From Sashavirus BDX09P1: a stretch of DNA of 58,371 nt. The notes under the pieces were generated by a model. That model did not search any database. It was given only the letters and a program-made list of their open reading frames with translations, and was not told the origin of the DNA. The stretch is taken from sequence record OZ035775.1; one strand, given 5' to 3'. Both the position numbers and the translations under genes were made by a program. Of this stretch, positions 1-58,371 are shown in pieces. Numbering within the stretch: the stretch's first letter is position 1; each line of letters opens with the position of its first letter.

Positions 1-29
1 CTAATTTAAAATTTATGGGAGACAAATTT

Positions 30-665
30 ATGAAAATTTCAGACCGGGCTAAAAGAGCTGCTCTGGAGTTAACAACCGATCAACTCCGCTTTGCTAACCT
101 GTGGTTAGATCGTGTCAATAACGGCTTCAGCAATGCTCAGTGCGTCTTACACGCTTATCCTGGGCATAAAGACCCTGACGCAGCTAAAGTCACCGCACAT
201 CGCCTCCTGTCGAACAGGAAGGTGTTGAACTATCTGGACGCGATGGGAAGTCATGCGCTTGAATCTGTCGGGGAATCGTTAACGAGTCGTGTCGAGTGGT
301 GGAAACGAGCGGCAAGCACGGCTGAAGAATTACTGGAACCGTATTGTCAGCGTGTCATCGTCCCTGGTGAAGACGATACAGAAGCGAAACACCTGTGGGT
401 GAACAGTACCGACGATATCCCCAGCCATCTGCAACAGTACGTAGTTTGCTACAAACGTTACATGCTGGGCGGATACATTCTGGTGACGCGTGAACTGTTC
501 GACCCGAAAACTCGTGCAAAAGCGTCTGAACAACTGGATAAAATCACCGGGAACAGTATCGACCGTGTGGAACTGTCTGGTGTGGTTGGTAACGTGGTTC
601 AGAGTGTTCCTGAAGGTGCAACTATCGACGACATCGCGCAACTGTATCAGAAGGCGTTGAAATAG
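30..665 (+). CDS. terminase small subunit-like DNA-binding protein
   Basis: N-terminal region (LTTDQLRFANLWL...NAQCVLHAYPG...AAKVTAHRLLSNRKVLNYLDA) fits the helix-turn-helix pattern of phage TerS proteins; GGGAGA RBS before ATG at 30; terminator follows. Confidence 0.5.
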   Translation: MKISDRAKRAALELTTDQLRFANLWLDRVNNGFSNAQCVLHAYPGHKDPDAAKVTAHRLLSNRKVLNYLDAMGSHALESVGESLTSRVEWWKRAASTAEELLEPYCQRVIVPGEDDTEAKHLWVNSTDDIPSHLQQYVVCYKRYMLGGYILVTRELFDPKTRAKASEQLDKITGNSIDRVELSGVVGNVVQSVPEGATIDDIAQLYQKALK

Positions 666-756
666 GCGGTTGTTCCGGCTTAAATCGTGCCGGAAACCGT
701 TTGCGTTTTCGATAAACAGGGTTGAGTTGTGCGATGGTACAGGGTATGGTGTTAAA

Positions 757-806
757 GCCCCTTACGGGGCGTTTTAGAAAGCCCAGTTAGTTCCGGGCGA
801 TATTTT
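757..806 (+). terminator. intrinsic terminator(s) after 30-665
   Basis: GCCCC-ttac-GGGGC + GTTTT, then a second hairpin GCCCAG-ttagtt-CCGGGC + T-rich. Confidence 0.55.
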
Positions 807-865
807 ACACAACCACTTCAAAAACTGTTTCACCGTTACCCATCGTGTAGCAGCCATCGTCAGTT

Positions 866-988
866 TTACGAACATTCCAGACCCTTGTGATAAACAACCA
901 TGTCGTCAGTATCCAGATCGACAATTGTTCCGATTTTAAAAACACCTAGTGTCAGGTCTTTAGCGCGTTTGATTACTTTCAGTTCCAT
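866..988 (-). CDS. small hypothetical protein (40 aa)
   Basis: Below track threshold; ATG preceded by GTGAGGAACTGAAAA RBS, nearly identical to the RBS of the 1221-1382 gene. Confidence 0.25.
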   Translation of the reverse strand: MELKVIKRAKDLTLGVFKIGTIVDLDTDDMVVYHKGLECS

Positions 989-1220
989 TTTTCAGTTCCT
1001 CACAGTTCGTTTCAATGAGGTCATTATAGGTTATTTTAAATTTAGAACGAATTTGTAAACAGCTTCTGATAACGTTGAACCCGTGGTAGTTCCATAACAA
1101 CCCTGTCTGGCAACCATCCACAGTCGATCGCCTTTTGTCTGTCTGGCAATCATGTCAATCTGAAACTGTTCAATTAAAAACTCAATGTCCGGTGATAAAC
1201 CGGACATGATTATTAGTTGT

Positions 1221-1382
1221 TTAAGCGAGTTCATAAATTGTTTCGGGATATGTCCAGGTTGCTTTACCGATTACACTCTGGTTTTCATTGTAGAAAACGG
1301 AAATTGGAATATCATTAACTGTGTCCATCACATAATTGTCACCAACTGTTTTGAAAAATTCATCTTTGGTTACTTTAGTCAT
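1221..1382 (-). CDS. small hypothetical protein (53 aa)
   Basis: ATG with GTGAGGAACTGGAAA RBS directly downstream of promoter P1; antisense to track ORF 1185-1415. Confidence 0.3.
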   Translation of the reverse strand: MTKVTKDEFFKTVGDNYVMDTVNDIPISVFYNENQSVIGKATWTYPETIYELA

Positions 1383-1417
1383 TTTCCAGTTCCTCACATT
1401 TTGTTGTCTATGTGAGT

Positions 1418-1460
1418 AATTTACAATTCCTTGTGTAAACCGTCAAGAATTATTTTAAAT
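1418..1460 (-). promoter_or_regulatory. sigma70-like promoter P1 (conserved motif copy)
   Basis: Minus strand reads TTTAAAATAATTC-TTGACG-17 bp-TAAATT; AT-rich UP-like element. Confidence 0.6.
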
Positions 1461-1483
1461 AAAAACCCCGGTTAGTTCCGGGG
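1456..1483 (-). terminator. intrinsic terminator after 1493-1828
   Basis: CCCCGG-ttagtt-CCGGGG hairpin followed on minus strand by a T-run; overlaps UP element of P1. Confidence 0.55.
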
Positions 1484-1492
1484 TAATGTTCA

Positions 1493-1828
1493 TTATTCGC
1501 CCAACGCTTCTTTCAGTAACCGATACGTTTCAGGACATTTATCGGATCCGCGTTCACGTTCATAAGCTGCGCTAATAACATCCCAGTTTTCAATCACGCC
1601 TTTAAACGCCGGACACTTTTCAGCAATCAATGGAAAACTGTTTCTGATTTCCGGTACAGCTTCAACCAGGAACCAGCAACGGCGAAAATCGGAAACGTCA
1701 AGGGGTGCTCTAAACTCCCAGTCGTAACCCATTTCATTACCCGTGTGAATACAGACCATCGTTTTAGAACTTAGTCCGGTTTCACCAGAACATAACCACT
1801 GAATAATACGTTCCTGTTCTGTTTTCAT
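1493..1828 (-). CDS. hypothetical protein
   Basis: Track ORF, 111 aa, sits between terminator and next gene. Confidence 0.45.
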   Translation of the reverse strand: MKTEQERIIQWLCSGETGLSSKTMVCIHTGNEMGYDWEFRAPLDVSDFRRCWFLVEAVPEIRNSFPLIAEKCPAFKGVIENWDVISAAYERERGSDKCPETYRLLKEALGE

Positions 1829-1988
1829 TTCGTATCACCTATCATGAGCAAACAATCTGGTGTGTTAATCCAGAAACGATCACCAACATCCGGGGAAGCA
1901 TCCCAGGGCATCTTTTCAGTTACTTCCAGTTCAAGATCACCACGGGTATTTTCAGCGATAATTTTTACAGGTACACCGTCATAGGTAC

Positions 1989-2903
1989 TCATCGTTTTGC
2001 CTCCCCGCCGAGTGCCACCACAAGTTGTTTAATCAGCGCCTGAAGTTCACCTGTCATTAGTACAAAATCAGCGTCAAATCGTGCCAGAACATCTTCAAGG
2101 TCAATATCGTCATTCTGTCCGATCAGTCCATCACAGAACTTCACACGGTTTAATGTCATGCTGTCAGTTAGCGTAAACGTTACCCGCTGCTGCCAGTCCA
2201 GAGCCAGCTTTGTAACGACTTTCCCGGCTTCAATATGCGTGGCTATTTCGTCACTGGTTAAATCCTGTTTTTTAACGCGTGCAACACCGCCATCAGTCAG
2301 GATTGCTTTCAGTTCAGCAGAATCACCCATTGTGAAACCTGTTGGCGCGTTTCCTGAACGTACCCACTCCGTTGTTGTCAGTTCAACAGGGTTTTCAGTT
2401 GTCAGTGGGACTACAGGCAGACTACCCAGACTTTTACGCAGCAGTGCTAATGCATCTTCAGCCCGTTTAGCACTGGACGCATCAACCACGATTAACCCGT
2501 TAGTGATATCAATCCACAACTGTGTACGACTGTTTTTAACGAATGCTCGTGGTAACAGACTGTGCAATACTTCATCTTTCAGGCTGTCTTTCTCTGTTTT
2601 CTTCAGTTTACGCGCCTGTTCAGCTTCCAGTTTGGCGATTCGCGCGTTCAAATGCTGTTTAATGACCGGACCCGGAATAATCTTTTCCTGTTTCTGGATG
2701 GTCAGCAGATATTGCCCGTTAGCCTGGTGAACCAGCGTCTGATGTTGTTCAGTTGCCGGAACCCAACCAGTACGCACCATATCCTGTGAACCGCACGGAT
2801 TGAATTGAAACGCACACAGGCTGTCTTCCAGTGTTGGCAACTGGGCCATTAATGCCATAGGATTAGTCAGACGATAAATAATTGCGTTTTTAAAGAAGTT
2901 CAT
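1989..2903 (-). CDS. rdgC: recombination-associated protein RdgC homologue
   Basis: 304 aa; N-terminus [12 protein letters not shown] and overall length match my recollection of enterobacterial RdgC (MLWFKNLMVYRL...); from memory, not searched. Confidence 0.75.
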
Positions 2904-3097
2904 AGTTCAATGTCCTGTGGTTTGATAGTAACTTTTCCGTCAAGAACAACAGTGTTTACACCACTTAGTTTTTGTTCTTCGTATAAATCAAGTTCAACAT
3001 TAATTCCGACGATTGAGGCTTCGTGTATCGCACAGTTTAACTGTTTAATGAGGTCTGAAATTCTACGCTGATAATCTTGTGCTTCTGATAGTTTCAT
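2900..3097 (-). CDS. hypothetical protein
   Basis: Track ORF, 4-bp start/stop overlap with neighbours (operon packing). Confidence 0.4.
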
Positions 3098-3291
3098 ACA
3101 CCACCTTCATTTTTAACATATTCAGCAACTAAATCTTTGACTTCTACAATTTTAACATCACCATTATGATCAACCTCAATATGACAGTGACCATAACGCG
3201 CCGCTGTTAACCTGGCGTCGTTCAGTATTTTTAAATCTTTCAATACTTGTTCAATTGCTTGTTGTTTAATCACAGATTCGTGTACAGTCAT
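3094..3291 (-). CDS. hypothetical protein
   Basis: Track ORF in tightly packed minus operon. Confidence 0.4.
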   Translation of the reverse strand: MTVHESVIKQQAIEQVLKDLKILNDARLTAARYGHCHIEVDHNGDVKIVEVKDLVAEYVKNEGGV

Positions 3292-3521
3292 TTCCGTCTC
3301 CTTCTTTTCTTCGCCTCGCGTCGGGCTTTTGCAACACCTGTTTTACGATGTGGTTGTTTACGATCAGTAATAATTCCTTGTGGTGGAACACCCCATAAAG
3401 TATTGTTCAGACCATAATCATCTACCGAATAATACAAACCGTTAGCGGTGATAATTACATTTGGGTCGTACCCAGTAATTTTCCGAAAACAGTTGATAAT
3501 TGTTGTTTTTGTACTAATCAT
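3288..3521 (-). CDS. hypothetical protein with poly-basic C-terminus
   Basis: Track ORF; C-terminal KARREAKKRRRRK. Confidence 0.4.
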   Translation of the reverse strand: MISTKTTIINCFRKITGYDPNVIITANGLYYSVDDYGLNNTLWGVPPQGIITDRKQPHRKTGVAKARREAKKRRRRK

Positions 3522-3783
3522 ACGTTCACCACTTTTAAATCAGGTGTCAGGCTACGATGGTCATGATGACCGTTCATAGTAAATGAGAAAGTGTAATCGC
3601 ATTGCTCACCGTCGAACGTGAAGGGGATTTGAAACCCTGTATCGTCAGTGATGCGAACTTTAACCGGGTATTCAGCTTGCGGATCGACTGCTACAACAGT
3701 GCCGAACGGTTGAGATTTGCGACGTGCGAGAATTTCTAACAGTCGTGGACTGGTGATTTCCACGTGTTGACCAGTTTTAAACA
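3518..3783 (-). CDS. hypothetical protein
   Basis: Start moved to ATG (MFKTGQ...) with GGAG RBS, downstream of P2. Confidence 0.4.
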
Positions 3784-3816
3784 TGGTGATAACTCCAGTT
3801 GTTTTACACAAACTGA

Positions 3817-3858
3817 AGTCTATCTGATAATGTGTAAACCGTCAAGAATTATTTTAAA
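3817..3858 (-). promoter_or_regulatory. sigma70-like promoter P2 (conserved motif copy)
   Basis: Minus strand TTTAAAATAATTC-TTGACG-17-TAGACT. Confidence 0.6.
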
Positions 3859-4026
3859 CTGTCCGTCACTATCTGCGGCGTAACAAATACCGTGACTGTA
3901 GATTGTCGCAGTTCGTGTAATGCGTTGATAGTCTGAACATTGGTTACGAATACGCAGGTCGTAACCGGACTGTATGATCAGCAAGGTTGCAATGATGGCG
4001 AGTAACTTTAAAACGTATCTGAACAT
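3820..4026 (-). CDS. hypothetical membrane/secreted protein
   Basis: Hydrophobic N-terminus MFRYVLKLLAIIATLLII. Confidence 0.35.
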   Translation of the reverse strand: MFRYVLKLLAIIATLLIIQSGYDLRIRNQCSDYQRITRTATIYSHGICYAADSDGQFKIILDGLHIIR

Positions 4027-4087
4027 GTTCCACACTCCTGTTTGATAGTTTCAGGGTAGTGTGGAACTGGTGAAGATGGTATAGGAT

Positions 4088-4486
4088 TTACGATAATTTA
4101 ACAGTTAATCCGGCGTTGGTCAGGACGTTACACACGTCGCGAACACCAGCATTATATCCGTCTATAAGTGTTGCAGGTGAGTTAATACAGATACCAACAT
4201 GTTTCGGTAATTCAATTACCAACTGTTCCCGGCTGGCTTTCCACATGTCCCACGCGCGATTCAAACGATCGCCTTCTTCCACGGTGTACTCGTCATCTTT
4301 CCTTAATTTTTCTAAGACGTTTTTTGGTGTTCCGTATTTGTCTGAATAACACGCTTCAAACTGTTCACGACTCTTATCCACTTTTTCAACCCTCCAGCCG
4401 TATTTAGCATGACTCATAGCGGTCCGTTCATCATTCGTGGTGAACATTACGCGTCCGGATTTATGACAAATATTCCAAGTCGTCAT
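4088..4486 (-). CDS. hypothetical protein
   Basis: Track ORF, 132 aa. Confidence 0.45.
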   Translation of the reverse strand: MTTWNICHKSGRVMFTTNDERTAMSHAKYGWRVEKVDKSREQFEACYSDKYGTPKNVLEKLRKDDEYTVEEGDRLNRAWDMWKASREQLVIELPKHVGICINSPATLIDGYNAGVRDVCNVLTNAGLTVKLS

Positions 4487-4538
4487 TTCGTTAATACACC
4501 AATAATGAAAATTAGCATGTAGAATAAAACATTACGGG

Positions 4539-4697
4539 TCATAATTCATAAACCTTAAAACTACCGCCTGAATAGCGATGTTTACCACACAACTTACAAC
4601 GGTGTTCCTGATTGGCATAATTACGTTCATCCCCGTGGATAGTACGATATAAATACCATTCGTGTTTGCAGAATAATCGTTTGAGAAACATCTTCAT
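4539..4697 (-). CDS. small Cys/His-containing protein (52 aa)
   Basis: Below threshold ORF MKMFLKRLFCKHEW...HRCKLCGKH; C-x-H...C-x2-C spacing resembles a zinc ribbon. Confidence 0.3.
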   Translation of the reverse strand: MKMFLKRLFCKHEWYLYRTIHGDERNYANQEHRCKLCGKHRYSGGSFKVYEL

Positions 4698-4704
4698 AGT
4701 TCTA

Positions 4705-5022
4705 TCACCTTTTTAACGCATCACGACAATCACACAATAGACGAACATATGTTAATTTACGTTCATCTAACAACGCCGCCATGTTGTTGGCCTCATTTGC
4801 GAGGAATTCTAGCGCGTCTTTTTCAGAACAAAAACAGTGATAAGAGTTTTTGAGTAATACACGACCTTTATCGCTGTAACGACATTTAACACGCCAACCT
4901 TTTGGTGTTTTATTTATAATCTCATAGTGTTCAATATAATGATGGACATCAAGAGCTTTATATTTATCACTACAAGTAGGTTTGCGGATAAACCACATGT
5001 TTTGATTATCAGATACATTCAT
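4705..5022 (-). CDS. hypothetical Cys-rich protein
   Basis: Track ORF with start moved to MNVSDNQ...; several Cys/His. Confidence 0.4.
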   Translation of the reverse strand: MNVSDNQNMWFIRKPTCSDKYKALDVHHYIEHYEIINKTPKGWRVKCRYSDKGRVLLKNSYHCFCSEKDALEFLANEANNMAALLDERKLTYVRLLCDCRDALKR

Positions 5023-5225
5023 TATTTGACTCCATGACCTGGTGCAAAACAAACTGTATTGTTTTCTTTGAAAACCCAACCAGCTTTTTTAGCCTGTTTC
5101 AGACAATCACGAAAGTTTTTACCACCGAACGAAGTAACATCAGTTGCGAAAAATGGACCTTTAGGTTTTTTACATACGGCGCAATCACAGTAAAGGTCCA
5201 TTGAATAACCACTAACAACCATCAA
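5022..5225 (-). CDS. hypothetical Cys-rich protein
   Basis: Track ORF, CDCAVC...C pattern. Confidence 0.4.
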   Translation of the reverse strand: MMVVSGYSMDLYCDCAVCKKPKGPFFATDVTSFGGKNFRDCLKQAKKAGWVFKENNTVCFAPGHGVK

Positions 5226-5611
5226 TAACCCCTTTTAATCTTCCCCAATGCTTGTTGCACAATCTGCCAGGACGATAACATGAATAATTGCGCGTATTGC
5301 CCCGTGGTCTGGTGATGAAATACTCACATGATTTTCAACCCACCCTTCATCTTTGAACCACGGTAATTGTGAACATTTCATACTCATGATCCTCTTGTTT
5401 TTTGTTTAGTGACAAGATATCTCTTCAACCCGTCGCAACTAATTTCACAATCCCCGCAGGAACCACCATCCAACCAGATGATGCATAGTGTGTGATTTCG
5501 TGGGGTGAGTTACGCTTTACACTCACCGTAGCGCCTGACAATCAGCGGTATTTTCGGCCGGACAATTCCGGGTTACTACATACTTGGTCAGGTATCTTGT
5601 CTATGACAACA

Positions 5612-5653
5612 ACTATACAGATACATAAGCAATCTGTCAAGAATTATTTTAAA
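5612..5653 (-). promoter_or_regulatory. sigma70-like promoter P3 (conserved motif copy)
   Basis: Minus strand TTTAAAATAATTC-TTGACA-17-TATAGT; lies inside the track's 5' extension of the terminase ORF. Confidence 0.65.
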
Positions 5654-5716
5654 CATCTGTCACAACCAATCACCCGTGGTAAACTGTACAGAACAGTTAC
5701 AAACGGGCCGATAACC

Positions 5717-7480
5717 ATGAATAAGTTTACTGGAAATATTCATAATTACCCGCGCTGGCGTGATGCCTACGCAAATGACGAACGTATCTGGCGAAAAGGT
5801 CAGCCACGACCGGATTACAAACAGTGTTACATTGACCGTATTAACCTGTTAAACCGTATGCGCACGGATCGGGCAATTGTCCCGGTACTGAAAAAATATT
5901 ACGAAACAAACCCGGTAGCATTCATTCTCGACTGGGCGTTTACTTATGATCCGCGTAACGTCGGTACTGAATACCCACCAAATATGCCTTTCTGCCTTTT
6001 CGAACGTCAGATCGACATGGTTCAGTTTGTTTATGAAGCGCTTGAAGACAAAGAAAAAGGGCTTTGGGAAAAATCGCGAGATTATGGTGCGACCTGGGTA
6101 GCCTGTGGTTTGTCCGTGTGGGCGTGGCTGTATCGTCCTGGTTCGTCAGTTGGCTGGGGATCACGTAAAGAGCAGCTTGTTGATAAATTGGGCGACCCGG
6201 ATAGTATTTTTGAAAAGATTCGCCAGATTATCCGCGCATTACCGCCGGAATTACGTCCTGTTGGCCTGCGTGAAAAAGACCATCTGGTTTACATGAAATG
6301 CATCAACCCAGAAAACGGTGCAACAATTACTGGTGAAGCTGGCAATAACATCGGTCGTGGTGGTCGTAAATCTGTCTATTTTCTCGACGAGGCAGCACAC
6401 GTAGATCGTCCTGAACTGATCGAAGCGTCGTTGTCAGCTAACACCAACGTTCGTATCGACATCAGTTCAGTTAACGGTGTTGGTAACGTTTTTTATCGTA
6501 ATCGTAAAGCTGGTCTGGAATGGGAACCGGGTAAGAAATTACCTCGTGGTAAATTGCGTGTCATGGTTCTGGACTGGCGTGATCACCCGGCTAAAGACGA
6601 CGAATGGTATAAACGAGAAAAACAATCGTTTGCTGAAAAAGGTTTACAGCATATTTTCGCACAGGAAGTTGACCGCGATTATGCCGCTGCTGTTCAGGGC
6701 GTGTTGATTAAAGCTGAATGGGTACGCGCTGCTTTTGACGCTTTCCGTGACACAGAATGGCGCAAAGCTAACGGACTACTTACACCAACAGGTCAACGTA
6801 TCGCCGGACAGGATGCCGCAGACGGTGGTGAAGACGCAAGCGCACTGGTAATTGCTCACGGTGTATTCCTGACACATTTGCAGCTTGACCACAGAGGCGC
6901 TGAACTGGCTGCACCAGGGATGTTGACGATGGCTAATATGCTGGGTGTTGATGAATACTGGTACGAAGTTAACGGTGTTGGTACAGGTGTTAAAGTAGCG
7001 GCAAATGACCGGAAAGATACTCTACGCTTCCGTGTGCGCCCGTGGTTACCGAATGGAAAAGTTGTGGATCCGGGCGGTGATATTATCGGTGGTACGAAAC
7101 CTGGTGACAAAGACCGTAAATCAAACAAAGATTATTTCTCAAATTATAAAGCACAGGCATCGTGGGCGTTACGCCTGCGTTGTCAGCGAATTTATAAATG
7201 GTATGTGGAAGGTCAACCACAGGATCCAGACGAAATCATTCTGATTGATCCATCACTGGAAAATGCACAACGGTTAGAAGCTGAGTTAAGCCAGCCAACG
7301 TATACAAGTAACGGTGCCGGGAAGATTGTGATCGACAAGAAACCAAACGGAAGTAAGTCACCAAACTTTTTCGATGCTGCGGTTATTGCACTATCACCAA
7401 AACGTACCGAATTCGTTGAAGAACCGTTTACTGGTGGTGTGAATCCTGTTGGTACGCCTGATTACGGTGACATTTTTTAA
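5717..7480 (+). CDS. terminase large subunit
   Basis: Walker A-like KSRDYGATW, Walker B-like VYFLDEAAHV, C-terminal nuclease-sized domain; start set at ATG 5717 because the upstream in-frame part is occupied by promoter P3. Confidence 0.85.
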   Translation: MNKFTGNIHNYPRWRDAYANDERIWRKGQPRPDYKQCYIDRINLLNRMRTDRAIVPVLKKYYETNPVAFILDWAFTYDPRNVGTEYPPNMPFCLFERQIDMVQFVYEALEDKEKGLWEKSRDYGATWVACGLSVWAWLYRPGSSVGWGSRKEQLVDKLGDPDSIFEKIRQIIRALPPELRPVGLREKDHLVYMKCINPENGATITGEAGNNIGRGGRKSVYFLDEAAHVDRPELIEASLSANTNVRIDISSVNGVGNVFYRNRKAGLEWEPGKKLPRGKLRVMVLDWRDHPAKDDEWYKREKQSFAEKGLQHIFAQEVDRDYAAAVQGVLIKAEWVRAAFDAFRDTEWRKANGLLTPTGQRIAGQDAADGGEDASALVIAHGVFLTHLQLDHRGAELAAPGMLTMANMLGVDEYWYEVNGVGTGVKVAANDRKDTLRFRVRPWLPNGKVVDPGGDIIGGTKPGDKDRKSNKDYFSNYKAQASWALRLRCQRIYKWYVEGQPQDPDEIILIDPSLENAQRLEAELSQPTYTSNGAGKIVIDKKPNGSKSPNFFDAAVIALSPKRTEFVEEPFTGGVNPVGTPDYGDIF

Positions 7481-7521
7481 ACAGTGTGGCGGGATTATTC
7501 CCGTCATTTTCTTTTTAATTC

Positions 7522-7553
7522 TTGACAAATTACATTATAAATGTTTGTAAATT
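7522..7553 (+). promoter_or_regulatory. promoter-like variant of conserved motif
   Basis: TTAATTC-TTGACA-AATTAC resembles motif core without full UP element; -10 uncertain (TAAATT about 20 bp downstream). Confidence 0.35.
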
Positions 7554-7640
7554 ATCTGTTAGATTAATGTAACACGTCTATACTCCTGCAGGTAACCAAT
7601 CGGTTACAGTTAATTAACATTCTCTCACAGGAGTTTCAAC

Positions 7641-8339
7641 ATGTCTGACATGACTTTAGTTCCCACTGGCGGTTTCGGCGGTGAAGCTGGCGCGGCTGCA
7701 CTTGGTGGTGGTATCGGCGGTCTTATCGGTTCCTGGTTCGGTAACGGCTGGGGTGGTGCCGGTGGTTGGGGTGGTCGTGGTATTGGTGCTGCTGAAGGTG
7801 TTGTTGTTCAGAACTCTCTGGATACTAACGCTATTCTTCAGGCTATTAATGCGGCGTCACTGGCTAACATTCAGGGTCAGAATAGTACTAACCTGACTGT
7901 TGAACGCTCAGCAGCTTCTACCTATAACGGTCTAACCCAACAAAACACACAAAACCTGCTGGCAAACGTTCAAGGTTTTGCAGGTCTGAACACTCAGATT
8001 CAACAGGGCACTAACACTGTGACCAATGCGATCTGTGCGTCTGAAACTGCGGCACTGACTCGTTCTTTCCAGGCACAGTTAGCGGCTGAGAAGTGTTGCT
8101 GCGAAACCAACCTGAATATCGAACGTCAGGCAGAAGCAACTCGTGCACTGATCCGTGATCAGTTCGCACAGTCTCAGGCTGTTCTGATTTGTGACCTGAA
8201 ATCTCAGATTCAAACCCGTGACTTCCAGTTGTCTCAATTGTCACAAACGTCTCAGTTGGCGTGCAAAATTAACCAGGTCGATCAGCTTATTAACTTCAAG
8301 CTGCCTACTCCGCAAACTCCACCGACTGGCTGCTGCTAA
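7641..8339 (+). CDS. glycine-zipper / Q-N-T-rich protein of unknown function
   Basis: N-terminal 45 aa almost only G/A/W (GGFGGEAGAAALGGGIGGLIGSWFGNGWGGAGGWGG), then Q/N/T-rich region with Cys pairs and C-terminal GCC; good RBS GGAG. Confidence 0.6.
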   Translation: MSDMTLVPTGGFGGEAGAAALGGGIGGLIGSWFGNGWGGAGGWGGRGIGAAEGVVVQNSLDTNAILQAINAASLANIQGQNSTNLTVERSAASTYNGLTQQNTQNLLANVQGFAGLNTQIQQGTNTVTNAICASETAALTRSFQAQLAAEKCCCETNLNIERQAEATRALIRDQFAQSQAVLICDLKSQIQTRDFQLSQLSQTSQLACKINQVDQLINFKLPTPQTPPTGCC

Positions 8340-8351
8340 TTGGTCAACTAA

Positions 8352-8373
8352 GCGCCTCTGTACGGGGCGCTTT
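8352..8373 (+). terminator. putative hairpin/attenuator
   Basis: GCGCCTC-tgtac-GGGGCGC followed by TTT. Confidence 0.4.
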
Positions 8374-8389
8374 AACAGGAGATAAGAGT

Positions 8390-8749
8390 ATGCATTACAA
8401 ACCGTATTACGTTATCAAAAAAGACGATGATGACGATGAAGAGGAAGATATAGAAATTCATCACCATCATCATTATCACCACGGGCATCACCCGGACACG
8501 ATGGGAGTATTTCATCATGATAGCTATGCTGGCGAACATGGTTCAGTTATGGCCCATGTTAAAGCACGTATGGATAACCCTCCTTCGACTTGGGCGTCGT
8601 ACCACGATAAGCCCGGCGGGATGATGTCCATTGTTGAAATGGAATATCGCGAACTGATGGAAGAAAAAACCGAAGGTTCGACGTCTGGTATTAAAAAAGA
8701 GCTAACGGATCTGGCTGCAGCCTGTATCCATGCACTTAAAAAGATGTAA
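8390..8749 (+). CDS. His-rich acidic protein
   Basis: DDDDDEEED followed by HHHHHYHHGHH; RBS GGAGA. Confidence 0.5.
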   Translation: MHYKPYYVIKKDDDDDEEEDIEIHHHHHYHHGHHPDTMGVFHHDSYAGEHGSVMAHVKARMDNPPSTWASYHDKPGGMMSIVEMEYRELMEEKTEGSTSGIKKELTDLAAACIHALKKM

Positions 8750-8765
8750 CTAACAGGAAACCGAC

Positions 8766-9269
8766 ATGCAGAATATTAACGCAGGTATGGGTGTCACCCA
8801 GTTTAACGGTATGAAACCGCGAAGCACTATTAACATTGGTGGTGTGGAGTGGTCATTACGTCGGGATGCCACTGACTCAACAACAATGTTTCCTCACCCG
8901 AAGGTAAGCTGGCTTAACGCTGGTTGTGAACCGATGGGTGATGGTCGTTTTCATTACTGTTGGATTTTGGGTGTAATTCCCCCGACACCGGGGACAATCG
9001 AACGACCTGTTAATGTGATGTATGTTGGTTTCCATCAATTTAAAATTAATATCGCACCTAATTCAATTAGTCAGGCTGATTTAGACAGGATGCATGTTTA
9101 TGTCAGCGATACTTCTCATTTTGCTGGTGAATTTGTCAGTAAGTTTTTAGGTACAGAACCTGAACCTGTGGAAACCCGTGAAAATATCAGCCCGTGGCCC
9201 CCGATGAATGATCCTCGTGAGCAACCAAAAGTAGCCAAAAATAAGGTAAACGAAGATGACGAAGAATGA
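8766..9269 (+). CDS. hypothetical protein
   Basis: Track ORF 167 aa; acidic C-terminus. Confidence 0.45.
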   Translation: MQNINAGMGVTQFNGMKPRSTINIGGVEWSLRRDATDSTTMFPHPKVSWLNAGCEPMGDGRFHYCWILGVIPPTPGTIERPVNVMYVGFHQFKINIAPNSISQADLDRMHVYVSDTSHFAGEFVSKFLGTEPEPVETRENISPWPPMNDPREQPKVAKNKVNEDDEE

Positions 9270-9510
9270 AGGGGTAGACAAAGTAGTCGAAAGTCTGGGG
9301 TTACGCGCACACGTAATCGTAGACGAAGGTCACAGTCAAGAAGCGATCATGAAGTCGGCATTTAACGATTTTAAAGCGTTGGGTTCAATGAGTGGGATCA
9401 TGGCAGTGATGACTACCGGGAAATTGAGCCAGCAACAGTTAGATCTGGCGCAACGTATCGCTGTGAAAGTAATTGCAGTTTTAGGTCTTAAAGAGTCAGA
9501 AAAAGCGTAA
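9256..9510 (+). CDS. hypothetical protein
   Basis: Track ORF 84 aa, overlaps upstream gene by 14 bp. Confidence 0.4.
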   Translation: MTKNEGVDKVVESLGLRAHVIVDEGHSQEAIMKSAFNDFKALGSMSGIMAVMTTGKLSQQQLDLAQRIAVKVIAVLGLKESEKA

Positions 9511-9523
9511 AAAGGGGGTTACT

Positions 9524-9688
9524 ATGTGTTGTAGAACATCGTGTTGTCTGGGAAGTCCTGCTACGCAATTTGGTCTTCTTCAGTCACAGATTGCACATAC
9601 TCAGGCCGTTTTCAGAGGGTTTACCAGTCCGTTCATAGTACCATTACAGTTTTCCGCGTTCACGTTTAGACCTTTTGTATTTTACTGA
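9524..9688 (+). CDS. small Cys-rich peptide (54 aa)
   Basis: Below threshold; AAGGGGG RBS 6 bp before ATG; N-terminus MCCRTSCC. Confidence 0.3.
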   Translation: MCCRTSCCLGSPATQFGLLQSQIAHTQAVFRGFTSPFIVPLQFSAFTFRPFVFY

Positions 9689-9696
9689 TCGACTTT

Positions 9697-9723
9697 GCCC
9701 CGGACAGTTCCGGGGCTTTTTTT
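9697..9723 (+). terminator. intrinsic terminator ending the 7.6-9.7 kb operon
   Basis: GCCCCGG-acagtt-CCGGGGC + TTTTTTT. Confidence 0.65.
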
Positions 9724-10004
9724 CAACGTCTGAAAGATGAAAGAACAGCGAGGCTAACAGAACCTAAACCGAATATGACGGCGTATGTTAGCTGATGTTG
9801 AAGTTTCACAAAACCGTAATAATCGCTTTGTAATTCTACGATGTCAAAAGCAATTGAAAAACTGGTTACCAGCAACATGATTGAAAGAACACGAATCAGA
9901 GCAACTGCTAATCCTATCACCCCTTGTTCTTTTTTCTCAGTTGTAATAACGACAACAATCATTAACAGAAGTGAGAAAACAATATACATGTATTCCATAA
10001 TCAT
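9723..10004 (-). CDS. hypothetical membrane protein
   Basis: Two or three hydrophobic segments. Confidence 0.4.
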   Translation of the reverse strand: MIMEYMYIVFSLLLMIVVVITTEKKEQGVIGLAVALIRVLSIMLLVTSFSIAFDIVELQSDYYGFVKLQHQLTYAVIFGLGSVSLAVLSSFRR

Positions 10005-10158
10005 TAGTCCCGATAAACTTCAGCACACCCATAAATTTTACCAGGGTTGTAAGCCTGTTCAGCTTGTAAAGCACCCTGACACTGTTCGAACGTCATGATA
10101 CGTTCTGTCACAGGTTCAATAGCCACACCATGCAGAACAAGCACTAGTACATAACCAA

Positions 10159-10494
10159 TTAACATTCTCTTAGAGTCTCCGCCCAGTCCAGACCGTGTAG
10201 GTTTACAGTTGCAAGCCTCACTTTTGGGATACCGTAACGACGATTATCCCAAAATTCATCACAGAGTTCTGGTTCACTAAAATACCCGTAAACAACCCCG
10301 TAACTATTCGTGGCTATATAGTTAATATCTTCAGGAACAGTTAAAGACAAACCAAAATAATTGACCGTTTTATACACGTCTGCACTAGCCAGTGTCATTT
10401 TACAATCTGGCGCTTCTTCGTGGATATCCCACGATTTACCACAGTGTGAACACTGATATTCATCGTTACAGCGAATAGCGTTTACATGATTCAT
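10159..10494 (-). CDS. hypothetical protein
   Basis: Track ORF; CxxC pair near N-terminus. Confidence 0.4.
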   Translation of the reverse strand: MNHVNAIRCNDEYQCSHCGKSWDIHEEAPDCKMTLASADVYKTVNYFGLSLTVPEDINYIATNSYGVVYGYFSEPELCDEFWDNRRYGIPKVRLATVNLHGLDWAETLREC

Positions 10495-10496
10495 GA

Positions 10497-10799
10497 TTAT
10501 TCCTCTTTGAGTGATTCACCTAATAAATGTTTCATGCGTGTCAAACGTTTACATTGATTAATAAACGCCTGATTTGACCACGGTTGACTGAATTTACCAG
10601 TTGATACAGGATTCATTAAACCAGGGATAACCACAGATGCATCTGCTAATACTCTTTCACCATCCATTGTTATTTCAATATTCAAACCGTTATTAACGTT
10701 GAACATGTGACAGCCTGTTTCAACACCCGTACCCACATAACGAGCCATACATGACATACCCTGAACAGTCAGAAATTGTTTGTAATTCTCATATGTCAT
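10497..10799 (-). CDS. hypothetical protein
   Basis: Track ORF. Confidence 0.4.
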   Translation of the reverse strand: MTYENYKQFLTVQGMSCMARYVGTGVETGCHMFNVNNGLNIEITMDGERVLADASVVIPGLMNPVSTGKFSQPWSNQAFINQCKRLTRMKHLLGESLKEE

Positions 10800-11092
10800 T
10801 TAACGGTTCCTTCTACAAACCACATGGACGCAAGATACGCACACCCGGCAATTTTATGTTCGTGTTTAGGTTCGAAACTACCCGGGATCACTTTGATATG
10901 CGCGTGAGCATCTTTAAAGTTCACACCTTCAACAGCAATTAAGCGTTTTTCTACTTGGTCATTATAAGTTTTTAAAAGTTCGTCGCGCATTACTCGACAT
11001 GTTTCACACGGGCATTTCATAACAGGTTCAGTACAAGCATTAGGATCTAATGACGCAATACCAAAACCACTACCGTTGCCGTACATACTCAC
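10796..11092 (-). CDS. hypothetical protein with CPCETC cluster
   Basis: Track ORF; first gene after P4. Confidence 0.4.
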   Translation of the reverse strand: MSMYGNGSGFGIASLDPNACTEPVMKCPCETCRVMRDELLKTYNDQVEKRLIAVEGVNFKDAHAHIKVIPGSFEPKHEHKIAGCAYLASMWFVEGTVK

Positions 11093-11116
11093 TACTCCTG
11101 TTCAGTTGATGGTGAA

Positions 11117-11157
11117 AGCATAACTGCGTATCTGTAATCAGTCAAGAATTATTTTAA
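11117..11157 (-). promoter_or_regulatory. sigma70-like promoter P4 (conserved motif copy)
   Basis: Minus strand TTAAAATAATTC-TTGACT-17-TATGCT. Confidence 0.6.
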
Positions 11158-11227
11158 CACCGTGCAAAAAAACCATCACTGATATAACATACGTTAAGAA
11201 CCGTAAACCGTATGGAGCCTGTAGAAC

Positions 11228-12583
11228 ATGGCTGATCAACAATTCGAACAACTAGCCGTTGCCGGGTACAGTCGAACAGGCAACCAGGTAAACGACGATT
11301 TTCTTCCTAAACTGAATGGTAAACAAGGCCGTCGTATTCTTCGTCAGATGGCTGAGAACGACGAAACGATCGGTGGTGTACTGTTTGCTATGAGTAGCGT
11401 TTATCGTTCTGTACAGTGGATTTTTGACCCGTCTGACAAAGATGATCCAGAAGCTATCCGTTATTCAGAATGGTTACAGGATGCTATTGAAAATAAAATG
11501 GGTGATCCGCGTGGTGCACTCCCGGATGATACCTGGTCCGCGTTCGTTCAGACATGGACAGACGTTGATGTATTCGGCTGGGGTTGGTATGACATCTGGG
11601 TCAAAGATCTTGATGACGGTACAGTGGGTATTGCCCGTCTGGTTCCTGTAGCACCTGAAACGCTTGCTGGCTGGGATATTGAAGAACCGACAGGTTATGT
11701 TCGTGGTATTTATCAATGTTCACCTAATCAGGGTACAACGACGTTAATCACACGTGACCGTTCGCTTCATTTGATTTCAAGTCCGAATAAAGGTAACCCG
11801 GAAGGTTTATCACTGCTGCGCACAGCTTATCGCCCGTGGTACTACAAAAAAGTGAATATGGAAATCGAATCCATACTTGCCGAACGTGGTACAGGGTTCC
11901 CGGTAATTACTGTCAACGCAGATATTAAGAAAGCGGCTAATGATCCTAATGTTCCTGAACAACAGCGTCAGGCAGCACAGGCGATGATTGATGACTATGA
12001 AAACATCGTCGCTAATATCAAACGCAATGAACAATCAGGACTGGTGATTTATTCTAAACCGTATATCACGGGTTATGATAACGAAACAGGTGTTACTACG
12101 TACGGTGGTGAACAACAGGTGAAACTGGAATTCGTTACACCTAACCAGACCAGTTCTGTGGATATTGACCGGACGATTAAACGCCTGGATACCAGTATTG
12201 CCCGTGCGTTACTGGCTGATTTTTTATTTTTTGGCAGTTCGGGTAATACAAGTAATGGTGCTAACCTGGGTAATCGTACTGAACTGTGGATCCGCGCAAT
12301 GCAATCACGTATTGACAGCATTGTAGAATGTGTTAATCGTCAGTTGATACCGCAGTTATGGTCATTAAACGCATTTCCTGATGAATACCGCCCGTCGATT
12401 CGCGCCGGGTCGATCAGTAAAGACAGTATCGAGACGTTGACCACTGCACTTGCACGACTTGCACAAGCTGGTGCGCCTGTATTCCCGGATCCAGACCTTC
12501 AGGAATACGTGTATAAAGAGGCTGGTCTACCTATTACGGGGATTGATAAAGCCGGGGACGGATTACCGTCTATTGACGACTGA
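11228..12583 (+). CDS. portal protein
   Basis: 451 aa, size and placement typical of portal; general portal-like composition; family not determined. Confidence 0.65.
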   Translation: MADQQFEQLAVAGYSRTGNQVNDDFLPKLNGKQGRRILRQMAENDETIGGVLFAMSSVYRSVQWIFDPSDKDDPEAIRYSEWLQDAIENKMGDPRGALPDDTWSAFVQTWTDVDVFGWGWYDIWVKDLDDGTVGIARLVPVAPETLAGWDIEEPTGYVRGIYQCSPNQGTTTLITRDRSLHLISSPNKGNPEGLSLLRTAYRPWYYKKVNMEIESILAERGTGFPVITVNADIKKAANDPNVPEQQRQAAQAMIDDYENIVANIKRNEQSGLVIYSKPYITGYDNETGVTTYGGEQQVKLEFVTPNQTSSVDIDRTIKRLDTSIARALLADFLFFGSSGNTSNGANLGNRTELWIRAMQSRIDSIVECVNRQLIPQLWSLNAFPDEYRPSIRAGSISKDSIETLTTALARLAQAGAPVFPDPDLQEYVYKEAGLPITGIDKAGDGLPSIDD

Positions 12584-12591
12584 ATGAAAAA

Positions 12592-12609
12592 GGGACCGTT
12601 ACTGGTCCC
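12592..12609. terminator. bidirectional hairpin between convergent genes
   Basis: GGGACC-gttact-GGTCCC with T-rich flank on the minus side. Confidence 0.5.
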
Positions 12610-12615
12610 TTAATT

Positions 12616-12948
12616 TTACTTAGTTTCAGGCTGCACGATTGACAGTAACTTACTCGCTTCATCAACCGCAGTCTGAATACGAGTCTGTAACGGATAACTG
12701 TTGTTGATCGCACGTTCCAGCGTTTTATCAAGCAGTTGCAGTTTGACTTCATCATCGCCAGTGAACGCGTACATGTCAGCGACAACTTCCTTAAACTGTG
12801 ATGCTTGCTCAACAATAGTCGTGGTTACAATGTATTTCCAGACTTTGTTAAGTAGTTTAAATTTCACTTCGTTGTCAGCAACTGCATCAACCAGAATTTC
12901 AGCAGCAGTCTTGTCATATTTAACAAGCTCAAGAATTTCAAAACGCAT
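12616..12948 (-). CDS. hypothetical protein
   Basis: Track ORF. Confidence 0.4.
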   Translation of the reverse strand: MRFEILELVKYDKTAAEILVDAVADNEVKFKLLNKVWKYIVTTTIVEQASQFKEVVADMYAFTGDDEVKLQLLDKTLERAINNSYPLQTRIQTAVDEASKLLSIVQPETK

Positions 12949-12963
12949 TTAAGTCTTCTCCTG

Positions 12964-13308
12964 TCAGTTAACATACTTCGCGATCAGTTTATCACAATCC
13001 TCGCGACAGGTAGCATACTTAAACAGGTCACTGGCTGCTTCTGCGCGGTAGTCAGTATCAATGGTGTAATGTTCATTAACATAATTATAGGCTGCAAGGT
13101 AATTGCTGAACATCCCCGTGGTTACCACTTTCGGTTGTTCCCTTACGACCTTACCGTTAAACAGATGTGCGATTAGCAGAATCAGACCACCGATCACAGG
13201 ACTTGTGAGAAATGCGATAAAGAACCATACACCAGGGTTACGACCTGTTTGTTTGGCAACACCCGCGACAACCAGAGAGAAAAGAACCCATAAAATAGCG
13301 AATAACAT
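12964..13308 (-). CDS. hypothetical membrane protein
   Basis: Two N-terminal TM-like segments; AAGGAGG RBS; downstream of P5. Confidence 0.45.
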   Translation of the reverse strand: MLFAILWVLFSLVVAGVAKQTGRNPGVWFFIAFLTSPVIGGLILLIAHLFNGKVVREQPKVVTTGMFSNYLAAYNYVNEHYTIDTDYRAEAASDLFKYATCREDCDKLIAKYVN

Positions 13309-13338
13309 GATTGTGTCCTCCTTTGTTTTGATATTTGT

Positions 13339-13380
13339 AGGTTACACGTCCTTGTGTAATCCGTCTAGAATTATTTTAAA
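13339..13380 (-). promoter_or_regulatory. promoter P5 (variant motif, TAGAC in place of TTGAC)
   Basis: Minus strand TTTAAAATAATTC-TAGACG-17-TAACCT; ~50 bp context shared with P9. Confidence 0.45.
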
Positions 13381-13619
13381 TTGTCATAGACAGGCGGTAA
13401 GCCCATTGCGGCCTGTACAGACCGTTTTTCGTATTCCTCCCGAAGTTTCTGAAGCTGTTCAATACCGATGTCACAACCACGTATGATATCAGCGCACAGG
13501 TCGTTGTAGGTCGCTTCAGATTGCTTGCTGTGTGGGTAATCAACACAGGATGGATCTGCAATAATGACTTTCGGTAGATATGCGACAGTATCGCCCATTG
13601 CGTTTTTAAATATCGTCAT
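13371..13619 (-). CDS. hypothetical protein
   Basis: Track ORF. Confidence 0.35.
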   Translation of the reverse strand: MTIFKNAMGDTVAYLPKVIIADPSCVDYPHSKQSEATYNDLCADIIRGCDIGIEQLQKLREEYEKRSVQAAMGLPPVYDNLK

Positions 13620-13945
13620 AAATACGACCCCACAATTGCTGCACAGTTGACGATCGCTAAACGCGTTGCTTTTTCACGGTCTTCTCCGTGGCTAACTGGT
13701 TGCTTATAATTAACGCCAGTGTCAGGGTTATTAACCGTCACTTCGTTGTCACGAACATCCAGATCCATGTACATGTTAACCATCAGACTGAAAGCATCCT
13801 CATTACGTGTAAGAGGGTTCCACAGGCGACCATTACCTATATCAATACCTTCGTTTATGTAACGTTCGTCGTACGCGACGTAATATTTACCATGGATTTC
13901 AGCAGCCCGTGCTGCGTTGACTAATAAATCACGATTGTTCATCAT
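13616..13945 (-). CDS. hypothetical protein
   Basis: Track ORF, 4-bp overlaps with neighbours. Confidence 0.45.
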   Translation of the reverse strand: MMNNRDLLVNAARAAEIHGKYYVAYDERYINEGIDIGNGRLWNPLTRNEDAFSLMVNMYMDLDVRDNEVTVNNPDTGVNYKQPVSHGEDREKATRLAIVNCAAIVGSYL

Positions 13946-14445
13946 ACCCTTCCTGTTGATCCAAACCCGCCATTACGCTGACTATCAACATCTGGTAATT
14001 CTTCCACTTCAACCAGGTTAACAGGTTCGACACGTTCAACCATGATCTGACAAACACGTTCACCGTCTGCGATAGTCTGTAATTTCTGCCCGTGGTTAGT
14101 CAGCGTAACGTAGTATTCTTCTTTGTAATCACGATCACCAATACCCACACAGTTGATCAGTGACAAACCGTGTTTAAGACTCATGCCGGAACGTGGGTAA
14201 ATTTTAATGCAATATCCGCTATCAACTGACATTTTCAGACCAGTGGGAATCATAGCGCGGTCGCCGGGCCATAATGCGATTGTTCCTGCAACAACCGGAC
14301 GTTCCACTTTAGCGCCCGATTCTGTGAATATAGTTACCGATTCTTCCCACAGGCAAGCACGAACGTCTAACCCGGCGCTGTCTGGTGTTGCACGTGTCGG
14401 AAGTTCAGCGTGGGGTGTTAGTTTTTTGATATACAGGTTAGTCAT
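13942..14445 (-). CDS. dut: dUTP diphosphatase
   Basis: dUTPase motifs: AGLDVRA, PRSG, GVIDxDYxxE-like IGDRDYKEEY, C-terminal GGFGSTG. Confidence 0.85.
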   Translation of the reverse strand: MTNLYIKKLTPHAELPTRATPDSAGLDVRACLWEESVTIFTESGAKVERPVVAGTIALWPGDRAMIPTGLKMSVDSGYCIKIYPRSGMSLKHGLSLINCVGIGDRDYKEEYYVTLTNHGQKLQTIADGERVCQIMVERVEPVNLVEVEELPDVDSQRNGGFGSTGRV

Positions 14446-14479
14446 TGTTTGATTCCTCAGTGTGTTTCGTTCGTGACAA

Positions 14480-14521
14480 ATGTTAGTGTTACTGCTTGCA
14501 ATGTGTCAAGAATTATTTTAA
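14480..14521 (-). promoter_or_regulatory. sigma70-like promoter P6 (conserved motif copy)
   Basis: Minus strand TTTAAAATAATTC-TTGACA-17-CTAACA, GAGGAA RBS then dut ATG. Confidence 0.55.
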
Positions 14522-14552
14522 ACTTCTGTCAACGTTAACCAATGAGGAATAA

Positions 14553-14861
14553 ATGATGTTTGAACATCCGTGGAACATACCTGCATATGATGCTGAAAGT
14601 GAAAAACAATCACTTGACTATCAAATGAAAACACAACAAGTAGACTGGAGTGAAGCGCCAGACTGGGCTACATGTGTTGTTCTTAATAAGACAACAAACA
14701 CTTTTGCATGGTCTGACGGTTCAATGTACGCACCAATTTTAAGAAATCCACCACAAATTATGGAGAATGCTGATGACTTTGAAATCTTTGAAAAAACGCC
14801 CTTGTGGTCCAGCAACACCTGTCAAAACAAAACTGTTAATGACACCGAAAGCCCGTGGTAA
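14553..14861 (+). CDS. hypothetical protein
   Basis: Track ORF; GAGGAA RBS. Confidence 0.4.
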   Translation: MMFEHPWNIPAYDAESEKQSLDYQMKTQQVDWSEAPDWATCVVLNKTTNTFAWSDGSMYAPILRNPPQIMENADDFEIFEKTPLWSSNTCQNKTVNDTESPW

Positions 14862-15312
14862 CACTTATGAAGAATTCATCGCAACCGGGTGGAACGACGA
14901 CCAGTTAGTCGAACATGGTTATGCTATTCGTATTACAGACAAACGTTCCTGGTCACCAATGACCGTCGGAACTGAAACAATTACACCACCTTCAAATTGT
15001 CGGTGTACATTCACCCCTGTTCAACAACCATCAACAGCGTCTGACTTACTGAAACAGGCTGAACAGCTACTGACAGAACGTGGTAAGCAGTATGACACGT
15101 ATGGTCAGGAACGTTCGTCAGCTAAAATCGTTGCTGCGTTTAACACAATTACCGGGCGTGACTTAACACCAGGTGAAGGGTGGTTATTCCTGATGCTGTT
15201 AAAAGCGGTTCGTTTCTATTCCAATACTGAAACACCACATCGTGACAGTCTGGAAGACTTGATCAGCTATGCTGCATTACATGCAGAGGAATATCTTAAC
15301 AATGAACGGTGA
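14767..15312 (+). CDS. hypothetical protein carrying a TYEEFIATGWNDDQLVEHGY motif (start uncertain)
   Basis: Track ORF; true start may be the internal ATG near 14842; motif shared with C-terminus of the DUF2815-like protein. Confidence 0.4.
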   Translation: MLMTLKSLKKRPCGPATPVKTKLLMTPKARGNTYEEFIATGWNDDQLVEHGYAIRITDKRSWSPMTVGTETITPPSNCRCTFTPVQQPSTASDLLKQAEQLLTERGKQYDTYGQERSSAKIVAAFNTITGRDLTPGEGWLFLMLLKAVRFYSNTETPHRDSLEDLISYAALHAEEYLNNER

Positions 15313-15484
15313 ACAAGCATTCGACCTTCTGGTTAAATACGACATTATTGTTATTCACTGTGACCGTGAACAAATCGTTTTCACAGATGATCTTCGTTAT
15401 GAAGAACCTTATGACGGTGATAAACGGTCTGCCATGATTCGGTTAATTGAACGTGTGGCACGTGACAGAGGGGAACTATTATAA
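15302..15484 (+). CDS. hypothetical protein
   Basis: Track ORF trimmed to MNGEQAF start overlapping upstream stop. Confidence 0.3.
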   Translation: MNGEQAFDLLVKYDIIVIHCDREQIVFTDDLRYEEPYDGDKRSAMIRLIERVARDRGELL

Positions 15485-15678
15485 TGGTTCAAACTATTTC
15501 TGAATTACTACCCACCGTTTATGGCAACGTGACAGAACTTGCCAGGCGGATTGGGTGTAACAAAGCGACAGTTTATAAATATATGGATGACACCAACGGT
15601 GAATTTCACGCGGTGGTGAATGGTAAGTTAATGGTCAGACCCGGTTTTAAAGGACGTTATACTCGTGACAAAAGATGA
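15484..15678 (+). CDS. small putative helix-turn-helix protein
   Basis: TELARRIGCNKATVYKYM resembles an HTH. Confidence 0.35.
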   Translation: MVQTISELLPTVYGNVTELARRIGCNKATVYKYMDDTNGEFHAVVNGKLMVRPGFKGRYTRDKR

Positions 15679-15823
15679 AAAATTATTACGTGAACTTGAA
15701 ATAGACTACGAACGAGCGCAAAAAGCGTTACAGTTTCTGGAAGAACAGATCCGCGAAGTTAAGAACCGCATTCAGGGAACTGAAAAACGTAATCTTCCAC
15801 GCCCGTAACACGTGATATAATCG

Positions 15824-15851
15824 GCCTCAGTGTGTTAACTGAGGCTTTTTT
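15824..15851 (+). terminator. intrinsic terminator
   Basis: GCCTCAG-tgtgttaa-CTGAGGC + TTTTTT, directly before ATG 15852. Confidence 0.6.
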
Positions 15852-16811
15852 ATGGCTACTAAAGACCCATACCCGGATATTTCAGACAAGTATGACGCTC
15901 GCATTCGCGAAGCACTTAATGTCGTGTGGGAAAACGTGCGTCGTAGTGAGTCGTTAGCTAACCTGGAATACATCATTGAAACTCAGGGTATTGCCGGGCT
16001 AATCCCCATTCTTGAAACACTCCCTGATGAACTTAGTGCACAGTTGCGCCCGGTTATTGAAGACGCGATCGCCGAATCAGGTCGTGTAGTCATTCAGGTT
16101 TTACCGAAAGCGGCTGTGACAGGTCCGGTTGTGTTCAGTCTGGTCACCCCACAGGTCAGCACATATATCAACAACTATGTCGGACAACTGATCCGTGAAG
16201 TCAGTGATGAAACAGTCAAAGCTGTTCAGATTGCAGTTAACCAGGGTGTGGTAACCGGACGAAATCCGCGTCAGATAGCCCGTGATTTTCGATCATCAAT
16301 AGGGTTAACCACACGGCAGGAAATGACGGTTCAACGTCTGCGATCAGCACTGGAAAAAGGTGAAGCAGGTTATGTGAACAGTCTGACAACAGTTACAGAC
16401 AATGCAAAGAACGCTGTAAGTGCCGGGAAACTATCACAGGCGAAGATTGACCAGATAATCGAACAGACACGCTTGCGTTACGTAAAACAGCGTACAGAGA
16501 CAATAGCGCGTACTGAATCACTTCGTGCTGTATCAGTTGGTCAGGATCAGGCAATACGTCAGGGACAGATTACCGGGGCTATTAGTAATGAATTGCTGAA
16601 GCGCTGGTTATATAGAAAGGATGGTCGGACACGTGATGCGCATATTTCCACGGGTGAAACGAACGGTTGGATACCAATGGACAGACCGTTTTCAACGCCG
16701 TTAGGACCACTTATGTTTCCTCGTGATCCTAACGGTAGTGCCGCGAACGTGATTAATTGCCGTTGCAGGGTACAGTACAGCTTGCCGGAAGATATAGGTT
16801 CATTGGGTTAA
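15852..16811 (+). CDS. head morphogenesis protein (SPP1 gp7 / Mu F-like)
   Basis: C-terminal signature ...RTESLRAV...RTRDAHI...NCRCRV typical of this minor capsid family. Confidence 0.7.
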   Translation: MATKDPYPDISDKYDARIREALNVVWENVRRSESLANLEYIIETQGIAGLIPILETLPDELSAQLRPVIEDAIAESGRVVIQVLPKAAVTGPVVFSLVTPQVSTYINNYVGQLIREVSDETVKAVQIAVNQGVVTGRNPRQIARDFRSSIGLTTRQEMTVQRLRSALEKGEAGYVNSLTTVTDNAKNAVSAGKLSQAKIDQIIEQTRLRYVKQRTETIARTESLRAVSVGQDQAIRQGQITGAISNELLKRWLYRKDGRTRDAHISTGETNGWIPMDRPFSTPLGPLMFPRDPNGSAANVINCRCRVQYSLPEDIGSLG

Positions 16812-16817
16812 AAAATA

Positions 16818-16833
16818 CCCCGGTTTACCGGGG
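16818..16833. terminator. bidirectional hairpin
   Basis: CCCCGG-ttta-CCGGGG flanked by A-run (T-run on minus strand). Confidence 0.5.
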
Positions 16834-16851
16834 TTAACTAGAGGGTCATAA

Positions 16852-17070
16852 TCAACATCCTTGATTTACACGATATTTCATTTTCGACCAATTGTCAGCA
16901 GTATTTTTTAGAACAGCTATTCTTCTGTACTGACCTACACCGTACCACTTAAAGTCATTACCGTGACACGGTTCACATTCATAAGCACAAACATCACCGT
17001 TTTTATTAACTGCTATCCAGTTCGCCCATTGAGGGATGAAAGCAGTCATATTATCTATAATTGCTTTCAT
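16852..17070 (-). CDS. hypothetical Cys-containing protein
   Basis: Start moved to MKAIIDN with AAAGGA RBS. Confidence 0.4.
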   Translation of the reverse strand: MKAIIDNMTAFIPQWANWIAVNKNGDVCAYECEPCHGNDFKWYGVGQYRRIAVLKNTADNWSKMKYRVNQGC

Positions 17071-17369
17071 TGTGTTTATCCTTTTGTGTTTGTTCTCGCT
17101 TTGTTTATAGCGGCTAAAGCGATTGTATACGCACTGTTGACATATCTTTGAGCGTACCACCAGATTGAATCAGTGTTACTTCGTTTCACATTTCTGTAAG
17201 CCATTATTACATCAAGATCGTCAGCAGTGAGTTTGAAACTATCGTCATTTCCCATATGCTGGTTCCTTCTGTTACGGATTGACTAACAGGTATAACCCAC
17301 CGAATAAACAAATATTGACAATTATTGCAGCGATAATTGCGAAAATTAATGTTTTCATACTTAAACTTC

Positions 17370-17681
17370 CTATGCTCTAAAATGACTTATGTCAAACACA
17401 GCAAGAATGTGTTGACATTCTACAAAGCTGAAAGTATCTATCCACAATGCCTGAATGATAAGATTGTCACCATCTATGATGTGAGGGTGTTTCATTAACT
17501 CATTAATTGGGTAATAACAACCCTCTGTGAATTCACCACAATCTGGTGCTGTGAACGTACATCTACAACCGTTCATTATTTTACTCATCATAATCAAATC
17601 CTCGTCAATAACAGGAATTTCAACAGGGTCGTCCCGTTCAGCAATTTCTAATTGTTCGATAATTCGATCGTAGCTAATCAT
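17370..17681 (-). CDS. hypothetical protein
   Basis: Track ORF. Confidence 0.4.
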   Translation of the reverse strand: MISYDRIIEQLEIAERDDPVEIPVIDEDLIMMSKIMNGCRCTFTAPDCGEFTEGCYYPINELMKHPHIIDGDNLIIQALWIDTFSFVECQHILAVFDISHFRA

Positions 17682-17875
17682 GATTGTAACCTCATTTATG
17701 CATGTACAGATCTAATCCTAAAATCACAATAACAACTATCCACGCCATGCAAATGAGTTCTAAAGTGTCCATAACTTAGTCCTCGTTATTAAAATCTTCA
17801 GCGGCTTTATCGTATTCTTTTTTAGCGTCCGGATTGTCTGCCGGGTAACCAACAGTGTGTAATTCGTCTGTCACG

Positions 17876-18076
17876 TTATTCAAATCCCATACCATCTGGT
17901 AGTTCCCCCGTGATGATTGCGAAATTATAACTACATGCAACTATTTGACCGTTAACTGTGCTGATATCAACTTGCACAGGTCCACATTCAACTTCATCGT
18001 TTTTAATGCTGTCATGAAGTTTCCGAAGCATATCTAACACTGTTTCTTTGTTTACAGTTTCAGGTACTTTATTCAT
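17876..18076 (-). CDS. hypothetical protein
   Basis: Start moved to MNKVPETV with AAAGGAAAG RBS. Confidence 0.4.
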   Translation of the reverse strand: MNKVPETVNKETVLDMLRKLHDSIKNDEVECGPVQVDISTVNGQIVACSYNFAIITGELPDGMGFE

Positions 18077-18400
18077 GGACACTTTCCTTTTTAACTGGGA
18101 TAAACGGGTAGTGTGCAAGATCAGCTGGAACGAATCTCTTAACAGTTTTCCAACCACATCCACCGAGTACCTGCACACGTCCTAAGTATTGACGATAAAA
18201 GTTAAGGTTTTCCAGGTTTTGGTAATAACGTATCATTTTGATAACCTCTCTAGCCTCAATCTTAATCTTAAAACCTTTCTCCAGTCGGAATCAGTAAATT
18301 CTTCTAATGGTTTAATTAGCAATTCGTTGATGTGAGTGGGTGTATAAGGTTCCGATGGTTCACTAACGATATGCTGTTTCCGTTTCTTTTTACTCATAGG

Positions 18401-18949
18401 TTATAACCCCAGTAAAAGTTTAAGCGCACGTTTACGAACATCATCCTGTTTACGCAAAGTAGTTAATTCCTTTTGCAGATTTTCTTTCTCTTCCCATAAC
18501 TTTTTCATGTCTATCAACAATAAATCATAGGTCTTACGATTGACTTCAATTTCGTTACGTAGTTCGTCATTCTGTTTATGCAATTCTCCGATTTCACACT
18601 GTAACTGTAGTAACGGTTGATGTTGGTGATTATTCAACTTCTTTAATTTGGCTAGTACAGCTTTGCGAACGGCTTTAGATTCACGCATACCCACAAGAAG
18701 CATTTGGTCCATGTTTAGATCGATCACTTCAAACGGTTTTCTATTGCCACCTCTTCCCTGAAGTTTGGGTGTGAAAAGTTTCGTAACCAAAACTTGACCT
18801 TCTAATTCATCCTTAACTCTGGTTAAGAAATCATTATGACGGACCCAGATTTCCTCACCTTCAGCCACACGTGCTGGGTTGATGACATTCTTCAAGAAAT
18901 CCAGGCTGGACATTGTGAATTTGTTATCAACATTCATAACTTCAAACAT
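18401..18949 (-). CDS. Rha-like regulatory protein with coiled-coil C-terminus
   Basis: N-terminal ...KFTMSSLDFLKNV... resembles Rha-family motif; C-terminal heptad-rich region. Confidence 0.4.
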   Translation of the reverse strand: MFEVMNVDNKFTMSSLDFLKNVINPARVAEGEEIWVRHNDFLTRVKDELEGQVLVTKLFTPKLQGRGGNRKPFEVIDLNMDQMLLVGMRESKAVRKAVLAKLKKLNNHQHQPLLQLQCEIGELHKQNDELRNEIEVNRKTYDLLLIDMKKLWEEKENLQKELTTLRKQDDVRKRALKLLLGL

Positions 18950-18962
18950 AACCGTCAACCTC

Positions 18963-19028
18963 TTACTATTCCTACAATTACAGGTACTGCGAAAATCATG
19001 AAAGCCAGTATGTAGTAAATCATCGCGT
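18963..19028 (-). CDS. 22-aa hydrophobic peptide
   Basis: MIYYILAFMIFAVPVIVGIVRG with AAGGAGA RBS directly downstream of P7. Confidence 0.25.
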
Positions 19029-19056
19029 ATCTCCTTTTTTTCTTCCCGTTAACCAC

Positions 19057-19098
19057 AAGATAGTCGTGTTGGTGTAATCCGTCAAGAATTATTTTAAA
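19057..19098 (-). promoter_or_regulatory. sigma70-like promoter P7 (conserved motif copy)
   Basis: Minus strand TTTAAAATAATTC-TTGACG-17-TATCTT. Confidence 0.6.
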
Positions 19099-19103
19099 GA
19101 TAC

Positions 19104-19190
19104 AGCTAATACAGAATGTGTATTAGCTACACATGGTTTTACATAGGTTTCATGATTTTGAGTTGCAGCTAATACAGAACGTGTATTAAT
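19104..19190. promoter_or_regulatory. two palindromic operator-like sites
   Basis: AGCTAATACA-gaatg-TGTATTAGCT (perfect 10-bp arms) and an imperfect second copy ~60 bp away. Confidence 0.4.
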
Positions 19191-19203
19191 AGATCATAAA
19201 TTC

Positions 19204-19335
19204 ATAGATTTCGTCATGTTTATTTTTCAACCAACCACTCTCTATCTTATTCTTTTTATTATCTTTTTATAGAAAACATAATAAACATAGATAAACAGAA
19301 GAGTAGTATAAGTAGTAAAAGTTGCTGCAAGTAGG
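19204..19335. repeat. AT-rich dispersed element, copy A
   Basis: ~130-150 bp clearly alignable with 58021-58175; first ~60 nt roughly 90% identical by eye. Confidence 0.6.
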
Positions 19336-19382
19336 AGAGGTTTAAAAGGTATAGGGAGTCGCATACTTCCCATGAATCTATA

Positions 19383-19424
19383 CGTAAAATAATTCTTGAC
19401 GGATTACATCGACACAACTACCCT
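19383..19424 (+). promoter_or_regulatory. sigma70-like promoter P8 (conserved motif, plus orientation)
   Basis: TAAAATAATTC-TTGACG-17-TACCCT leading the structural operon. Confidence 0.5.
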
Positions 19425-19454
19425 GTGGTCAAGAAAACAAGAAGGGTTGAATGT

Positions 19455-19823
19455 ATGGATCCGAACATTAGAGTTGCCACAGACGAATTCATTCGTCGCG
19501 CCTGTAAAATTCACGGTGATCGTTACGACTACTCATTCAGCATTGTTGAAGATAGTTCCAGCACAGTGGTTATTATTGACCGTGAAACTAACACAGTGTT
19601 TTTCCAGGTTGTCGCTGAACATCTGGACGGTGTTGAACCAGTAACGACTGCTGTTGAACCAGTAACGACTGCTGTTGAACCAGTAACGACTGCTGTTGAA
19701 CCGATCAAGAATCTTTCTGAGATATTCGGTAACGTTGCAAACAGCGTGTATCACCAGTGCAATTATTCATCTGAAATGTTAGAATTTAGTCATGTTGAAA
19801 CAATACGAGGACAATCCCCGTGA
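19455..19823 (+). CDS. hypothetical protein with EPVTTAV repeats
   Basis: N-terminal DEFIRRACKIHGDRYDYSFS motif shared with triple-repeat protein 28318-28959; three in-frame EPVTTAV repeats. Confidence 0.45.
   Translation: MDPNIRVATDEFIRRACKIHGDRYDYSFSIVEDSSSTVVIIDRETNTVFFQVVAEHLDGVEPVTTAVEPVTTAVEPVTTAVEPIKNLSEIFGNVANSVYHQCNYSSEMLEFSHVETIRGQSP
19632..19703 (+). repeat. 21-bp in-frame tandem repeat (about 3.4 copies)
   Basis: GTTGAACCAGTAACGACTGCT repeated head to tail. Confidence 0.8.
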
Positions 19824-20230
19824 TTAACGTAAAAGTTAATAAGGTTGACAACTCACTACGTATGGTATTCGGTTGGGGTAGCATCTGTAAAAAACGTAAT
19901 CAGGAGACAGGCCAGTTAGAAATTTACACAGATACGGACAACGAGCAATTTCCCGAGGATGTCACTCTGAAAGCATGGTTGGACTTCATGAATTCTGATC
20001 AGCGCATCATGGATAATATGCATAATCAACAACCTGTTGGGAAAGTTGTGTTTGCGTTCCCGATGACCGAAGACATTGCAGCAAGTTTTGGACTGGTTGA
20101 TAAACTGGATCAGACAGGCGTCATTGTTGGTACGTTGATAACTGATGACGAAGTTTTGAAAAAGTTTCAGACTGGTGAATATACGGGATATAGTATCGGT
20201 GGAACTGCATATTATGAGGATGTGGAATAA
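19820..20230 (+). CDS. putative prohead serine protease (XkdF-like)
   Basis: Pattern KVDNSLRMVFGW...MHNQQPVGKVV...TGEYTGYSIGG matches my recollection of the XkdF/S78-type family; sits upstream of scaffold and capsid. Confidence 0.55.
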   Translation: MINVKVNKVDNSLRMVFGWGSICKKRNQETGQLEIYTDTDNEQFPEDVTLKAWLDFMNSDQRIMDNMHNQQPVGKVVFAFPMTEDIAASFGLVDKLDQTGVIVGTLITDDEVLKKFQTGEYTGYSIGGTAYYEDVE

Positions 20231-21489
20231 TGCGTACAGATGGTACTAATCATTTACGCCGCGCTAAATCGATGAAGATCGGTTTTCTGTCCGGCGTGAC
20301 AAAACCTGCTCACGAGGGAGCAAATGCTCTTGTTCTTAAATCACATTCAGAACCGCCTGCTGTTGTTCTTTTAAAGTCAACATTCAGCGCGGCACTGGCT
20401 GAAAAAGAACTTGAACAGAAAGTTCGTGATTTCCTCTCTAATTCGTGGATGTTGAACGATGCGCTTTATGAAGCAGCAGAGGATATTGCAAAAGATGATT
20501 CTGTTACCGATAAACAAGCAGCATTGCGTGACGCGGTAAATGAATATATTATAACGTTGCAACAGGCCGCTGGTATTTCGATGAATAAAGCGAAAGGTGG
20601 TAAAACTGAAGACGGTGAAGTTTTCCCGGCATCTGATTATGCATATGTGCCAGATCCAGAAAAACCTTCAACCTGGAAACTTCGTTTAACAGCTACCCCT
20701 GGCGGTGAACCTGATGCGCGTATTGTAGGCGCTGCACTTGCTGCATTAGGTCCGGGTTATCGCGGTAACAAAGTTGAAATCCCTGAAGCCGATTTAGCAG
20801 GTGTGAAAAACAAAGTCCGATCCGCGTGGAAAAAATTACACCCGGACCAGGAAGTACCTCAAGTTTTAAAAACGGCAGAGGAAATCGAAATGTCCGAACT
20901 GGAAAAATACAAAGCCCTGGCTGAGATGAACGACGTCCATAAGGCGTATCATAATTCTCTGCCTGAATCTGATCAGGAAGCATTCCGTAAAATGGATGCG
21001 ACTGCTCGCGATGCCCTCGTGACGATGGCTAAACAGGCTGATGAATCGTTTACCACGATTGCGGGTCAGGTTGTTCAGAAATCTGTAGCTGGTCCGATGT
21101 ATGACGTTCTGAAATCTCAGGACGAACAACTTCGCAAAGCACAGACCGAAGCGGCACTGGCGAAAGCTAAAGAAACCGTGAACGCTGATTTCGCACACAT
21201 TCCGGGTGAAATGGTACAGAAAACCCAGATGGTCATGACTCTTGAGCGTTTGCCGGAAGCGGATCGTAACTTCCTGGTTGAAAAACTCAAACAGGCCGAC
21301 GAACTCTGGAAAGCACGTAAAGAGCCAGCCGCGCCGAACGGCAGTGGTAAAGGTTCCAGTGCACTGGAAGACATGATCAACGAATGGCTGAAAGCAAATC
21401 CGGGTAAAACACGCACCCAGGCTATGCAGGCCATTTCTGCAACTAAAAAAGGTCAGGAAGCAATCGAAGCGATGCGAGGTGACGAATAA
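20230..21489 (+). CDS. putative scaffolding protein
   Basis: 419 aa, charged and helix-prone, between protease and capsid genes. Confidence 0.45.
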   Translation: MRTDGTNHLRRAKSMKIGFLSGVTKPAHEGANALVLKSHSEPPAVVLLKSTFSAALAEKELEQKVRDFLSNSWMLNDALYEAAEDIAKDDSVTDKQAALRDAVNEYIITLQQAAGISMNKAKGGKTEDGEVFPASDYAYVPDPEKPSTWKLRLTATPGGEPDARIVGAALAALGPGYRGNKVEIPEADLAGVKNKVRSAWKKLHPDQEVPQVLKTAEEIEMSELEKYKALAEMNDVHKAYHNSLPESDQEAFRKMDATARDALVTMAKQADESFTTIAGQVVQKSVAGPMYDVLKSQDEQLRKAQTEAALAKAKETVNADFAHIPGEMVQKTQMVMTLERLPEADRNFLVEKLKQADELWKARKEPAAPNGSGKGSSALEDMINEWLKANPGKTRTQAMQAISATKKGQEAIEAMRGDE

Positions 21490-21899
21490 TGGCTAAGAAC
21501 AGCAAAATCTACTGGAACTATGAGCGCCCGACCCGTGCCGTTGCATCCGTGGCCATTTCGGCAGGTGTTGGTCTTGTTCTGGATACCAGTTTAGGTGACA
21601 CTAACCAATGTGTACCTAAATACAAACTCCCAACGGCTGGCGGTCGTATTGACGGTGTGGCGGTTGATGATGTCGCAGCAGGTGTATTCTTTGATCTGGT
21701 GAATGAAAAAGAAAAATTCGTACCAGTAAAAGCCGCTGCAACGTTCGCCACAGGTGTTGAGCTTGCTGTTGGTGCTGACGGACGATTCCAGACCGCTACT
21801 GCTAATCAACTGGTTGTGGCTATTTCTCAAACTGGTGCCACTGCTGAAAACCAGGTAGCTACCGCATTACTTATTGCACCGTATTCTAAAGGAGCATAA
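21489..21899 (+). CDS. putative head decoration protein
   Basis: 136 aa, Ala/Gly/Val-rich, directly before major capsid as in lambda D-E order. Confidence 0.4.
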   Translation: MAKNSKIYWNYERPTRAVASVAISAGVGLVLDTSLGDTNQCVPKYKLPTAGGRIDGVAVDDVAAGVFFDLVNEKEKFVPVKAAATFATGVELAVGADGRFQTATANQLVVAISQTGATAENQVATALLIAPYSKGA

Positions 21900-21902
21900 C
21901 CG

Positions 21903-22922
21903 ATGAGTTACAAACAGAATTTTCGCGACGTTGGCGCACCAGATACATTCCTGTCTAACTTTTCTGTAAGTTACTGGCAGGATACGTCACTGTTTGTCGG
22001 TACTCGTTATTTCCCGGTAGTTCCTGTTAATCAGGCTGCTGGTAAGTTTCTGACTTACCCGAAAGGTTATTTCGGTCGTCCGGTTAACTCCAAACGTGCC
22101 GAAGATGGTGTTGCTAACACTATTGGTTACAAAACCAAAAACCAGGGTTACACCGTTGATGACGATGCGATCCGTATCTTTATTTCTGACAAAAAACGTG
22201 CAAACGTTCAAAACGGTCAGCAACTGGATATGGAAGCGTCAGCAGTAACCACAGATGCGTTGCTGATCAACAAAGAAGTGGATTTTGCTGAAAAATTCCT
22301 GACCGCTGGTAAATGGGGTCTTGATTTCCAGGGTAAAGACTCGTCTCCGTCCACGGGTGAATTCCTGAAATGGTCTAATGCGAATGCCGATCCGATTGGT
22401 GATATCCTGTCACGTCGTGTTGCGTTCTCTCTGGCATCCGGTGGTCGTCGCTGGAACAAAGCACTGATGACGCTGGACGTGTATGACGCACTGACCCGTA
22501 GCCCGGCTGTTATTGACCGTATTAACGGTGGTTCTACCACTCAGAACCCTGGGATCGTGACTAAACAGGCACTGGCTGCACTGCTGGAAGTTGACGAACT
22601 GGAAATCATGCAGTCTGTGGTCAACATGGCTGCTGATGGCGTTGAAGACGGTGACGGCAATCCACTGTCAGACTTCCAGTTTGCTAAAACTGGTGTGCTG
22701 ATGCTCAACTATGTCGAACCGACTGTTGGCAATATGAAACCTGTTGCGGCTGCGGGCTTCGTGTGGAACGAGTTCATCGGTCTGGGCGTTAACAACGGTC
22801 CGTCTATCCGTACCTATCCGGGCGTCGAAGGCCGTCGTGGTAATTTCGTTGAAGCGGAATTTGCCATTGATGTTCAGATGGTTGCACCTGACCTGGGCGT
22901 TCTGTTCTACGACGCGGTTTAA
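21903..22922 (+). CDS. major capsid protein (lambda gpE-like)
   Basis: 339 aa, size and position; lambda E-like by size and gene order; family not confirmed. Confidence 0.7.
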   Translation: MSYKQNFRDVGAPDTFLSNFSVSYWQDTSLFVGTRYFPVVPVNQAAGKFLTYPKGYFGRPVNSKRAEDGVANTIGYKTKNQGYTVDDDAIRIFISDKKRANVQNGQQLDMEASAVTTDALLINKEVDFAEKFLTAGKWGLDFQGKDSSPSTGEFLKWSNANADPIGDILSRRVAFSLASGGRRWNKALMTLDVYDALTRSPAVIDRINGGSTTQNPGIVTKQALAALLEVDELEIMQSVVNMAADGVEDGDGNPLSDFQFAKTGVLMLNYVEPTVGNMKPVAAAGFVWNEFIGLGVNNGPSIRTYPGVEGRRGNFVEAEFAIDVQMVAPDLGVLFYDAV

Positions 22923-22942
22923 TAACAACTGTGGTATCATTA

Positions 22943-22969
22943 AGGGGTGGCTTATGCTGCCCCTTTTTT
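22943..22969 (+). terminator. weak hairpin + T-run after capsid gene
   Basis: GGGG...CCCC short stem followed by TTTTTT. Confidence 0.35.
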
Positions 22970-22984
22970 CATGAGGTTAAAATC

Positions 22985-23338
22985 ATGCGTAATTCATATG
23001 ATCCGTCACTGAAATATGTTTTCACCCGTCCGATGCTGTGGAATGGTAAACAGATGTCCGCTGGCGATAAAGTATCAACATCAAAAGCTATCCCGGCTGT
23101 TTTAAATGCCCTTGTGCGTATGCGCCACATTGAACCAGCTACTGCGACCGTTGAAGAACCAGTGACTGTAGCAACCGAAGAATCGGTATCAACCACAGCT
23201 GCTGAAATCCGACGTGACGCGCCAAAAACCTATAACGTTTATGTTATGGGTATGCCGATGAATTCAGAATCATTCAGCAGTAAAAGTGCCGCTGCTGAAT
23301 GGTGTGAATCTCAAGGCTTGACATATAACTATTCTTGA
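22985..23338 (+). CDS. hypothetical head-associated protein
   Basis: Start moved to MRNSYDPS with GAGG RBS. Confidence 0.4.
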   Translation: MRNSYDPSLKYVFTRPMLWNGKQMSAGDKVSTSKAIPAVLNALVRMRHIEPATATVEEPVTVATEESVSTTAAEIRRDAPKTYNVYVMGMPMNSESFSSKSAAAEWCESQGLTYNYS

Positions 23339-23346
23339 CCTATTGT
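23318..23346 (+). promoter_or_regulatory. promoter-like element at 3' end of gene
   Basis: TTGACA-17 bp-TATTGT overlapping the stop codon, pointing into the non-coding island. Confidence 0.4.
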
Positions 23347-23352
23347 TAGTTG

Positions 23353-24053
23353 TAGATAGTTTTCGTGGCGACTTTGCGGACTTTTTAGAAACTGACCACA
23401 AAGATAAATGCAAACGAAGAACGTTTTCTGATGGCGGCGTAATAGCCTGTAAGTCAGCAAGGTCTTCCGATTCCTTGTAAATAAATTCGGCGCACTGGCC
23501 CGGTGTGATTAATAATGGGCACCCACGAATGAGAGTATTGTGATTGATCGTCGTTCTTGCGCGCAAAGTCTGCTCGAAGACAGTATTCTCATTCGTGGGT
23601 AACAACGGGCGTGTCGCCTTAGTAAATCCCTCAAGGGTGCAGCGAATAATCCGGTAATGTCGTTGCCGTAAGCCGCACGAAACGTGGCACACAACAGGTA
23701 AGAGCATTTGGTCAATGCGAAGTTATTCGCGCAGACGTAAGGCCTAATTGTCGGCAGTGCTCTTATCGTTGTGGTGAATTGCAGTTCTCAGAAACAACCA
23801 GAAGATAAGCGCCTGGCACTGCAACCCAAACACTCGCTGATAAGGAGGTGATCCTTATCTTGCTGGCGGGAAAGCCGCAAATCGTGGGTAAAGCATGTTG
23901 TGAAACATCCTGAACTGCGTGTCGTTTTACATAACTGGTTATTCACGTGTCACGCATAGGGGTATGTTGGGACGTCAGGTGTGGATGACCAGTTATGTAA
24001 AACCCTCATTATCACCCAGAGCCATTTGCCGTCTGTTTAAGACGGCTTTTTTT
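23353..24053 (+). ncRNA. candidate structured non-coding transcript
   Basis: ~700 bp with no credible ORF on either strand, GC-richer than surroundings, long imperfect hairpin (14-bp stem with G-U) at ~23517-23600, ends at strong terminator. Confidence 0.3.
24028..24053 (+). terminator. intrinsic terminator
   Basis: GCCGTCT-gttta-AGACGGC + 7 T. Confidence 0.7.
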
Positions 24054-24092
24054 CGTGCTAATATAACGAAAACATTTCTCACAGGTGATCAC

Positions 24093-24503
24093 ATGGCTAT
24101 TACAGTTGAAGGTATTCGTTATTTGATCAGTGTCCCTGATGTTACTGATGAACAAATTCAGTGGTACATTGACAACGGTTATACAAATCCTCTCAGTATT
24201 TGCGTTGCTCTCTGTGATTATATGGCGTCTATCGCCAGCAACGATACTGATATTAAAGTAGGTCCGATCTCACTCAGCAGTAGTCAGTCAGCAGACGCCT
24301 GGAATAAACTTAAAAAAGATTTTATTTTACGTATTAATACTGGCGCTGATTCAGGTGGTGGTTTGTTAGGTAGTTTTATGGGTGTTGGTGGAGCTACATT
24401 AACTGGCGCTGGTATGCAACCTGCTATTCAACGTGGTCAGTTCGACAACCCACCTGTAACACTTGAAAGCGGTGGTCGTGCACTTAACGAGGGTGAACGG
24501 TGA
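24093..24503 (+). CDS. putative head-tail connector / head completion protein
   Basis: Start at ATG with RBS; position between capsid and tail genes. Confidence 0.4.
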   Translation: MAITVEGIRYLISVPDVTDEQIQWYIDNGYTNPLSICVALCDYMASIASNDTDIKVGPISLSSSQSADAWNKLKKDFILRINTGADSGGGLLGSFMGVGGATLTGAGMQPAIQRGQFDNPPVTLESGGRALNEGER

Positions 24504-24877
24504 TGGCAGACAAACGTCAAAGTGTCCTGAACGGTGTTACTCGTGCACTTGCTGAAGTAGGTGAGGATTTAACAGTTAAACGCACGACAACGGTTCCTAA
24601 TCCGTCTAATCCTACATTACCGGGCACAACCGTTACTGAATCACACACCTGTCGTGGTTATATTTACCCATTAGAAAAATGGGATCCGACTACTATGACC
24701 AGGATAACTACGACGATGGTAATTATGGATAGTCAGAGTTTTGAACCACGATTCGTTCCCGATCGGGGGGATGTTGTGGTTGATGAACGTGGTAAAGAAT
24801 ATCGCCTTCTTGATCGTCAAAACCCACGATTGTTAGGGGATGATATGGCATTTATTCACCCTGTTGGAGCGGCCTGA
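24500..24877 (+). CDS. putative head-tail joining protein
   Basis: Track ORF, 4-bp overlap. Confidence 0.4.
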   Translation: MMADKRQSVLNGVTRALAEVGEDLTVKRTTTVPNPSNPTLPGTTVTESHTCRGYIYPLEKWDPTTMTRITTTMVIMDSQSFEPRFVPDRGDVVVDERGKEYRLLDRQNPRLLGDDMAFIHPVGAA

Positions 24878-24878
24878 T

Positions 24879-25310
24879 ATGGCTAAGGCTAACGTTAATG
24901 ACATAAACCGTATAACAGGTGTCTTTAAAGACATTAAAGCTGACCTGCGAGATTTTACCGATCGTGAAGTCATCCGGTATGTCCTGACGTTACGTAATAT
25001 TCTTGTCAGTGAACCACCTGACGGTACACCTGTGGATACAGGCTGGGCAAGTAACAACTGGTGGTTCGATCAGGGGCAACCCGCTAATAGTCCTGATACA
25101 CCAACAGGTAATGTTGAAGCCAGTAAAGCACGTGTCGAACAGGATACGGTCACTATCAGCAGTATTAAAGTTAATGGTCAGGAACTGCATATTACTAACA
25201 ACGTTCCTTACATTGGGGTTCTCAATGGTGGTAGCAGTACACAGACACCTTCCGGGTTTGTCGAACGTGCTATATTAAAAGCCGGAATAATGGTGAGGTT
25301 TAATCAGTGA
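24879..25310 (+). CDS. putative tail completion protein
   Basis: Start moved to MAKANVN with GGAGCGG RBS. Confidence 0.4.
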   Translation: MAKANVNDINRITGVFKDIKADLRDFTDREVIRYVLTLRNILVSEPPDGTPVDTGWASNNWWFDQGQPANSPDTPTGNVEASKARVEQDTVTISSIKVNGQELHITNNVPYIGVLNGGSSTQTPSGFVERAILKAGIMVRFNQ

Positions 25311-25732
25311 TGACACTCTCAGATGTTTCAGGAATTGTTTATAATCGCGTTCTGGCGAATCTCCCCGTGGAAATTACGCCTGACAGATTTACAATCGCTT
25401 CTGGTCAACTCTCTGATGACACTACAGAAAAACCCGGTCTGATTCTGACACACAATCCCGGTCCGTGGACAATAACCACGTTGGGTGGGGAAGGTGTTTG
25501 TCGTCGTCGTTTAAGAACAGGAAACGTTTTTTTACAGGTACGTACACCTGCTCAGTATGGTATGGACACTTTGAGTATTGATATTGCGGATCGGCTTGCA
25601 AAATTATTTGAAGGTGTCTGGCAGGACCGCCCGTTAATTTACACGAGTGTTGATATTCGTCATCAGGGTCGTGATAACGCGTGGTTTTTAACAAACGTCG
25701 TACTTAGTTACGAATACGAAGAAATATATTAA
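25307..25732 (+). CDS. putative tail terminator protein
   Basis: Track ORF by position. Confidence 0.35.
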   Translation: MMTLSDVSGIVYNRVLANLPVEITPDRFTIASGQLSDDTTEKPGLILTHNPGPWTITTLGGEGVCRRRLRTGNVFLQVRTPAQYGMDTLSIDIADRLAKLFEGVWQDRPLIYTSVDIRHQGRDNAWFLTNVVLSYEYEEIY

Positions 25733-25768
25733 ACTACGAATGATTGCAATCAAACGAGGCTTAGAACA

Positions 25769-27226
25769 ATGGCTGAATCAATTTTTAAATGTTCGCAAAC
25801 ACCTGCGGCTGATGTAAACGCAACACGACTCAGTGTAGCAAAAGTCTGTGAACCTGTTTCTGGTACACCCTGGACGGTTCAACAACCGAATGAAATTAGT
25901 TCTTACAGTGCTGATATTACAAAGACTCAGCGTACACCGATCAGTACGGACCGATCTGCACGTAAAGGCACGGTAACTAACGTTGAAGTTGCACCGGGTT
26001 TTCAGACAGACCTGACACTTGATACATTCCGCTACTGGGGTGACGGATTCCTTTATAGTAAATGGGTCGGTGCTGGTGCAATTGATATTGATGTTACCAG
26101 TGTTGACGCTGACGCTTATAATGTTACTACTCTTGATGCGGCATTACCTGAAGGTGCTCTTGTTTATGCGACAGGTTTTACACTGGCTGCAAACAACGGT
26201 TTGAAAACTGTAGGCGCTGATAGTACCACTACTGCTATCAAAGTGTCAGGGCTTACTGCCGAAGCGTCACCGCCTGCTGAAGCTCGTTTGTATCTCGTGG
26301 GGTATGCTGCAGCGTCTGGTGACATCGCTGTTAACAGTAATGGTCAGTTGACGTCTACCACCCTGGATTTTTCCACACTGGGTTTAGTACCGGGCCAGTA
26401 TATTTATATTGACGGTCTAACACAGTCGGTTACCAGTAAAATGGCCCGTGTGACTATGGTTGGTGATCATGTTCTGACTCTCGCTAACAGTGAATTCACC
26501 ACTGAAGAAGGTACGGGTAAAACTGTACGTTTATTTGTTTCCAGTTTTGTTCGAAACGTTCCTGTTGATTCTGCAGAGTTCGTGAAAACTGAATACACGA
26601 TGGAAGCACGTTACAACACGACACCTGTTATTTATGAATACGCGCGTGCTGTAGCTGCAAACCAGATGACAATCAACGCACCATTGACTGAAAAAATGAC
26701 AATGGATCTGACGTTTGTAGCACAGGATTTATCAGCACCGTCAGAAACAGCGCTACCAGGTTCCGGGTATATTGAATTCGTGGCTAACGAAGCGTACAAC
26801 ACCGTAACGAACCTGAACCGTGTACGACTGACCGGGATTGATGATAGTGGCCTCAGTACGTTCCTGAAAGACGTTACTGTCACCGTGAATAACAATGTGT
26901 CAGGTGAAAACGTGCTGGGCGTGATGGGTGCTGCGTTTACCAATATTGGTAACCTGGAAATCACGATGGAAACTGAAACGGTGATGACGGACGGTGCTGT
27001 ACTGGCTGCGATCCGTAACAACGCAACAGTCAACTTCGAACTTGCCGGGGTAAACGGTGATGGTGCAATTGTGGTTAACATCCCCGCTATGACACTGGGT
27101 GACGGTTCTAAGAACCTTGCAACGGGCGAAAAAGTGAAAGTCACTGTTAGCGGTAACGCCCACGAAGAAGAGTCGATCGGTTTTATGATTGGATTCAGCT
27201 TGTTCCCGTACTTGCCTACAGCATGA
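25769..27226 (+). CDS. putative major tail protein
   Basis: 485 aa, Thr/Val/Ala-rich, directly before chaperone G/GT; terminator follows. Confidence 0.5.
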   Translation: MAESIFKCSQTPAADVNATRLSVAKVCEPVSGTPWTVQQPNEISSYSADITKTQRTPISTDRSARKGTVTNVEVAPGFQTDLTLDTFRYWGDGFLYSKWVGAGAIDIDVTSVDADAYNVTTLDAALPEGALVYATGFTLAANNGLKTVGADSTTTAIKVSGLTAEASPPAEARLYLVGYAAASGDIAVNSNGQLTSTTLDFSTLGLVPGQYIYIDGLTQSVTSKMARVTMVGDHVLTLANSEFTTEEGTGKTVRLFVSSFVRNVPVDSAEFVKTEYTMEARYNTTPVIYEYARAVAANQMTINAPLTEKMTMDLTFVAQDLSAPSETALPGSGYIEFVANEAYNTVTNLNRVRLTGIDDSGLSTFLKDVTVTVNNNVSGENVLGVMGAAFTNIGNLEITMETETVMTDGAVLAAIRNNATVNFELAGVNGDGAIVVNIPAMTLGDGSKNLATGEKVKVTVSGNAHEEESIGFMIGFSLFPYLPTA

Positions 27227-27246
27227 CATGGTAGATGGTAGTGGTT

Positions 27247-27269
27247 GCCCGGTGTTAACCGGGCTTTTT
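27247..27269 (+). terminator. intrinsic terminator
   Basis: GCCCGG-tgttaa-CCGGGC + TTTTT. Confidence 0.6.
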
Positions 27270-27331
27270 GTTGCGTAATTTGTACAGAACTATTACTATC
27301 TAATCGTCTACTACATAAAAGGTAAAAAACC

Positions 27332-27754
27332 ATGTCAAAGTTTGACCATCTGAAAAAAGCACTTTCTCCACTGGTGCTGAAGTCTTCTGCTGAACTGATT
27401 TTAAATGAAAATTTCAGTATCACCGTGTTGAACCTGAACACCGCTAACCAGGTATATAACGTAACAGTTGCGGACTATGTAAAACAGAACGGTGTGTTGT
27501 CTGAAAACTTCTTTGAAAAACTGTGGAATCAGGAATATACACCAGAAGGTGTTAAGTTCGTGGCTAACGTTCTTATGCTGGACTGGAAACTGATTGGTGA
27601 AGATGACAAACCGGAACCATTCAGTGTTGAAGAAGCTATTGAACTGTTAAGTGATGAACGTTTTGGTCAGGTGATCTACAGTCGTGTTATTCAGTTTGCA
27701 ATTAATTCCGCATTTTTCCAGGACGAATGGGAAAAACAGATTGAAAAAAACTGA
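27332..27754 (+). CDS. tail assembly chaperone (G-like)
   Basis: 140 aa acidic protein upstream of tape measure; slippery A_AAA_AAC at its 3' end. Confidence 0.55.
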   Translation: MSKFDHLKKALSPLVLKSSAELILNENFSITVLNLNTANQVYNVTVADYVKQNGVLSENFFEKLWNQEYTPEGVKFVANVLMLDWKLIGEDDKPEPFSVEEAIELLSDERFGQVIYSRVIQFAINSAFFQDEWEKQIEKN

Positions 27755-28050
27755 TCGACTTCCTCTTGTGGAACGATAAGACAGACGGGGACGACCTGGA
27801 CTGGGTTACACAAGGGGCGGCTGCACGTGGTATATCTGTTCCGGTTGTTGTACAGAAACGACCTAGATTGCGACCTGATGCTATATTTTTTTGGAATGCT
27901 TACGTGGATCTGATGGAAGCTGATTGGGTTGCTTGTGAGCGATATGCACGGGTGTATAACGTTGATGTACAATTCCTATGGAAATTATTGGTAGCGTTGC
28001 GGTCTGCACGTGTTGTCGAGATGAAGAAAAATAAACACAAGCCCGGTTAG
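27745..28050 (+). CDS. GT-like C-terminal extension reached by -1 frameshift
   Basis: -1 frame is open from 27745 and spans track ORF 27766-28050; heptamer A_AAA_AAC at 27745-27751 in the G frame. Confidence 0.5.
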   Translation, partial: KKLIDFLLWNDKTDGDDLDWVTQGAAARGISVPVVVQKRPRLRPDAIFFWNAYVDLMEADWVACERYARVYNVDVQFLWKLLVALRSARVVEMKKNKHKPG

Positions 28051-28063
28051 TTCCGGGCTTTTT
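28041..28063. terminator. hairpin terminator
   Basis: GCCCGG-ttagtt-CCGGGC + TTTTT; same hairpin sequence as near 781 and 1466. Confidence 0.55.
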
Positions 28064-28317
28064 CATTTATGTAGTCGAGGATTGCAGGAGAGTATTTAAA
28101 CCACTCTGTAGCACCGTCAAAACCTTTAAGACGCGCGTTAAGTTCGTGATAGACCTTGTGTACCTCTTGTTCCAGTTTATACGCGTCGGCGCCTTGTGGG
28201 AACGGATACGACACGAGTTTAACCACGGGGTGTGGAGTTCGTCGTTGTAGTTGTCGTAGTCGCTGTTTTAAGTCGTTTGTAATACCAACTTTAAGCAGAG
28301 TAGGACACTGTTTATCG

Positions 28318-28959
28318 TCAGAACACGTAGAGCGTTCCGTGTTCTGACGGGTTAAAACCTGTTTCAGCGCACTGGGGGCAACCTTGTTTCATTGAAGTGT
28401 GATTGTTCGGAGTTTGTTCAAACACACCGTGTTCTGAACAAATGATTTTTACAAGGGTGGAATTGTTAACATACTCCACCAACGAATAGTCGTAATGGTC
28501 CCCGTGAACTTCGTGAGCACGAGTAATGAATTCTTCGGCGGATGAACGTCTTTGTTCAGACAATTGTTCCCAAGCACATTGTAGGCAACCTGCTTTTTGC
28601 TGCAAGTGACTATATGGACGTTGTTCAAACACTCCATGTATCGGACAGATGATTTTCACAGGAGTACACCGATTAACATACTCCACCAACGAATAGTCGT
28701 AACGGTCCCCGTGAACTTCACGGGCGCGTGTAATAAACTCTTCTGTGGTTAAACGTTGTTGCTTAACTGCACATTGGGGACAACCTCTCCCGCGAACATG
28801 ATTATTAGGAATCTGTTCAAACACACCATGTTCAGGACAGGTGATCTTCACAGGAGTACACCAATTCACATACACCACTAGCGAGTAATCGTATTTGTGC
28901 CCATGAACTTCACGGGCACGTGTGATAAATTCTTCTGTGGTTAAACGTTTCCTACTCAT
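28318..28959 (-). CDS. triple-repeat Cys-containing protein
   Basis: Three ~68-aa repeats each with EEFITRAREVHGD+YDYSLVEYVN...VKIICPEHGVFEQ...GCPQC; no GIY-YIG, HNH or LAGLIDADG catalytic motif seen. Confidence 0.55.
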   Translation of the reverse strand: MSRKRLTTEEFITRAREVHGHKYDYSLVVYVNWCTPVKITCPEHGVFEQIPNNHVRGRGCPQCAVKQQRLTTEEFITRAREVHGDRYDYSLVEYVNRCTPVKIICPIHGVFEQRPYSHLQQKAGCLQCAWEQLSEQRRSSAEEFITRAHEVHGDHYDYSLVEYVNNSTLVKIICSEHGVFEQTPNNHTSMKQGCPQCAETGFNPSEHGTLYVF

Positions 28960-28960
28960 C

Positions 28961-29140
28961 TTATTTGTCGCTTTTTAACACAGCCCAGATTAACGCACCT
29001 AACCAACCGACGAATGTCCAACCCGCAAAGATGTTAAGTAAAATAATTGCTGTTTGTTGTTTATGTTTAATGTTAATCGCGATGAGTGCTGGGATCAGAT
29101 ATACAGCAGCGATTAAGAAAAGAATGATGAAACTAGCCAT
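28961..29140 (-). CDS. small membrane protein, superinfection-immunity-like (59 aa)
   Basis: MASFIILFLIAAVYLIPALIA...NIFAGWTFVGWLGALIWAV; GGAGGG RBS after P9; preferred over antisense track ORF 28965-29147. Confidence 0.45.
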   Translation of the reverse strand: MASFIILFLIAAVYLIPALIAINIKHKQQTAIILLNIFAGWTFVGWLGALIWAVLKSDK

Positions 29141-29170
29141 TTTGTAACCCTCCGTTGTTTTGTTGATTGT

Positions 29171-29212
29171 AGGTTACACACCATTGTGCAATCCGTCAAG
29201 AATTATTTTAAA
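29171..29212 (-). promoter_or_regulatory. sigma70-like promoter P9 (conserved motif copy)
   Basis: Minus strand TTTAAAATAATTC-TTGACG-17-TAACCT. Confidence 0.6.
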
Positions 29213-29274
29213 CATTTGTCGCTTTTTAGACCCGTGTTAAACTGTGTATATGCTTCGTGAAAAGGTTAACCACA

Positions 29275-31842
29275 ATGGCACAGTATCCGATTGATATAAA
29301 AATAGACACTGGTAATGCTGACAGAAATCTTAACAGTCTTAATAACCAGTTAGACCAAACAGCTAATTCTGCAAAATCTGCTGCACAGGCTGCAAACACT
29401 TTATCAAAAAGTGAACAGCAAGCTGCAAAATCTGCACAAGTAATGGCTTCAAATACTGGTAATGCTACATCATCTTTAAAGACGATGGCATCTGGCGTAA
29501 ATCTTGCAACAAACGCCGTTCGTGGTTTTATGGCAATAGGTGCGGTGTCTTCTGCTATTGAGTTAGGAAAAGCGTTTATTGTTGCGGGTGATGCAGCTAA
29601 TCAACTTGAAGCTCGTATTGCAAGATTGACCGGGAGTACATCATCAGCCGAACAAACATTTCAAACACTCGCGGATATTGCCTCTAAAACAGGTGGTGGT
29701 CTTGCTGATACTGAACGTTTATGGGAAACCTTATCATCATCATTAAAGGATAGCGGCGCAACAAACGACCAGATATTACGATTAACTGAAACACTTCAAA
29801 AAATAGGTCGTGTTGGTGGTTCATCTGCTGAAGAAATGTCTAACGCATTACGTCAGTTTGGTCAGTCAATTTCATCTGGTGTAGTTCGTGCAGAAGAATT
29901 TAACAGCATTGTTGAACAGATGCCAGAACTGGCAAGACAGATGGCTGCTGGTTTAGGTATTTCAATGGGTGAGTTACGTCAGCAAATGCTGAATGGTGAA
30001 CTTACAGCGGAACAAGCATTGAACGCTATCATTCGTCAAACGCAAAATGTTGATGAAGAATTTAGCAAATTGCCACGGTCTTTAGATCAGGCCACAAATT
30101 CGTTATCTGTATCGTTAGCCACGTTTGTTGCAAGCGTGAATGATGTGACTGGAGCATCAAATCTTGCTGTAGACGCTATTGATACACTTACATGTTTCAT
30201 CAATAAATTAGGCGATGATTCAACAACAACTGCTGATAAATTGTGGTCAATAGCTGGCGTAATATCTAAGTTACAACCTGGTGCTATCGGAGCATCCCTT
30301 GCCGATCTGGTCTGGTCAAATGATGATGTAAATAATGCAAAAGCGTACAATGACCAGGTTGACAGATTTGTTAAAGCATCTGCTGCTGGATACGAACAAG
30401 CTAAAAAAAACCGTGATGCTACAAAACCTATTTCTATAAAAGGGACAAATGCATCAGACGCGGAAGCACAAAAACAGATTAAAAACCTGAAAGAGCAGAT
30501 CACCTACACCCAGGCGCTTGCTGACGGTAATTATGAACTGGCAGCAAGTCAGAAACTGGGTAACAAAGCAACAAAGGAACAGATTGCAGACTACGCCGCG
30601 TTGTTGAAGCAACAGGCAGAATATAAAGAAAATCAAAAGAACCAGAAGAAATCAGCGAGTGCTGAAGCATCTGCGGCTAAACGTGCACAGAAAGAACTGG
30701 AACGTAATCAGGCTGCTAACCAGAAATACCTGAAAACGCTTCAGGATAAAATCAATGCTGGTAATTATGATGTTCAGTTAGCACGCGAACAGGTTCAGAT
30801 TGCTTTAACACAGGGGTCGTCTGTTGAACAACTTACAGCAACATATCAGAAAGAATATCAGGTACGTCAACAGTTAACGCTGGCATCACAACAAGCAGAA
30901 GCACAGTCACGATTGAATAAAGACGCGACTGATGCTGAACGTGCCGCTGTTGATGCACATGTGGCTGCATTGCAACGTCAACAGCAGGCGCAACAGTTAG
31001 CTGGTCAGGTTTCACAGGTACAAACCGATGTACAGGGTGAGTTAAACCCGTATCAATCACAGGTTGATCAGGTTAATCAGCAGGAAGCACAACGTCTTAC
31101 TGTCATACAACAAGCCCGTGAACAAGATTTAATCAACGAGCAACAATACCAAGATATGAAAACGCAGATTCAACAGGCTGGGGAACAAGCCCGTACGAAT
31201 CTTGCAAATGCTAACTACAGCTTGTTGCTACAATCCAGTGCTGATTTTTTGGGTCAAATGGCTGCTGGTCTGGCACAATCTAAAGGTGAGCAATCAAACG
31301 CGTATAAAGCGATGTTTGCACTCTCTAAAGCCTTTAGTATTGCACAGGCAAGCATTAACCTGTGGACAGCAGTTAGCCAGGCTATGGCGTTGCCGTTCCC
31401 GGCGAATATTCCGTTCATTGCACAGGCTTTGTCATATGGAACAAGCGTGTTAGGTAACATTCAGTCTGTGGCTGCAACAGGTTTTGCAACGGGTGGTTAT
31501 GTTAAAGGTCCGGGTACAGGTCAGAGTGATAGTATAAACGCACGTTTGAGTAATGGTGAGTTTGTCAGTACCAAACAGGCTACCAGTCGTTATCGTAGCA
31601 CTCTGGAAGCAATGAATCGTGGCACATATACACCAGGATCTGAAGGTGGTTCGTCACCTAATATTCAGGTTCATAACTACGGTGGTGAACGTGTTCAGGT
31701 GAAACAAGGATTAACACGAGATGACGTAGTGCTTATCATAGGTGAAGAATTCCCACGACAATCAGCGGCACAATGGAATGACCCGTACAGTCAGACAAAT
31801 AAAGCGTTCAGGTCTAACTATGATGCGAACAGGAAAATATAA
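29275..31842 (+). CDS. tail tape measure protein
   Basis: ~855 aa, Ala/Gln-rich helical repeats, position after G/GT. Confidence 0.8.
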   Translation: MAQYPIDIKIDTGNADRNLNSLNNQLDQTANSAKSAAQAANTLSKSEQQAAKSAQVMASNTGNATSSLKTMASGVNLATNAVRGFMAIGAVSSAIELGKAFIVAGDAANQLEARIARLTGSTSSAEQTFQTLADIASKTGGGLADTERLWETLSSSLKDSGATNDQILRLTETLQKIGRVGGSSAEEMSNALRQFGQSISSGVVRAEEFNSIVEQMPELARQMAAGLGISMGELRQQMLNGELTAEQALNAIIRQTQNVDEEFSKLPRSLDQATNSLSVSLATFVASVNDVTGASNLAVDAIDTLTCFINKLGDDSTTTADKLWSIAGVISKLQPGAIGASLADLVWSNDDVNNAKAYNDQVDRFVKASAAGYEQAKKNRDATKPISIKGTNASDAEAQKQIKNLKEQITYTQALADGNYELAASQKLGNKATKEQIADYAALLKQQAEYKENQKNQKKSASAEASAAKRAQKELERNQAANQKYLKTLQDKINAGNYDVQLAREQVQIALTQGSSVEQLTATYQKEYQVRQQLTLASQQAEAQSRLNKDATDAERAAVDAHVAALQRQQQAQQLAGQVSQVQTDVQGELNPYQSQVDQVNQQEAQRLTVIQQAREQDLINEQQYQDMKTQIQQAGEQARTNLANANYSLLLQSSADFLGQMAAGLAQSKGEQSNAYKAMFALSKAFSIAQASINLWTAVSQAMALPFPANIPFIAQALSYGTSVLGNIQSVAATGFATGGYVKGPGTGQSDSINARLSNGEFVSTKQATSRYRSTLEAMNRGTYTPGSEGGSSPNIQVHNYGGERVQVKQGLTRDDVVLIIGEEFPRQSAAQWNDPYSQTNKAFRSNYDANRKI

Positions 31843-32345
31843 TGAGCAATACAGATGATTTACCACGGCTTGAGTACGGCGCGAAAATGGTGTTACCTGA
31901 GCGTGATAATTACAGTTACAGTCCGCCGTGGGGTGTAACTAAATCTGATATTTCCGGGACGCTATCACGGTTAGGTCGTAGCGCCTTTGGTGGTCCTGCT
32001 CAGGTATCGTGTACAATTCAGTTATACAGTCCTGCAATGCTTCAGTGGTGGGACGATTTTTATAATCTGGAAATCGCTGAAGGTAGTAAGCGGTTTGTGA
32101 TGCAACTGTTTGTGAACGGTTTGATTCAGGAACACGTTGTTCAGATTGTCAGTAACCCGTCGTCCTCTGTTGTAGGATGGAAAGGATCTGTCGATCTACA
32201 GTTGCAAGCTGTTCCTGTAATCGACCGTTGCGCAATGGCATCACGATTGTTAATCACTAAATGCCAGGGTGATTACGCTGCTTGTTATCTTAAAGAAATT
32301 ATTGATACTGGCCTACTCTTAAATAACGCGTGGACACCAGAATGA
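31842..32345 (+). CDS. minor tail protein (gpM-like position)
   Basis: Gene order after tape measure. Confidence 0.45.
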   Translation: MSNTDDLPRLEYGAKMVLPERDNYSYSPPWGVTKSDISGTLSRLGRSAFGGPAQVSCTIQLYSPAMLQWWDDFYNLEIAEGSKRFVMQLFVNGLIQEHVVQIVSNPSSSVVGWKGSVDLQLQAVPVIDRCAMASRLLITKCQGDYAACYLKEIIDTGLLLNNAWTPE

Positions 32346-32848
32346 AAGACGAACTGCGTGAATTATTAACGGTCGCAACAACTGGTAAAGGTGTTGTTGA
32401 CGGTGTGAAACTGAACCATAGTTCATGGCCCAATCCGCTATACATCACCAGTGTTTATCCGGGATTTATCGCTGTACATGAAGACGGTAAGGAATATGAG
32501 TACGAATACGTCCCTATGTCCGTCAAGAAGGCGAATAAACAAAACGATTTATCACAGGATTATTCATTCACCATTCAGGATCTGAATGAAGTTGTCGGTG
32601 TATATCTGGACTTAATTCCGCTTGACAGTAATGAAAAACCATCTGTTGAGTTACGAACGTTTGTTTATCGTGAAGATGGTTCCATGTCTGATATTCAGGA
32701 TGGGCCATATCTTCTGGAATCTGGTGACATTACTACCGAACCACAGGGTTGTACGTTCACAGCATCACCACCTATTACAAACTTCGCCGGGACAGGTGAA
32801 TTATATACGTTTGAACGTTTTCCCACTCTACTGGCGTATGCAACATGA
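32330..32848 (+). CDS. minor tail protein (gpL-like position)
   Basis: Gene order. Confidence 0.45.
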   Translation: MDTRMKDELRELLTVATTGKGVVDGVKLNHSSWPNPLYITSVYPGFIAVHEDGKEYEYEYVPMSVKKANKQNDLSQDYSFTIQDLNEVVGVYLDLIPLDSNEKPSVELRTFVYREDGSMSDIQDGPYLLESGDITTEPQGCTFTASPPITNFAGTGELYTFERFPTLLAYAT

Positions 32849-33204
32849 TCGGTGACCGCTACGATATTGATAAATGGAATTGTACACACGAGGTTAGTCA
32901 GTGGTATCAGGTCCACAATTACCCACACGTATTGAAAACTGTTTCAGGTGATGAATGGGATATTGCGTTTGTCAGATGGATGCGAAAACGTTTTTCACCA
33001 ATCACCGCACCGGAACAAGGCGCGCTTGTACTGATGAAGAACCGATATTCAGGCGGTTTTCATGTTGGCGTGTGGGATTGTGGAATGGTTCATCATTGTT
33101 ATCAGCCACCGGATGATTCACCAGGACAGACAATCAGATCACCTTTAAGTATAATCAAGACAGCACATAAAGAAATCACGTTCTGGAGAATGAAAAGTGT
33201 CTAA
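32845..33204 (+). CDS. tail protein with NlpC/P60-like Cys-His-His pattern (gpK-like)
   Basis: WNCTHEV ... GGFHVGVW ... HHCY spacing. Confidence 0.45.
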   Translation: MIGDRYDIDKWNCTHEVSQWYQVHNYPHVLKTVSGDEWDIAFVRWMRKRFSPITAPEQGALVLMKNRYSGGFHVGVWDCGMVHHCYQPPDDSPGQTIRSPLSIIKTAHKEITFWRMKSV

Positions 33205-35728
33205 AGTCATCTATCACACTAATCCTGTTGAACACGCGGATAACGTTGACTTTGGTGAATGGATGCTGAAACGCTGGCCCGTGGGCACAGTTCGTCCGCG
33301 TGGGTTACTGATTTATAAAAACGACGAAAACATTACCCAGAAATGGGTCACTGACCCCAGCGTATTAACTGATCCTGATGCTGTTTATCACATTTATGAA
33401 TTACCAAAAGGTGGGGTGATTAGTGCAATAACGAAAGTTATTAGCACAATTCTAAACCCCATTTTAAAATTGTTCATGCCGAATACCAGTGCGTCGGATA
33501 ATCTTAAGAATTCACGTTCAGCGTCATCTAACAACGCGCTTCAGGGGCGTACTAATGCTTCACGACCGGGTGAACGTATTTCTGATATTCGTGGTCGTGT
33601 ACTGGCATATCCTGATTTGTTAATGGACTACCGAATCTTCATTGACCGAACAGAATACGAAGTTCAGTTTCTGTGTCTGGGTGCTGGTGAATACGAAGTC
33701 GAAGACGTTCGTGATGGTATTACACCTGCGGTAAATATCAGTGGTGAAAAATTAGACTTTTATAAAAAAGGTAATGCACCAGGGTATGGTTCTCCATATA
33801 TGAATATCGGTGGTGCAATTGATATTAACACTTTTCCGATCATGGTTGCTAAGTCATCGAACGAAGCAGACGGATCTGAAGTCAAGCCACCAAACTATGC
33901 TGATATCAGTAAAGCAAGTTTTAAAGTTTACAGCACTGGTGAAATTGACACTACGATTACCAGTGATGATAACACTACGATTGACTGGTCGGAACGTGCA
34001 CCAATCAGTAGTAAAATTCGTTTATCACAATTTTACAGTTTTACACCTAATACGTTACCGTTAAACACGTATGTACGTAATGACCTGTCCGGTGAATATG
34101 ATGTTATTTATGCAGGTGAGAATACGTTAATCATTGATACTAATGGTCGTGATGGTTGGGATGCTCTGTCTGAAAGTGGTCAGGCTGCGTATACACAGGC
34201 TTACTTGCGAAACGACGGTTACTGGGAATTTGAACCCACTGAAGGAAGCGGAAATTTTTTATACAAATTTTCACCGTCTCTTGACAGTACCACGCCATAT
34301 GTTGTCGGGCCTTATCTGATTGATAGTGCGGATAAGTTGATGATTAACCTTTATGCACAGAATGGCGTGTATAAAACGGACGGTGATGTTTACCCGTTTA
34401 CCTGTAAATTCCAGGTAGTTTTGTCGGACCCGAACGGTGTGAAAGCAAATGTGACACATTCTATGTCTGTCAGTGGTCGCTATACAGAAGCTGTAGGCAG
34501 TTCGTTAATTGTGGACAACCCTTTTGACGGTCCTGTTAACGTGTCTGTAAGACGACTGTCAAATACAGATAAAGATTTCGAAGGGTCTGTTGTTGATAAC
34601 ATTAAGTGGCGCGATTTATACGCTATCACAAACGTTTCCCCGCGTTCCTATGGTGATGTGACATTGATCCATACAGTGACGAAAGCAACAAATGCGGCAC
34701 TGAAACAAAAAGAACGTAAATTAAACATGATTGCAACCCGTGTATATAACGGTGTTGCAAGTAGTAATTTTGCAGACGTTGTAATGTCAATGCACACAGA
34801 TCCTTTATTTGGTCGTCGCACATTGGACACTATTGATCGCGATGCTTTATATGCTGTTAAGGAACAACTTCTTGAATATTTTGGTGACCAACGAGCAATT
34901 GAAGTTGGTTATACATTTGATAATAACAGTACGACGTACGAAGAAGGATTGGACACTATCTGTAACACGGTGAATGTTAAACCATATCAGATCGGTAGTG
35001 TATTGTATTTCTGGCCTGAATTACCACAGGAGCAGTCCGCAATGCAATTCGGTCACGCGTTTAAGATTCCTGACAGTGATAAGCGCACACGTTCTTTTGC
35101 ACCACCTAAAGAATATACGGGTGTTCAGGTTAAATACTTCGATCACAATGAAAAATCATATTTGTATGTAACTAAAGGTGAAGAAACAAACCTTAATAAG
35201 ATAGATCTTGTTGCATGTCAGTCGCGATATCTTGCAAACATCCGTGCTAATCGTGAGATGAATAAATTACGTTATCAACGTGTTACTCACGAGTGCACAG
35301 CGCTTAGTATCGGGTTACAGGCTACCCCGGGTATGCGTGTGGATATGATTGACAATACCCGTATGAAACAACACGAAGGTATTGTAGTTGACGTTGACGG
35401 TTTAACACTTATTCTTAGTGATCCTGTTACGTTCACCACGGGTAATACATACAGTATAACGTTGACACACCGACTGGGAACACTTGAAAACATTCCTGTA
35501 ACTGCCGGGGATGATGAATTTTCAGTGGTAATGGCTTATCAACCGTCTGAAGAAATTTACACGGGGTGGTTACGTGACCGTACCGCATATGTTATCCGTG
35601 CTGATGACGAACGTAGCAAATTAGCAATGCTTGTTCAGAGTATGGAACCGTCAGGAAGGGATAACAATTATCAGGTAGGTTTAACGTGCATCAATTATGA
35701 TGCACGTTATTATCAGGATGATTTATAA
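33197..35728 (+). CDS. tail tip / central fibre protein (J-like)
   Basis: 843 aa, position after K-like gene. Confidence 0.55.
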   Translation: MSKVIYHTNPVEHADNVDFGEWMLKRWPVGTVRPRGLLIYKNDENITQKWVTDPSVLTDPDAVYHIYELPKGGVISAITKVISTILNPILKLFMPNTSASDNLKNSRSASSNNALQGRTNASRPGERISDIRGRVLAYPDLLMDYRIFIDRTEYEVQFLCLGAGEYEVEDVRDGITPAVNISGEKLDFYKKGNAPGYGSPYMNIGGAIDINTFPIMVAKSSNEADGSEVKPPNYADISKASFKVYSTGEIDTTITSDDNTTIDWSERAPISSKIRLSQFYSFTPNTLPLNTYVRNDLSGEYDVIYAGENTLIIDTNGRDGWDALSESGQAAYTQAYLRNDGYWEFEPTEGSGNFLYKFSPSLDSTTPYVVGPYLIDSADKLMINLYAQNGVYKTDGDVYPFTCKFQVVLSDPNGVKANVTHSMSVSGRYTEAVGSSLIVDNPFDGPVNVSVRRLSNTDKDFEGSVVDNIKWRDLYAITNVSPRSYGDVTLIHTVTKATNAALKQKERKLNMIATRVYNGVASSNFADVVMSMHTDPLFGRRTLDTIDRDALYAVKEQLLEYFGDQRAIEVGYTFDNNSTTYEEGLDTICNTVNVKPYQIGSVLYFWPELPQEQSAMQFGHAFKIPDSDKRTRSFAPPKEYTGVQVKYFDHNEKSYLYVTKGEETNLNKIDLVACQSRYLANIRANREMNKLRYQRVTHECTALSIGLQATPGMRVDMIDNTRMKQHEGIVVDVDGLTLILSDPVTFTTGNTYSITLTHRLGTLENIPVTAGDDEFSVVMAYQPSEEIYTGWLRDRTAYVIRADDERSKLAMLVQSMEPSGRDNNYQVGLTCINYDARYYQDDL

Positions 35729-35749
35729 CAAGTTATCTAAGCCGTTGGC

Positions 35750-36145
35750 TTGTTTTTTGTTACAAAATCTGAGCAGTGGAAAGATAAGCAGACAGGAGAA
35801 AAGAAAGAGCAGACTGAATGGCATCGCGTGGTCATCTTCGGTAAACTTGCTGAAGTTGCAAGAGAATACCTTCGCAAAGGTTCGCAGGTTTATATCGAAG
35901 GCCAGCTACGCACTCGTAAATGGTCTGACAGCAACGGCGTAGACCGATATACCACGGAAATTGTCATTCCACAGATGTGGGGTGTGATGCAGATGCTTGG
36001 CGGCAAGCGTGATGATTCTGGTCAGCAACAACCACGCCAGCAATCAGGCCAACAACCGCAACGACAACAGCAGCCACCAAAACAACAAAGCTAGCAAGGA
36101 GGCAATGAGCCTCCGATGGACTTCGACGATCTAATACCCTTCTGA
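35750..36145 (+). pseudogene. ssb: 5'-truncated, frame-broken ssb remnant
   Basis: Translation ...[48 protein letters not shown]...MQMLGG matches the C-terminal half of enterobacterial SSB; the acidic tail PPMDFDDLIPF is encoded in another frame at ~36103-36145; no N-terminal OB-fold half or start codon. Confidence 0.8.
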
Positions 36146-36157
36146 TGATAAAACTAA

Positions 36158-36177
36158 CCCCGCAGAAGCGGGGTTTT
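36158..36177. terminator. hairpin terminator between convergent units
   Basis: CCCCGC-agaa-GCGGGG + TTTT. Confidence 0.6.
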
Positions 36178-36179
36178 GA

Positions 36180-38285
36180 TTATGCACTATTAGCAGGCCT
36201 GTCTAAGTACCATCCGTAGTTTGTTTTAGTCAATTGTATAAGCTCCCCATTTGTTTTGTACTGAGTAACACCATGCGACGTATTGTACATTATTCTGTCA
36301 TTAACAGAAACGCCGGGTGCCTGTTTTACAAGGGTAACTTCTGTAAGTGATGAAAGTGGCAGTATACGTATTGTTTTACCTATATATCCACCGGTTATAT
36401 TAGTGATTAGTGAGCCAGAAGTCGCTGAGTCGAGATAAAATAAATCCACCACATCGGCATTAATGGTTGAAACAACTGAATTTACGGTAGAAGTTGTTGC
36501 AGCGTTTTCCCTTACGAAAGACGATCCGTTCCAGCGGTACATTAACCCATCTGAAAGCCCAATAACCTTCTCATTAACCCTAATATCATGCGCGTAAGTT
36601 TTAGACGTGTCCACTATTTTAAAAGTACCGCAAAATGGAACGGGAATAATAGTCGAGCTAGTTAAACGGTTAACAGTATAAATGGCGTTGTTCACTGTCC
36701 ACTGCCGCCCGTTCCATACACTCATGAAAGCCCCTGACGACAAAAGAACAGTAGAGCTATATCCGGTTTCAACATGCACAGACTCAGACAATAACCCTTT
36801 ATCTTGTGGGTTACTGAAATCGTTAGTGCAATCAAATAGTCTTAAGTTAGCGCGTCCCTCGAATTGGCCTGTAGGACCAATAGGGGCCACAACGAAAAGA
36901 TAATCCTTATCAAAACCATAATCAGGGCCAACGCGTAAGAACGACGCCATACAGTTAGTGGTAGGGAACTGTCCTTTTACAACCCACTTTCCACTAGAAT
37001 CTTGCATTAATAGCTTTTGAATGGCTATTTTGTACGGCTTAGTGGTCGTATCTACTGCGCGCTCAATGGCGAACGGTGTTCCGTCATAGAAGTTTCCAAA
37101 GCCAATTTCGCCGCCAGATGTGCCGAGAGTATCGGTATCAGTGTCTTTTCTAACATCCTCACCGTAGGCGTAGTTACCGCTATCATCAATTGTGATATAC
37201 CCCTCAACTATTCCGGTAGATAGTTGAGTTAAATAATAATAAGGAATTGCAGGCTTGCCGTTTATGTACCCGACTTGTGTAGGTGCAATTGATGAGAAGT
37301 AAGCACCAGATGGTTTAACCAATGGCGTAATATCAACAGGGGTGCTCCATGTATTGCCACCATCCTTTGATACGACATATTCAATAGTTGATGTTGTGTC
37401 AGGGTTAGTTCCTTGTTGTGCATGCCCCCACCCAGTAATCCCCTTCATTGATGTAAAGAAACAATACAAATATCCATCAAGATTATTTAGAAATAGTACC
37501 GTTTCAGAAGTGGCATATCCTGGCCCTTTGTTAACAACAGTTCCAGTGGTCCAGTTCACACCGTTATCATCAGATATTAGGTAATCAATGTGCATAGGTG
37601 TGCCGTCCTGTCCTGGGTCAATATTGGCACCATCCTTCACTGTATATATACATACCACCCGCCCACTTGGAAGTGACACCGCTTTTGGTGCAAAGTTAAA
37701 TACATTCTCTACATAAGTTTGCAACTGTAAGCGCAAATTATTGTTAAAGCTTCTTGAGTATTTATTCCCAAAAGTGAAATTAAATCTATTTTTTGCAAAT
37801 GATTGCCTTTTGTAAAGCTCAAAATCTTTATCCTTGACTGCTCCGTTAACTAAATCAACTCCGTCATCATCAGCCAAGTCACTTCTTAAACTTGCATCAC
37901 CAACACTAACCCACGCGCCAAGACCAACGCCACCAGCAGTTTCAGGTGTTGAACCAGAAGAAACGGTTTTAGGAAATTCACCGTCCCATCGGTAATATTC
38001 TCCTGTCGACTTATATCGCAACACCTGGTTAGGTAATGTTAATGTCGCACCATCTTCAAAGCTATCCATTGTAATATAACCGACCTGAGATATAGCCAGA
38101 TTATACAGATTTTCTAAACCATCCAGTGTTTTGTTAGTAACTGATTCGCCACGGATTGTATCGGTTGCTTCCAGTGCAGGTTTACCGGTAGCGTCACGAC
38201 TTTTCGCAACGTGTTCAATATGTAAAATCGCTTGTTTGCCTGTTTTCAAATCATCAGCACTGATATAATCGTTACAGTTAGCCAT
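36180..38285 (-). CDS. tail fibre / tailspike with sialidase-like Asp-box (BNR) motifs
   Basis: Two S-x-D-x-G-x-x-W motifs (SDDNGVNWT, SKDGGNTWS); ~700 aa; GGAGA RBS at ATG 38285. Confidence 0.6.
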   Translation of the reverse strand: MANCNDYISADDLKTGKQAILHIEHVAKSRDATGKPALEATDTIRGESVTNKTLDGLENLYNLAISQVGYITMDSFEDGATLTLPNQVLRYKSTGEYYRWDGEFPKTVSSGSTPETAGGVGLGAWVSVGDASLRSDLADDDGVDLVNGAVKDKDFELYKRQSFAKNRFNFTFGNKYSRSFNNNLRLQLQTYVENVFNFAPKAVSLPSGRVVCIYTVKDGANIDPGQDGTPMHIDYLISDDNGVNWTTGTVVNKGPGYATSETVLFLNNLDGYLYCFFTSMKGITGWGHAQQGTNPDTTSTIEYVVSKDGGNTWSTPVDITPLVKPSGAYFSSIAPTQVGYINGKPAIPYYYLTQLSTGIVEGYITIDDSGNYAYGEDVRKDTDTDTLGTSGGEIGFGNFYDGTPFAIERAVDTTTKPYKIAIQKLLMQDSSGKWVVKGQFPTTNCMASFLRVGPDYGFDKDYLFVVAPIGPTGQFEGRANLRLFDCTNDFSNPQDKGLLSESVHVETGYSSTVLLSSGAFMSVWNGRQWTVNNAIYTVNRLTSSTIIPVPFCGTFKIVDTSKTYAHDIRVNEKVIGLSDGLMYRWNGSSFVRENAATTSTVNSVVSTINADVVDLFYLDSATSGSLITNITGGYIGKTIRILPLSSLTEVTLVKQAPGVSVNDRIMYNTSHGVTQYKTNGELIQLTKTNYGWYLDRPANSA

Positions 38286-38311
38286 CTTTAAGTCTCCAGG
38301 AGTGTAGAACA

Positions 38312-38635
38312 ATGTCTGATAACCCAGTGTTGAGGTATTGGCCTATAATAGCATTTGTTGCCACGGGGTTGGTAGGTTACGGGGTAACTCAAAACCAAAT
38401 CAATTCTAATGAAAAAGATATTGCAGATGCAAAAACCTATGCGCACGAGGCGCTCAATCTGGCAAAACGAGTGGAATCCCGTGTGGATGTCCATGATATC
38501 AAAATTGAATATCAGGCAACACAGAACGCTGAAATCCTCACTAGTGTTAAAGAGCTAACACAGTCAACAAATGACCTGAAAGTTGTTATTGAAGGTTTGA
38601 AAGCGGAACAACGTAAAACCGGGAGTAAGCAATGA
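38312..38635 (+). CDS. membrane protein (single N-terminal TM, coiled coil)
   Basis: YWPIIAFVATGLVGYGV hydrophobic segment; first gene of lysis cluster. Confidence 0.4.
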   Translation: MSDNPVLRYWPIIAFVATGLVGYGVTQNQINSNEKDIADAKTYAHEALNLAKRVESRVDVHDIKIEYQATQNAEILTSVKELTQSTNDLKVVIEGLKAEQRKTGSKQ

Positions 38636-39021
38636 GTAACTTTAAATTCAGTCAGAGAAGTGAAAATAATCTGAAAGGGGTTAATTCAGATCTTGTGAAA
38701 ATAGTGCGTCGTGCACTTCAATTATCACCCGTTGATTTTGGTATCACAGAAGGTTTACGAACTGTTGAAAGACAACGACAACTGGTTGCGGCAGGTAAGA
38801 GTCAGACGATGAACAGTCGCCATATCACGGGTCATGCTGTTGATGTGTTTGCCTACCCTACATCAGCCGGGTCATGGGAATGGAAATACTACGAACAGAT
38901 CGCCACTGCTTTTAAACAGGCTGCTAAAGAACTGAACATTCCTGTCGAATGGGGCGGTGACTGGAAAACACTGAAAGATGGTCCACACTTCCAGTTACCA
39001 CATGCGAAATATCCCGCGTGA
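38632..39021 (+). CDS. endolysin, L-alanyl-D-glutamate peptidase (M15-like)
   Basis: SRHITGHAVDV ... DGPHFQL metal-binding pattern typical of VanY/M15 endolysins. Confidence 0.75.
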   Translation: MSNFKFSQRSENNLKGVNSDLVKIVRRALQLSPVDFGITEGLRTVERQRQLVAAGKSQTMNSRHITGHAVDVFAYPTSAGSWEWKYYEQIATAFKQAAKELNIPVEWGGDWKTLKDGPHFQLPHAKYPA

Positions 39022-39031
39022 GATAACAATC

Positions 39032-39262
39032 ATGGATAAATTCAGCATATTACGTAACACAACCGGGGGGATCTCTTTAAGCCGCGCACAAGCGGCTTTA
39101 GGCTTCCTCGTGGTAACAGGTATTCTGATTTACCAGGCCGTGGACCGTACACTTGATGATACAGTGCTGTTAACCTATTTCGGTTTCTGTATCGGTCAGT
39201 ATGTTGGTGCTAAAAAAATCGCTGTAGATAAACAACGAGGTACGCCAAATGACAACCCGTAG
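39032..39262 (+). CDS. putative holin
   Basis: Two TM-like segments (AALGFLVVTGILIYQAV, LLTYFGFCIGQYVGA), charged C-terminus. Confidence 0.45.
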   Translation: MDKFSILRNTTGGISLSRAQAALGFLVVTGILIYQAVDRTLDDTVLLTYFGFCIGQYVGAKKIAVDKQRGTPNDNP

Positions 39263-39647
39263 TGTGTTAATCACCGTTGTTGCAACTGTTCTGGTATTAG
39301 GCGCTGGTGCGTATACGTGTTACCACGCGGGATATAAAGCACGGGTAAATGAAGAACGTCAGGAACGTTTAGACGATGCACAACGGGAACAACAACGGTT
39401 AAAGGCACAACAGGAACTGGCAGATGATGTACTTCGTGGTTTAGCTGACTGGTCGCAGAATACTAAAATCGTGGAAATACGACATGAAAAGACTAATACT
39501 GTTTTTCGTAACGAGTGTCTTACTTCTGAATATCAACGCTTGTACAACGAACGAGTTACCGAAGCAGAAGCCCGTTTATCAGGCCGCATTAGTTCAGAAG
39601 TGTCAGACCGAAAACCTTCCACGGCTGAACGGTCTGACAGGAAGTGA
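39249..39647 (+). CDS. i-spanin (Rz-like)
   Basis: N-terminal TM then charged coiled-coil region. Confidence 0.55.
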   Translation: MTTRSVLITVVATVLVLGAGAYTCYHAGYKARVNEERQERLDDAQREQQRLKAQQELADDVLRGLADWSQNTKIVEIRHEKTNTVFRNECLTSEYQRLYNERVTEAEARLSGRISSEVSDRKPSTAERSDRK

Positions 39648-39732
39648 TTCAACAGATGTTAATGATCAGTGGTTAGATATTTATTTCAAATGTGCAACTA
39701 TTCACAACGCATTAGTAGACAGTCTTCAGTAA
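39484..39732 (+). CDS. o-spanin (Rz1-like lipoprotein), embedded in i-spanin gene
   Basis: Signal peptide with lipobox-like LNINAC, starts inside 39249-39647 in another frame and extends past its stop. Confidence 0.55.
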   Translation: MKRLILFFVTSVLLLNINACTTNELPKQKPVYQAALVQKCQTENLPRLNGLTGSDSTDVNDQWLDIYFKCATIHNALVDSLQ

Positions 39733-39945
39733 ATCTTCAACCGACACCTCAATCCACGATGCGGGAACCGGATATTCAGTCCGGTACATGAACAAGGATG
39801 TTCCTATCAACCCGTGTGGATCTGTTTTAATCCCTCGCATGTTCAACAATGGAAAAAACTGTTCGCGTGTTTGTGGCAATCTTGCAAAGCGTCCTGTCGG
39901 GCGTTTAGCAGGATCCATAGGGTTGAATTCAACGATTGTGGACAT
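39712..39945 (-). CDS. hypothetical protein
   Basis: Track ORF. Confidence 0.4.
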   Translation of the reverse strand: MSTIVEFNPMDPAKRPTGRFARLPQTREQFFPLLNMRGIKTDPHGLIGTSLFMYRTEYPVPASWIEVSVEDLLKTVY

Positions 39946-39951
39946 AGTGAG

Positions 39952-40392
39952 TTACTCCAGTGAATAGATTGTAATTTCGCAATCAATGTTGTTCAATTTT
40001 TCATAAATCAAAGGTCTGACTACTGACCATGATAAACCACCATTTGAACAACCTAATCGTGGTAATGAAACTGAACGTATTTTAAAGTGTCTGATGACTT
40101 TTATAAGATCGTCCAAACCATATTCAATCCATTGTAATTGTGAAGGATTACACCAATGTTCTTTAGTTGGAAAATTAATAATTATCTGATTGTTTTCAGA
40201 TGTGACAAACATTTTTCCAACTTTTACACGGTGTTGTTCACAGGCTTTTCGGTACTGTTTAAAATTGTCAGGAAAGGTTCTTTTAAACGCTAATGCAATA
40301 CCTTTACCCATTACACCAACGCAATTCACGGTGTTTACTAGAGCATGTGAATTGCTTTTAAGAAGGTCCCCCGTGACTTCTATTACTGACAT
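39952..40392 (-). CDS. macro domain protein
   Basis: VNTVNCVGVMGKGIALAFK ... LPRLGCSNGGL matches macrodomain ADP-ribose-binding signature; AGGAG RBS. Confidence 0.65.
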   Translation of the reverse strand: MSVIEVTGDLLKSNSHALVNTVNCVGVMGKGIALAFKRTFPDNFKQYRKACEQHRVKVGKMFVTSENNQIIINFPTKEHWCNPSQLQWIEYGLDDLIKVIRHFKIRSVSLPRLGCSNGGLSWSVVRPLIYEKLNNIDCEITIYSLE

Positions 40393-40897
40393 AACAATAA
40401 CTCCTGTACGCTTGTCTTTTTATTTTCTGATAGTCGGAAACTTTTACAGATCTTGTTTTACATTCACCAATACGATGTGGGTCGAAAATAAACATCACCT
40501 GTGAACGGTCATTTCCTCCTGCTGGTAACCCGGTGTCAGGGTCTACAAATGCTATACGGCCTTTAAACACCCATAGTTCCGAACAATGTGTCAGTGCTTT
40601 GTGAAACCAGTCTGCAGACGTCATAGCGTTCACAAGTAATAACGAACCAGTTCCCTGATAAACAGTGGTTATTATTTTATTAACCCAGGGGGACGGATCG
40701 CTGTATGGTGGGTTACACCAGACGAATCCACCACCATTACTTTGAACAATCGAATGCCAGTCTTTATTCAGACTATCAGTGATGAACAACGAACATTTAG
40801 CGTTAGAACCATCGGTACACACATCAAGAACAAGTGGGAATTCACGAGAAACGTTATCAATAAAATCCCACGGTGTTTCCCAGTTGTCTTTAGCCAT
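40358..40897 (-). CDS. DNA N6-adenine methyltransferase (phage Dam family)
   Basis: WETPWDF ... DVCTD ... WCNPPYS motif; start at MAKDNWETP with GGAGAG RBS. Confidence 0.8.
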   Translation of the reverse strand: MAKDNWETPWDFIDNVSREFPLVLDVCTDGSNAKCSLFITDSLNKDWHSIVQSNGGGFVWCNPPYSDPSPWVNKIITTVYQGTGSLLLVNAMTSADWFHKALTHCSELWVFKGRIAFVDPDTGLPAGGNDRSQVMFIFDPHRIGECKTRSVKVSDYQKIKRQAYRSYCYVSNRSHGGPS

Positions 40898-41243
40898 GTT
40901 CCGGTACACTCTCCACGCTGTAATAAACAGGAATACCCAGACGTTCAGCTTCTGCAATTTCTGCCAGCGTACCAGACGAACGACGATAATCAGGAAGCAC
41001 CAGAACAGCGTCACAGCGGCGCATAATTTCTAACGTACCTGATAGGTAGTATTCAGGTTGTATATTGCGTAAACCGCCGTCAAAGTCCCACAATTCGGTG
41101 TTCTTGTGAGGGATAACCGGGAACCACCCCGGACGTTGTAAAGCAAGTCGTTTACCTGTCTGTTCAGCGCGCGACACGTTACGGGATGTTTTAAGCGCAC
41201 AATCAGCACGATAAGGCCCGGCAATGTAACAGAGTTTAATCAT
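40890..41243 (-). CDS. nucleoside 2-deoxyribosyltransferase-like protein
   Basis: MIKLCYIAGPY...AVLVLPDY...SSGTLAEIAEAERLGIPV pattern; 8-bp overlap with Dam. Confidence 0.45.
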   Translation of the reverse strand: MIKLCYIAGPYRADCALKTSRNVSRAEQTGKRLALQRPGWFPVIPHKNTELWDFDGGLRNIQPEYYLSGTLEIMRRCDAVLVLPDYRRSSGTLAEIAEAERLGIPVYYSVESVPEHG

Positions 41244-41583
41244 GGTTGTTTTCCTGCATCTGTAAGAACACAATCATTGCGGCACGGAGTGGGTTAGCGT
41301 GAATAACACATGAGTCATCCGCATAAATCATTTCTGTCGCATCACCAGTAATTCCATCAATATCAGCATTTTCAGGTAAAGCGATCCACGATGAATCTGT
41401 TGAAACAATACTAATTTTATTTTCAATAATAATCGGCATTGCATCAGTCGGATTAGTGGTATATTTGAAACCACCCCGTGACCAACAACCTTGGATATCT
41501 TTATCGTCAGTATGAACACCGTAAATAACTTTCAAAACAAGGCGGTCAATATCTCTATCATTCATCTTATTGTAATCAGTCAT
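41236..41583 (-). CDS. hypothetical protein
   Basis: Track ORF. Confidence 0.4.
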   Translation of the reverse strand: MTDYNKMNDRDIDRLVLKVIYGVHTDDKDIQGCWSRGGFKYTTNPTDAMPIIIENKISIVSTDSSWIALPENADIDGITGDATEMIYADDSCVIHANPLRAAMIVFLQMQENNHD

Positions 41584-42112
41584 GACGATTCATCCCTTCT
41601 AACATGTCCCAGATAAGCGCAACACGACGCGGGTCAGTGCTGATAGTGTGTAAAGTTTCACATCCGTAATGCCATCCCCAACGAACGGATAATTCTGACA
41701 ATAGATAACCACGGGAATTAGCCAGTTCAGCCAGTTCACCGGGTTTAAACGTCGTTGTATTAGGTTCTGTAAGAACACGAGTACCACAGATAGCGTCACT
41801 GATGCGCCACGGTTTCATCAGGTCATCAACTTTGTACCAGTTACTGATACTGATTTCAGACGTTCCCCAGCGTGCAGCCAGTTTAAGACGTTCCTGACGG
41901 GCCGGGAACATTGGCATCTGTGGTAAACGCAGTTGGATCTGTTCTGCAGGTTCAAACATGTCATCGTCTGTTAAACGAAATTCACCACGGTCATCAATAT
42001 AAAAACCACGGGAACGACCATCACGGGTGAACCCGTCAACACGGTTATAAATTTTACCGGGAGTAAAGACACCAATCGGTGAACCAGTTACGAATTTGTG
42101 TGAAGTATGCAT
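41576..42112 (-). CDS. hypothetical protein
   Basis: Track ORF. Confidence 0.4.
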   Translation of the reverse strand: MHTSHKFVTGSPIGVFTPGKIYNRVDGFTRDGRSRGFYIDDRGEFRLTDDDMFEPAEQIQLRLPQMPMFPARQERLKLAARWGTSEISISNWYKVDDLMKPWRISDAICGTRVLTEPNTTTFKPGELAELANSRGYLLSELSVRWGWHYGCETLHTISTDPRRVALIWDMLEGMNRHD

Positions 42113-42151
42113 TGTTATCGCCTCAATAAGTTTTAAATAATTCTATACGGT

Positions 42152-44008
42152 TTACCGAAGTGGTGCAACGAGTTTTTCAGCTTCTTTGATGTAAAAATCA
42201 TAATTGAGTGTTGCCCGGTTAAAACGTTTCATGTCGTTGCACTCAGTGGTCAACCAACCTTTACACACTGACATACGGCGTTCAGGCGCATCAGGGTTCA
42301 GTTTCAGTGATTTTGCCAGCGGTGGCATGACTTTTGTTAATGGTGCACCATCTGTGCTGACATAATAACGGGTAATGTTCTGAACCTGTTTGTCACCCCA
42401 TAACAACTTGCTGTTACGCGGCACTTTCGTCACCAACATAAAATCGTGAATATCGTCGTGTGATGTTATAAAATCACGAATATCTTTATTATGTACCAGT
42501 GCTGCTTCAGCCGCTTTTGCGACAACCTGCATACTGTGGTTTTGATGCCAACCAAGGTCAACGCTGTGACAATAAGCGCCTTTACGTTTAACTTTCTTAC
42601 CACCTTCGTAAACAGCGATGTAGTTGTTTACGTCGCGAATAAACATCACGTCATAAATCGCTTCTTCAAGCTGGAGTCTGGTTAATTTTTCCCACGCGTG
42701 ACGAACCTGTTCTACTTGTCCGGTAAACACTCGTGGTACGTAAACCGTAAGACCATCTGTGTTAGCCTGGATCATGGACAAACCAGGGATTTTCAGAAGT
42801 TCTTCAGCCAACATGCACAAAAGTAACTGTCCATTAATCGTAATAGCCATTGTATAAGCAGGATCGTAGAATGGACTGTATACGTTATTACTGTCACCAT
42901 ACACACCGTTTAACGCCAGTTTTAACATTGCATTTTCTGGTGTACCTTTCGGGTAACTGGAACGCATGTCGTAAACATTTTTATAAATGGTGCAAAATTG
43001 TTTTCCCAGATGTGCCGGATAAAGTTCATTACTGATCGCAAGGTTCGGGTAAAAACTGGCAACGTCCAGATCGATGATCACATAATTTTCACTGGACCTG
43101 ATAGTTTGAGACTCAATAGACCCGTGGATACCACCCGTACCAAAATCAAACGAGAACCCGTTAATGTCTGCACTTAAATCTGTAAATACACCTTTTGTTT
43201 CAGTGATGACCTGTTGACGTAACCAGTTAAGAACACGATTAAATTCAGGCTGTTCAAAACGGACATAAGGGAAAATCACGCTGTTTAATGCGATTGATAG
43301 TCTGTGCGTCTGTCGTGGTTTTCTACTACCCGGTTCGAAACATTGAATACCTGATTTTTCAAGTTCCATGATGAAATAGTCTTTACCGATTTTCGTGTCG
43401 TTATGGTTCATGAAATTACGACCGTATTTAGCAGAAAGTTCACGACGAAAATCTATCAGCTTTTTACTGTGTTTATAAAACATCAAAGTCGCTTTCAAAT
43501 CGTGCATCAGATATTGACGAAGCGTATCAATTTGAGAATCGGTTAAATAAGTCCCTGGTGTAAACGGAAGGTCTTCAATGTTTTCCATTCTCATATTGAA
43601 TTCAAGTGTTTTCAGACTTGTTCGTTTTGCCTGATTGTCGAAATGATGAATTTTGTACAAATCAAGCTGGGGAACTATCCAGTCTTTTTCCCACACCATA
43701 TGAGCAAAACGATTTTCATCACCGGCGTTAATTATCGAATCGCCTTTTTTGTAAATGTCTGCGTTGGTGATATACATGATGTTGTTCAAAATAGAATGCT
43801 GAACAGGATAGTCGTAACCCAGATTGTTATAACCAACTTCTTCAGCACGATGTTCACGCAAATATTCCGTGAAGAAGTAAAAAGCCTGACGATCATCGCG
43901 ACGATTTGAAATCTCAAAAATATAAGGCGTTTCAGTTAACGCGTGAATAGCACCGAACAGGAAAACATTAGGATAGTTTTCAATATCGTGAACGTAAGTA
44001 TCTGACAT
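42152..44008 (-). CDS. DNA polymerase, compact exonuclease-less type
   Basis: Motif-like strings DLDVASFYPNL, KLALNGVYGDSNN, QANTDGLTV in polymerase A/B/C order; family A versus B not resolved. Confidence 0.6.
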   Translation of the reverse strand: MSDTYVHDIENYPNVFLFGAIHALTETPYIFEISNRRDDRQAFYFFTEYLREHRAEEVGYNNLGYDYPVQHSILNNIMYITNADIYKKGDSIINAGDENRFAHMVWEKDWIVPQLDLYKIHHFDNQAKRTSLKTLEFNMRMENIEDLPFTPGTYLTDSQIDTLRQYLMHDLKATLMFYKHSKKLIDFRRELSAKYGRNFMNHNDTKIGKDYFIMELEKSGIQCFEPGSRKPRQTHRLSIALNSVIFPYVRFEQPEFNRVLNWLRQQVITETKGVFTDLSADINGFSFDFGTGGIHGSIESQTIRSSENYVIIDLDVASFYPNLAISNELYPAHLGKQFCTIYKNVYDMRSSYPKGTPENAMLKLALNGVYGDSNNVYSPFYDPAYTMAITINGQLLLCMLAEELLKIPGLSMIQANTDGLTVYVPRVFTGQVEQVRHAWEKLTRLQLEEAIYDVMFIRDVNNYIAVYEGGKKVKRKGAYCHSVDLGWHQNHSMQVVAKAAEAALVHNKDIRDFITSHDDIHDFMLVTKVPRNSKLLWGDKQVQNITRYYVSTDGAPLTKVMPPLAKSLKLNPDAPERRMSVCKGWLTTECNDMKRFNRATLNYDFYIKEAEKLVAPLR

Positions 44009-44088
44009 AATAAAACCCTGATAAGTAAATGGGGCACCATGGCCCCATGTCTGTTTAAAGCGGTATGTCGTCCCAGTTCCAGTAACTA

Positions 44089-44898
44089 TCAGTAACCGTT
44101 ACCGTTGAGAAAATTCGGGGCCGGGGTGGTCATTACCATATAACCGTTAGCGATCAGTTGTTCATCGTTCCAACCTTGCGCAATAAACTGTTCGTAAGTT
44201 GCACCACCTGCTTTTTCAGTCATCACCTTCACAGGTGCTGCCGCTGGTGTAGGCGCTGCTACAGGTGCTGCCGCTGGTGTAGGCGCTGCTACAGGTGTTA
44301 CGCCGATCGGACGTGCACCTTCAGGCATTGCAGGAGCAGCACCGAACACTGAGGCAGGAGCCGGACCAGAAATGATTTCTTCACCTGCATAAAGCAATTG
44401 CGCCATTTCCATGTTGATATACACACCAGCCTGATTACCTGTACGACCGTTTGCAACAGATGATCCGCTGATACGGTAGTAATAACCTTTTTTCGCCAGA
44501 TTTTTATCAATAACTGGTTGGTACGCTGCGTTATAAACAGGACACGCGTCAATAGCCACGTTGCGTGAGAAACCAATTACCCAGTGACCAGCATAACCAG
44601 TTTTACTCGCATGTTTCGGATCGTCACCGTTAATAATTTTCCATGCGAAAGTGGGTTGTTGTGGTTCGCCGTTCACATAGTGTGAGTTAGCTGCTCGCAT
44701 GATGGCCTGGAACACCGCACCAAGTTCACCTTGTTCTTCCCACCAGTTCGCAGCTGTTTTAGGAAATGCCAGACCAACCCACCAGTTATGTTTTTCAGGT
44801 GCTAACGGTTTATTTTCGTGGTCATGAGTGTTGATATCGAAAAAAGAACCGCCAACCAGACGACCAACCGGAGTTACAAAAGATTCTTTCTGTGCCAT
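44089..44898 (-). CDS. DUF2815-like phage protein (SSB-like partner of DUF2800)
   Basis: N-terminus MAQKESFVTPVGRLVGGSFF...; Pro/Ala repeat linker and conserved C-terminal peptide. Confidence 0.55.
   Translation of the reverse strand: MAQKESFVTPVGRLVGGSFFDINTHDHENKPLAPEKHNWWVGLAFPKTAANWWEEQGELGAVFQAIMRAANSHYVNGEPQQPTFAWKIINGDDPKHASKTGYAGHWVIGFSRNVAIDACPVYNAAYQPVIDKNLAKKGYYYRISGSSVANGRTGNQAGVYINMEMAQLLYAGEEIISGPAPASVFGAAPAMPEGARPIGVTPVAAPTPAAAPVAAPTPAAAPVKVMTEKAGGATYEQFIAQGWNDEQLIANGYMVMTTPAPNFLNGNGY
44231..44298 (-). repeat. 30-bp in-frame tandem repeat (about 2.3 copies)
   Basis: ACAGGTGCTGCCGCTGGTGTAGGCGCTGCT x2 encoding APTPAAAPVA. Confidence 0.8.
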
Positions 44899-44913
44899 GT
44901 TATTAACCTTCTT

Positions 44914-46059
44914 TTAAAGTGGACGTGCGCCAGTCGGCATCGTCACGGGTTTATTGAAAACAGATTCTGCCAGTGTGCTGTGACCTTTACGCGGGTCACT
45001 GTCAGGTACTAAAACTGGCCGACCTTCTGGTTTTGTTGTACACATGTCAACAAGTGCCGGAGGCAGTGATTTTTCCAGTGTTGACAACGGTTTTAATTTA
45101 CGTTCGTACAATGTTTCAGGGTTTACACCAAACATGGATGCAGCACCGATCAGTTTTCCTTCGTCCGTAAGCTGACGTCGGGTTTGCTTTGTTGCAAGTT
45201 TAAAACCCGGTAAAATCTTACCCATGCGAACAAAATGTAACCCCTGAGTATGTAACGCTGTTTTTGCTTCAGAAGAACGCGTATACAGTTCTTCAAGAAG
45301 TGCCAGACGACGCGCCACTTCTTCTGGCGTAAGTGATGGTGGTGCATCAAGAACAGTAGCCAATTCTAAAACCCTCTCATACATTGCCGGACACATACCA
45401 CGCGCCGGACAGTAATGACAATGACTACCAACATTTAACGGTGCGTCTGGTTTATGTGCTTCGTTAAACCCGTGTTTAAATCGTTCAGCCCATTCCATCA
45501 ATGTTACCCGGTTAAACTCCCACCGTCTTACAGGTCCGAGTGGGTGATAAGCCCGTGGCTGAACAATTGTGAACACAACGCGCTTAACTGTGTCGATGCA
45601 ACGTTGGTCCAGTGCATAATAGACCCCCTGTGAGTTATCAACTGCGTCAACTGCAACATGACCGTATTTATAATCCCATACATAAAGCGTATCAGTATTA
45701 AAGTCATACCAGCGATAATCACAGGTTCCGTACTGACCGGGTAACAACCAGTCAATGTGAATGCGAACTTCTGAAAACAGCGGATCAAGTTTCGCACCAA
45801 CTGAAAGAACATCTGCTATAAAGTCATCCGCGTAAATGTGCATGTCTTCAGTAACCTGAACACCGTTAGGAGCAAGACACGGCATTAATGGCGGTTTACC
45901 TTTAATCTTCTGTTCTAATACCCAGTGCCCGGCTGTACCTTCTTCAGCACTGGGTGACGATGGTTCTACATAGTCAATCCGCTGTGACAGTTGAACGCTA
46001 CCCGGACAAGCTAACCAACGTTTTGATCCACTGGCACTAAAGGTAGCGTGACTGGTCAT
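44914..46059 (-). CDS. DUF2800-like PD-(D/E)xK nuclease with C-terminal Cys cluster
   Basis: N-terminus MTSHATFSASGSKRWLACPGS; CHYCPARGMCP cluster (Cas4-like arrangement). Confidence 0.6.
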   Translation of the reverse strand: MTSHATFSASGSKRWLACPGSVQLSQRIDYVEPSSPSAEEGTAGHWVLEQKIKGKPPLMPCLAPNGVQVTEDMHIYADDFIADVLSVGAKLDPLFSEVRIHIDWLLPGQYGTCDYRWYDFNTDTLYVWDYKYGHVAVDAVDNSQGVYYALDQRCIDTVKRVVFTIVQPRAYHPLGPVRRWEFNRVTLMEWAERFKHGFNEAHKPDAPLNVGSHCHYCPARGMCPAMYERVLELATVLDAPPSLTPEEVARRLALLEELYTRSSEAKTALHTQGLHFVRMGKILPGFKLATKQTRRQLTDEGKLIGAASMFGVNPETLYERKLKPLSTLEKSLPPALVDMCTTKPEGRPVLVPDSDPRKGHSTLAESVFNKPVTMPTGARPL

Positions 46060-46820
46060 CAGAATGCCCCACCCATTTGTTTAACAGATTCAGCCTGACC
46101 AACAATGTTTTCAGCATCAGCAGGGGCAGCGTTAATACGTTCAATCAGTTCGATGATAGATTTCAGTTTTACTGGGTCGTCAATCTGCATCACGTTTTGA
46201 GTTTCATACAGTCCCATGATTCGCTGACTTAATGGCGCAGCACGGTCACCCATAATTTGTCCAAACATCTGCATCAGTGCTGACTGAAGAACCTGGGTGT
46301 TATAAACTTTAGCCGGATCCGTGGTTACAGGTTGCTCGACTGGTGCAGCCGGTACTGCTGGTACAACTGGAGCTACCGGAGCGGCAGGAACCGCTGGAGC
46401 AGGATCAACAGGTGCTACATAACCAGGTGCGAGTTCTGCAGGTCCGGTATAACGCCCTGCTTCAACTGCTTCAGCGATAAGTTCACGTTTAACACCGTCA
46501 ACAAACGCTTCATCCAGTTTTTTCTTTTGACGCCACAGACCATCACCTTTGTTCAGGGATTTACTGTCGGTGTGGATACGCGGATCATGACGCAAACCCC
46601 ATTTGTCGAACTCTTCAGTGCTGGTTTCGTTATCGTCAACATCTTCAGTTGGTGCAGATACAACAGGCAGTGATTCAGCAACGACAGTCACAGTTTCTTT
46701 AGTGATACCATCACCAGGAGCAGTCATAAGCGGTGCAGCACCAGTCGCAATCGCTGCTGCCAGATTGTTGATCGCAGTTTCCAGACCCGGAGCAGTTACA
46801 AGTAATTTAACTTCGAACAT
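46059..46820 (-). CDS. hypothetical protein with Pro/Ala/Val-rich linker
   Basis: PAPAVPAAPVAPVVPAVPAAPV low-complexity segment; first gene after P10/P11. Confidence 0.45.
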   Translation of the reverse strand: MFEVKLLVTAPGLETAINNLAAAIATGAAPLMTAPGDGITKETVTVVAESLPVVSAPTEDVDDNETSTEEFDKWGLRHDPRIHTDSKSLNKGDGLWRQKKKLDEAFVDGVKRELIAEAVEAGRYTGPAELAPGYVAPVDPAPAVPAAPVAPVVPAVPAAPVEQPVTTDPAKVYNTQVLQSALMQMFGQIMGDRAAPLSQRIMGLYETQNVMQIDDPVKLKSIIELIERINAAPADAENIVGQAESVKQMGGAF

Positions 46821-46852
46821 TACGTTTTCCTCTTGTTGTTTGGTTGTCGCTA

Positions 46853-46893
46853 ACTTTAAAAGGTGTTGTGTAATCTGTCAAGAATTATTTTAC
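46853..46893 (-). promoter_or_regulatory. sigma70-like promoter P10 (conserved motif copy)
   Basis: Minus strand TGTAAAATAATTC-TTGACA-17-TAAAGT. Confidence 0.6.
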
Positions 46894-46915
46894 ACTCGCC
46901 TTTCGTTGATGCAGA

Positions 46916-46956
46916 TGTTAGAGGAATAAGTTGCAATGCGTCAAGAACTATTTTAA
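46916..46956 (-). promoter_or_regulatory. sigma70-like promoter P11 (tandem second copy)
   Basis: Minus strand TTTAAAATAGTTC-TTGACG-17-CTAACA. Confidence 0.5.
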
Positions 46957-46990
46957 ACTTTTTTCACGATTCGATATTACAGGGTAGAAA

Positions 46991-48652
46991 ATGAAAGCTC
47001 GTTATTATCAGACTGAAGCTATCAATAACGTATGTCAGGCATGGTCAAGCGGTGCTGACGACGTAATTCTTGTGCTTCCCACGGGGGCAGGAAAAACGTT
47101 CTGTATGTCTGAACTGGTAAAAACAAGAGACGGTGTAAAAGTCATTCAGGCACACCGTAAAGAACTGGTTAGTCAAATCGCAATGGCTGTTGCTCGCCAG
47201 GGATTACCACACAGATTTATAGCGCAAAAAGATACTGTTAAGTTTGCAACTAATCAGCAGATGAAAACGCTTGGTTACAGTACCTATTCCCCCGGTGCTG
47301 ACATCGTTATTACCAGTTCACAAACGTTAAGAACAAAACAGTACGAACGATGGTACAACGACGTGTCTCTTGTATTCAGCGACGAAGCGCATCACCTGGT
47401 GCGTGGCACACAGTGGGGAGACTGCCGGGAAAAATTCCCTAACGCTAAAGGTCTGGGTGTTACAGCTACACCGATCCGTGCTGACGGTAAAGGTCTGGGT
47501 CGTCATGCGTCAGGTTACGCAGATCAGATGATCATTGGTCCGTCAATGCGTGAGTTAATCAGTCAACAACATCTGGCTGATTATCGTCTGATTATGGCTG
47601 AAACAGACCTGGAATTAACCGCAGAAATGATTTCCCATACCACGGGTGATTACAAACCTTCCGCATTAAAAAAAGCGATGGAAGATTCAAACATCGTTGG
47701 TGATACCGTCAGTACGTGGAAAACGTACGCAGACGGTTTGCTCACTGTTGTGTTTACGTGTGATGTGGATTCTGCTGAAGCACTTGCAAAAGAATTTCGC
47801 GATGCTGGCATTCCTGCAGAGGCGATCAGTTCACGAAACAGCAATCAGGAACGAGCGGACATTCTAGAACGTTTTGAACGACGTAAGACGCTTGTACTGT
47901 GTAACAACGATTTATTCGGTGAAGGATACGACTGTCCGGCAATGGAATGTGCAGTAATGGATCGTCCCACAGAATCTTACTCTTTGTTTGTACAACAGAT
48001 GGGTCGTCCGTTGCGTTTCAAACCGGGTAAAAAAGCACTGATTATTGATAAAGTCGGTAATGTTCGTCGATTTCTGGCCCGTGGTTTTCCACTTCCCGAT
48101 CAGCATTACAACTGGTCTTTAGATGACCGCGACCGTCGTTCGTCAAACAGCAGTGGGAACAGTAATACAACATGTACAAATAAGGGTGACCCTGATAACG
48201 GTATTCCACCGTGTCTGAAGCCTTATCCGTCTGGTCTGCCGTGCTGCCCATATTGTGGTCATATTCCTGAAAAAGCCGAACGCTCAGGCCCGGATCGTGT
48301 AGAAGGTAATTTACGTGAACTGACACCTGAAGAACTAGAAGAATTACGCCGGGCAGTTGTGATAATCGACCGTGACCCTGTTGCAGTAAAAGAACAAATG
48401 TTAAACGCTGGTGCACCCCCTGTTGCAGCTTACAGTGCAATGAAAAACATTCAGGCAATGAACGATGCACAGCGTAAGTTACGCGGCATGATTACCACAT
48501 GGGCAGGTATTCAACGTGATAAAGGTATACCCGTTGATGACGCTTACAAGATGTTTTACAGGGTGTTTGGTGTTGATGTACTTAGCGCTCAGGGGTTGCG
48601 TACTCGTGAAGCTAATGAACTCGCCGCAAGGGTTGCAAGTTCATTAATCTGA
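46991..48652 (+). CDS. superfamily 2 DEAD/DEAH-box helicase
   Basis: Walker A LPTGAGKT, motif II SDEAHH. Confidence 0.8.
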   Translation: MKARYYQTEAINNVCQAWSSGADDVILVLPTGAGKTFCMSELVKTRDGVKVIQAHRKELVSQIAMAVARQGLPHRFIAQKDTVKFATNQQMKTLGYSTYSPGADIVITSSQTLRTKQYERWYNDVSLVFSDEAHHLVRGTQWGDCREKFPNAKGLGVTATPIRADGKGLGRHASGYADQMIIGPSMRELISQQHLADYRLIMAETDLELTAEMISHTTGDYKPSALKKAMEDSNIVGDTVSTWKTYADGLLTVVFTCDVDSAEALAKEFRDAGIPAEAISSRNSNQERADILERFERRKTLVLCNNDLFGEGYDCPAMECAVMDRPTESYSLFVQQMGRPLRFKPGKKALIIDKVGNVRRFLARGFPLPDQHYNWSLDDRDRRSSNSSGNSNTTCTNKGDPDNGIPPCLKPYPSGLPCCPYCGHIPEKAERSGPDRVEGNLRELTPEELEELRRAVVIIDRDPVAVKEQMLNAGAPPVAAYSAMKNIQAMNDAQRKLRGMITTWAGIQRDKGIPVDDAYKMFYRVFGVDVLSAQGLRTREANELAARVASSLI

Positions 48653-48693
48653 TGGTAATCTGCATAGAAATATTTTAAACGTAAGGAACTGTA

Positions 48694-49185
48694 ATGACAA
48701 CGCTTGAACAATGGGCGATTCGTCACGGTATTAGTCAGATGGCGTTGTACGAGTTATACGCTCTTTATCAGCCTGACGGAACACCACACGAAGACGGTGT
48801 AAGTGAAAGCGCTACCAGTAAAGAGTGTGAACTGATTGCGGCACGTGCAGGGCAACGTATCTGGCGTAATAACTCAGGTGCTCTGAAAAACGAAAAAGGA
48901 ATGATGGTTCGTTATGGTCTTGGTAACACCAGTGCGAAAATCAACGCTGTTATGAAGTCAAGCGACTATATCGGAATTAAAACCAAAATCATTACACCGG
49001 ATATGATCGGTTCAAAAGTGGGTGTCTTTATTGCTGCCGAAATGAAACGCCCTGACTGGCACATGATCCCCAGTGATAAACGTGCACAAGCACAGGCCAC
49101 TTTCGGTGCGATTGTTGAGAACGCAGGTGGTGAATTTCGTTTCATCACTCATCCTTCACAATTTGAAAAATGGATTAAACAATGA
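48694..49185 (+). CDS. VRR-NUC-like nuclease
   Basis: RNNSGA ... SDYIGI ... AAEMK spacing consistent with PD-(D/E)xK VRR-NUC. Confidence 0.5.
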   Translation: MTTLEQWAIRHGISQMALYELYALYQPDGTPHEDGVSESATSKECELIAARAGQRIWRNNSGALKNEKGMMVRYGLGNTSAKINAVMKSSDYIGIKTKIITPDMIGSKVGVFIAAEMKRPDWHMIPSDKRAQAQATFGAIVENAGGEFRFITHPSQFEKWIKQ

Positions 49186-49355
49186 ATACTGAACGCATTG
49201 AACGTCTGCAAAAACTGATTGAAAACCACGGTATTGAGGCTGTTGCTAAACGTCTGAACGTTACTGAAATTCATGTTAAACGTAATCTGCTTACCGGGCG
49301 ATCTGCTATCAACCTGGTCAAACTGATGGCTGCTGAACGTCAGTTCGGAGCGTAA
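49182..49355 (+). CDS. small putative DNA-binding protein (57 aa)
   Basis: Below threshold; start overlaps upstream stop (ATGA); VAKRLNVTEIHVKRNL HTH-like. Confidence 0.3.
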   Translation: MNTERIERLQKLIENHGIEAVAKRLNVTEIHVKRNLLTGRSAINLVKLMAAERQFGA

Positions 49356-49358
49356 ATT

Positions 49359-51713
49359 ATGAAAGGGTTACTGAACCGTAAACAGTGGGTCATGTGGCGG
49401 CTTGAGACAGTCGCCGATCGTCCAAAACCAACGAAAGTACCATACAGCCCGGTACACGGTTATAAAGCCAGTACCACTAACCCTAACGACTGGTCTGACT
49501 ATCACACCGCGTTGGGTATGGCGCAAATGTACGGTATGTCTGGTGTTGGTTTCGTATTCACAGAAAATGATCCTTATTTCTTTATTGATGTTGATAACTG
49601 TCTGGTAGATCAGGCAACAGCTACGTGGTCACCACTAGCGCATGAATTCGTAAACCGTTTTCCAAATGCTTACACTGAAGTCAGTCAGTCAGGAACAGGT
49701 TTGCATATTATCTGTGCTTATACCAGCATACCGGAAGGTTTTAACAGTCTGAACGACCAGAAAACCGGGCTGGAAATGTACTGGCGTGATCGTTTCGTCG
49801 CGATGACGCTCACGGGTAATGGTGATGTTGATATTGATTATACCCAGGGCATTCATGATTCTATTGCCCGGTATGGTCGCATCCGTTCAGACCGTTCCGC
49901 ACGCTGGACAACAGCACCCTGTGATGACTGGTCAGGCCCGGCAGACGATGATGAACTGATTAAAATGGCGTTAAATTCGTCCAGTGCTGCTTCAGTATTT
50001 GGTAATAAAGCGTCATTTGCAGATCTGTGGAATGCAAACGTTGAACGCCTGTCTGTGTCATATCCCAGCGACCAGGGAAAAGACTACAATGCATCTGCCG
50101 CTGATGCTGCCCTGTGCTCACACCTTGCGTTCTGGACCGGGAAAGATTGCGAACGTATTGAACGTCTATTTAACCGTTCCGGACTGGTTCGTGGTAAATG
50201 GACAGATCGTCAGGATTACCGTGAAAACACGATTCTGGGCGCTGTGGAACGTTGTGATACGGTTTATCGTAGTCAACCGACGCTGACACCAGAACTGATG
50301 AAAGCAGTCACACCAGCGCCTACCGTCGTTCCTAATGGTGGAACACCTGCGTACATGAGTGTGAAACCCGGTGAAGGTGCATATGGTTCAAACCACACGG
50401 TTAACGCATCCACGTTCGTTAATAACTATTATCCGAACAACACTTTGATTTTCGTCCAGCAACAGCCGTACCGGTTCAACGGTCGCGTGTGGGAACGTGT
50501 GAGTGAAGATGAACTGAAACATCAGATATCTATGGCAATGCTCGCCAGCGAACCAAAAGCTGACGTGATCAATGGTACGTACAAGGTTTTGTCGTATTTA
50601 TTCACACGCGCTGATCGTGAGCTTGGAACATGGCCCGGCGTTGATGTATCACACTATATTGTTTGTCAGAATGGGATACTGGATGTACATACGGGTAAAT
50701 GTGATGCACATAACCCGGACTTCTTTACGACCAGTATTTTACCGTATAGCTACGATCCGTTTGCCCGTGCGCCAGCATTTGAACAGTTTCTTAATACAAC
50801 TCTGGAAGGTGATCAGGAACGTATTGCACTGTTGCAGGAATGGCTGGGTTACATGCTTGTCAACTCGTATGACTATCAGAAAGCGATGCTGTTGATTGGT
50901 GCGCCACGTTCCGGTAAAGGTACGATTGGTCGAATCATTCAGGCACTAGTAGGTGATGAAGCGTATGCAGGGATCACACTGGAGGGTTTAGCCAGTGATG
51001 CGGTACTTGAAACTGTGCTGGATAAATCTGTACTGTTTATTGGTGATGCTCACAGTGTGTCCGGGCCTGATCGCAACCGAATTCTGGACCGTTTCAAATC
51101 TATTACAGGTTGTGATGCGATTCCGGTTAATCGTAAGTATAAAGGTGCATGGAACGGTCGTTTACCGGGACGTATGACACTGGCTGCTAACAACATCCCG
51201 GCATTTGCTGATGATTCAGGTGCAATGGCTAACCGTTTGCTGATCCTACCATTCAACATTTCGTTCCTGGGTCGTGAAGATACCACTCTGGAAGCACGAC
51301 TGATGAAAGAACTACCGGGGATCTGTAACTGGGCGATTGAAGGTTTGCAACGGTTACGTGCAAACGGACGGTTTACTGAACCAAAAGCAAGTCTGGAAGA
51401 ACGTCAGGAAATTATGGATCAACAATCACCACTTAGAAGTTTTATCAGAGATTGTTGCGAATTGGTATCTGATGGTGAGGTGCATACTGAAGAACTCTAT
51501 GGTCGTTATCGTCTCTGGAAAACACAGGAAGGTGGTCCAGCAATGACTAAAACTGCATTTAGTCGGGCATTTAAATCCACCCTTCGTGGTAAAGTGAAAA
51601 AAGACGTTGTTAATATAAATAACGTACGATTAAACGGTTTCAGGGGTATTCGTCTTCTCCCTTTTCAGTCAACAGCTAATGTAGTGCCTTTCCCACCTGC
51701 GAGTAACGGTTAG
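49359..51713 (+). CDS. primase / D5-like replicative NTPase
   Basis: 784 aa; Walker A GAPRSGKGT in C-terminal half, N-terminal primase-polymerase-sized domain. Confidence 0.75.
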   Translation: MKGLLNRKQWVMWRLETVADRPKPTKVPYSPVHGYKASTTNPNDWSDYHTALGMAQMYGMSGVGFVFTENDPYFFIDVDNCLVDQATATWSPLAHEFVNRFPNAYTEVSQSGTGLHIICAYTSIPEGFNSLNDQKTGLEMYWRDRFVAMTLTGNGDVDIDYTQGIHDSIARYGRIRSDRSARWTTAPCDDWSGPADDDELIKMALNSSSAASVFGNKASFADLWNANVERLSVSYPSDQGKDYNASAADAALCSHLAFWTGKDCERIERLFNRSGLVRGKWTDRQDYRENTILGAVERCDTVYRSQPTLTPELMKAVTPAPTVVPNGGTPAYMSVKPGEGAYGSNHTVNASTFVNNYYPNNTLIFVQQQPYRFNGRVWERVSEDELKHQISMAMLASEPKADVINGTYKVLSYLFTRADRELGTWPGVDVSHYIVCQNGILDVHTGKCDAHNPDFFTTSILPYSYDPFARAPAFEQFLNTTLEGDQERIALLQEWLGYMLVNSYDYQKAMLLIGAPRSGKGTIGRIIQALVGDEAYAGITLEGLASDAVLETVLDKSVLFIGDAHSVSGPDRNRILDRFKSITGCDAIPVNRKYKGAWNGRLPGRMTLAANNIPAFADDSGAMANRLLILPFNISFLGREDTTLEARLMKELPGICNWAIEGLQRLRANGRFTEPKASLEERQEIMDQQSPLRSFIRDCCELVSDGEVHTEELYGRYRLWKTQEGGPAMTKTAFSRAFKSTLRGKVKKDVVNINNVRLNGFRGIRLLPFQSTANVVPFPPASNG

Positions 51714-51730
51714 TCATTGCACAAGGATGT

Positions 51731-51772
51731 GTAAAATAATTCTTGACGAATTACAGATGTGTGCGCTATAGT
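51731..51772 (+). promoter_or_regulatory. sigma70-like promoter P12 (conserved motif, plus orientation)
   Basis: TAAAATAATTC-TTGACG-18-TATAGT. Confidence 0.65.
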
Positions 51773-51803
51773 CTGTACATCAAGTGAACAAGGAGTGATT
51801 GTT

Positions 51804-52016
51804 ATGAAACCACGCTACCGGTTAATGAGACTTTCACAGTGTCCTAACGGAACACGGTTTTATTTTTATCGTCTGAAGCAACTATTACCTTTCACGTTAA
51901 TTGCTAACAGCTTCAAGAAACACGAAAGTATTTATCATGAAGGTCACGATTTTAACATAACCGCGCGAAAATACAGAACGTCTATTCATAAATTTGTATG
52001 GGCTAAGGTGAACTAA
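51804..52016 (+). CDS. hypothetical protein
   Basis: AGGAG RBS 8 bp before ATG. Confidence 0.4.
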   Translation: MKPRYRLMRLSQCPNGTRFYFYRLKQLLPFTLIANSFKKHESIYHEGHDFNITARKYRTSIHKFVWAKVN

Positions 52017-52017
52017 A

Positions 52018-52293
52018 ATGAAAATTGTCGATGCAGAATTTAGTTACATTGGTGATTTTAAAAATGGTTGTGAAATTAAGTCACCGTGTGAAGTTGTGTA
52101 TTATAACCGTAATCATTATAAATGGTGTGGTGATTTCCCAAAAATAGTCCCTGCTGGTTCAAGTCCTATTGTAACTGGTGGTATTGGTAAAAACGGATGG
52201 GTACCAATTACAACAAACAACGATGTGCGTAACGTCTGGTTACCACAGGTTATTTTAATTGGTATTTGTTTGCTTGTTTTATTTTTATGGTGA
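52018..52293 (+). CDS. hypothetical protein with C-terminal TM
   Basis: Track ORF; C-terminal VILIGICLLVLFLW. Confidence 0.4.
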   Translation: MKIVDAEFSYIGDFKNGCEIKSPCEVVYYNRNHYKWCGDFPKIVPAGSSPIVTGGIGKNGWVPITTNNDVRNVWLPQVILIGICLLVLFLW

Positions 52294-52354
52294 ACTAATT
52301 CTGGGTATGGTCTATGTCAAAATTCTATCCTGAATACAGGAAAGGTAAAAAACC

Positions 52355-52552
52355 ATGAAAAACATATTTGACCGTTTAATTACTGTTATTGTTTTCCTTG
52401 TATCAGTAACGCTCGCGTCTTGCATTGTCGGACTAATGACCCGTGGTAATCATGCGGAAACACCGTGGTGGTTTCTGGCTGGTCTTGGATTATTAGCGGC
52501 TGCTGCATCAATTGGCGCTTGCATGTGGGGAGTGAAAAATGATCATGACTGA
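52355..52552 (+). CDS. small membrane protein
   Basis: Two hydrophobic segments. Confidence 0.4.
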   Translation: MKNIFDRLITVIVFLVSVTLASCIVGLMTRGNHAETPWWFLAGLGLLAAAASIGACMWGVKNDHD

Positions 52553-52760
52553 GTTCGGTGCTGTAATCAAAAAAGAAGACCGTTATGCACATATTAATAC
52601 CCGGATTACCTGGGTTGATATCAGTGAAGCTACTCTGTTCAGTTCAACTTACATGGCTGGTGTTGCACTTAAAGCACTTCGTGATCAAGGTTTCAATTGC
52701 AGAAAAGTAACAATTGCGCCTGTTAAAATCACGCGGATCGTCGAGGAGACAGAAGGATGA
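52539..52760 (+). CDS. hypothetical protein
   Basis: Track ORF. Confidence 0.35.
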   Translation: MIMTEFGAVIKKEDRYAHINTRITWVDISEATLFSSTYMAGVALKALRDQGFNCRKVTIAPVKITRIVEETEG

Positions 52761-53437
52761 AAATTGTCTGGTCATTATTCGACGGTTCCGGGATTATGGG
52801 CTTACCGTGGGCGATACATGGATATCAGGTTTATTGTTTTAATGCTGATTCTGCTAATCACGGGGAATACTTTATTAAAGCTGATCACCCCAATCTTCAT
52901 TACGTTAATCAATGGATTGATCCACAGTTTGCAATTAAGCAGGAAATACTGGGAACACCTTTACCGTCAATTATTTTCGGCTTCCCGGATTGCACCCTGT
53001 TTGCTCAAAGCGGTTCGCAACATGACCGGGATGACGCTGAACTACAGTATGCACTGGCAAACGCAAAACTGATCCGTGAACTCGGAGAACGTTATAACGT
53101 ACCCTGGATGATCGAAAACCCTGTCGGTGCTTTATCACGTCCTGAAATGATGGGGACACCTGACGCTTATTTTCATCCGTGGGAATATGGCGGTTATATG
53201 ACAACAGATGATAAACCTTTTCACCCTAAAATGCCGATGTTTGACGGATACACGAAGAAAACATGTCTGTGGTTCGGTAACGGTTTCAGAATGCCTGAAA
53301 AACGTCCCGGACCGATTAATATTGGTTTCTTCTGGGGCTGGAAATATCTGGGTGGTAAATCTGAAACAACTAAACAGTTACGTTCATTAACCCCGCGTGG
53401 CTTTGCTCGCGCTGTATTTGAGGCTAATAAACAATGA
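52757..53437 (+). CDS. compact C5-cytosine methyltransferase-like protein
   Basis: Motif I-like LFDGSGIMG, motif IV-like GFPDCTLFAQSG (Cys retained, PCQ replaced by DCT), motif VI-like IENPVG, motif IX-like RSLTPRGFARAV; only 226 aa so little or no target-recognition domain. Confidence 0.5.
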   Translation: MKIVWSLFDGSGIMGLPWAIHGYQVYCFNADSANHGEYFIKADHPNLHYVNQWIDPQFAIKQEILGTPLPSIIFGFPDCTLFAQSGSQHDRDDAELQYALANAKLIRELGERYNVPWMIENPVGALSRPEMMGTPDAYFHPWEYGGYMTTDDKPFHPKMPMFDGYTKKTCLWFGNGFRMPEKRPGPINIGFFWGWKYLGGKSETTKQLRSLTPRGFARAVFEANKQ

Positions 53438-53829
53438 TAATAGTCGTTACAGGCGGTCGTGACTTCAACGACAGAACAGCGGTATTTTCAGCATTAGGGT
53501 TACTTCACAAACAATTCCCGGTTACCGAACTGATTGAAGGCGGTGCATCAGGTGTTGATAACCTGTGTAAGCAATGGGCGCAATTACACGGTATTCCTGT
53601 CCGCAGTTGTCCAGCAGCGTGGAACGATCTGACAGTGCCGGGTGCAGTAGTCAAACAAGGTAAGAACGGGCCTTATAACGCTGTTGCAGGTCATCAACGT
53701 AATCAGGCGATGTTAGAGGGTGAGCCACGTCCTACATATGGTGTTGTGTTCCCCGGTGGTCGTGGTACTGCTGATATGCACCGTCGCATGTTGAAAGCTG
53801 GTTTAACTGTGTGGGTTCCATATGGTTGA
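53434..53829 (+). CDS. SLOG/DUF2493-like protein
   Basis: N-terminal IIVVTGGRDF and GGASGVD pattern. Confidence 0.45.
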   Translation: MIIVVTGGRDFNDRTAVFSALGLLHKQFPVTELIEGGASGVDNLCKQWAQLHGIPVRSCPAAWNDLTVPGAVVKQGKNGPYNAVAGHQRNQAMLEGEPRPTYGVVFPGGRGTADMHRRMLKAGLTVWVPYG

Positions 53830-54184
53830 TGCGTATCATATTACTAAAGTGGAAAACCGTGAAAGTATCCTGATGAAAGGTATCGTACCGGGGATAAAAC
53901 TTCTTCGTGGTGATCTTGATTTTCAACGTGGGTTAGGTGTTCCCATCCGTTCCTGTGGTTATGATAAGTTATACGGTTTTCACCCCGTGTTCATTACCTT
54001 TAATCCTGTTGAGGCTATATCAATAATGGGTTATCGTGGTTCTGCTGATGAATGGTGTGTTGCTGTTATAAACGCTACTAATTTACAACATAAACCCGGT
54101 CGTTTTTCGTGGGAGTCAATCACTGATTATGTACCTGCTGATTGTATAAAACGTTTCGAACCGCTGACCAACTTCTTAAAATAA
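53822..54184 (+). CDS. hypothetical protein
   Basis: Track ORF. Confidence 0.4.
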   Translation: MVDAYHITKVENRESILMKGIVPGIKLLRGDLDFQRGLGVPIRSCGYDKLYGFHPVFITFNPVEAISIMGYRGSADEWCVAVINATNLQHKPGRFSWESITDYVPADCIKRFEPLTNFLK

Positions 54185-54217
54185 TTCTTGACAGATTACC
54201 AACCTTCTCCGATAATT
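54176..54217 (+). promoter_or_regulatory. sigma70-like promoter P13 (conserved motif, plus orientation)
   Basis: TAAAATAATTC-TTGACA-17/18-GATAAT. Confidence 0.6.
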
Positions 54218-54250
54218 AGCCTCAGTTAACACACATGGGGCTAAACACAA

Positions 54251-55018
54251 ATGGCTAACATTAACTCCCTTCGCAAGCTATCTGATACCGATAAAACCAA
54301 CGTAAAACGTGGTAACGCGTATCGTATTGATCCGCGTATCATCAAGATTCGCCCAGGACATAACCCACGCGGTGTATTTACCGACAACTACTGGGAAACC
54401 GAAGCAGCACTGGCACACATTGAAAACTTTCGTCAGGCTTATACTAACGGTGATTTCGTTCCACCGATCGTGGTACAGGTTGTTGACGGTGTTCCGTATG
54501 TCCAGGATGGTGAGCATCGTTTACGTGGCGTGTTAGCAGCTATTGAAGCCGGGACGCCGATTCTGACAGTAGACGTTGTTGAATCGTCCGGTGACGAACT
54601 ACAACAGACCCTGACACTATTAAAAGGTAATGAGGGTAAACCGTGGTCACCCGTTGAACGTGCTGTTATTTACGGTCGTTTCCGTTCATACGGCATGAGT
54701 GTTGAGCAGATCGCTACACAGGTCGGTAAAACCGTCCAACACGTTTACGAACAACTGAATATTCTTGATATGCCACTGGAACTTAAACGTCGTATTCAGA
54801 ACGGTGAAATCAGCGCATCAGCAGCCATTCGCCAGTTTAAAGCAGGTGATAAAGAACCAGTAGTAACGCGTCGTCCGCCTGCTAAACTGGTACGGTCCGC
54901 AGTGGAAGCAATCCGTGGTGAATGGTCTGTAACCCGTTCGGAAGGTGGTAAAGTCCTGGTTGAACTTACCGCTGAACAGTTTGAAGCGTTAAAAGCACTG
55001 AAGGAGCACCAGTTATGA
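54251..55018 (+). CDS. ParB-like nuclease-domain protein
   Basis: ParB N-terminal signature VQDGEHRLRGVLAA (GERRxRA-like). Confidence 0.65.
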   Translation: MANINSLRKLSDTDKTNVKRGNAYRIDPRIIKIRPGHNPRGVFTDNYWETEAALAHIENFRQAYTNGDFVPPIVVQVVDGVPYVQDGEHRLRGVLAAIEAGTPILTVDVVESSGDELQQTLTLLKGNEGKPWSPVERAVIYGRFRSYGMSVEQIATQVGKTVQHVYEQLNILDMPLELKRRIQNGEISASAAIRQFKAGDKEPVVTRRPPAKLVRSAVEAIRGEWSVTRSEGGKVLVELTAEQFEALKALKEHQL

Positions 55019-55203
55019 AAAACCGTAAAGCAAAGATTCTGTTAGTTCGTAGAAACGGTCCCGGCGTCTGGCAGTGGGTGAGACTCAGCAATCGACGAAT
55101 GGGGTTAATGAAATATTACGGGATGATGGTTGGTGGTTTTTGCAAAAAGCCCAGCGCGGCGCAAAACCGCTGGAAAAACCACCTGCGTACTAAAGGAGAC
55201 TAG
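55015..55203 (+). CDS. hypothetical basic protein
   Basis: Track ORF. Confidence 0.35.
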   Translation: MKNRKAKILLVRRNGPGVWQWVRLSNRRMGLMKYYGMMVGGFCKKPSAAQNRWKNHLRTKGD

Positions 55204-55364
55204 TTTATGTCAGACAACTTAACATCAATTTACGGTACGTTGACCTGTCGTTCTAAATTTAAACCGTTGACAAAAGAAGAAGAACGTCAGTGTAAGTTCA
55301 ATAACAGTTTTCCCAGCGTTAATGAAAATCGTTGGATTGCCAAACTAACCGGGAGTAAGAAGAA

Positions 55365-55589
55365 ATGACTATCCGACTGATGAATCCAACCGTTGCCCGT
55401 GATATTAAACCAGGTGACAAGATTGAAGTATTTAACGAATGGTACTGGGTACGCTATATCAATTACCACGGGTCACAGATTACGCTTCGTTTACAACCGG
55501 AAGACGAACCGCTATCACCATTTTGCGAAAACGACCGCGTTGTGGTTACAGTACCAGAAGATCTAATGATTGATGTCGAATGTAACTAA
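55365..55589 (+). CDS. hypothetical protein
   Basis: Track ORF. Confidence 0.4.
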   Translation: MTIRLMNPTVARDIKPGDKIEVFNEWYWVRYINYHGSQITLRLQPEDEPLSPFCENDRVVVTVPEDLMIDVECN

Positions 55590-55833
55590 CAGGTTCCCTC
55601 GTAACGGTTTAAAATGGTCCGCACGAGATCTGGCGTTATTAAAAATTAATGCAGGAAAGATCAGTGCGGATGAAATAGCGTATTACCTTCGCCGGGACGT
55701 TGAAGCGGTGCACATTAAAGCGTCACGTCTCGGTATATCACTGGTAACCAATAAATGTAAACGTGGTCATGCGCGAGTTTACCAAAAAGGTAGATGGCGC
55801 TGTCCTGAGTGTAGAAAATTAAAAGGGTATTGA
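55570..55833 (+). CDS. hypothetical protein with C-terminal CxxC pair
   Basis: Track ORF; RWRCPECRK. Confidence 0.4.
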   Translation: MMSNVTNRFPRNGLKWSARDLALLKINAGKISADEIAYYLRRDVEAVHIKASRLGISLVTNKCKRGHARVYQKGRWRCPECRKLKGY

Positions 55834-55835
55834 AT

Positions 55836-56407
55836 ATGACACCTGAACAATTCGCAACAGCAGCACACGGTGATCAACTTCGTAAGTACACCAATGACCC
55901 ATATGTTAACCACTGCCGGAACGTTGCTGAACTGGTTAAACGCTATGGTGGTACGCCGGATATGGTTACCGCTGCCTGGCTGTGCATGACGTCGTTGAAG
56001 ATACTCCCGTGACTGTGGGTGATGTGTGTTCGCAATTCGGTGAAACTGTGGCACGTTATGTTGATCAGCTTACTGATGTGAGTCGTCCACACCACGGCAA
56101 CCGCGTTAAGCGTAAAGCACGGGACATCGACCATTTATCACGGGCTGAACCTGTGGTAAAAACCATAAAACTGTGTGATCTGCTGGATAACACCTCTTCA
56201 ATTGTCCGACACGATCCGAAGTTTGCTGTAACATACCTGGCTGAAAAACAAATCATGCTTGTTCACCTGTCAGACGCCAGTAATCAGGAGTTATACGCGC
56301 TTGTTGAGCGTGAATTGTTTAAAGCCAAATACAAACTAACGAACGTCCAGTTAACCGCGTTTGACAAACACTACGACGCACTGGTTAAAGCGATGGGGGA
56401 GTTGTGA
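55836..56407 (+). pseudogene. HD-domain (p)ppGpp-hydrolase-like gene interrupted by a frameshift
   Basis: Frame 1 gives ...AAHGDQ...PDMVTAAWL then stops; HD signature HDVVEDT continues in another frame from ~55985; two extra nt (TG) at ~55983-55984 split the conserved AAWL-HDVVEDT. Confidence 0.6.
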
Positions 56408-56664
56408 TCATGAATAAAGCATCACCTGTAGAAATACGTAAATGTCTTGAAATGGCAAATAGTCTTGCACATGCCGGGATTAGATTTGTTCCTGTACCAG
56501 AAACCAGTGATGATGAATTTAATTCGCTGGTTTCTCATTCTTACGGGATACTGGACAAAATAGCAGACGATTGTGATACGACTAACCGCCAGTTCGAAAG
56601 CCTCAGCAACCACAAACATCACTTCATCAACGGCACTTGCGTAGAGTGCCTGAAAAGTGAATAA
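56404..56664 (+). CDS. hypothetical protein
   Basis: Track ORF. Confidence 0.4.
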   Translation: MIMNKASPVEIRKCLEMANSLAHAGIRFVPVPETSDDEFNSLVSHSYGILDKIADDCDTTNRQFESLSNHKHHFINGTCVECLKSE

Positions 56665-56727
56665 CTACCTGTTCATACTATTCATCAGTGCGCTCTATGT
56701 GGCGCACGTTTTCTATGAGGTGTACCG

Positions 56728-57066
56728 ATGAGTTTGTTTCAATGTGAAAACTGTGGGTGTGTTGAAAATACAGCTCTGTCTTCTCAGGGGTTTAACGGTT
56801 TCTTTGAAAAATTATACGACTGGTCATATGCACCTGAAAGGAAAGGTAAACGATTATGTTCAGCGTGTGGACCTGTTAAATACAGTGATGGTAATAATAC
56901 TGAATATGGTAAGTGGCATAACGTTTTTCCGCGTCAGTATTTACCATTGGGTAAGTTTAAAACGAATCGTCAGGGTAATCTGGAACATGTTGAAACGGGT
57001 GAAACAGATTATCAACCTTACATACTTAAACAGGATGGTGACTGGAAAAACGAACCCTTCTGTTAA
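56728..57066 (+). CDS. hypothetical zinc-ribbon-like protein
   Basis: CENCGC ... CSACG Cys pairs. Confidence 0.4.
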   Translation: MSLFQCENCGCVENTALSSQGFNGFFEKLYDWSYAPERKGKRLCSACGPVKYSDGNNTEYGKWHNVFPRQYLPLGKFKTNRQGNLEHVETGETDYQPYILKQDGDWKNEPFC

Positions 57067-57073
57067 CAAAAAA

Positions 57074-57092
57074 GCGGGGCTAACTACCCCGC
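57074..57092. terminator. bidirectional hairpin terminator
   Basis: GCGGGG-ctaacta-CCCCGC flanked by A-run and T-rich sequence. Confidence 0.55.
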
Positions 57093-57097
57093 TATCT

Positions 57098-57823
57098 TTA
57101 TTGACCCATCATATCTTTATACATCATCAAAACAACATCATCCGGCATATTATCTACATCGCAATGCGGGTTGTGTGACAACGCATACAGTCTGATTTTC
57201 TCCTTCAAATCGCTGACATCGACTACAGGTGGTTCCACTCGTGCTACAGGTGGTTCCACTCGTGCTACAGGTGGTTCACAAACCATCACGTTAAACGGTG
57301 TCCCGGTGCCTTCGTATTTTTCAAGCAAATCAACCATTACATTTACACATTCTGGGGTCCATCCCCGGCGCAAACCATTCTGAATCCAACTATCAGTAAT
57401 TGTGTGTTCGTTTAAATTCCTGCGTAGCACATATCTTGCACATTCAAAATTACCGCACATCGCCTCAAACCGTATCCACACGTCGTGACCGTGAACAGCT
57501 TCCAGGATCTGTGAATCAACGTATCTGACACGTTGCCAGTAGTTATTAGCAAAACGCCTGTGTGGTAATTTCTGACGCAGTTCGGTAACCGGTATTGTGC
57601 GTTTAAGAACAACTTCACCAACATCAATCACCGGATCCAGATTCGGCAACCCAAGTTTTTTCATGATGATGTTAAGCGTGGTAGCCAGTGGGTACTGCTT
57701 ACCCGCCATCCATTCGTTATAACGACCAACTGAAATTTTAACGTCGTGTTCAGCAAGATAATCAACAGCCTCGCGTAAACCACCCATCGCATCAGCAAAT
57801 TCTTTAAAAATATTCTTTTTCAT
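57098..57823 (-). CDS. putative HTH regulatory protein with EPPVARV repeats
   Basis: N-terminal region resembles a small HTH (CII/Cro-like pattern); in-frame EPPVARV x2.5; next to iteron-rich AT region. Confidence 0.4.
   Translation of the reverse strand: MKKNIFKEFADAMGGLREAVDYLAEHDVKISVGRYNEWMAGKQYPLATTLNIIMKKLGLPNLDPVIDVGEVVLKRTIPVTELRQKLPHRRFANNYWQRVRYVDSQILEAVHGHDVWIRFEAMCGNFECARYVLRRNLNEHTITDSWIQNGLRRGWTPECVNVMVDLLEKYEGTGTPFNVMVCEPPVARVEPPVARVEPPVVDVSDLKEKIRLYALSHNPHCDVDNMPDDVVLMMYKDMMGQ
57223..57280 (-). repeat. 21-bp in-frame tandem repeat (about 2.7 copies)
   Basis: CTACAGGTGGTTCCACTCGTG repeated. Confidence 0.8.
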
Positions 57824-57872
57824 ATCACCCTCCTTTTTCTTTTATTTTACCACGGGGTGAGAATTATGCAAG

Positions 57873-58001
57873 TAATCCTGTCATAGTGTTACAGCTAATC
57901 CTATGGTAGAACGACTGACTATCATAGGATTGATCGCAAACTGTTAATACTAAGATAGAACACTATGATAGTATTAGTGTTACGGTTAATCCTGTCATAG
58001 T
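57873..58001. promoter_or_regulatory. iteron / operator-like cluster
   Basis: TAATCCTGTCATAGT direct repeat at ~57873 and ~57987; palindrome AATCCTATG...CATAGGATT between; multiple CATAG/CTATG units. Confidence 0.4.
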
Positions 58002-58020
58002 ATCAAAATCATAGATTGGT

Positions 58021-58175
58021 ATAGATTTCGTCATGTTTATTTTTTAACCAACCCCTCTTTATTTTATTCTTTTTATTATTTTTTTCATAGATAACATAGA
58101 AAACATAGATATAAAGAAGAAGTAGTATAGAAAGATAGAGATAATACTAGAGTAGTGTAAGCTGCAAATAAAGGT
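58021..58175. repeat. AT-rich dispersed element, copy B
   Basis: Alignable with 19204-19335 (ATAGATTTCGTCATGTTTATTTTT-AACCAAC...ATTCTTTTTATTAT...AGTAGTATA...GCTGCAA). Confidence 0.6.
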
Positions 58176-58371
58176 AAAATAAAAGTCTGGGAGATACCTA
58201 TTGTAATCTATGTTTTCATGCAAGTATTTGAAATTGTTGTGGTTATGGGTTACGTATTTATGTATGTGATCGAAAATTAGTGCACGTTGTGTATTATCTG
58301 TAAACTTAATACTAACATTGTATTAGCTGTAAAACAGGGCGTGTGGACAACCCGTGGGTATCTGTGGGAAA

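What the first reader, a model, noticed from the sequence alone, without database searches (positions are those of the whole stretch)
28318..28959. Triple-repeat protein shares a signature motif with gene 19455-19823
Each ~68-aa repeat carries EEFITRAREVHGD(R/H)YDYSLVEYVN...CPEHGVFEQ...GCPQC. A single copy of the N-terminal part (DEFIRRACKIHGDRYDYSFS) heads the unrelated gene at 19455, which then continues with EPVTTAV repeats. The motif resembles DNA-binding modules seen attached to phage homing endonucleases, but no nuclease catalytic motif is present in either gene.
Basis: partly seen in the sequence, partly recalled or inferred. Interest (0 to 1): 0.5.

Follow-up and report, generated by a model that had tools for sequence, protein, structure and literature searches.

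The report
Frameshifted phage homing endonuclease gene
The triple-repeat gene is the DNA-binding front half of an ordinary selfish phage nuclease gene (a T5orf172/GIY-YIG homing endonuclease) whose nuclease half lies just downstream, cut off by a 2-base deletion; the second gene carries one zinc-less copy of the same DNA-binding module.

Summary
The repeats are real: ORF 28318-28959 (minus strand, 213 aa) holds three ~65-aa modules that are 70-73% identical to each other (Pfam DUF723, E 4e-14). Gene 19455-19823 carries one homologous module (profile E 1.4e-10).

The claim that no nuclease is present fails. A 2-bp deletion at 28322|28321 splits the ORF from a T5orf172/MUG113 (GIY-YIG superfamily) domain encoded at 28047-28341. 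Intact 304-aa alleles exist in phage Bas82, where it is annotated 'endonuclease', and in metagenome contigs. One contig allele differs from the window by 6 substitutions plus the deletion.

The gene sits in a 1,163-bp minus-strand cassette (promoter, superinfection-immunity gene, endonuclease). The cassette lies between the tail chaperone and tape-measure genes and is precisely absent from close relatives (PDP46, Sasha). It marks the edge of a divergent tape-measure block. This is the T5orf172 homing-endonuclease architecture with repeated Zn-finger DNA-binding domains described by Barth et al. 2023.

Gene 19455 has lost the zinc ligands and has no nuclease domain. It carries a 21-bp coding repeat whose copy number runs from 1 to 10 across the clade. 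It is either a decaying or a domesticated module; which one is unresolved. Overall this is a new member of a known kind, of low interest.

The parts
28318..28959 (-). Truncated ORF (213 aa): the N-terminal DNA-binding half of the homing endonuclease gene. It ends at a TGA created by the frameshift.
28756..28944 (-). Repeat 1 (aa 6-68), a DUF723-type treble-clef Zn-finger module (C41, H44, C60, C63).
28543..28755 (-). Repeat 2 (aa 69-139), a DUF723-type module (C105, H108, C125, C128).
28345..28542 (-). Repeat 3 (aa 140-205), a DUF723-type module (C174, H177, C194, C197).
28321..28322 (-). Site of the 2-bp deletion. The window reads GTGTT|CTGACG, where intact alleles read GTGTTAACTGACG or GTGTTAGCTGACG. 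The deletion shifts the frame by +1.
28047..28341 (-). Coding sequence of the T5orf172/MUG113 (GIY-YIG superfamily) nuclease domain. The first strand (GTLYV) is in the ORF frame; the remainder is in the +1 frame down to the stop codon at 28047-28049.
28961..29140 (-). Superinfection-immunity (Imm, PF14373) gene, 59 aa, immediately upstream of the endonuclease gene in the same cassette.
29141..29232 (-). Promoter region of the cassette. It contains the phage-wide promoter-like motif AATTCTTGACGGATT at 29190-29204.
28070..29232 (-). The whole inserted cassette (1,163 bp). It is absent from the empty site of PDP46 and Sasha, which reads ...TTTTTCATATA|TTATGGTTA|ACGTGTTAAAC...
29233..30471 (+). 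5' part of the tape-measure gene, which co-varies with the endonuclease gene. Against phages lacking the endonuclease it is 76% identical and then unalignable; against phages carrying it, 93-98% identical.
19455..19823 (+). Accessory gene (122 aa): one zinc-less DUF723-type module, a heptad coding repeat of variable copy number, and a 42-aa tail. Its stop codon overlaps the GTG start of the XkdF-like protease gene (GTGA).
19470..19631 (+). The single DUF723-type module (aa 6-59). The CxxH knuckle is replaced by D-R-E-T-N and there is no CxxC.
19631..19702 (+). 21-bp x 3.4 perfect tandem repeat encoding (V)EPVTTA.
19385..19432 (+). Promoter-like region ahead of gene 19455. It is an inverted duplicate (88% over 48 nt) of the leftward promoter region at 19049-19096.

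Best explanation
Region 28047-28959 (minus strand) is a free-standing homing endonuclease gene of the T5orf172 family (GIY-YIG superfamily).

The intact 304-aa protein has two parts:
- An N-terminal array of three tandem DUF723-type treble-clef zinc-finger modules. Each is a helix, then a beta-hairpin with a CxxH knuckle, then a CxxC at the N-terminus of a helix. The array would bind an extended DNA target.
- A C-terminal T5orf172 nuclease domain that would cut nearby.

Inferred mechanism: in a mixed infection the enzyme would cleave the allele that lacks the gene, near the junction of the tail-chaperone and tape-measure genes. Repair from the genome that carries the gene would copy in the cassette and the flanking tape-measure sequence.

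In this genome a 2-bp deletion (28322|28321) has just inactivated the gene. What remains is a 213-aa protein consisting of the zinc-finger array only, followed by an untranslated nuclease-domain remnant.

Gene 19455-19823 carries a single copy of the same module type that has lost its zinc ligands, and it has no nuclease domain. It is most likely a leftover or recruited piece of another endonuclease of this family, kept as the first ORF of the head-gene operon.

Shown here: domain identities, the frameshift, the presence/absence polymorphism, the fold, and the mosaic flank. Inferred: DNA binding, cleavage, homing and the target site.
For: Domains:
- DUF723 E 4.2e-14 in 3 stretches; DUF4379 E 4.5e-7.
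- T5orf172 E 1.5e-12 and MUG113 E 2.2e-12 on the repaired protein; T5orf172 E 1.2e-14 on Bas82_0047.
- PHROG 681 'endonuclease' E 8e-85.

Frameshift:
- The DNA alignment shows a 2-bp gap against Bas82 and PJ16.
- The window differs from an intact allele (L015) by 6 substitutions plus the AA deletion, with none downstream of it.
- The 213-aa form is seen only on this contig, while most of the 90%-identity cluster is 304 aa.

Fold:
- AlphaFold model of the intact allele P0027 has pLDDT 87.

Conserved residues:
- All 12 Zn ligands are invariant in 24 homologs, as are Y211, K224, G226, R234, E264, H268 and E286-W287.

Mobility:
- The cassette is absent at exactly the same site in PDP46 and Sasha.
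- Against phages lacking the gene, the left flank is 96-98% identical but the right flank is 76% identical and then unalignable for about 1 kb.
- Paralogous endonuclease genes sit at other intergenic sites in a related phage contig.
- A homolog in phage LPST10 also abuts a tape-measure gene.

Decay in relatives:
- The PJ16 allele has an in-frame 207-bp deletion of one repeat plus a nonsense codon.

Literature:
- T5orf172 homing endonucleases with repeated CapR/DUF723/DUF4379 Zn-fingers, and recombination between the repeats (PMC10448857).
- T5orf172 nuclease activity of Odn, abolished by E180A (PMC8263062).
- Zn-finger-dependent DNA binding of the related CapR domain (PMC8096241).

Gene 19455.
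Against: - No cleavage, DNA binding, zinc content or homing has been measured for this protein or any close homolog.
- The closest experimental data are from Vibrio phage ICP1 and PLE proteins, which carry CapR rather than DUF723 modules.
- The CapR Pfam model scores just under its threshold here (23.7 vs 24.2 bits).
- The second GIY-YIG tyrosine is replaced by lysine (KVG), as is usual in T5orf172.
- The equivalence of E264 or E286 to the catalytic Glu was not established. A profile comparison with I-TevI was not significant.
- Whether the 2-bp deletion is a real mutation or an assembly error cannot be decided from one sequence.
- For gene 19455, the intact ORF in about 98 sequence clusters and pN/pS 0.22 on the module argue against pure junk.
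Confidence: 0.85

Rival explanations
1. The 2-bp deletion is a sequencing or assembly error. The phage really encodes the intact, active 304-aa homing endonuclease.
For: - The downstream T5orf172 reading frame is identical to an intact allele, with no further lesions.
- The truncated 213-aa form occurs on one contig only.
Against: - The deletion is not in a homopolymer (GTGTT[AA]CTGACG).
- Independent inactivating lesions occur in relatives: PJ16 has a nonsense codon and a repeat deletion. Decay of this gene is therefore common.
Confidence: 0.2
2. The truncated 213-aa protein, a three-zinc-finger array, is a functional stand-alone DNA-binding protein. It would be a CapR-like domesticated regulator or a blocker of the target site, selected for in this phage.
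For: - It retains all 12 Zn ligands, its own start codon and its promoter.
- There is precedent: CapR is a nuclease-free derivative of T5orf172 endonuclease DNA-binding domains that represses a capsid operon (PMC8096241).
Against: - It is present in a single genome, and every other long-contig allele in the cluster is 304 aa.
- The nuclease remnant downstream is still unmutated, so the event is too recent to show selection.
- The truncation falls inside strand 1 of the nuclease domain rather than at a domain boundary.
Confidence: 0.07
3. Programmed +1 ribosomal frameshifting at UUC UGA restores synthesis of a full-length nuclease.
For: A stop codon in the zero frame with the continuation in the +1 frame is the geometry of prfB-type frameshifting.
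Against: - tRNA-Phe cannot re-pair on UCU after a +1 slip.
- No upstream Shine-Dalgarno-like stimulator was seen.
- The product would replace the conserved Leu213 (invariant in the 15-sequence alignment; present in at least 90% of 24 homologs) with Phe and lose one residue.
- Relatives encode the protein in a single frame.
Confidence: 0.02
4. One reading: both genes encode a novel nuclease-free class of repeat proteins that share a signature nucleic-acid-binding motif.
For: As literal ORFs, neither contains a complete nuclease domain.
Against: - The nuclease domain is fused in all intact alleles and lies adjacent, frameshifted, here.
- The motif is Pfam DUF723, already described as the DNA-binding domain of T5orf172 and HNH phage endonucleases (PMC10448857).
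Confidence: 0.02

Closest known systems
T5orf172 homing endonucleases with repeated Zn-finger DNA-binding domains (Barth, Dunham & Seed 2023, PMC10448857; e.g. ICP1 gp165/gp174 and the 6-repeat gene of Vibrio phage Helene)
   Same: - N-terminal tandem CapR/DUF723/DUF4379-type Zn-finger modules with a C-terminal T5orf172 domain.
- Free-standing intergenic location.
- Position at the boundary of a divergent or recombinant block.
- In-frame loss of a repeat by recombination between repeats: PJ16 lost 207 bp here, ICP1 gp174* lost 228 bp.
   Different: - The host phage is an E. coli Sashavirus/Nonanavirus-like siphophage.
- The modules score as DUF723/DUF4379, and CapR is just under threshold.
- The ligand pattern is C-x2-H...C-x2-C rather than CapR's CxxC...CxC.
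- This copy is frameshifted.
Escherichia phage KarinMuster_Bas82 gene Bas82_0047 ('endonuclease', XPK41763.1) and PHROG 681
   Same: - Ortholog at the same locus, with the same cassette including the imm gene.
- The cassette region is 90% identical in DNA.
- 304 aa and intact.
   Different: The window allele carries the 2-bp deletion. The repeats have diverged (74% aa identity over the repeat array, 91% over the nuclease domain).
I-TevI (phage T4 GIY-YIG homing endonuclease)
   Same: - Modular arrangement of a nuclease domain and a DNA-binding region that includes a treble-clef-like zinc finger.
   Different: - Domain order is reversed: in I-TevI the nuclease is N-terminal.
- I-TevI is intron-encoded.
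- I-TevI has one Zn finger plus a minor-groove helix and an HTH, not three tandem modules.
- There is no detectable sequence similarity.
CapR of Vibrio cholerae PLE (Netter et al. 2021, PMC8096241)
   Same: It is a nuclease-free protein made of an endonuclease-type Zn-finger DNA-binding domain. This is the natural analogy both for the 213-aa truncated product and for gene 19455, which sits at the head of a capsid-gene operon.
   Different: - CapR needs its four cysteines for DNA binding, whereas the 19455 module has lost its ligands.
- CapR is encoded by a satellite, not by the phage.
- No regulatory role has been shown here.
Odn (ICP1 gp88; Barth et al. 2021, PMC8263062)
   Same: It has a C-terminal T5orf172 domain with demonstrated double-strand cleavage that depends on a conserved Glu.
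   Different: Odn's DNA-binding domain is RepA_N, not Zn-finger repeats. It acts as an anti-satellite nuclease rather than as a homing element.

Membership tests
Pfam DUF723 (PF05265) Zn-finger module | Profile match above the curated gathering score | tested here: met
   52.7 bits against a cut-off of 20.9, E 4.2e-14, in 3 stretches of the 213-aa ORF.
Pfam DUF723 (PF05265) Zn-finger module | Four conserved zinc ligands in a treble-clef arrangement (knuckle on a beta-hairpin, plus the N-terminus of a helix) | tested here: met
   C-x2-H ... C-x2-C is invariant in each of the 3 repeats across 24 homologs. The AlphaFold model places CxxH at a hairpin turn and CxxC at a helix start. Zinc binding itself was not measured.
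Pfam DUF723 (PF05265) Zn-finger module - gene 19455 | Profile match and zinc ligands | tested here: inconclusive
   - Pfam-A gave no DUF723 hit at E<=1 for this protein.
- A family-specific repeat profile gives E 1.4e-10 over positions 2-51 of 61.
- Several orthologs carry a precomputed PF05265 hit.
- The ligands are absent: D-R-E-T-N replaces C-P-E-H, and there is no CxxC.
Pfam T5orf172 (PF10544) / MUG113 (PF13455), GIY-YIG clan | Profile match above the gathering score | tested here: met
   - Repaired window protein: T5orf172 48.3 bits (cut-off 20), MUG113 47.8 bits (cut-off 22.3).
- Even the 59-aa downstream ORF alone passes: 20.4 and 22.8 bits.
- In the window the domain is split by the frameshift.
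GIY-YIG nuclease superfamily | GIY-YIG alpha/beta fold | tested here: met
GIY-YIG nuclease superfamily | Catalytic residues: Tyr of GIY, Tyr of YIG, Arg in helix 1, catalytic Glu | tested here: inconclusive
   - Y211, R234, E264 and E286 are invariant in 24 homologs.
- The second Tyr is Lys (KVG), as is typical of T5orf172.
- Residue-level equivalence to I-TevI E75 or Odn E180 was not established (not significant).
GIY-YIG nuclease superfamily | Endonuclease activity | not testable with these tools
   Activity has been shown only for a distant T5orf172 protein, Odn (PMC8263062).
Free-standing homing endonuclease gene | Presence/absence polymorphism at one precise site among otherwise near-identical genomes | tested here: met
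   - The 1,163-bp cassette is present in the window, PJ16, Bas82, 536P12 and L015/L016.
- PDP46, AVIO78A, Sasha, Solent, Sergei and 9NA match only the left flank. The empty site was read directly in PDP46 and Sasha, which are 96% identical up to the junction.
Free-standing homing endonuclease gene | Association with a boundary of sequence exchange, or co-converted flanks | tested here: met
   The tape-measure 5' region 29233-30471 is divergent in phages lacking the gene and conserved in phages carrying it. The tape-measure protein is 855 aa in carriers and 971 aa in non-carriers.
Free-standing homing endonuclease gene | Cleavage of the allele lacking the gene, and super-Mendelian inheritance in co-infection | not testable with these tools
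   Needs cleavage assays and mixed infections.
Pfam CapR homology domain (PF21817) | Profile match above the gathering score | tested here: not met
   23.7 bits against a cut-off of 24.2, and 19.5-21.3 bits on full-length proteins. It is a related Zn-finger, but it is not filed here as CapR.

The most novel reading that the evidence does not exclude
Gene 19455-19823 is not junk. It would be a domesticated, zinc-independent derivative of an endonuclease DNA-binding module, a phage-encoded analogue of the satellite protein CapR.

In this reading it is the first gene of the head-morphogenesis operon and binds DNA, for example the two operator-like palindromes GCTAATACAGAAYGTGTATTA at 19105 and 19168 in its own upstream region. 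That would tune head-gene or divergent early-gene expression. A rapidly length-variable Pro/Thr heptad linker (1-10 copies in the population) would connect it to a conserved 42-aa tail.
Probability: 0.12. Interest if true: 0.5.

Novelty: new member of a known kind. Interest (0 to 1): 0.2.

Why it matters
It matters little for new biology. The locus is a textbook-style illustration of the life cycle of a homing endonuclease gene. Among close relatives one can see an empty site, an intact allele, a repeat-deleted and nonsense allele, and this freshly frameshifted allele. The locus also shows the recently described tendency of T5orf172 endonuclease genes to sit at the edges of exchanged blocks, here a tape-measure variant that is 116 aa shorter.

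Practically, the two ORFs at 28047-28959 should be annotated as one disrupted endonuclease gene.

The only open point is the role of the clade-specific, zinc-less DUF723 gene with its hypervariable heptad repeat ahead of the head genes.

Tried and rejected
- **Solved structures.** A PDB sequence search with the intact protein found no relatives at E<=10.
- **Mapping catalytic residues.** A profile comparison of the family with the I-TevI catalytic domain was not significant. Catalytic residues therefore could not be mapped by sequence.
- **A second repeat in gene 19455.** MAFFT suggested that the C-terminal tail might be a collapsed second DUF723 repeat. I rejected this: the tail scores 0.5 bits against the repeat profile, and 195 of 1000 shuffles do as well.
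- **Nuclease remnants elsewhere.** A search for a T5orf172 remnant near gene 19455, or anywhere else in the window in six frames, found none. The weak tblastn hit at 23486-23593 (E 0.004) was not supported by the profile.
- **Triple DNA sub-sites.** I looked for repeated sites around the empty site and the tape-measure 5' region that three similar fingers might read. Only short repeats typical of tape-measure coding sequence turned up, so nothing is interpretable.
- **PADLOC defence models.** Only a weak hit of the T5orf172 domain to PDC-S57 (E 1.4e-5), and nothing for imm or gene 19455.
- **Programmed +1 frameshift.** Considered and rejected on codon and tRNA grounds, and because orthologs are encoded in a single frame.
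- **First structure submission.** I repeated it with the database allele P0027.

Full report
**Context.** The window is a complete 58,371-bp contig of an E. coli siphophage of the Sashavirus/Nonanavirus (9NA-like) group.
- Region 27300-29300 is 95% identical to Escherichia phage vB_EcoS_PJ16, 90% to KarinMuster_Bas82 and 90% to Sashavirus 536P12.
- The exact 213-aa and 122-aa proteins are on record only for a contig of this length.

**Observation.** ORF 28318..28959 lies on the minus strand and encodes 213 aa.
- It contains three tandem modules (aa 6-68, 69-139, 140-205) that are 70-73% identical to one another, with E 1e-23 to 1e-27.
- Gene 19455..19823 (+) shares the module over about 50 residues. 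tblastn gives E 3e-7 to 1e-6.
- A profile built from 45 repeats gives E 1.4e-10 in a six-frame search of the whole window, and finds no further copy.
- The EPVTTAV stretch is a perfect 21-bp x 3.4 tandem repeat at 19631-19702.
- The descriptive part of the finding is therefore correct.

The 213-aa ORF ends ...GFNPSEHGTLYVF*.
- The small ORF just downstream (28047..28226) matches the C-terminal half of Pfam MUG113 and T5orf172.
- The +1 frame reads through as SDDKQCPTLLKVGITNDLKQRLRQL...ATEWFKYSPAILDYINEKARN.
- Aligned with Bas82 and PJ16, the window has a 2-bp gap: GTGTT--CTGACG against GTGTTAGCTGACG and GTGTTAACTGACG.
- With the gap repaired, the protein is 304 aa. It scores DUF723 E 1.6e-13, T5orf172 E 1.5e-12 and MUG113 E 2.2e-12, all above Pfam's cut-offs.
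- The Bas82 ortholog (Bas82_0047) is intact, 304 aa and annotated 'endonuclease'. It matches PHROG 681 'endonuclease' at E 8e-85.
- An intact allele on a metagenomic phage contig (L015, JANPXW010238876.1) differs from the window by six substitutions plus the AA deletion at gene positions 639-640 (window 28322|28321). There is no difference downstream of the deletion.
- In the 90%-identity cluster, 10 of 15 members are 304 aa, and the 213-aa form occurs only here.
- The lesion is therefore very recent, or possibly an assembly error.

**Structure.**
- An AlphaFold model of the intact allele P0027 has mean pLDDT 87.
- Each repeat is a helix, a beta-hairpin carrying C-x2-H at its turn, a short helix, and C-x2-C at the start of another helix. 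This is a treble-clef zinc finger.
- All twelve ligands are invariant in 24 homologs that are 39-87% identical to P0027.
- The C-terminal domain has a beta-beta-alpha-beta-alpha layout.
- Foldseek also ranks Slx1 best among specific hits.
- Y211, K224, G226, R234, E264, H268 and E286-W287 are invariant.
- I could not map these onto I-TevI by sequence, and PDB holds no sequence relative.

**Genomic setting.** The gene lies in a 1,163-bp minus-strand cassette (28070-29232) inside a plus-strand tail operon.
- The cassette holds a promoter-like motif (29190-29204), a 59-aa Imm superinfection-immunity gene (PF14373, E 1e-16) and the endonuclease gene.
- The last codons of the endonuclease gene run into the bidirectional terminator of the tail-chaperone gene.
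- PDP46 and Sasha have an empty site at exactly this position...TTTTTCATATA|TTATGGTTA|ACGTGTTAAAC....
- Against these phages, which lack the gene, the left flank is 96-98% identical up to 28070. The first 200 bp of the tape-measure gene are only 76-78% identical, the next ~1 kb is unalignable, and identity returns to 94-95% from 30471.
- The phages that carry the gene are 93-98% identical throughout.
- Tape-measure length co-varies: 855 aa in the annotated carriers Bas82 and PJ16 (the window's own ORF fits this), and 971 aa in the non-carriers PDP46 and Sasha.
- A related 58.4-kb contig carries paralogs of this endonuclease next to the portal and Mu-F-like genes.
- The homolog in Salmonella phage LPST10 also abuts a tape-measure gene.
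- PJ16's allele has lost exactly one repeat (207 bp, in frame, by recombination between repeats 2 and 3) and has a GAA-to-TAA nonsense codon.

**Comparison with the literature.** All of this matches the T5orf172 homing endonucleases described by Barth et al. 2023 (PMC10448857).
- Of those genes, 87% carry one or more CapR/DUF723/DUF4379 Zn-finger domains, often repeated.
- Repeats recombine to give in-frame deletions.
- The genes sit at boundaries of genetic exchange.
- Nuclease activity of a T5orf172 domain was shown for Odn and abolished by E180A (PMC8263062).
- Zn-finger-dependent DNA binding was shown for CapR (PMC8096241).
- The family is very large: at least 7,998 database proteins match at E<=1e-5, with up to about seven repeats.

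**Mechanism.** This part is inferred.
- The three fingers bind an extended site. The GIY-YIG-type domain cuts nearby in genomes that lack the cassette.
- Recombinational repair then copies in the cassette together with the adjacent tape-measure block.
- In this genome the enzyme is dead. Only a three-finger DNA-binding protein can be made, and the 59-aa downstream ORF lacks the GIY and YIG strands and the conserved Arg.

**Gene 19455.**
- Full-length homologs occur only in this phage clade: five records in the phage collection and 98 sequence clusters, all at least 75% identical and mostly on 50-59-kb contigs.
- Sasha has no such gene. Homology with Sasha resumes exactly at the XkdF-like start codon at 19820.
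- The gene has its own promoter-like element, which is an inverted duplicate of the neighbouring leftward promoter.
- Its stop codon overlaps the GTG start of the XkdF-like gene.
- Its module is 40-48% identical to repeats of T5orf172/GIY-YIG endonucleases in Salmonella, Klebsiella and Vibrio phages.
- The CxxH knuckle is replaced by D-R-E-T-N and the CxxC is missing.
- AlphaFold predicts residues 8-58 with pLDDT 85-92 and the same topology as an endonuclease repeat, and residues 66-122 below 50. That alignment contained endonuclease repeats, which favours this result.
- The heptad copy number ranges from 1 to 10 in the population.
- Pooled pN/pS among six phages is 0.28: 0.22 for the module, 0.79 for the tail, and 0.04 for the neighbouring XkdF-like gene. 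Counts are small.
- Across 98 variants the last 24 residues are almost invariant.
- The tail is not a detectable second repeat, and no nuclease remnant is present.
- I read the gene as a remnant or recruited piece of another endonuclease of this family. Whether it still has a function is unresolved.

**Verdict.** The repeats and the shared motif are real. The main feature is a recently disrupted member of a described homing-endonuclease family. Novelty is low, and the only mildly open question is the zinc-less module gene with its variable repeat.

Noticed in passing
window 28961-29140 (-): A 59-aa Imm-type superinfection-immunity gene (PF14373, E 1e-16) travels with the endonuclease gene in the same promoter-bearing cassette in all four annotated carriers (Bas82, PJ16, L015/L016). 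It may be cargo that benefits from the endonuclease's mobility.
   Followed up: partly
window 29233-30471 (+), tape-measure gene: The 5' third of the tape-measure gene is a mosaic block that co-varies with the endonuclease cassette. Against phages lacking the cassette it is 76% identical and then unalignable. The tape-measure protein is 855 aa in carriers and 971 aa in non-carriers, which should give a shorter tail.
   Followed up: partly
window, 18 sites, e.g. 19076-19090 (-), 19391-19405 (+), 29190-29204 (-): The promoter-like motif AATTCTTGACGGATT (a TTGACG -35 element with an A/T-rich upstream part) occurs 18 times at up to 3 mismatches, against 2.3 expected. It precedes both DUF723-bearing genes.
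   Followed up: partly
window 19631-19702: The 21-bp coding tandem repeat (heptad VEPVTTA) is a population-level variable-number repeat, with 1 to 10 copies among 98 homolog clusters. The most common counts are 2 and 3.
   Followed up: yes
window 19105-19125 and 19168-19188: Two copies of a partly palindromic 21-mer, GCTAATACAGAAYGTGTATTA, lie 63 bp apart between divergent promoters. They are unique in the genome and not conserved in Sasha. They look like operators, but the binding protein is unknown.
   Followed up: partly
window 19049-19096 and 19385-19432: A 48-nt inverted repeat (88% complementary). The rightward promoter and leader ahead of gene 19455 are an inverted duplicate of the leftward promoter region.
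   Followed up: partly
window 27269-27271: Relative to PDP46, Bas82 and Sasha, the window and PJ16 lack a minus-strand gene between the tail-tube and chaperone genes. That gene is 264 nt in PDP46 and Bas82, and 624 nt (gp43) in Sasha. Its promoter region is 76% similar to the cassette promoter at 29137-29212.
   Followed up: no
window 27332-27754 and 27766-28050 (+): A tail assembly chaperone pair. In Sasha the homologous pair is annotated as a programmed-frameshift product (G/GT-like).
   Followed up: no
L012 3501-4403 and L013 3501-4391 (contig ERZ27317858 k141_561431): A related 58.4-kb phage contig carries at least two further paralogs of the DUF723-T5orf172 endonuclease. One is just upstream of the Mu-F-like head morphogenesis gene and one is next to the portal gene.
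   Followed up: partly

What the first reader, a model, noticed from the sequence alone, without database searches (positions are those of the whole stretch)
35734..36145. Frame-broken 3' fragment of an ssb gene between tail tip and tail fibre genes
The sequence encodes the C-terminal half of an enterobacterial-type SSB but lacks the N-terminal OB-fold half and any start codon. The signature acidic tail PPMDFDDLIPF is encoded out of frame about 10 codons downstream. It sits exactly at the junction where the tail fibre gene runs in the opposite orientation, which looks like a scar of the recombination that brought in the fibre module.
Basis: partly seen in the sequence, partly recalled or inferred. 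Interest (0 to 1): 0.6.

Follow-up and report, generated by a model that had tools for sequence, protein, structure and literature searches.

The report
Dead ssb remnant beside swapped tailspike
This is a non-functional leftover of a single-strand-DNA-binding-protein gene that was dragged into a 9NA/Sasha-type phage together with a foreign tailspike gene; it is an ordinary recombination scar, but it also shows that the scar has since been used as a crossover site for further host-range gene swaps between two unrelated phage groups.

Summary
The SSB similarity is real (E=3e-59 to an intact phage ssb; Pfam SSB positions 28-101 of 104), but two details were misread. Only the first ~27-35 of 161 codons are missing, and the acidic tail (NEPPMDFDDLIPF) is in frame, cut off by one TAG at 36092-36094.

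The window is a Sashavirus/Nonanavirus phage. About ten relatives have no ssb here. Five other assemblies (four independent lineages) share the identical left junction. Intact donors (Skatevirus, Shuimuvirus IME207, ASO78B) have ssb(+), terminator, tailspike(-), so the remnant plus terminator came in with a tailspike cassette.

Three of five carrier lineages have different disabling lesions (TAG, 1-nt deletion, 2-nt deletion). Lineage-private changes are neutral-like (13 non-synonymous to 3 synonymous), and there is no ribosome-binding site: a pseudogene.

Each carrier's remnant groups with a different intact donor, and the carriers have five different fibre modules. One carrier matches IME207 at 90% for 252 nt, then is identical for 398 nt across the ssb end, terminator and tailspike end. 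That places a crossover inside the remnant, which has therefore served as a homology arm.

Verdict: recombination scar, interpretation supported. New instance of a known kind, low to moderate interest.

The parts
33197..35728 (+). Tail-tip (J-like) gene, 843 aa. Its last codons mark the left edge of the foreign segment, because Sasha-type relatives lose homology at 35723.
   Evidence: ORF list; Pfam FNIII-A_GpJ, below threshold; megablast matches of relatives stop at query position 724 = window 35723; Sasha ends GATGATTAA whereas carriers end GATGATTTATAA.
35682..35709 (+). Strong hairpin inside the 3' end of the tip gene. Part of the native Sashavirus backbone and annotated as a terminator in phage Sasha.
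   Evidence: RNA fold -17.2 kcal/mol, z = -6.6; terminator feature in KX987158.
35724..35758 (+). Junction linker shared by all six carrier assemblies. It has no clear homology to either parent, though 35741-35758 may be a degenerate ssb stretch (about 50% identity). It contains a weak hairpin plus T-run (35738-35758) and the TTG at 35750.
   Evidence: Alignments A1 and A2; terminator-like scan hit, but the fold is not better than shuffles, z = -1.0.
35759..36091 (+). ssb remnant corresponding to donor codons 35-145: most of the OB fold plus the Gln/Pro-rich linker.
   Evidence: tblastn E=3e-59; Pfam SSB positions 28-101 of 104; 92.8% nucleotide identity to ASO78B ssb.
36092..36094 (+). In-frame TAG nonsense codon. 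Donors have CCA or CAA here.
   Evidence: Translation; alignment; no tRNA or suppressor gene in the window.
36095..36145 (+). Remainder of the ssb reading frame, QGGNEPPMDFDDLIPF plus TGA. It lies in the same frame as the upstream part.
36156..36175 (.). GC-rich bidirectional intrinsic terminator that came in with the ssb 3' end. It separates the convergent transcription units.
   Evidence: Scan hits on both strands; folds of -15.1 and -15.8 kcal/mol, z = -4.4 and -4.7; the same hairpin follows ssb in ASO78B and HC6, where it is annotated as a terminator in ASO78B.
36180..38312 (-). Mosaic tail fibre/tailspike gene, 710 aa. 37876-38312 is the Sashavirus N-terminal anchor and includes the Tail_spike_N domain. 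36808-37988 is 93% identical to Kuttervirus tailspike DNA. 36180-36808 is a divergent C-terminus, 62% amino-acid identity to the same Kuttervirus proteins.

Best explanation
The stretch is a pseudogene: the 3' three-quarters of a bacterial-type ssb gene from a Skatevirus/Shuimuvirus/ASO78B-type siphovirus. In those phages ssb is the last gene of the recombination operon (exoVIII-Erf-ssb) and converges on the tailspike gene across a bidirectional terminator. An illegitimate recombination once placed a cassette [ssb 3' part - terminator - tailspike distal part] right after the tail-tip gene of a Sashavirus/Nonanavirus ancestor, replacing the native fibre distal part. The other crossover fell in the conserved N-terminal anchor/Tail_spike_N region of the fibre gene. 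The ssb piece has no coding function in the new genome and decays. At the DNA level it supplies a strong bidirectional terminator and about 400 bp of homology to every phage of the donor type. Later homologous crossovers inside the remnant have exchanged the sequence to its right, including fibre modules, while keeping the left junction. Shown: homology, truncation, the in-frame TAG, the shared junction, the independent lesions, the interspersed phylogeny, and one mapped crossover inside the remnant. Inferred: the order of events, that the terminator is used, and that the remnant makes exchange more frequent than it would otherwise be.
For: (1) Homology and truncation. (2) All ~80 non-Sashavirus loci found with the fragment encode a full-length ssb. 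Only the Sashavirus copies are truncated, all at donor residue 27/28. (3) The donor arrangement ssb(+) -> terminator <- tailspike(-) is seen in ASO78B, HC6, IME207 and Skate, and the window has the same terminator. (4) Six assemblies share the same non-homologous left junction: the window, Bas82, 536P12, two IMG/VR contigs and metagenome contig QZLM01004012. About ten related phages (Sasha, Sergei, Solent, AVIO78A, PJ16, PDP46, 9NA, SP-062, SP069, Mulvp2) lack it. (5) Decay: TAG in the window, a 1-nt deletion in 536P12 and a 2-nt deletion in QZLM. Lineage-private substitutions run 13 non-synonymous to 3 synonymous in carriers. In the OB-fold part they run 8:2, against 16:29 in intact donors, Fisher p=0.015. 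Five residues that are invariant in 25 donors are changed in carriers. There is no Shine-Dalgarno sequence before the TTG. (6) Repeated exchange: carrier-to-carrier dS is 0.4-0.6 with dN/dS about 0.1, which is diversity inherited from functional genes. Carriers are never monophyletic in 100 NJ bootstraps and each sits beside a different donor, with IMG pair + IME207 at 99/100. Five different fibre 3' ends follow the same remnant. IMG029198 versus IME207 shows 24 mismatches in the first 252 nt of the remnant, then 398 identical nt spanning the ssb end, terminator and tailspike end. (7) Carriers and many donors occur in the same metagenome, 3300045988.
Against: Three carrier assemblies (Bas82 and the two near-identical IMG contigs, so two lineages) still have an open frame from the TTG to the acidic tail, so expression of a truncated protein is not excluded in them. 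The private-change statistics rest on few events: 16 in carriers, and one codon contributes two nucleotide changes. The 5'-to-3' diversity gradient expected from repeated crossovers is only partly seen, with carrier/donor diversity ratios of 0.33, 0.77, 0.91, 1.28, 0.38 and 1.27 along the remnant. For this window itself no recent donor is sampled: identity to ASO78B is a uniform ~92% and the fibre is Kuttervirus-like, so its own last exchange is inferred rather than seen. The frameshifts in 536P12 and QZLM could be assembly errors. No expression data are available.
Confidence: 0.85

Rival explanations
1. A truncated SSB, or its C-terminal tip, is made and has a function. It could act as a dominant-negative subunit or as a decoy that titrates host proteins binding the SSB C-terminal peptide. 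In this window the TAG might be suppressed, or translation might restart at ATG 36116 behind the AAGGAGG at 36096-36102 to give MDFDDLIPF.
For: Open frames from TTG to the tail in Bas82 and the IMG carriers; the acidic tip is largely preserved (DFDDLIPF, DFDDDIPF, DFSDDIPF); pairwise dN/dS among carriers is about 0.1; an SD-like AAGGAGG lies 13 nt before ATG 36116.
Against: Three of five lineages carry independent disabling lesions. Private changes are neutral-like, 13:3. The low pairwise dN/dS is explained by import from functional donors. There is no SD before the TTG, and strand beta-1 and part of beta-2 of the OB fold are missing. There is no suppressor tRNA. AAGGAGG..ATG is simply the coding sequence QGGNEPPM and is present in every intact donor, and the 13-nt spacing is poor. 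Most relatives lack the element altogether.
Confidence: 0.06
2. Independent acquisitions: each carrier lineage captured its own ssb-tailspike cassette from a different donor at a recombination hotspot, with no shared ancestral insertion and no crossover inside the remnant.
For: Each remnant groups with a different donor and the carriers are never monophyletic. The fibre modules differ.
Against: The left junction is identical in all six assemblies, including ~35 nt of linker that matches neither parent and the extra Leu codon on the tip gene. The first 20 codons of the remnant are three times less diverse among carriers than among donors. The IMG carrier switches from 90% to 100% identity to IME207 in the middle of the remnant, which requires a crossover there.
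Confidence: 0.05
3. Assembly chimera between a Sashavirus and a co-cultured ssb-bearing siphovirus. For example, AVIO78A and ASO78B were isolated on the same host.
For: Both phage types co-occur on the same hosts and in the same samples.
Against: The same junction is present in six independent assemblies from isolates and metagenomes of different origin. Each has its own substitutions and a continuous Sashavirus backbone on both sides.
Confidence: 0.01

Closest known systems
Bacterial-type SSB (Pfam PF00436) of Skatevirus, Shuimuvirus (IME207) and ASO78B/HC6-type siphoviruses
   Same: 85-93% nucleotide identity and 91% amino-acid identity over donor residues 36-161. Same Gln/Pro-rich linker, same acidic C-terminal tip, same downstream terminator.
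   Different: Lacks codons 1 to ~27-35 (Pfam positions 1-27). Has no ribosome-binding site, has an in-frame TAG and shows relaxed selection. It sits in a tail-gene context instead of following exoVIII-Erf.
Gene remnants at 'novel joints' of mosaic phage genomes (illegitimate recombination scars, as described for lambdoid and mycobacteriophage genomes by Hendrix, Juhala, Pedulla and colleagues; cited from general knowledge)
   Same: A truncated fragment of a gene from an unrelated phage, lying exactly at a module boundary, absent from the closest relatives and decaying.
   Different: Here the scar can be shown to have been re-used for homologous exchange: one crossover is mapped inside it, five fibre modules lie behind one junction, and each remnant groups with a different donor.
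Receptor-binding-protein cassette exchange through conserved flanks, such as the conserved N-terminal anchor domains of tailspikes (Tail_spike_N of CBA120 TSP1 / G7C gp66, or the P22-type head-binding domain; from general knowledge), and the 'linker/boundary sequence' idea of the modular theory of phage evolution
   Same: A variable distal tailspike part lies between a conserved N-terminal domain (Tail_spike_N, aa 73-139; ~100 nt shared with many Kutterviruses) and a conserved downstream flank.
   Different: The downstream flank is not a functional gene or a dedicated linker. It is a dead fragment of a replication/recombination gene, imported from the donor group itself.
Annotated CDS Bas82_0054 'single strand DNA binding protein' of Escherichia phage KarinMuster_Bas82 (PQ850612)
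   Same: The same element at the same junction, 93% identical across the region.
   Different: The Bas82 copy has no nonsense codon and was annotated as a 130-aa protein from a TTG start. It is equally truncated and carries four private non-synonymous changes. The paper describing Bas82 does not discuss it.

Membership tests
Functional bacterial-type SSB (PF00436) | Significant sequence homology to SSB | tested here: met
   Pfam E=1.2e-24; tblastn E=3e-59.
Functional bacterial-type SSB (PF00436) | Complete OB fold (profile positions 1-104, including strand beta-1) | tested here: not met
   Only profile positions 28-101 are matched, whereas the intact donor matches 1-101. Donor residues 1-27/35 are absent.
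Functional bacterial-type SSB (PF00436) | Uninterrupted reading frame through the acidic C-terminal tip (D-F-D-D-x-I-P-F) | tested here: not met
   In-frame TAG at 36092-36094, 16 codons before the end. No suppressor tRNA in the window.
Functional bacterial-type SSB (PF00436) | Start codon with ribosome-binding site | tested here: not met
   The only start is TTG 35750, with no Shine-Dalgarno-like sequence in the 20 nt upstream, and it lies in the 3' arm/T-run of a weak hairpin.
Functional bacterial-type SSB (PF00436) | Purifying selection in the lineages that carry it | tested here: not met
   Private changes 13 N: 3 S. OB-fold part 8:2 against 16:29 in donors, p=0.015. Disabling lesions in 3 of 5 lineages. 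The number of events is small.
Pseudogene / recombination scar at a mosaic junction | Truncated copy of a gene that is intact elsewhere, ending at a junction with unrelated sequence | tested here: met
   All ~80 other loci are full length. All Sashavirus copies are truncated at the same residue, next to the tail-tip gene stop.
Pseudogene / recombination scar at a mosaic junction | Absent from the closest relatives of the recipient | tested here: met
   Sasha, Sergei, Solent, AVIO78A, PJ16, PDP46 and 9NA lose homology at window 35723. Sasha has 35 nt between the tip and fibre genes.
Pseudogene / recombination scar at a mosaic junction | Linked to donor flanking DNA in the donor's arrangement | tested here: met
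   Same terminator and convergent tailspike as in the donors. There is 3.2 kb of continuous homology between the IMG carrier and IME207.
Homology arm actually used for cassette exchange | A recombination breakpoint mapped inside the element | tested here: met
   IMG029198 versus IME207: 24 mismatches in 252 nt, then 398 nt identical across the ssb end, terminator and tailspike end. IMG + IME207 clade 99/100. This is shown for one carrier lineage, not for the window itself.
Homology arm actually used for cassette exchange | The element raises the rate of fibre exchange (selected or functional role) | not testable with these tools
   Needs co-infection crosses of carrier and non-carrier phages with a donor.
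Bidirectional intrinsic terminator | GC-rich hairpin followed by a U-run on both strands | tested here: met
   8-bp stem with 6 GC pairs; -15.1 and -15.8 kcal/mol, z = -4.4 and -4.7; tails UUUUGAUU (+) and UUAGUUUUAU (-). Termination activity itself was not tested.

The most novel reading that the evidence does not exclude
The remnant is not merely tolerated. In carriers with an open frame (Bas82 and the IMG contigs) a truncated SSB that cannot bind DNA but keeps the C-terminal tip would be made. In this window the product would be the nonapeptide MDFDDLIPF, re-initiated after the TAG behind AAGGAGG. Either product would act as a decoy for the host SSB interactome (ExoI, RecQ, PriA, the Pol III chi subunit, Ung), giving a phage-encoded SSB-tail mimic for host takeover or anti-defence.
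Probability: 0.04. Interest if true: 0.7.

Novelty: new member of a known kind. Interest (0 to 1): 0.25.

Why it matters
There are three practical points.

1. **Annotation.** The element is annotated as a functional 'single strand DNA binding protein' in at least one published genome (Bas82_0054), and automated pipelines will call it the same way elsewhere. It should be marked as a pseudogene or remnant.

2. **Mapped host-range exchange between genera.** It gives a clean natural example of how host-range genes move between unrelated phage genera (Sashavirus/Nonanavirus and Skatevirus/Shuimuvirus). Both boundaries are identified: the ssb remnant plus terminator on one side and the Tail_spike_N coding region on the other. 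One crossover is mapped to within a few bases. This helps with predicting host-range shifts and with choosing homology arms for engineering tailspike swaps in these phages.

3. **A caution about dN/dS.** A low pairwise dN/dS in a fragment can be inherited from functional donors through recombination, and so does not by itself show function.

Tried and rejected
- **Second ssb in the window.** The only other tblastn hit (50140-50265, E=0.026) lies inside a 784-aa primase/helicase-like ORF and is a chance match.
- **Junction hairpin 35738-35752 as a terminator shielding the remnant.** The pattern scan found it, but the fold is weak (-5.6 kcal/mol, z=-1.0) and the Bas82 version is no better than shuffles. 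I do not rely on it.
- **5'-to-3' diversity gradient as a test of repeated crossovers.** Only partly seen, because segment 80-100 breaks the trend. I treat it as weak support.
- **Amber suppression.** There are no tRNA genes in the window.
- **Mini-ORF MDFDDLIPF behind AAGGAGG.** The motif is ordinary coding sequence (QGGNEPPM) present in all intact donors, and the spacing is poor. Kept only as the low-probability novel case.
- **Immediate donor of this window's cassette.** Not found. The best ssb match is ASO78B at a uniform ~92%. The 3' third of the fibre has no near DNA match and only 62% amino-acid identity to Kuttervirus tailspikes.
- **Literature.** Searches for Sashavirus and KarinMuster found no discussion of this remnant.
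- **Identity of the window.** It may be vB_EcoS-164_2 (PX985797). I could not verify this, and one look-up failed on term syntax.

Full report
**What is in the sequence.** The 843-aa tail-tip gene ends with TAA at 35726-35728. A 710-aa fibre gene runs on the opposite strand from 38312 down to 36180. Between them, one reading frame of the + strand reads ...[133 protein letters not shown].

- tblastn with the intact 161-aa ssb of phage ASO78B aligns residues 28-161 at 91% identity (E=3e-59).
- Pfam SSB (PF00436) matches profile positions 28-101 of 104, against 1-101 for the intact donor.

The SSB similarity is therefore real and far beyond chance. Only the first ~27-35 codons are missing, about a quarter of the OB fold rather than half. 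And the acidic tail is in the same frame, cut off by a single TAG at 36092-36094. There is no ATG and no Shine-Dalgarno sequence. The only possible start is TTG 35750. The window has no tRNA genes, so it carries no amber suppressor. It has no second bacterial-type ssb either: the weak hit at 50140 lies in a primase/helicase-like ORF.

**Whose genome, and who else has it.** The window is a Sashavirus/Nonanavirus (9NA-like) siphovirus.

- *Relatives without the element.* Sasha, Sergei, Solent, AVIO78A, PJ16, PDP46, 9NA, SP-062, SP069 and Mulvp2 match the tip gene only up to window 35723. They have no ssb here. In Sasha only 35 nt separate the tip gene from the convergent fibre gene.
- *Carriers.* Five other assemblies carry the same element at the same junction: KarinMuster_Bas82, Sashavirus 536P12, two IMG/VR contigs (near-identical to each other) and metagenome contig QZLM01004012. 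All share the extra Leu codon on the tip gene and the same ~35-nt linker, which matches neither parent.
- *Everything else.* All ~80 other loci retrieved with the fragment encode a full-length ssb.

**Where it came from.** The closest DNA matches (85-93% identity) are the intact ssb genes of 46-48 kb siphoviruses: ASO78B, HC6, Skatevirus and Shuimuvirus IME207. In these phages ssb ends the exoVIII-Erf-ssb operon and converges on the tailspike gene across a GC-rich terminator. The window keeps that terminator at 36156-36175. It scores on both strands, with folds of -15.1 and -15.8 kcal/mol and z about -4.5.

In the IMG/VR carriers, homology to IME207 is continuous for 3.2 kb. It starts at the first base of the remnant, crosses the terminator and covers the whole tailspike, ending where the Sashavirus fibre anchor begins.

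**Is it functional?** Three of the five independent carrier lineages have different disabling lesions:

| Lineage | State of the remnant |
|---|---|
| Window | TAG nonsense codon |
| 536P12 | 1-nt deletion (frameshift) |
| QZLM01004012 | 2-nt deletion (frameshift) |
| Bas82 | open from TTG to the acidic tail |
| IMG pair | open from TTG to the acidic tail |

Substitutions private to carrier lineages run 13 non-synonymous to 3 synonymous. In the OB-fold part the ratio is 8:2, against 16:29 for singletons in intact donors (Fisher p=0.015). One codon contributes two of the nucleotide changes, so the counts are slightly inflated. Five residues that are invariant in 25 donors are altered in carriers. 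The missing N-terminus includes strand beta-1 (plus general knowledge of the SSB fold). I conclude that the coding capacity is not maintained.

**Why is pairwise dN/dS still low?** Carrier-to-carrier dN/dS is about 0.1 with dS of 0.4-0.6. One dead fragment decaying in place would not give that. The explanation is import from functional genes.

- In NJ bootstraps the carriers are never monophyletic (0 of 100). Each sits next to a different intact donor: window with ASO78B, 536P12 with L009, Bas82 with the L013-L018 clade, QZLM with L024, and the IMG pair with IME207 (99 of 100).
- The Gln-rich linker variants tell the same story.
- IMG029198 versus IME207 shows 24 mismatches in the first 252 nt of the remnant. 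It is then identical for 398 nt across the last ~140 nt of ssb, the terminator and the tailspike 3' end. That is a recent crossover inside the remnant, at the equivalent of about window position 36019.
- Five different fibre 3' ends follow the same remnant in the five lineages.
- Carriers and donors co-occur in one metagenome, 3300045988.

With an identical non-homologous left junction, the simplest history is one founding illegitimate insertion followed by repeated homologous exchange through the remnant. The expected 5'-to-3' diversity gradient is only partly seen.

**The fibre of this window.** The gene is itself a mosaic.

- 37876-38312 is Sashavirus-type anchor (99.6% identical to PJ16 from 38116) and includes a Tail_spike_N domain at aa 73-139.
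- 36808-37988 is 93% identical to tailspike DNA of Kutterviruses RPN242, PC3 and PH4, and to the 72-kb phage nithesis.
- The last 216 aa are only 62% identical to those same proteins.

About 100 nt (37894-37994) are shared with many Salmonella Kutterviruses and coincide with the Tail_spike_N coding part, which makes it the likely right-hand exchange boundary. No sampled ssb-bearing phage has this fibre. Whether the window's present fibre arrived through the remnant is therefore inferred, not shown. Identity to ASO78B is a uniform ~92% and stops right after the terminator, 3 nt before the fibre stop codon.

**Comparison with what is known, and verdict.** This is a gene remnant at a mosaic joint, a well-known kind of feature in phage genomes. 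It is not a functional SSB: four of five defining features tested are not met. I found no paper that mentions it. In Bas82 it is annotated as a functional SSB, and the BASEL paper only notes that the single receptor-binding protein of these phages sits at this locus. The mildly interesting part is the demonstration that the scar has served as a homology arm linking two unrelated phage groups for tailspike exchange. The most novel reading left open, a truncated SSB or SSB-tail decoy, is unlikely at about 4%. Interest is 0.25, and the novelty class is a new member of a known kind.

Noticed in passing
window 36180-38312 (-): The fibre gene is a three-part mosaic tailspike: a Sashavirus anchor with a Tail_spike_N domain (aa 73-139), a 1.18-kb centre 93% identical to Kuttervirus (RPN242, PC3, PH4) and phage nithesis tailspike DNA, and a C-terminal third only 62% amino-acid identical to the same proteins. 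BNR/Asp-box motifs score below threshold.
   Followed up: partly
window 35682-35709 (+): A perfect 12-bp hairpin lies inside the last codons of the tail-tip gene (-17.2 kcal/mol, z = -6.6). It is annotated as a terminator in phage Sasha. It would end the tail operon before the ssb remnant.
   Followed up: partly
L001 4251-4643 (PQ850612 30145-30537, Bas82_0054): The published annotation 'single strand DNA binding protein' (130 aa, TTG start) is the same N-terminally truncated remnant and is probably a mis-annotated pseudogene.
   Followed up: yes
L028 3753-4386 and 6275-6474 versus L027 (IME207): The IMG Sashavirus tailspike is 98-100% identical to IME207's at both ends but only 55-65% identical in the central ~1.8 kb. 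The central receptor-binding part was therefore swapped again in one of the two phages.
   Followed up: partly
IMG/VR dataset 3300045988 (L009-L011, L019, L024, L028-L030, L039, L040): The same metagenome holds both Sashavirus carriers and many intact-ssb donor-type phages, so the recombination partners co-occur in one sample.
   Followed up: no
L090 1214-2854 (QZLM01004012.1): A sixth carrier has a fifth, unrelated ~1.6-kb fibre module between the shared terminator and the shared Sashavirus fibre anchor. Its remnant is donor-like apart from a 2-nt deletion.
   Followed up: partly
window 49359-51713 (+): A 784-aa primase/helicase-like ORF (D5-type by appearance) gave a spurious weak match to SSB. 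It was not characterised further.
   Followed up: no
window, whole: There are no tRNA genes in the 58,371-bp window. The window may correspond to phage vB_EcoS-164_2 (PX985797), described in PMC13507304 as a new Nonanavirus species related to Bas82, PJ16 and AVIO78A. This was not verified.
   Followed up: no

What the first reader, a model, noticed from the sequence alone, without database searches (positions are those of the whole stretch)
39952..41243. Overlapping macro domain, Dam methyltransferase and deoxyribosyltransferase-like genes
Three minus-strand genes overlap by 35 bp and 8 bp: a macrodomain protein, a phage-type N6-adenine MTase (NPPY motif) and a nucleoside 2-deoxyribosyltransferase-like protein. 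A macrodomain can reverse ADP-ribosylation and the other two act on DNA or nucleotides. Together they look like a counter-defence or DNA-modification island.
Basis: partly seen in the sequence, partly recalled or inferred. Interest (0 to 1): 0.55.

Follow-up and report, generated by a model that had tools for sequence, protein, structure and literature searches.

The report
Phage copy of DarG antitoxin macrodomain
A 9NA-like E. coli phage carries, at the end of its replication operon, a stand-alone copy of the enzyme domain that bacteria use to switch off their DNA-ADP-ribosylating DarT toxin; it sits beside an ordinary phage Dam methylase and a conserved small nucleotide-enzyme gene, and it is a new example of a counter-defence type (AdfM) described in 2025-2026.

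Summary
Three minus-strand genes lie at 39952-41243, overlapping by 35 and 8 bp: macro (146 aa), PF05869 Dam with NPPY (179 aa) and an NDT-fold protein (117 aa).

The window is a Nonanavirus/Sashavirus-type siphophage, 97% identical to Escherichia phage PJ16.

The macro protein is specifically a DarG-type macrodomain:
- 50-53% identical to the crystallised DarG macrodomains (E 1e-41).
- It matches only the N-terminal half of the DarG models.
- Catalytic N23 and K77 are present, as are H79/W80.
- It lacks the DarT-binding domain, and there is no darT next to it.

It therefore most likely acts like AdfM, the phage anti-DarT2 macrodomain shown in PhiKZ and T4, removing ADP-ribose from thymidines of replicating phage DNA.

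The three genes are not one co-inherited unit:
- The macro gene is a 447-bp presence/absence cassette with 33.5% GC, bounded by a TATGTC repeat.
- The methylase slot holds unrelated methylases in relatives, and the macro occurs behind two kinds of them.
- The NDT-like gene is conserved backbone.
- The 8-bp overlaps run along the whole operon, and the 35-bp overlap follows from the cassette junction.

Verdict: a new member of a known kind, of modest interest. Nothing points to hypermodified DNA.

The parts
39952..40392 (-). Orphan DarG-type macrodomain gene (146 aa), AdfM-like; predicted DNA (thymidine) ADP-ribosylglycohydrolase
   Evidence: Pfam Macro 1e-19. PDB 5M3I and 5M31/5M3E (DarG macrodomains) at E 1e-41/1e-40. 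NCBIfam DarG NF048014 at 225 bits over model positions 4-147 of 338. PADLOC DarG at 231.6 bits over 4-144 of 329. N23, K30, T76, K77, H79, W80, G114, N117 and G118 correspond to TaqDarG N22, K29, T79, K80, H82, W83, G117, N120 and G121. A GGAG lies 8 nt upstream of the ATG.
39946..40392 (-). 447-bp presence/absence cassette: the macro ORF plus a 6-nt spacer, bounded by a TATGTC direct repeat at the two start codons. It carries its own GGAG for the downstream gene.
   Evidence: BLASTN and junction comparison with the Dam-only relatives PDP46, AVIO78A and Bas82. The same junction is seen behind PF01555 methylases. GC is 33.5% against 43.5% for the window.
40358..40897 (-). Phage orphan DNA N6-adenine methyltransferase (PF05869 Dam family, 179 aa, NPPY at residues 62-65). 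The last residues (SNRSHGGPS) are read from inside the macro cassette.
   Evidence: PF05869 at 4e-31/108 bits. TIGR01712 at 91.8 bits, just under its 97.05 cut-off. phrog_111 at 2.6e-47. PADLOC orphan MTase. C-terminus compared with the 173-aa Dam of relatives.
40890..41243 (-). Minimal NDT-fold protein (DUF7768/DUF4406, 117 aa). Conserved backbone gene; probably a nucleotide N-glycosidase or transferase of unknown substrate.
   Evidence: Pfam and PHROG matches. AF2 model pLDDT 96.1. Foldseek top hits are nucleoside 2-deoxyribosyltransferases, 7M5H, 1T1J, MilB/BcmB and DNPH1. G9, S89, G91 and E95 are invariant and Y6 and D78 nearly invariant. E95 aligns with the GTxxE Glu of BcmB. The gene is present in every 9NA-like relative inspected.
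39712..39945 (-). gp60-like 77-aa gene directly downstream (context). It is always the gene after the methylase/macro slot; function unknown.
   Evidence: phrog_25980. Confined to 9NA-like phages, with weak relatives also beside methylases. AF2 pLDDT 87.7 with no fold match.
41236..44008 (-). Upstream genes of the same leftward replication operon (context): NinX-like (41236-41583), 178-aa hypothetical (41576-42112) and DNA polymerase (42152-44008)

Best explanation
These are three independent modules packed at the distal end of the phage's leftward replication operon.

(1) The 146-aa macro protein is an orphan DarG-type macrodomain: the enzymatic half of the DarG antitoxin, without its DarT-binding half and without a toxin gene. 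It is expressed together with the replication genes. It most likely hydrolyses the ADP-ribose that the host toxin DarT2 attaches to thymidines in single-stranded phage DNA. That would restore replication and packaging and so defeat DarTG2 abortive-infection defence, as shown for AdfM of PhiKZ and T4. The domain identity, the active-site conservation and the cassette structure are shown here. The substrate and the in vivo effect are inferred.

(2) The Dam is an orphan phage adenine methylase occupying a slot that every relative fills with some methylase. It most likely self-methylates phage DNA against restriction. GATC specificity is only an inference from distant family members.

(3) The NDT-like DUF7768 protein is a conserved replication-module enzyme with an NDT/DNPH1-type active site. 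It probably acts on the (deoxy)nucleotide pool. It is not specifically tied to the other two.

The 35-bp overlap arose because the macro cassette sits exactly at the start codon of the next gene, so the Dam frame now runs on into the cassette.
For: Macro identity:
- E 9.5e-42 and 1e-40 to the DarG macrodomain structures, against 1e-7 or weaker for any other macro class.
- the DarG equivalog and PADLOC DarG models are matched only over their N-terminal ~145 positions.
- 50-53% identity to Taq/Mtb DarG. Eleven of the 15 Taq pocket or mutated residues are identical, including catalytic K80 (K77 here) and N22 (N23 here). Three of the other four match Mtb DarG or PhiKZ AdfM (D9 in both, I32 in Mtb) or are a small-residue change (S116 against A126 in PhiKZ); A35 replaces Q34.
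- 52.8% identity to the macro domain of a canonical darT(DUF4433)-darG operon.

Sufficiency of a macrodomain alone: the DarG macrodomain on its own rescues DarT toxicity and K80A abolishes this (PMC5179494). PhiKZ gp104 AdfM removes DarT2 ADP-ribose and protects the phage (PMC13309987). T4 Tk.4 AdfM is needed on DarTG2 E. coli (bioRxiv 10.1101/2025.11.20.689424). The window protein is homologous to both (30% identity, E 2e-26; 22%, E 9e-6).

Modularity:
- the slot holds methylases of 173, 259, 393 or 506 aa.
- those other methylases are PF01555.
- the indel junctions are precise.
- macro relatives at 80-81% identity sit behind PF01555 methylases. Flanking-gene divergence is similar (77-91%). 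Macro GC is 33.5%.

Context:
- this is a replication operon, and other orphan DarG-like macros sit beside PolA or gyrase genes on phage-sized contigs.

NDT-like gene.
Against: Nothing here is experimental.
- No DarT2-modified substrate was tested, and macrodomains of similar sequence can differ in substrate.
- Q34 and G119 of TaqDarG are replaced (A35, S116), and G119E impaired TaqDarG.
- The NCBIfam DarG score (225) is below the full-length cut-off (250). This is expected for a half-length protein, but it means the protein is formally not an equivalog.
- Only 1 of about 25 catalogued 9NA-like genomes carries the gene, so it is dispensable on most hosts.
- Dam specificity and the NDT-like substrate are unknown.
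- TIGR01712 is missed by 5 bits, and PF05014 is below its threshold.
Confidence: 0.72

Rival explanations
1. The macrodomain reverses a different ADP-ribosylation or processes a free ADP-ribose metabolite. Candidates are protein or RNA ADP-ribosylation by another host defence ART, O-acetyl-ADP-ribose or ADP-ribose-1''-phosphate. It would then counter a system other than DarTG2, or serve metabolism.
For: PHROG and database labels call this family 'phosphatase', 'Appr-1-p processing' or 'O-acetyl-ADP-ribose deacetylase'. TARG1, the next structural relative, acts on proteins. Two pocket positions differ from TaqDarG.
Against: Those labels are generic transfers. Similarity to DarG is about 35 orders of magnitude stronger than to TARG1, MacroD or viral macros. 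W80, the Trp proposed to stack on the modified thymine, and K77 are conserved. More distant phage homologues (30% and 22% identity) are experimentally anti-DarT2.
Confidence: 0.15
2. One reading: macro, Dam and the NDT-like enzyme act together as one DNA-modification or counter-defence pathway. For example, base exchange or hypermodification plus methylation, with the overlaps reflecting obligatory co-expression.
For: The genes are adjacent, co-oriented and translationally coupled. NDT-fold enzymes handle glycosidic bonds of nucleotides. In all 9NA-like phages the NDT-like gene directly precedes a methylase.
Against: The macro is absent from nearly all relatives, while NDT-like plus a methylase persist. 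The methylase family itself is exchanged (PF05869 against PF01555) next to a nearly unchanged NDT-like gene (89-91% identity). DUF7768 homologues in other phages sit beside RusA/SSB, RNase T/PolA or exonuclease/MazG rather than methylases or macros. The 8-bp overlaps are general along the operon, and the 35-bp overlap is explained by the cassette junction. No base-modification genes such as DpdA-, glycosyltransferase- or hydroxymethylase-like genes were seen in the stretch examined.
Confidence: 0.06
3. The macro gene is a neutral or decaying passenger, a fragment of a captured darG with no current function.
For: It is rare among relatives, has foreign GC (33.5%) and lacks the C-terminal half of DarG.
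Against: The ORF is intact with an RBS. All key catalytic residues are retained. Copies at 80-81% identity in diverged relatives are the same length (146 aa) with conserved active-site motifs, which indicates purifying selection over the same timescale as the flanking genes. Hundreds of stand-alone homologues of 145-160 aa exist.
Confidence: 0.05

Closest known systems
AdfM (anti-DarT factor macro): PhiKZ gp104 and chimallivirus homologues (Cell Rep 2026, PMC13309987); T4 Tk.4 (bioRxiv 10.1101/2025.11.20.689424)
   Same: A phage-encoded, stand-alone DarG2-like macrodomain of about 150 aa with no toxin partner. The Asn and Lys active-site residues align: N23/K77 here and N23/K78 in PhiKZ. The predicted job is the same, removing DarT2 ADP-ribose from DNA.
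   Different: Only 30-32% identical to PhiKZ AdfM and 19-22% to T4 AdfM, but 50-53% to bacterial DarG. It therefore looks like a separate and more recent capture. The host phage is a small siphovirus (Nonanavirus/Sashavirus type) with no phage nucleus. The gene is a strain-variable 447-bp cassette rather than a lineage-wide gene. It is untested experimentally.
DarG antitoxin of DarTG2 (T. aquaticus and M. tuberculosis DarG; PDB 5M31/5M3E, 5M3I; Mol Cell 2016, PMC5179494)
   Same: The macrodomain is clearly of this family (E 1e-41; 11 of 15 pocket residues identical; K80, N22 and W83 equivalents present). The isolated DarG macrodomain is sufficient as antitoxin.
   Different: There is no C-terminal DarT-binding domain: 146 aa against about 340-360 aa. 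There is no adjacent darT (DUF4433) gene. It is encoded by a lytic-type phage rather than a bacterial TA operon.
AdfN / NADAR-type orphan antitoxins of T4-like phages against DarTG1 (Nat Commun 2025, PMC11825919)
   Same: The same evolutionary logic: the phage carries the enzymatic antitoxin domain of a DarTG system without the toxin.
   Different: A different fold (NADAR against macro) and a different lesion (guanine-ADPr from DarT1 against thymidine-ADPr from DarT2).
Phage Dam family PF05869/TIGR01712 (T1/Tls Dam, Stx-phage Dam)
   Same: A small orphan N6-adenine methylase with NPPY, widespread in coliphages (1,697 phage records).
   Different: At most 39% identical to any member outside the E. 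coli 9NA-like clade, so target sequence cannot be transferred. The C-terminal tail has been rewritten by the macro cassette.
Nucleoside 2-deoxyribosyltransferase / DNPH1 / MilB-BcmB superfamily; Pfam DUF7768 and DUF4406
   Same: Same Rossmann-like fold (TM 0.58-0.69 normalised to the query). Conserved N-terminal Tyr, an Asp, and a Glu in a S-x-G-x-x-x-E motif that aligns with the nucleophile motif.
   Different: Much shorter (117 aa against about 150-160 aa). Below the PF05014 threshold. No characterised member of DUF7768/DUF4406 was found in the literature searched. The substrate is unknown.

Membership tests
DarG (DarTG2 antitoxin) | DarG-type macrodomain with catalytic Lys (Taq K80) and Asn (N22) | tested here: met
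   E 1e-41 to 5M3I/5M31; K77 and N23 aligned; H79/W80 conserved.
DarG (DarTG2 antitoxin) | C-terminal DarT-binding domain (full length about 330-360 aa) | tested here: not met
   The protein ends at residue 146. Matches cover only positions 4-147 of 338 (NCBIfam, 225 bits, below the 250 cut-off) and 4-144 of 329 (PADLOC). The downstream 77-aa protein has no DarG-like sequence or fold.
DarG (DarTG2 antitoxin) | Operon partner darT (DUF4433 ADP-ribosyltransferase) | tested here: not met
   The neighbours are Dam and gp60-like, and neither shows a DUF4433 hit. Compare the canonical operon in L022.
AdfM (phage anti-DarT2 macrodomain) | Phage-encoded stand-alone DarG2-like macrodomain with an intact active site | tested here: met
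   The window is a 9NA-like phage. It has a 146-aa single-domain protein whose active site aligns with PhiKZ N23/K78.
AdfM (phage anti-DarT2 macrodomain) | Detectable homology to the validated AdfM proteins | tested here: met
   BLASTP against PhiKZ gp104: 30% identity, E 2e-26. Against T4 Tk.4: 22% identity, E 9e-6.
AdfM (phage anti-DarT2 macrodomain) | Removes DarT2-made ADP-ribose from DNA and protects the phage from DarTG2 | not testable with these tools
   Needs biochemistry and plaque assays.
Phage Dam (PF05869 / TIGR01712) | Family HMM above the curated threshold, and the NPPY catalytic motif | tested here: met
   PF05869 scores 108.4 bits against a 28.1 cut-off. NPPY is at residues 62-65. 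TIGR01712 scores 91.8 against 97.05, narrowly missed.
Phage Dam (PF05869 / TIGR01712) | GATC-specific N6-adenine methylation | not testable with these tools
   Only 29-39% identity to other family members. The window has 210 GATC sites, observed/expected 0.83, which is uninformative.
Nucleoside 2-deoxyribosyltransferase (PF05014) | Family HMM above the gathering threshold | tested here: not met
   17.2 bits against 28.8. The protein does pass DUF7768 (35.6 against 26) and DUF4406 (30.8 against 22).
Nucleoside 2-deoxyribosyltransferase (PF05014) | NDT fold with the conserved nucleophile Glu and N-terminal Tyr | tested here: met
   AF2 pLDDT 96.1. The Foldseek top hits are NDTs, MilB and DNPH1. 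E95 is invariant, Y6 and D78 are nearly invariant, and E95 aligns with the BcmB GTHIE motif.
Nucleoside 2-deoxyribosyltransferase (PF05014) | Deoxyribosyl transfer or N-glycosidase activity on a defined substrate | not testable with these tools
   No characterised DUF7768/DUF4406 member was found.

The most novel reading that the evidence does not exclude
The corner between the replication operon and the lysis cassette of 9NA-like phages could be a dedicated, hot-swappable DNA-protection locus whose fixed parts also serve counter-defence. Those fixed parts are the minimal NDT-fold DUF7768 enzyme upstream and the 77-aa gp60-like protein downstream. DUF7768 might clear defence-generated or ADP-ribose-derived nucleotides. 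gp60-like might act as a partner or regulator of whichever methylase or macro cassette is inserted. That would define two new anti-defence protein families. Alternatively, the DarG-like macro might have a broader or different target than DarT2.
Probability: 0.08. Interest if true: 0.6.

Novelty: new member of a known kind. Interest (0 to 1): 0.3.

Why it matters
It extends enzymatic anti-DarTG2 counter-defence (AdfM) from jumbo and T4-like phages to small siphoviruses. The copy here is so close to bacterial DarG (over 50% identity) that capture of the antitoxin's enzymatic half by a phage is plainly visible.

The gene is a clean 447-bp presence/absence cassette, so natural near-isogenic pairs already exist in culture collections: PJ16 or this phage (macro+) against Bas82, PDP46 and AVIO78A (macro-). 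That makes the DarTG2 prediction cheap to test.

The locus also shows how methylases and anti-toxin domains are shuffled at one hotspot. For annotation, 'hypothetical protein' or 'phosphatase' labels on this family should read DarG-like/AdfM-like.

Tried and rejected
1. 'Split DarG' idea: that the 77-aa gene after the macro (the same length as ICP1 AdfB, which mimics the DarG C-terminus) supplies the missing DarT-binding half. Rejected for lack of support. There is no NCBIfam, PADLOC or Pfam hit. tblastn finds it only in 9NA-like phages, plus weak relatives next to methylases, and not in ICP1. The AF2 model (pLDDT 87.7) has no PDB fold match; best E 1.7. It is present whether or not the macro is.

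2. Macro-Dam functional pairing. Rejected: the same macro (80-81% identity) follows PF01555 methylases in other 9NA-like contigs.

3. The overlaps as evidence of an island. Rejected.

4. Searched for the macro gene in 5,426 complete E. coli genomes by DNA: no match. So no prophage or chromosomal source was identified, and protein mode is not available there.

5. IMG/VR scan for close macro relatives: only 46-54% identical loci.

6. GATC statistics to infer Dam specificity: uninformative, observed/expected 0.83.

7. Sequence search of the Dam against PDB: no hits.

8. Literature search for DUF4406/DUF7768/DUF1937 function: nothing relevant.

9. The promoter and terminator scans gave no more sites than shuffled sequence, so the operon structure is inferred from gene order only.
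Full report
**What the window is.** Megablast of 39500-42200 finds 24 phage records, all 9NA-like siphoviruses (Nonanavirus, Sashavirus, Carvajevirus and relatives) of Escherichia, Salmonella and Klebsiella. The best is Escherichia phage vB_EcoS_PJ16 at 97%.

The finding lies at the distal end of a leftward operon. That operon also encodes a DUF2800/PD-(D/E)XK nuclease, a DNA polymerase, a 178-aa protein and NinX. Across a divergent junction lie a helicase and a primase-polymerase/D5-type protein. The operon converges on the rightward lysis cassette of holin, endolysin and spanins.

**Observation check.** The three minus-strand ORFs, their coordinates and the 35-bp and 8-bp overlaps are exactly as described.

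| Gene | Coordinates | Size | Best family evidence |
|---|---|---|---|
| Macro | 39952-40392 | 146 aa | Pfam Macro 1e-19 |
| Dam | 40358-40897 | 179 aa | PF05869 4e-31; NPPY at residues 62-65 |
| NDT-like | 40890-41243 | 117 aa | DUF7768 and DUF4406 above threshold; phrog_355 9e-26 |

For the NDT-like protein, PF05014 itself is below threshold. PJ16 is annotated with the same three gene calls.

**The macro protein is a DarG macrodomain.**
- Its best solved-structure matches are the M. tuberculosis and T. aquaticus DarG macrodomains (5M3I, 5M31/5M3E), at E 9.5e-42 and 1e-40.
- Every other macro class (BT1257, TARG1, SCO6735, viral macros) scores 1e-7 or weaker.
- The NCBIfam DarG equivalog model gives 225 bits and the PADLOC DarG model 231.6 bits. 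Both cover only the N-terminal ~145 of ~330 model positions.
- A canonical darT(DUF4433)-darG operon on a Sagittula plasmid has a macro domain 52.8% identical to it.

I aligned the protein with Taq and Mtb DarG, PhiKZ gp104 and T4 Tk.4. It keeps N23 (Taq N22), K30 (K29), T76/K77 (T79/K80), H79/W80 (H82/W83), and G114, N117 and G118 (G117, N120, G121). Differences are D9 (as in Mtb DarG), I32 (as in Mtb), A35 and S116. The alignment reproduces the published PhiKZ active-site numbering (N23, K78), which validates it.

In TaqDarG, K80 is the catalytic lysine and N22A is the next most damaging mutation. W83 is proposed to stack on the modified thymine. The isolated macrodomain is sufficient to rescue DarT toxicity (PMC5179494).

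**What is missing.** The protein stops at 146 aa, so it has no DarT-binding C-terminal domain. Its neighbours are Dam and a 77-aa protein, so there is no darT. It fails two defining features of DarG. It fits the recently defined AdfM class instead: stand-alone DarG2-like macrodomains of phages.
- PhiKZ gp104 removes DarT2 ADP-ribose from DNA and protects chimalliviruses (PMC13309987).
- T4 Tk.4 is the single gene required on DarTG2-expressing E. coli (bioRxiv 10.1101/2025.11.20.689424).

The window protein is homologous to both (30%, E 2e-26; 22%, E 9e-6) but much closer to bacterial DarG. This suggests a separate capture.

Hundreds of stand-alone 145-160-aa homologues exist in metagenomes. 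The contexts I inspected are phage-like, next to PolA or gyrase genes.

**Anatomy of the locus among relatives.** The gene order NDT-like, then methylase, then gp60-like is conserved. The methylase differs between relatives.

| Relatives | Methylase in the slot |
|---|---|
| 9NA, Sasha | 393-aa PF01555 |
| Klebsiella phage VLCpiS10a | 506 aa |
| Carvaje | 259 aa |
| E. coli phages PDP46, AVIO78A, Bas82 | 173-aa PF05869 Dam |

Only PJ16 and this window have Dam plus macro. Of 638 phage records with any macro hit, only PJ16 exceeds 60% identity.

BLASTN and direct junction comparison show that, relative to the Dam-only phages, the window has an extra 447 bp (39946-40392).
- This is exactly the macro ORF plus a 6-nt spacer.
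- It is bounded by the repeat TATGTC, which contains the start codons of macro and of gp60-like.
- The macro uses the old GGAG/ATG of gp60-like, and the cassette supplies a new GGAG for gp60-like.
- The Dam frame formerly ended 17 bp into gp60-like (…YVHNR*). It now runs 35 bp into the macro (…YVSNRSHGGPS*).

The 35-bp overlap is therefore a by-product of the junction. The changed tail lies outside the Pfam Dam domain (residues 2-143).

Two metagenomic 9NA-like contigs carry macros that are 80-81% identical in the same position. These sit behind PF01555 methylases of 417 and 363 aa and have the same ATGTC junction. Flanking proteins are comparably diverged: gp60-like 77-81%, hyp178 84-87%, i-spanin 76-77% and NDT-like 89-91%.

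The macro has therefore lived in this lineage for a long time as a presence/absence polymorphism. It is not tied to Dam. Its GC content (33.5% against 43.5%) marks it as foreign.

**Dam.** This is a standard small phage orphan methylase. The family is in 1,697 phage records, including Stx phages and T1-like phages, but identity outside this clade is at most 39%.

GATC specificity is an inference from my knowledge of T1 and Stx-phage Dam, not something tested here. GATC occurs 210 times in the window, with observed/expected 0.83, which is uninformative.

Every relative keeps some methylase at this spot while swapping its type. That argues for self-protection against restriction as the selected function.

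**NDT-like gene.** AlphaFold2 with 61 homologues gives pLDDT 96.1. Foldseek's best PDB matches are nucleoside 2-deoxyribosyltransferases, the uncharacterised 7M5H and 1T1J, MilB/BcmB CMP N-glycosidases and DNPH1, with query-normalised TM 0.5-0.69.

G9, S89, G91 and E95 are invariant, and Y6 and D78 nearly invariant. E95 aligns with the GTxxE nucleophile motif of BcmB. It is therefore probably an active N-glycosidase or transferase, but it is about 40 residues shorter than characterised enzymes.

It is present and 89-97% conserved in all relatives, whatever sits downstream. In unrelated phages, homologues sit next to RusA/SSB, RNase T/PolA, or 5'-3' exonuclease/MazG-like/helicase genes. This points to a replication or nucleotide-pool role. 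I found no published characterisation.

**Mechanism proposed.** During infection of a DarTG2-bearing host, freed DarT2 ADP-ribosylates thymidines in single-stranded phage DNA and blocks replication or packaging (summarises this).

The phage macro is co-transcribed with the polymerase operon. It would hydrolyse the thymidine-ribose bond through K77 and restore the DNA. This is an enzymatic antitoxin mimic. Because it has no DarT-binding domain, it cannot sequester the toxin.
- Shown here: domain identity, active-site conservation, cassette structure and operon position.
- Inferred: substrate, timing and phenotype.

**Rivals.**
- (a) A different ADP-ribose substrate or a different defence, about 0.15.
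- (b) A cooperative three-gene DNA-modification pathway, about 0.06. The independent variation of the three modules argues against it.
- (c) A functionless passenger, about 0.05. Conserved length and active site across 80%-identical copies argue against it.

**Verdict.** The 'island' or co-function reading and the hint of modified DNA are not supported.

This is a new member, in a new phage group, of a counter-defence class published in 2025-2026. It is useful mainly because natural macro+ and macro- near-isogenic phages exist for a direct test. Interest is modest at 0.3.

Noticed in passing
window 39712-39945 (minus): The 77-aa gp60-like protein always follows the methylase/macro slot in 9NA-like phages. 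Its only weak relatives elsewhere also lie beside or overlap a DNA methylase gene: Flyfo podovirus and Morganella Henu15 at about 35% identity, and Proteus phages at 64% over the first 30 aa. It may be a methylase-associated small protein. The AF2 model (pLDDT 87.7) has no PDB fold match.
   Followed up: partly
window 40358-40897, and the equivalent slot in L003, L004, L007, L008, L009, L011 and L021: The methylase slot is a swap hotspot. PF01555 enzymes of 259, 363, 393, 410, 417 and 506 aa, or a 173/179-aa PF05869 Dam, occupy the same position between nearly identical flanks. The length differences among the PF01555 enzymes suggest exchanged target-recognition inserts.
   Followed up: partly
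window 41236-41583 (minus): The NinX-like gene upstream is also variable. PJ16 has a 75-aa hypothetical protein there instead of the 115-aa NinX, which accounts for the uncovered part of the 97% match. The L009 NinX is only 38% identical, and L011 lacks it.
   Followed up: no
whole window: CTAG is strongly under-represented: 23 observed against 59.7 expected, ratio 0.38. Other 4-bp palindromes range from 0.67 to 1.32, and CCGG is over-represented at 1.32.
   Followed up: no
window 44029-44048: A perfect 7-bp GC-rich palindromic hairpin (ATGGGGC…GCCCCAT) lies between the 269-aa gene and the DNA polymerase gene. Both strands flag it as terminator-like. It may be an intra-operon attenuator or a protein-binding site.
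   Followed up: no
window 42152-44008 and 44089-44898 (minus): The 618-aa protein annotated as DNA polymerase in relatives has no Pfam hit at E<=0.001, and neither do the adjacent 269-aa and 253-aa proteins. This is a divergent replication module. The literature search turned up papers on polymerase swapping that mention Nonanavirus.
   Followed up: no
PDB 7OMU: A 406-aa 'macro domain-containing protein' in the PDB carries a DarG-like macro domain at its C-terminus (residues 230-386) rather than at the N-terminus. This is a different architecture for the same domain.
   Followed up: no

What the first reader, a model, noticed from the sequence alone, without database searches (positions are those of the whole stretch)
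44140..44199. Shared peptide TYE(Q/E)FIA(Q/T)GWND(E/D)QL...GY in two unrelated proteins
The same ~20-aa motif is at the C-terminal tail of the DUF2815-like replication protein, after a Pro/Ala repeat linker, and near the N-terminus of the protein at 14767-15312 (nt ~14863-14928). Its placement on a flexible tail resembles the partner-recruiting tails of SSB proteins, so it may be a docking peptide for a common partner.
Basis: seen in the sequence. Interest (0 to 1): 0.5.

Follow-up and report, generated by a model that had tools for sequence, protein, structure and literature searches.

The report
Shared mini-domain on phage replication proteins
The shared peptide is real: it is a roughly 35-residue module, predicted to fold on its own, that hundreds of phage lineages hang on flexible tethers from their DNA-replication proteins (above all the single-strand DNA-binding protein), most likely to hold those proteins together at the replication fork, and I found no description of it.

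Summary
TYEQFIAQGWNDEQLIANGY (44140-44199, minus strand) and TYEEFIATGWNDDQLVEHGY (14863-14922) are homologous (BLASTP E=1e-12). Their codons have diverged, so this is not a recent copy.

Two corrections:
- The second carrier is not a free-standing protein with an N-terminal motif. It is the 3' piece of a DUF6378 gene split by an extra A (A6 at 14791-14796; intact relatives have A5). In intact orthologues the motif lies in the inter-domain linker.
- The element is longer than 20 residues. AlphaFold2 predicts a confident strand-helix-helix-strand mini-domain of about 35 residues (pLDDT 90 in isolation).

A profile of it finds 918 protein clusters. Most are C-termini of gp2.5/Enc34-type SSBs, after Pro/Ala linkers. 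It also occurs on DUF669 SSBs, inserted in a family-A DNA polymerase and an SF2 helicase, on GapR-like, DUF7173 and DUF6378 proteins, and in tandem copies. Phages repeatedly carry it on two or more proteins. Pfam, NCBIfam and PDB have no match.

Best reading: a tethered protein-docking module of the phage replisome that stands in for the usual acidic SSB tail. The partner is unknown; the module itself, the SSB core or a host factor remain open.

The parts
44089..44898 (-). Gene for the gp2.5/Enc34-type ssDNA-binding (and annealing) protein, 269 aa. It is the main carrier of the module.
   Evidence: ORF. PHROG 7011 E=2.6e-92. Family profile hits PDB 4jg2, 4klk and 5odk. AF2 model has mean pLDDT 88.7 with an OB-type core over residues 1-190.
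44236..44328 (-). Disordered Pro/Ala-rich linker (about residues 191-221). It includes a 30-nt tandem repeat at 44231-44297.
   Evidence: TRF: period 30, 2.2 copies, 100% match. pLDDT is below 50 for residues 201-218. The Sasha orthologue is identical except for 34 extra linker residues.
44125..44235 (-). Module copy 1 (residues 222-258, PVKVMTEKAGGATYEQFIAQGWNDEQLIANGYMVMTT). Predicted as strand, short turn, helix, G-W turn, helix, strand.
   Evidence: Profile score 70.9 bits. pLDDT 88-95 in the full-length model. pLDDT 90.3 and pTM 0.61 when modelled alone. The same fold appears in independent BFVD models of other carriers.
44092..44124 (-). C-terminal tip PAPNFLNGNGY. This is a second short conserved element, ending in an aromatic residue.
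   Evidence: Conserved in 9NA/Klebsiella/Proteus-type SSBs (TTPAPGFLTGNGY, KTTPAPGFLAGNGQY). Low pLDDT for residues 264-269. Related (N/H)P(A/G)(F/I)L strings lie in the linkers of most other family members.
14553..14861 (+). 5' piece (102 aa) of the split DUF6378-family gene: the N-terminal domain (WSEAPDWATCVV...), read through into an out-of-frame tail.
   Evidence: PHROG 32742 E=1e-24. Colinear with the N-terminal part of the single-ORF orthologues.
14791..14796 (+). A6 homopolymer. One A more than in intact relatives, giving a +1 nt frameshift that splits the gene.
   Evidence: Alignment with KarinMuster, which has A5. Removing one A restores a 252-aa protein that aligns end to end with the single-ORF orthologues and has the length of cluster P0290. 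The same A6 occurs in an independent, diverged contig, L105.
14767..15312 (+). 3' piece (ORF of 181 aa): linker with module copy 2, plus the C-terminal DUF6378 domain (nt 15046-15288).
   Evidence: Pfam PF19905 DUF6378, 33.5 bits against a cut-off of 27.1, residues 94-174. Homologues.
14830..14934 (+). Module copy 2 (KLLMTPKARGNTYEEFIATGWNDDQLVEHGYAIRI).
   Evidence: Profile score 68.5 bits. BLASTP against copy 1 E=1e-12. The BFVD model of 9NA gp29 superposes on the module model at 0.3 A over 30 residues.
42152..44008 (-). Context and candidate partner: DNA polymerase (618 aa) directly downstream of the SSB gene.
   Evidence: PHROG 1252 E=3e-214. A homologue lies within 10 kb of the module in 46 of 80 related viral loci.
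44914..46059 (-). Context and candidate partner: DUF2800 PD-(D/E)XK exonuclease directly upstream of the SSB gene.
   Evidence: Pfam PF10926 E=2e-57. A homologue lies in 69 of 80 related viral loci.
46991..48652 (+). Context and candidate partner: SF2 (ResIII/DEAD) helicase.
   Evidence: Pfam. A homologous helicase in locus L080 carries the module as an insertion.
49359..51713 (+). Context and candidate partner: NrS-1-type primase-polymerase fused to a D5-like helicase (784 aa).
   Evidence: Pfam PF22763 + PF08706 + PF19263. Counterparts exist in L016, L018 and L019.

Best explanation
The shared sequence is one copy each of a small, autonomous, insertable mini-domain of about 35 residues. Its predicted order is strand, short turn, helix, Gly-Trp turn, helix, strand, with the N- and C-termini side by side.

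Phages attach it through disordered Pro/Ala-rich tethers to proteins that work on replicating DNA. In a large group of gp2.5/Enc34-type SSBs and some DUF669-type SSBs it takes the place of the usual acidic C-terminal tail.

Most likely it is a protein-protein docking module. Each carrier would be tethered to one common receptor at the replication fork. In this phage the SSB, and in the intact form of the gene also the DUF6378 protein encoded next to dUTPase, would be brought to the same place.

The receptor is not identified. In order of my preference the candidates are:
1. The module itself (homotypic pairing), or the SSB core. Non-SSB carriers would then be recruited to SSB-coated DNA.
2. 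Another phage replisome or recombination protein: the DUF2800 exonuclease, the polymerase, or the primase-helicase.
3. A conserved host factor.

Shown: homology of the two copies, the anatomy, the distribution, the predicted fold, and the absence from Pfam, NCBIfam and the PDB. Inferred: that it binds a protein, and which one.
For: 1. The similarity is real and selected. Pair E=1e-12, and the codons have diverged.

2. In the 120 listed SSB homologues the profile finds the module at or near the C-terminus in 96, and most of the rest carry a related variant. The linker before it varies in length through tandem-repeat copy number, while the module stays unchanged; Sasha and the window differ only by 34 linker residues.

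3. The fold is predicted with high confidence both in context (pLDDT 88-95, with the linker below 50) and alone (pLDDT 90.3). Independent BFVD models of other carriers agree: 13 hits with probability 0.85-1.00 and TM-score 0.56-0.75 normalised to the query.

4. The module is promiscuous. The profile finds 918 clusters at E<=1e-3. Carriers include PF10991 SSBs and DUF669 SSBs (PF05037), DUF7173, phrog_11133 proteins, scaffold-like proteins with 2-3 copies, a 2613-aa protein, a family-A DNA polymerase and an SF2 helicase with the module inserted in a loop, and GapR-like proteins.

5. Two or more different proteins of one phage carry it repeatedly: the window, 9NA, Carvaje, KP13-27, KarinMuster and AVIO78A; Vibrio phage 1.049.O; and L019, L028, L031/32, L044, L074 and L080. 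In L028 and L044 the copies within one genome share lineage-specific peculiarities.

6. Characterised relatives carry acidic partner-binding tails at the same position: Enc34 ORF6 and T7 gp2.5 (PMC5686142) and DUF669 (PMC4889955).

7. Net charge averages -1.3, and the conserved positions are hydrophobic, Gly, or helix caps. This argues against a basic DNA-binding surface.
Against: No interaction was tested or modelled, because the tools do not predict complexes.

Nearly all conserved positions can be explained by fold stability alone, so no conserved binding surface is evident.

No single phage-encoded protein accompanies the module everywhere. The neighbouring polymerase is of the window's type (PolB-like by motifs read from the sequence) in 46 loci and PolA-type in 29 loci. 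DUF2800 is present in 69 of 80 loci but is absent from the 20 kb of contig L016 that was retrieved.

In DUF6378 proteins the module is optional, and in this window that gene is frameshifted.

The fold is a prediction for a very small domain, and structure searches have little power at this size.
Confidence: 0.5

Rival explanations
1. Self-regulating SSB tail. The module folds back into, or swaps onto, the ssDNA-binding groove of the SSB (in cis or on a neighbouring SSB). There it would tune DNA affinity and cooperativity, as the acidic tail of T7 gp2.5 does. Copies on other proteins would be by-products of recombination without a shared partner.
For: By far the most common location is the SSB C-terminus. 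The module is mildly acidic. In Enc34 ORF6 and T7 gp2.5 the tail contacts the DNA-binding face and modulates DNA binding (PMC5686142).
Against: The module is maintained under selection on non-SSB proteins (codon divergence). It is inserted into polymerase and helicase loops. It is attached to two different SSB families. The pTM of the full-length model (0.68) roughly equals the core's share of the chain, so AF2 may not dock the module on the core; this is a weak inference.
Confidence: 0.15
2. Host-factor hijack. The module binds a conserved proteobacterial protein, for example RNA polymerase, DnaB or DnaG, or the beta clamp or clamp loader. This would couple several phage proteins to host machinery.
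For: The module is well conserved across phages of Salmonella, Klebsiella, Vibrio, Burkholderia, Stenotrophomonas and Yersinia, and across metagenomic phages whose polymerases differ. A precedent recalled from memory, not checked here: the N4 SSB activates host RNA polymerase through its C-terminal part.
Against: The carriers belong to phages that encode their own polymerase, helicase and primase. The clamp-binding signature is not met, since Gln before the conserved Leu occurs in only 33% of copies. There is no direct evidence for any host partner.
Confidence: 0.15
3. Nucleic-acid-binding mini-domain. A helix-turn-helix hairpin, reminiscent of HhH, SAP or HeH motifs, adds DNA or fork contacts to DNA enzymes.
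For: Nearly all carriers whose family could be recognised are DNA-binding proteins: SSBs, polymerase, helicase, GapR-like. The module has two short helices joined by a Gly-aromatic turn.
Confidence: 0.08
4. In this particular window the second copy is non-functional cargo. The DUF6378 gene is a pseudogene or an assembly error, and the motif in its linker is one of several interchangeable mosaic cassettes without a role.
For: An A6 frameshift splits the gene. Of 120 DUF6378 clusters, 35 lack the motif and 24 keep only its second half, and the linker is a patchwork of short cassettes.
Against: 61 of 120 clusters keep the full module with strong conservation. The intact 252-aa form is the most populated cluster (99 member sequences). 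Synonymous divergence between the two window copies indicates long-term selection. The A6 may be a homopolymer error.
Confidence: 0.1

Closest known systems
C-terminal tail of T7 gp2.5 and of Enc34 ORF6 (T7-type phage SSBs)
   Same: The protein family is the same (OB core). The position is the same, after the core at the end of a flexible segment. The window SSB also ends in an aromatic residue, as gp2.5 does. In T7 the tail recruits the polymerase and the helicase-primase and competes with ssDNA (PMC5686142).
   Different: Those tails are unstructured and strongly acidic: 16 of the last 29 residues in Enc34. Here the tail is a Pro/Ala linker followed by a conserved, nearly neutral, predicted folded mini-domain. 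The same element also occurs on non-SSB proteins.
E. coli SSB intrinsically disordered linker plus acidic tip (SSB-Ct, DDDIPF) as an interaction hub
   Same: The architecture matches: OB core, a Pro-rich disordered linker of variable length, and a conserved terminal element. The function is recruitment of many genome-maintenance proteins (PMC7145534 and PMC10164576, listed).
   Different: In E. coli one protein carries the tip and many partners bind it. Here many different proteins carry the same module. No acidic tip is present. The element is about 35 residues and predicted to be folded.
PIP-box and clamp-binding motifs, and T4 gp45-binding tails
   Same: The logic matches (from general knowledge): unrelated replication proteins share one small element at termini or in loops, on flexible tethers, which brings them to a common hub.
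   Different: The consensus QL[SD]LF or QxxLxxFF is not met, since Gln is only 33% conserved. The element is a mini-domain rather than a linear peptide. No clamp gene was recognised among the window ORFs scanned around the replication module, 36-52 kb.
C-terminal domain of Red-beta/RecT-type annealases that binds the cognate exonuclease
   Same: gp2.5-type SSBs also act as annealases. The gene here lies next to a DUF2800 exonuclease (69 of 80 loci). In lambda Red, a small helical C-terminal domain of the annealase binds the exonuclease (recalled from the literature, not checked here).
   Different: The fold and size differ, and there is no sequence similarity. The module also occurs in the region of contig L016 that was retrieved, which holds no DUF2800 gene, and on polymerases and helicases.

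Membership tests
T7 gp2.5 / Enc34 (PF10991, formerly DUF2815) SSB family, for the carrier protein 44089-44898 | T7-type OB-fold core recognisable by sequence profile | tested here: met
   PHROG 7011 E=2.6e-92. The family profile hits PDB 4jg2 (E=2e-11), 4klk DUF2815 (E=0.008) and 5odk (E=0.28). Several homologues have PF10991 precomputed. The window protein alone gives no Pfam hit.
T7 gp2.5 / Enc34 SSB family | Unstructured, strongly acidic C-terminal tail | tested here: not met
   The tail (residues 191-269) is Pro/Ala-rich with only 5 acidic residues. The module has a net charge of about -2 and is predicted folded. Enc34 has 16 acidic residues among its last 29.
T7 gp2.5 / Enc34 SSB family | Tail binds the phage polymerase and helicase-primase | not testable with these tools
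   The tools cannot predict complexes or run binding assays.
DUF6378 (PF19905), for the second carrier | Pfam domain score above the gathering threshold | tested here: met
   33.5 bits against a cut-off of 27.1, residues 94-174 of ORF 14767-15312. All 120 listed homologues carry PF19905.
DUF6378 (PF19905) | Intact single ORF as in orthologues | tested here: not met
   The A6 run at 14791-14796 splits the gene into 14553-14861 and 14767-15312. Relatives with A5 are intact.
Bacterial clamp-binding motif / PIP box | Conserved Gln followed by hydrophobic and aromatic positions (QL[SD]LF or QxxLxxFF) | tested here: not met
   Across 214 instances the Gln column is only 33% Gln, and the spacing to the aromatic residue does not fit.
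HhH / SAP-HeH / UBA-type two- or three-helix DNA- or protein-binding motifs | Structural or profile similarity to these folds | tested here: not met
Decapeptide repeat region (PF25296) | Score above the gathering threshold | tested here: not met
   Only weak hits over the module, 13-18 bits against a cut-off of 45. The IcmE/DotG hit of the SSB profile covers the linker plus the module, with no stretch significant on its own.
Proposed new family: tethered 'GW' mini-domain of phage replication proteins | Profile match to (V/R)xM(T/L)xKAxGxTYExhIxxGW(T/N)DxxL(I/V)xxG(Y/M)M, preceded by a disordered linker | tested here: met
   Both window copies score 68-71 bits. 918 clusters at E<=1e-3. Column conservation: W 94%, G 96%, G 91%, A 92%.

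The most novel reading that the evidence does not exclude
The mini-domain is a common 'replisome tag'. By pairing with itself or with the SSB, it would link the SSB, polymerase, helicase, GapR-like proteins and nucleotide-metabolism accessories such as DUF6378 into one multivalent assembly on phage replication forks. The tandem copies and Pro/Ala tethers would supply the multivalency. That would be a previously unrecognised way of organising a viral replisome, and a route for delivering a nucleotide-handling protein to the fork.
Probability: 0.25. Interest if true: 0.8.

Novelty: new variant of a known kind. Interest (0 to 1): 0.62.

Why it matters
SSB tails are the organising hubs of bacterial and phage replisomes. 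The known ones are short acidic peptides carried by a single protein.

Here a large, mostly metagenomic group of phages (918 clusters at 50% identity) uses a conserved, predicted folded mini-domain instead. The same domain sits on polymerases, helicases and accessory proteins. If it is a docking module, three things follow:
- It defines a new family of interaction domains.
- It gives a handle for finding who binds whom in replication modules that are largely unstudied: 9NA/Sasha-type phages and many marine phages.
- It links the uncharacterised DUF6378 protein, encoded next to dUTPase, physically to the fork.

Tractable isolates exist for experiments: Salmonella phage 9NA, and E. coli phage KarinMuster_Bas82 whose record lists Escherichia coli as host.

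Tried and rejected
- **Chance or low-complexity match:** rejected (E=1e-12; only two profile hits in six frames).
- **Recent intragenomic duplication:** rejected for the window, because the codons have diverged. It may apply to L044, where 23 of 28 codons are identical.
- **Mosaic junction inside the SSB gene:** suspected because megablast breaks at 44298. Rejected: the break is only a difference in tandem-repeat copy number.
- **PF25296 'Decapeptide' and IcmE/DotG hits:** sub-threshold and treated as not significant.
- **Programmed frameshift at the A6 run:** considered but not supported. No canonical slippery heptamer lies in frame, and most relatives are simply A5. The recurrence of A6 in L105 remains unexplained.
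- **First word-index search with the motif profile:** it returned only 30-70-aa ORF fragments. These were useful as seeds but say nothing about context.
- **Partner by co-occurrence:** no phage protein is universal. The polymerase is PolB-like or PolA. DUF2800 is frequent, but it is syntenic with the SSB in any case. My iterative search for D5-like helicases in the 80 loci found none.
- **afdb50 fold search:** the library was unavailable.
- **Literature searches:** Enc34, 9NA, DUF2815, DUF6378, DUF669, gp2.5-like and Nmad1 turned up no description of the motif.
Full report
**1. Setting.** The window is a 9NA/Sasha-type siphophage. It is 97.6% identical over 42000-46500 to Sashavirus 536P12 and 97.2% identical to Salmonella phage Solent. 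The finding concerns two ORFs:
- 44089-44898 (minus strand, 269 aa). It lies between a DUF2800 exonuclease gene (44914-46059) and a DNA polymerase gene (42152-44008).
- 14767-15312 (plus strand, 181 aa). It is transcribed divergently from the dUTPase gene.

**2.
- Residues T234-Y253 of the first protein (nt 44140-44199) read TYEQFIAQGWNDEQLIANGY. Residues T33-Y52 of the second (nt 14863-14922) read TYEEFIATGWNDDQLVEHGY.
- BLASTP of the two proteins gives one significant segment, 25/46 identical, E=1e-12, and nothing else. The similarity extends upstream (PVK..(V/L)MTxKAxG) and a few residues downstream.
- Regular expressions and a family HMM find exactly these two copies in the six-frame translation, at 70.9 and 68.5 bits, with no other hit at E<=1.
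- At the DNA level the copies have diverged. In the 29-residue core, 56 of 87 bases are identical, and only 7 of 17 identical non-Met/Trp residues share a codon. The peptide has therefore been kept by selection in both places and is not a recent duplication.
- The Pro/Ala linker before the SSB copy is a perfect 30-nt tandem repeat, 2.2 copies, at 44231-44297.

**3. Correction to the second carrier.**
- In 9NA (gp29, 268 aa), KarinMuster_Bas82 (246 aa), Carvaje (227 aa), KP13-27 (232 aa) and AVIO78A (227 aa) the homologous gene is a single ORF.
- That ORF has three parts: an N-terminal domain (WSEAPDWATCVV..., PHROG 32742), a linker, and a C-terminal DUF6378 domain (PF19905).
- The window ORF 14553-14861 is that N-terminal domain. 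The window has GAAAAAACG (A6, 14791-14796) where KarinMuster has GAAAAACG. Deleting one A restores a 252-aa protein that aligns end to end with the orthologues. It has the same length as the most populated database cluster, P0290 (252 aa, 99 member sequences, 97% identical to ORF 14767-15312).
- The motif therefore lies in an inter-domain linker, not at an N-terminus. In this window the gene is split.
- The same A6 and the same split occur in an independent, otherwise diverged contig, L105. I cannot tell whether this is a homopolymer error or a real hot spot.

**4. Conservation in orthologues.**
- *SSB.* Among the 120 listed database homologues of the SSB, the motif HMM hits 96, at or close to the C-terminus and always after a Pro/Ala-rich low-complexity stretch. 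Most of the remaining 24 carry a recognisably related variant (...YTEAALKSAGHSDELIASYP...WTEAQLLAAGYTxEQIxALP). Several have two or three tandem copies.
- *Linker.* The Sasha SSB is identical to the window protein except for 34 more linker residues. Linker length drifts through repeat copy number while the module stays fixed.
- *DUF6378 family.* Here the module is optional. Of 120 clusters, 61 have it in full, 24 keep only the second half (VTRVNDDQLVxHGY) and 35 lack it. The linker is a patchwork of short interchangeable cassettes.

**5. It is a mini-domain, not a 20-residue peptide.**
- AlphaFold2 on the full SSB with 116 sequences gives a confident OB core (residues 1-190). The linker is disordered (residues 201-218, pLDDT below 50).
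- The model then has a confident segment, 221-260 (pLDDT 88-95): strand 223-226 (VKVM), helix 235-240, helix 245-250, strand 254-257 (MVMT). The last six residues are disordered.
- Modelled alone (44 residues, 124 sequences), the segment keeps this structure with mean pLDDT 90.3 and pTM 0.61.
- The isolated model has only these two strands, so they must pair with each other. The two ends therefore lie side by side, which is the geometry of a domain that can be inserted into loops.
- BFVD models of other carriers superpose on it: Sasha SSB, Yersinia phage fEV-1 g49c, Shewanella phage 1/44 S144_73 and 9NA gp29, the last at 0.3 A over 30 residues.
- Across 214 instances the most conserved columns are Gly 96%, Trp 94%, Ala 92%, Gly 91%, Met 87%, Gly 85%, Leu 85%, Asp 84%, Tyr/Thr/Met 77% and Glu 75%. 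These are mostly core, turn and helix-cap positions. Net charge averages -1.3, with a 5th to 95th percentile range of -4 to 0.

**6. Distribution and contexts.** A profile built from the two window copies and 22 database fragments (A5) was run against 1.84 billion representative proteins. It finds 918 clusters at E<=1e-3 and 236 at E<=1e-10. In cultured phages the module is rare, a few dozen of 50,697 records, chiefly 9NA-like phages and a few Vibrio, Burkholderia, Yersinia, Stenotrophomonas and Proteus phages.

| Carrier | Where the module sits |
|---|---|
| gp2.5/Enc34-type SSBs (the majority) | C-terminus |
| DUF669-type SSBs (PF05037) | Followed by a second linker and a ...PPW tip |
| DUF7173 proteins, phrog_11133 proteins | Towards the C-terminus; the phrog_11133 proteins also carry a DG.PWD.RIH...G.W.KR motif |
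| Scaffold-like proteins | 2-3 copies in acidic or Pro/Ala linkers |
| A 2613-aa protein | Residues 293-334 |
| Family-A DNA polymerase (PF00476) | Inserted at residues 550-588 of 805; the adjacent SSB also ends in it (L031/L032) |
| SF2 helicase (ResIII + Helicase_C) | Inserted between the ResIII and Helicase_C regions; the same locus has a three-copy SSB (L080) |
| GapR-like DNA-binding proteins (PF10073) | N-terminus (L074, L079) |
| Unannotated 527-aa and 488-aa proteins of Vibrio phage 1.049.O and Shewanella phage 1/44 | Internal |

The DUF2815 SSB of phage 1.049.O itself carries two divergent copies.

Carriage by two or more proteins of one phage is recurrent. It is seen in the window, five 9NA-like relatives, 1.049.O, L019, L028, L031/32, L044, L074 and L080. 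In L028 and L044 the copies on different proteins of one genome share lineage-specific peculiarities.

**7. What it is not.**
- Pfam-A, NCBIfam and PHROGs have no model for it.
- Weak PF25296 'Decapeptide' hits (13-18 bits against a cut-off of 45) and an IcmE/DotG hit of the SSB profile are below significance.
- The clamp-binding or PIP signature is not met.
- Literature searches found no description of the motif.
- The characterised relatives have plain acidic tails. Enc34 ORF6 has 16 acidic residues among its last 29, and these affect DNA discrimination. T7 gp2.5's tail binds the polymerase and helicase-primase (PMC5686142). DUF669/N4-type SSBs are described as having acidic tails (PMC4889955).

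**8. Mechanism.** The best-supported reading is a tethered protein-docking module. The reasons are:
- It sits where SSBs keep their partner-binding tails.
- It hangs on a disordered tether of unconstrained length.
- It can be moved, inserted and repeated.
- It is attached to functionally linked but unrelated proteins of the same phage.
- It is not basic.

These are inferences from anatomy and distribution; no binding was tested.

The receptor is open. In some phages the polymerase or the helicase itself carries the module. The neighbouring polymerase is of the window's type in 46 of 80 loci and PolA-type in 29 of 80. I read the window type as PolB-like from DxxSFYP and NTDG motifs in the sequence, which agrees with the COG0417 note on BcepB1A gp69. 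A specific polymerase family is therefore unlikely to be the universal receptor.

An SSB carrier is present in most genomes that have a non-SSB carrier. This makes module-module pairing, or binding to the SSB, attractive. L079 is an exception: its GapR-like protein carries the module but the SSB in the locus does not.

The DUF2800 exonuclease is the most constant neighbour (69 of 80 loci) and would fit the annealase-exonuclease precedent. However, it is syntenic with this SSB family anyway, and it is absent from the region of contig L016 that was retrieved. A host factor cannot be excluded.

For this phage, the intact DUF6378 protein would be brought to the same place as the SSB. One relative annotates this protein as 'nucleotide modification associated domain 1', and it is encoded next to dUTPase. 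This is reminiscent of the coupling between nucleotide-metabolism enzymes and the T4 replisome, which I recall from general knowledge and did not test.

**9. Verdict.** It is a new variant of a known kind, the partner-recruiting SSB tail. Function and partner remain to be shown.

Noticed in passing
window 14791-14796 (and locus L105): An A6 homopolymer splits the DUF6378-family gene into ORFs 14553-14861 and 14767-15312. Close relatives have A5 and an intact 246-252-aa gene. An independent, diverged metagenomic contig has the same A6 and the same split. In the shifted frame a GGAG lies 7 nt before the ATG at 14773. This could be a sequencing error, a mutational hot spot or slippage; it is undecided.
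   Followed up: partly
window 44231-44297: A perfect 30-nt tandem repeat encodes the Pro/Ala linker of the SSB. Its copy number differs between otherwise identical phages: the window has 2.2 copies, and Sasha's linker is 34 residues longer. Database relatives of 261, 267, 297 and 331 aa are more than 95% identical over aligned positions.
   Followed up: yes
window 44092-44124 (minus strand): The extreme C-terminus PAPNFLNGNGY is a second short conserved element. It recurs as TTPAPGFL(T/A)GNG(Q)Y in Klebsiella and Proteus phage SSBs. Similar strings ((N/H)P(A/G)(F/I)L, PAPNFAQGGGY) lie in the linkers of most other family members. The helicase insertion in L080 ends in ...SLNGDG.
   Followed up: partly
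proteins P0201, P0204, P0226, P0237, P0269, P0273, P0287; loci L028, L044, L079: Another recurrent short motif travels with the module in tails and scaffold-like proteins. Its forms are (W)xDxxGxxWDxxxHxxSK...PPVTxKGxFKKRRG and DxDGxPWDxRIHxxxK...GxWxKR. Many of these proteins end in an acidic-aromatic ...(I/L)(I/V)K(D/S)W tip, like an SSB tail. This suggests a shared toolkit of tail motifs.
   Followed up: no
window 14940-15040 and DUF6378 homologues P0289-P0408: The linker of the DUF6378 family is a mosaic of short interchangeable cassettes: PDVTVTRVNDDRLTESLR, NDEITKYEQQSLADLHLAHLFTPVQ, SWSPMTVGTETITPPSNCRCTFTPVQ. They are combined differently in closely related phages. 9NA has the full module followed by a degenerate half copy.
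   Followed up: partly
window 14767-15312: PHROG families 474 and 1167, which match the DUF6378 domain, are labelled 'phosphofructokinase', and RefSeq copies this label for Carvaje gp027. Nothing seen here backs that label: Pfam reports only DUF6378 and NCBIfam reports nothing. Another record calls the domain 'nucleotide modification associated domain 1'. The label is probably an annotation artefact.
   Followed up: partly
window 42152-44008 (minus strand): The 618-aa DNA polymerase has no Pfam or NCBIfam hit at all, although PHROG 1252 matches at E=3e-214. By eye it carries PolB-like motifs (DLDVASFYPN, QANTDG).
   Followed up: no
loci L031 (5714-8638) and L032 (6150-8564): The family-A polymerases that carry the inserted module also appear to contain intein-like insertions at different sites in the two near-identical contigs (CFAADTQILT...HNC in L031; C...VLTDRG...AHNC in L032).
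   Followed up: no
locus L016 (JGI contig Ga0598323_000001): The phage contig whose DUF669 SSB carries the module also encodes a Sak4-like AAA_24 protein, a DUF7173 protein, an NrS-1-type primase-polymerase and a 7-deazaguanine (QueC/QueD/FolE/radical SAM) cluster.
   Followed up: no
loci L019 (9117-10001) and L028 (8840-9928): A Cys-rich protein family of 294-363 aa (…GK.FRF…C.KSFY…PDCFSSDG..P…C.ECP.NVFGSG…GK.CGDHKNL…) ends in the module. It lies next to a multi-copy scaffold-like carrier. L019 also encodes a family-A polymerase. It may be a further SSB type; it was not classified.
   Followed up: no
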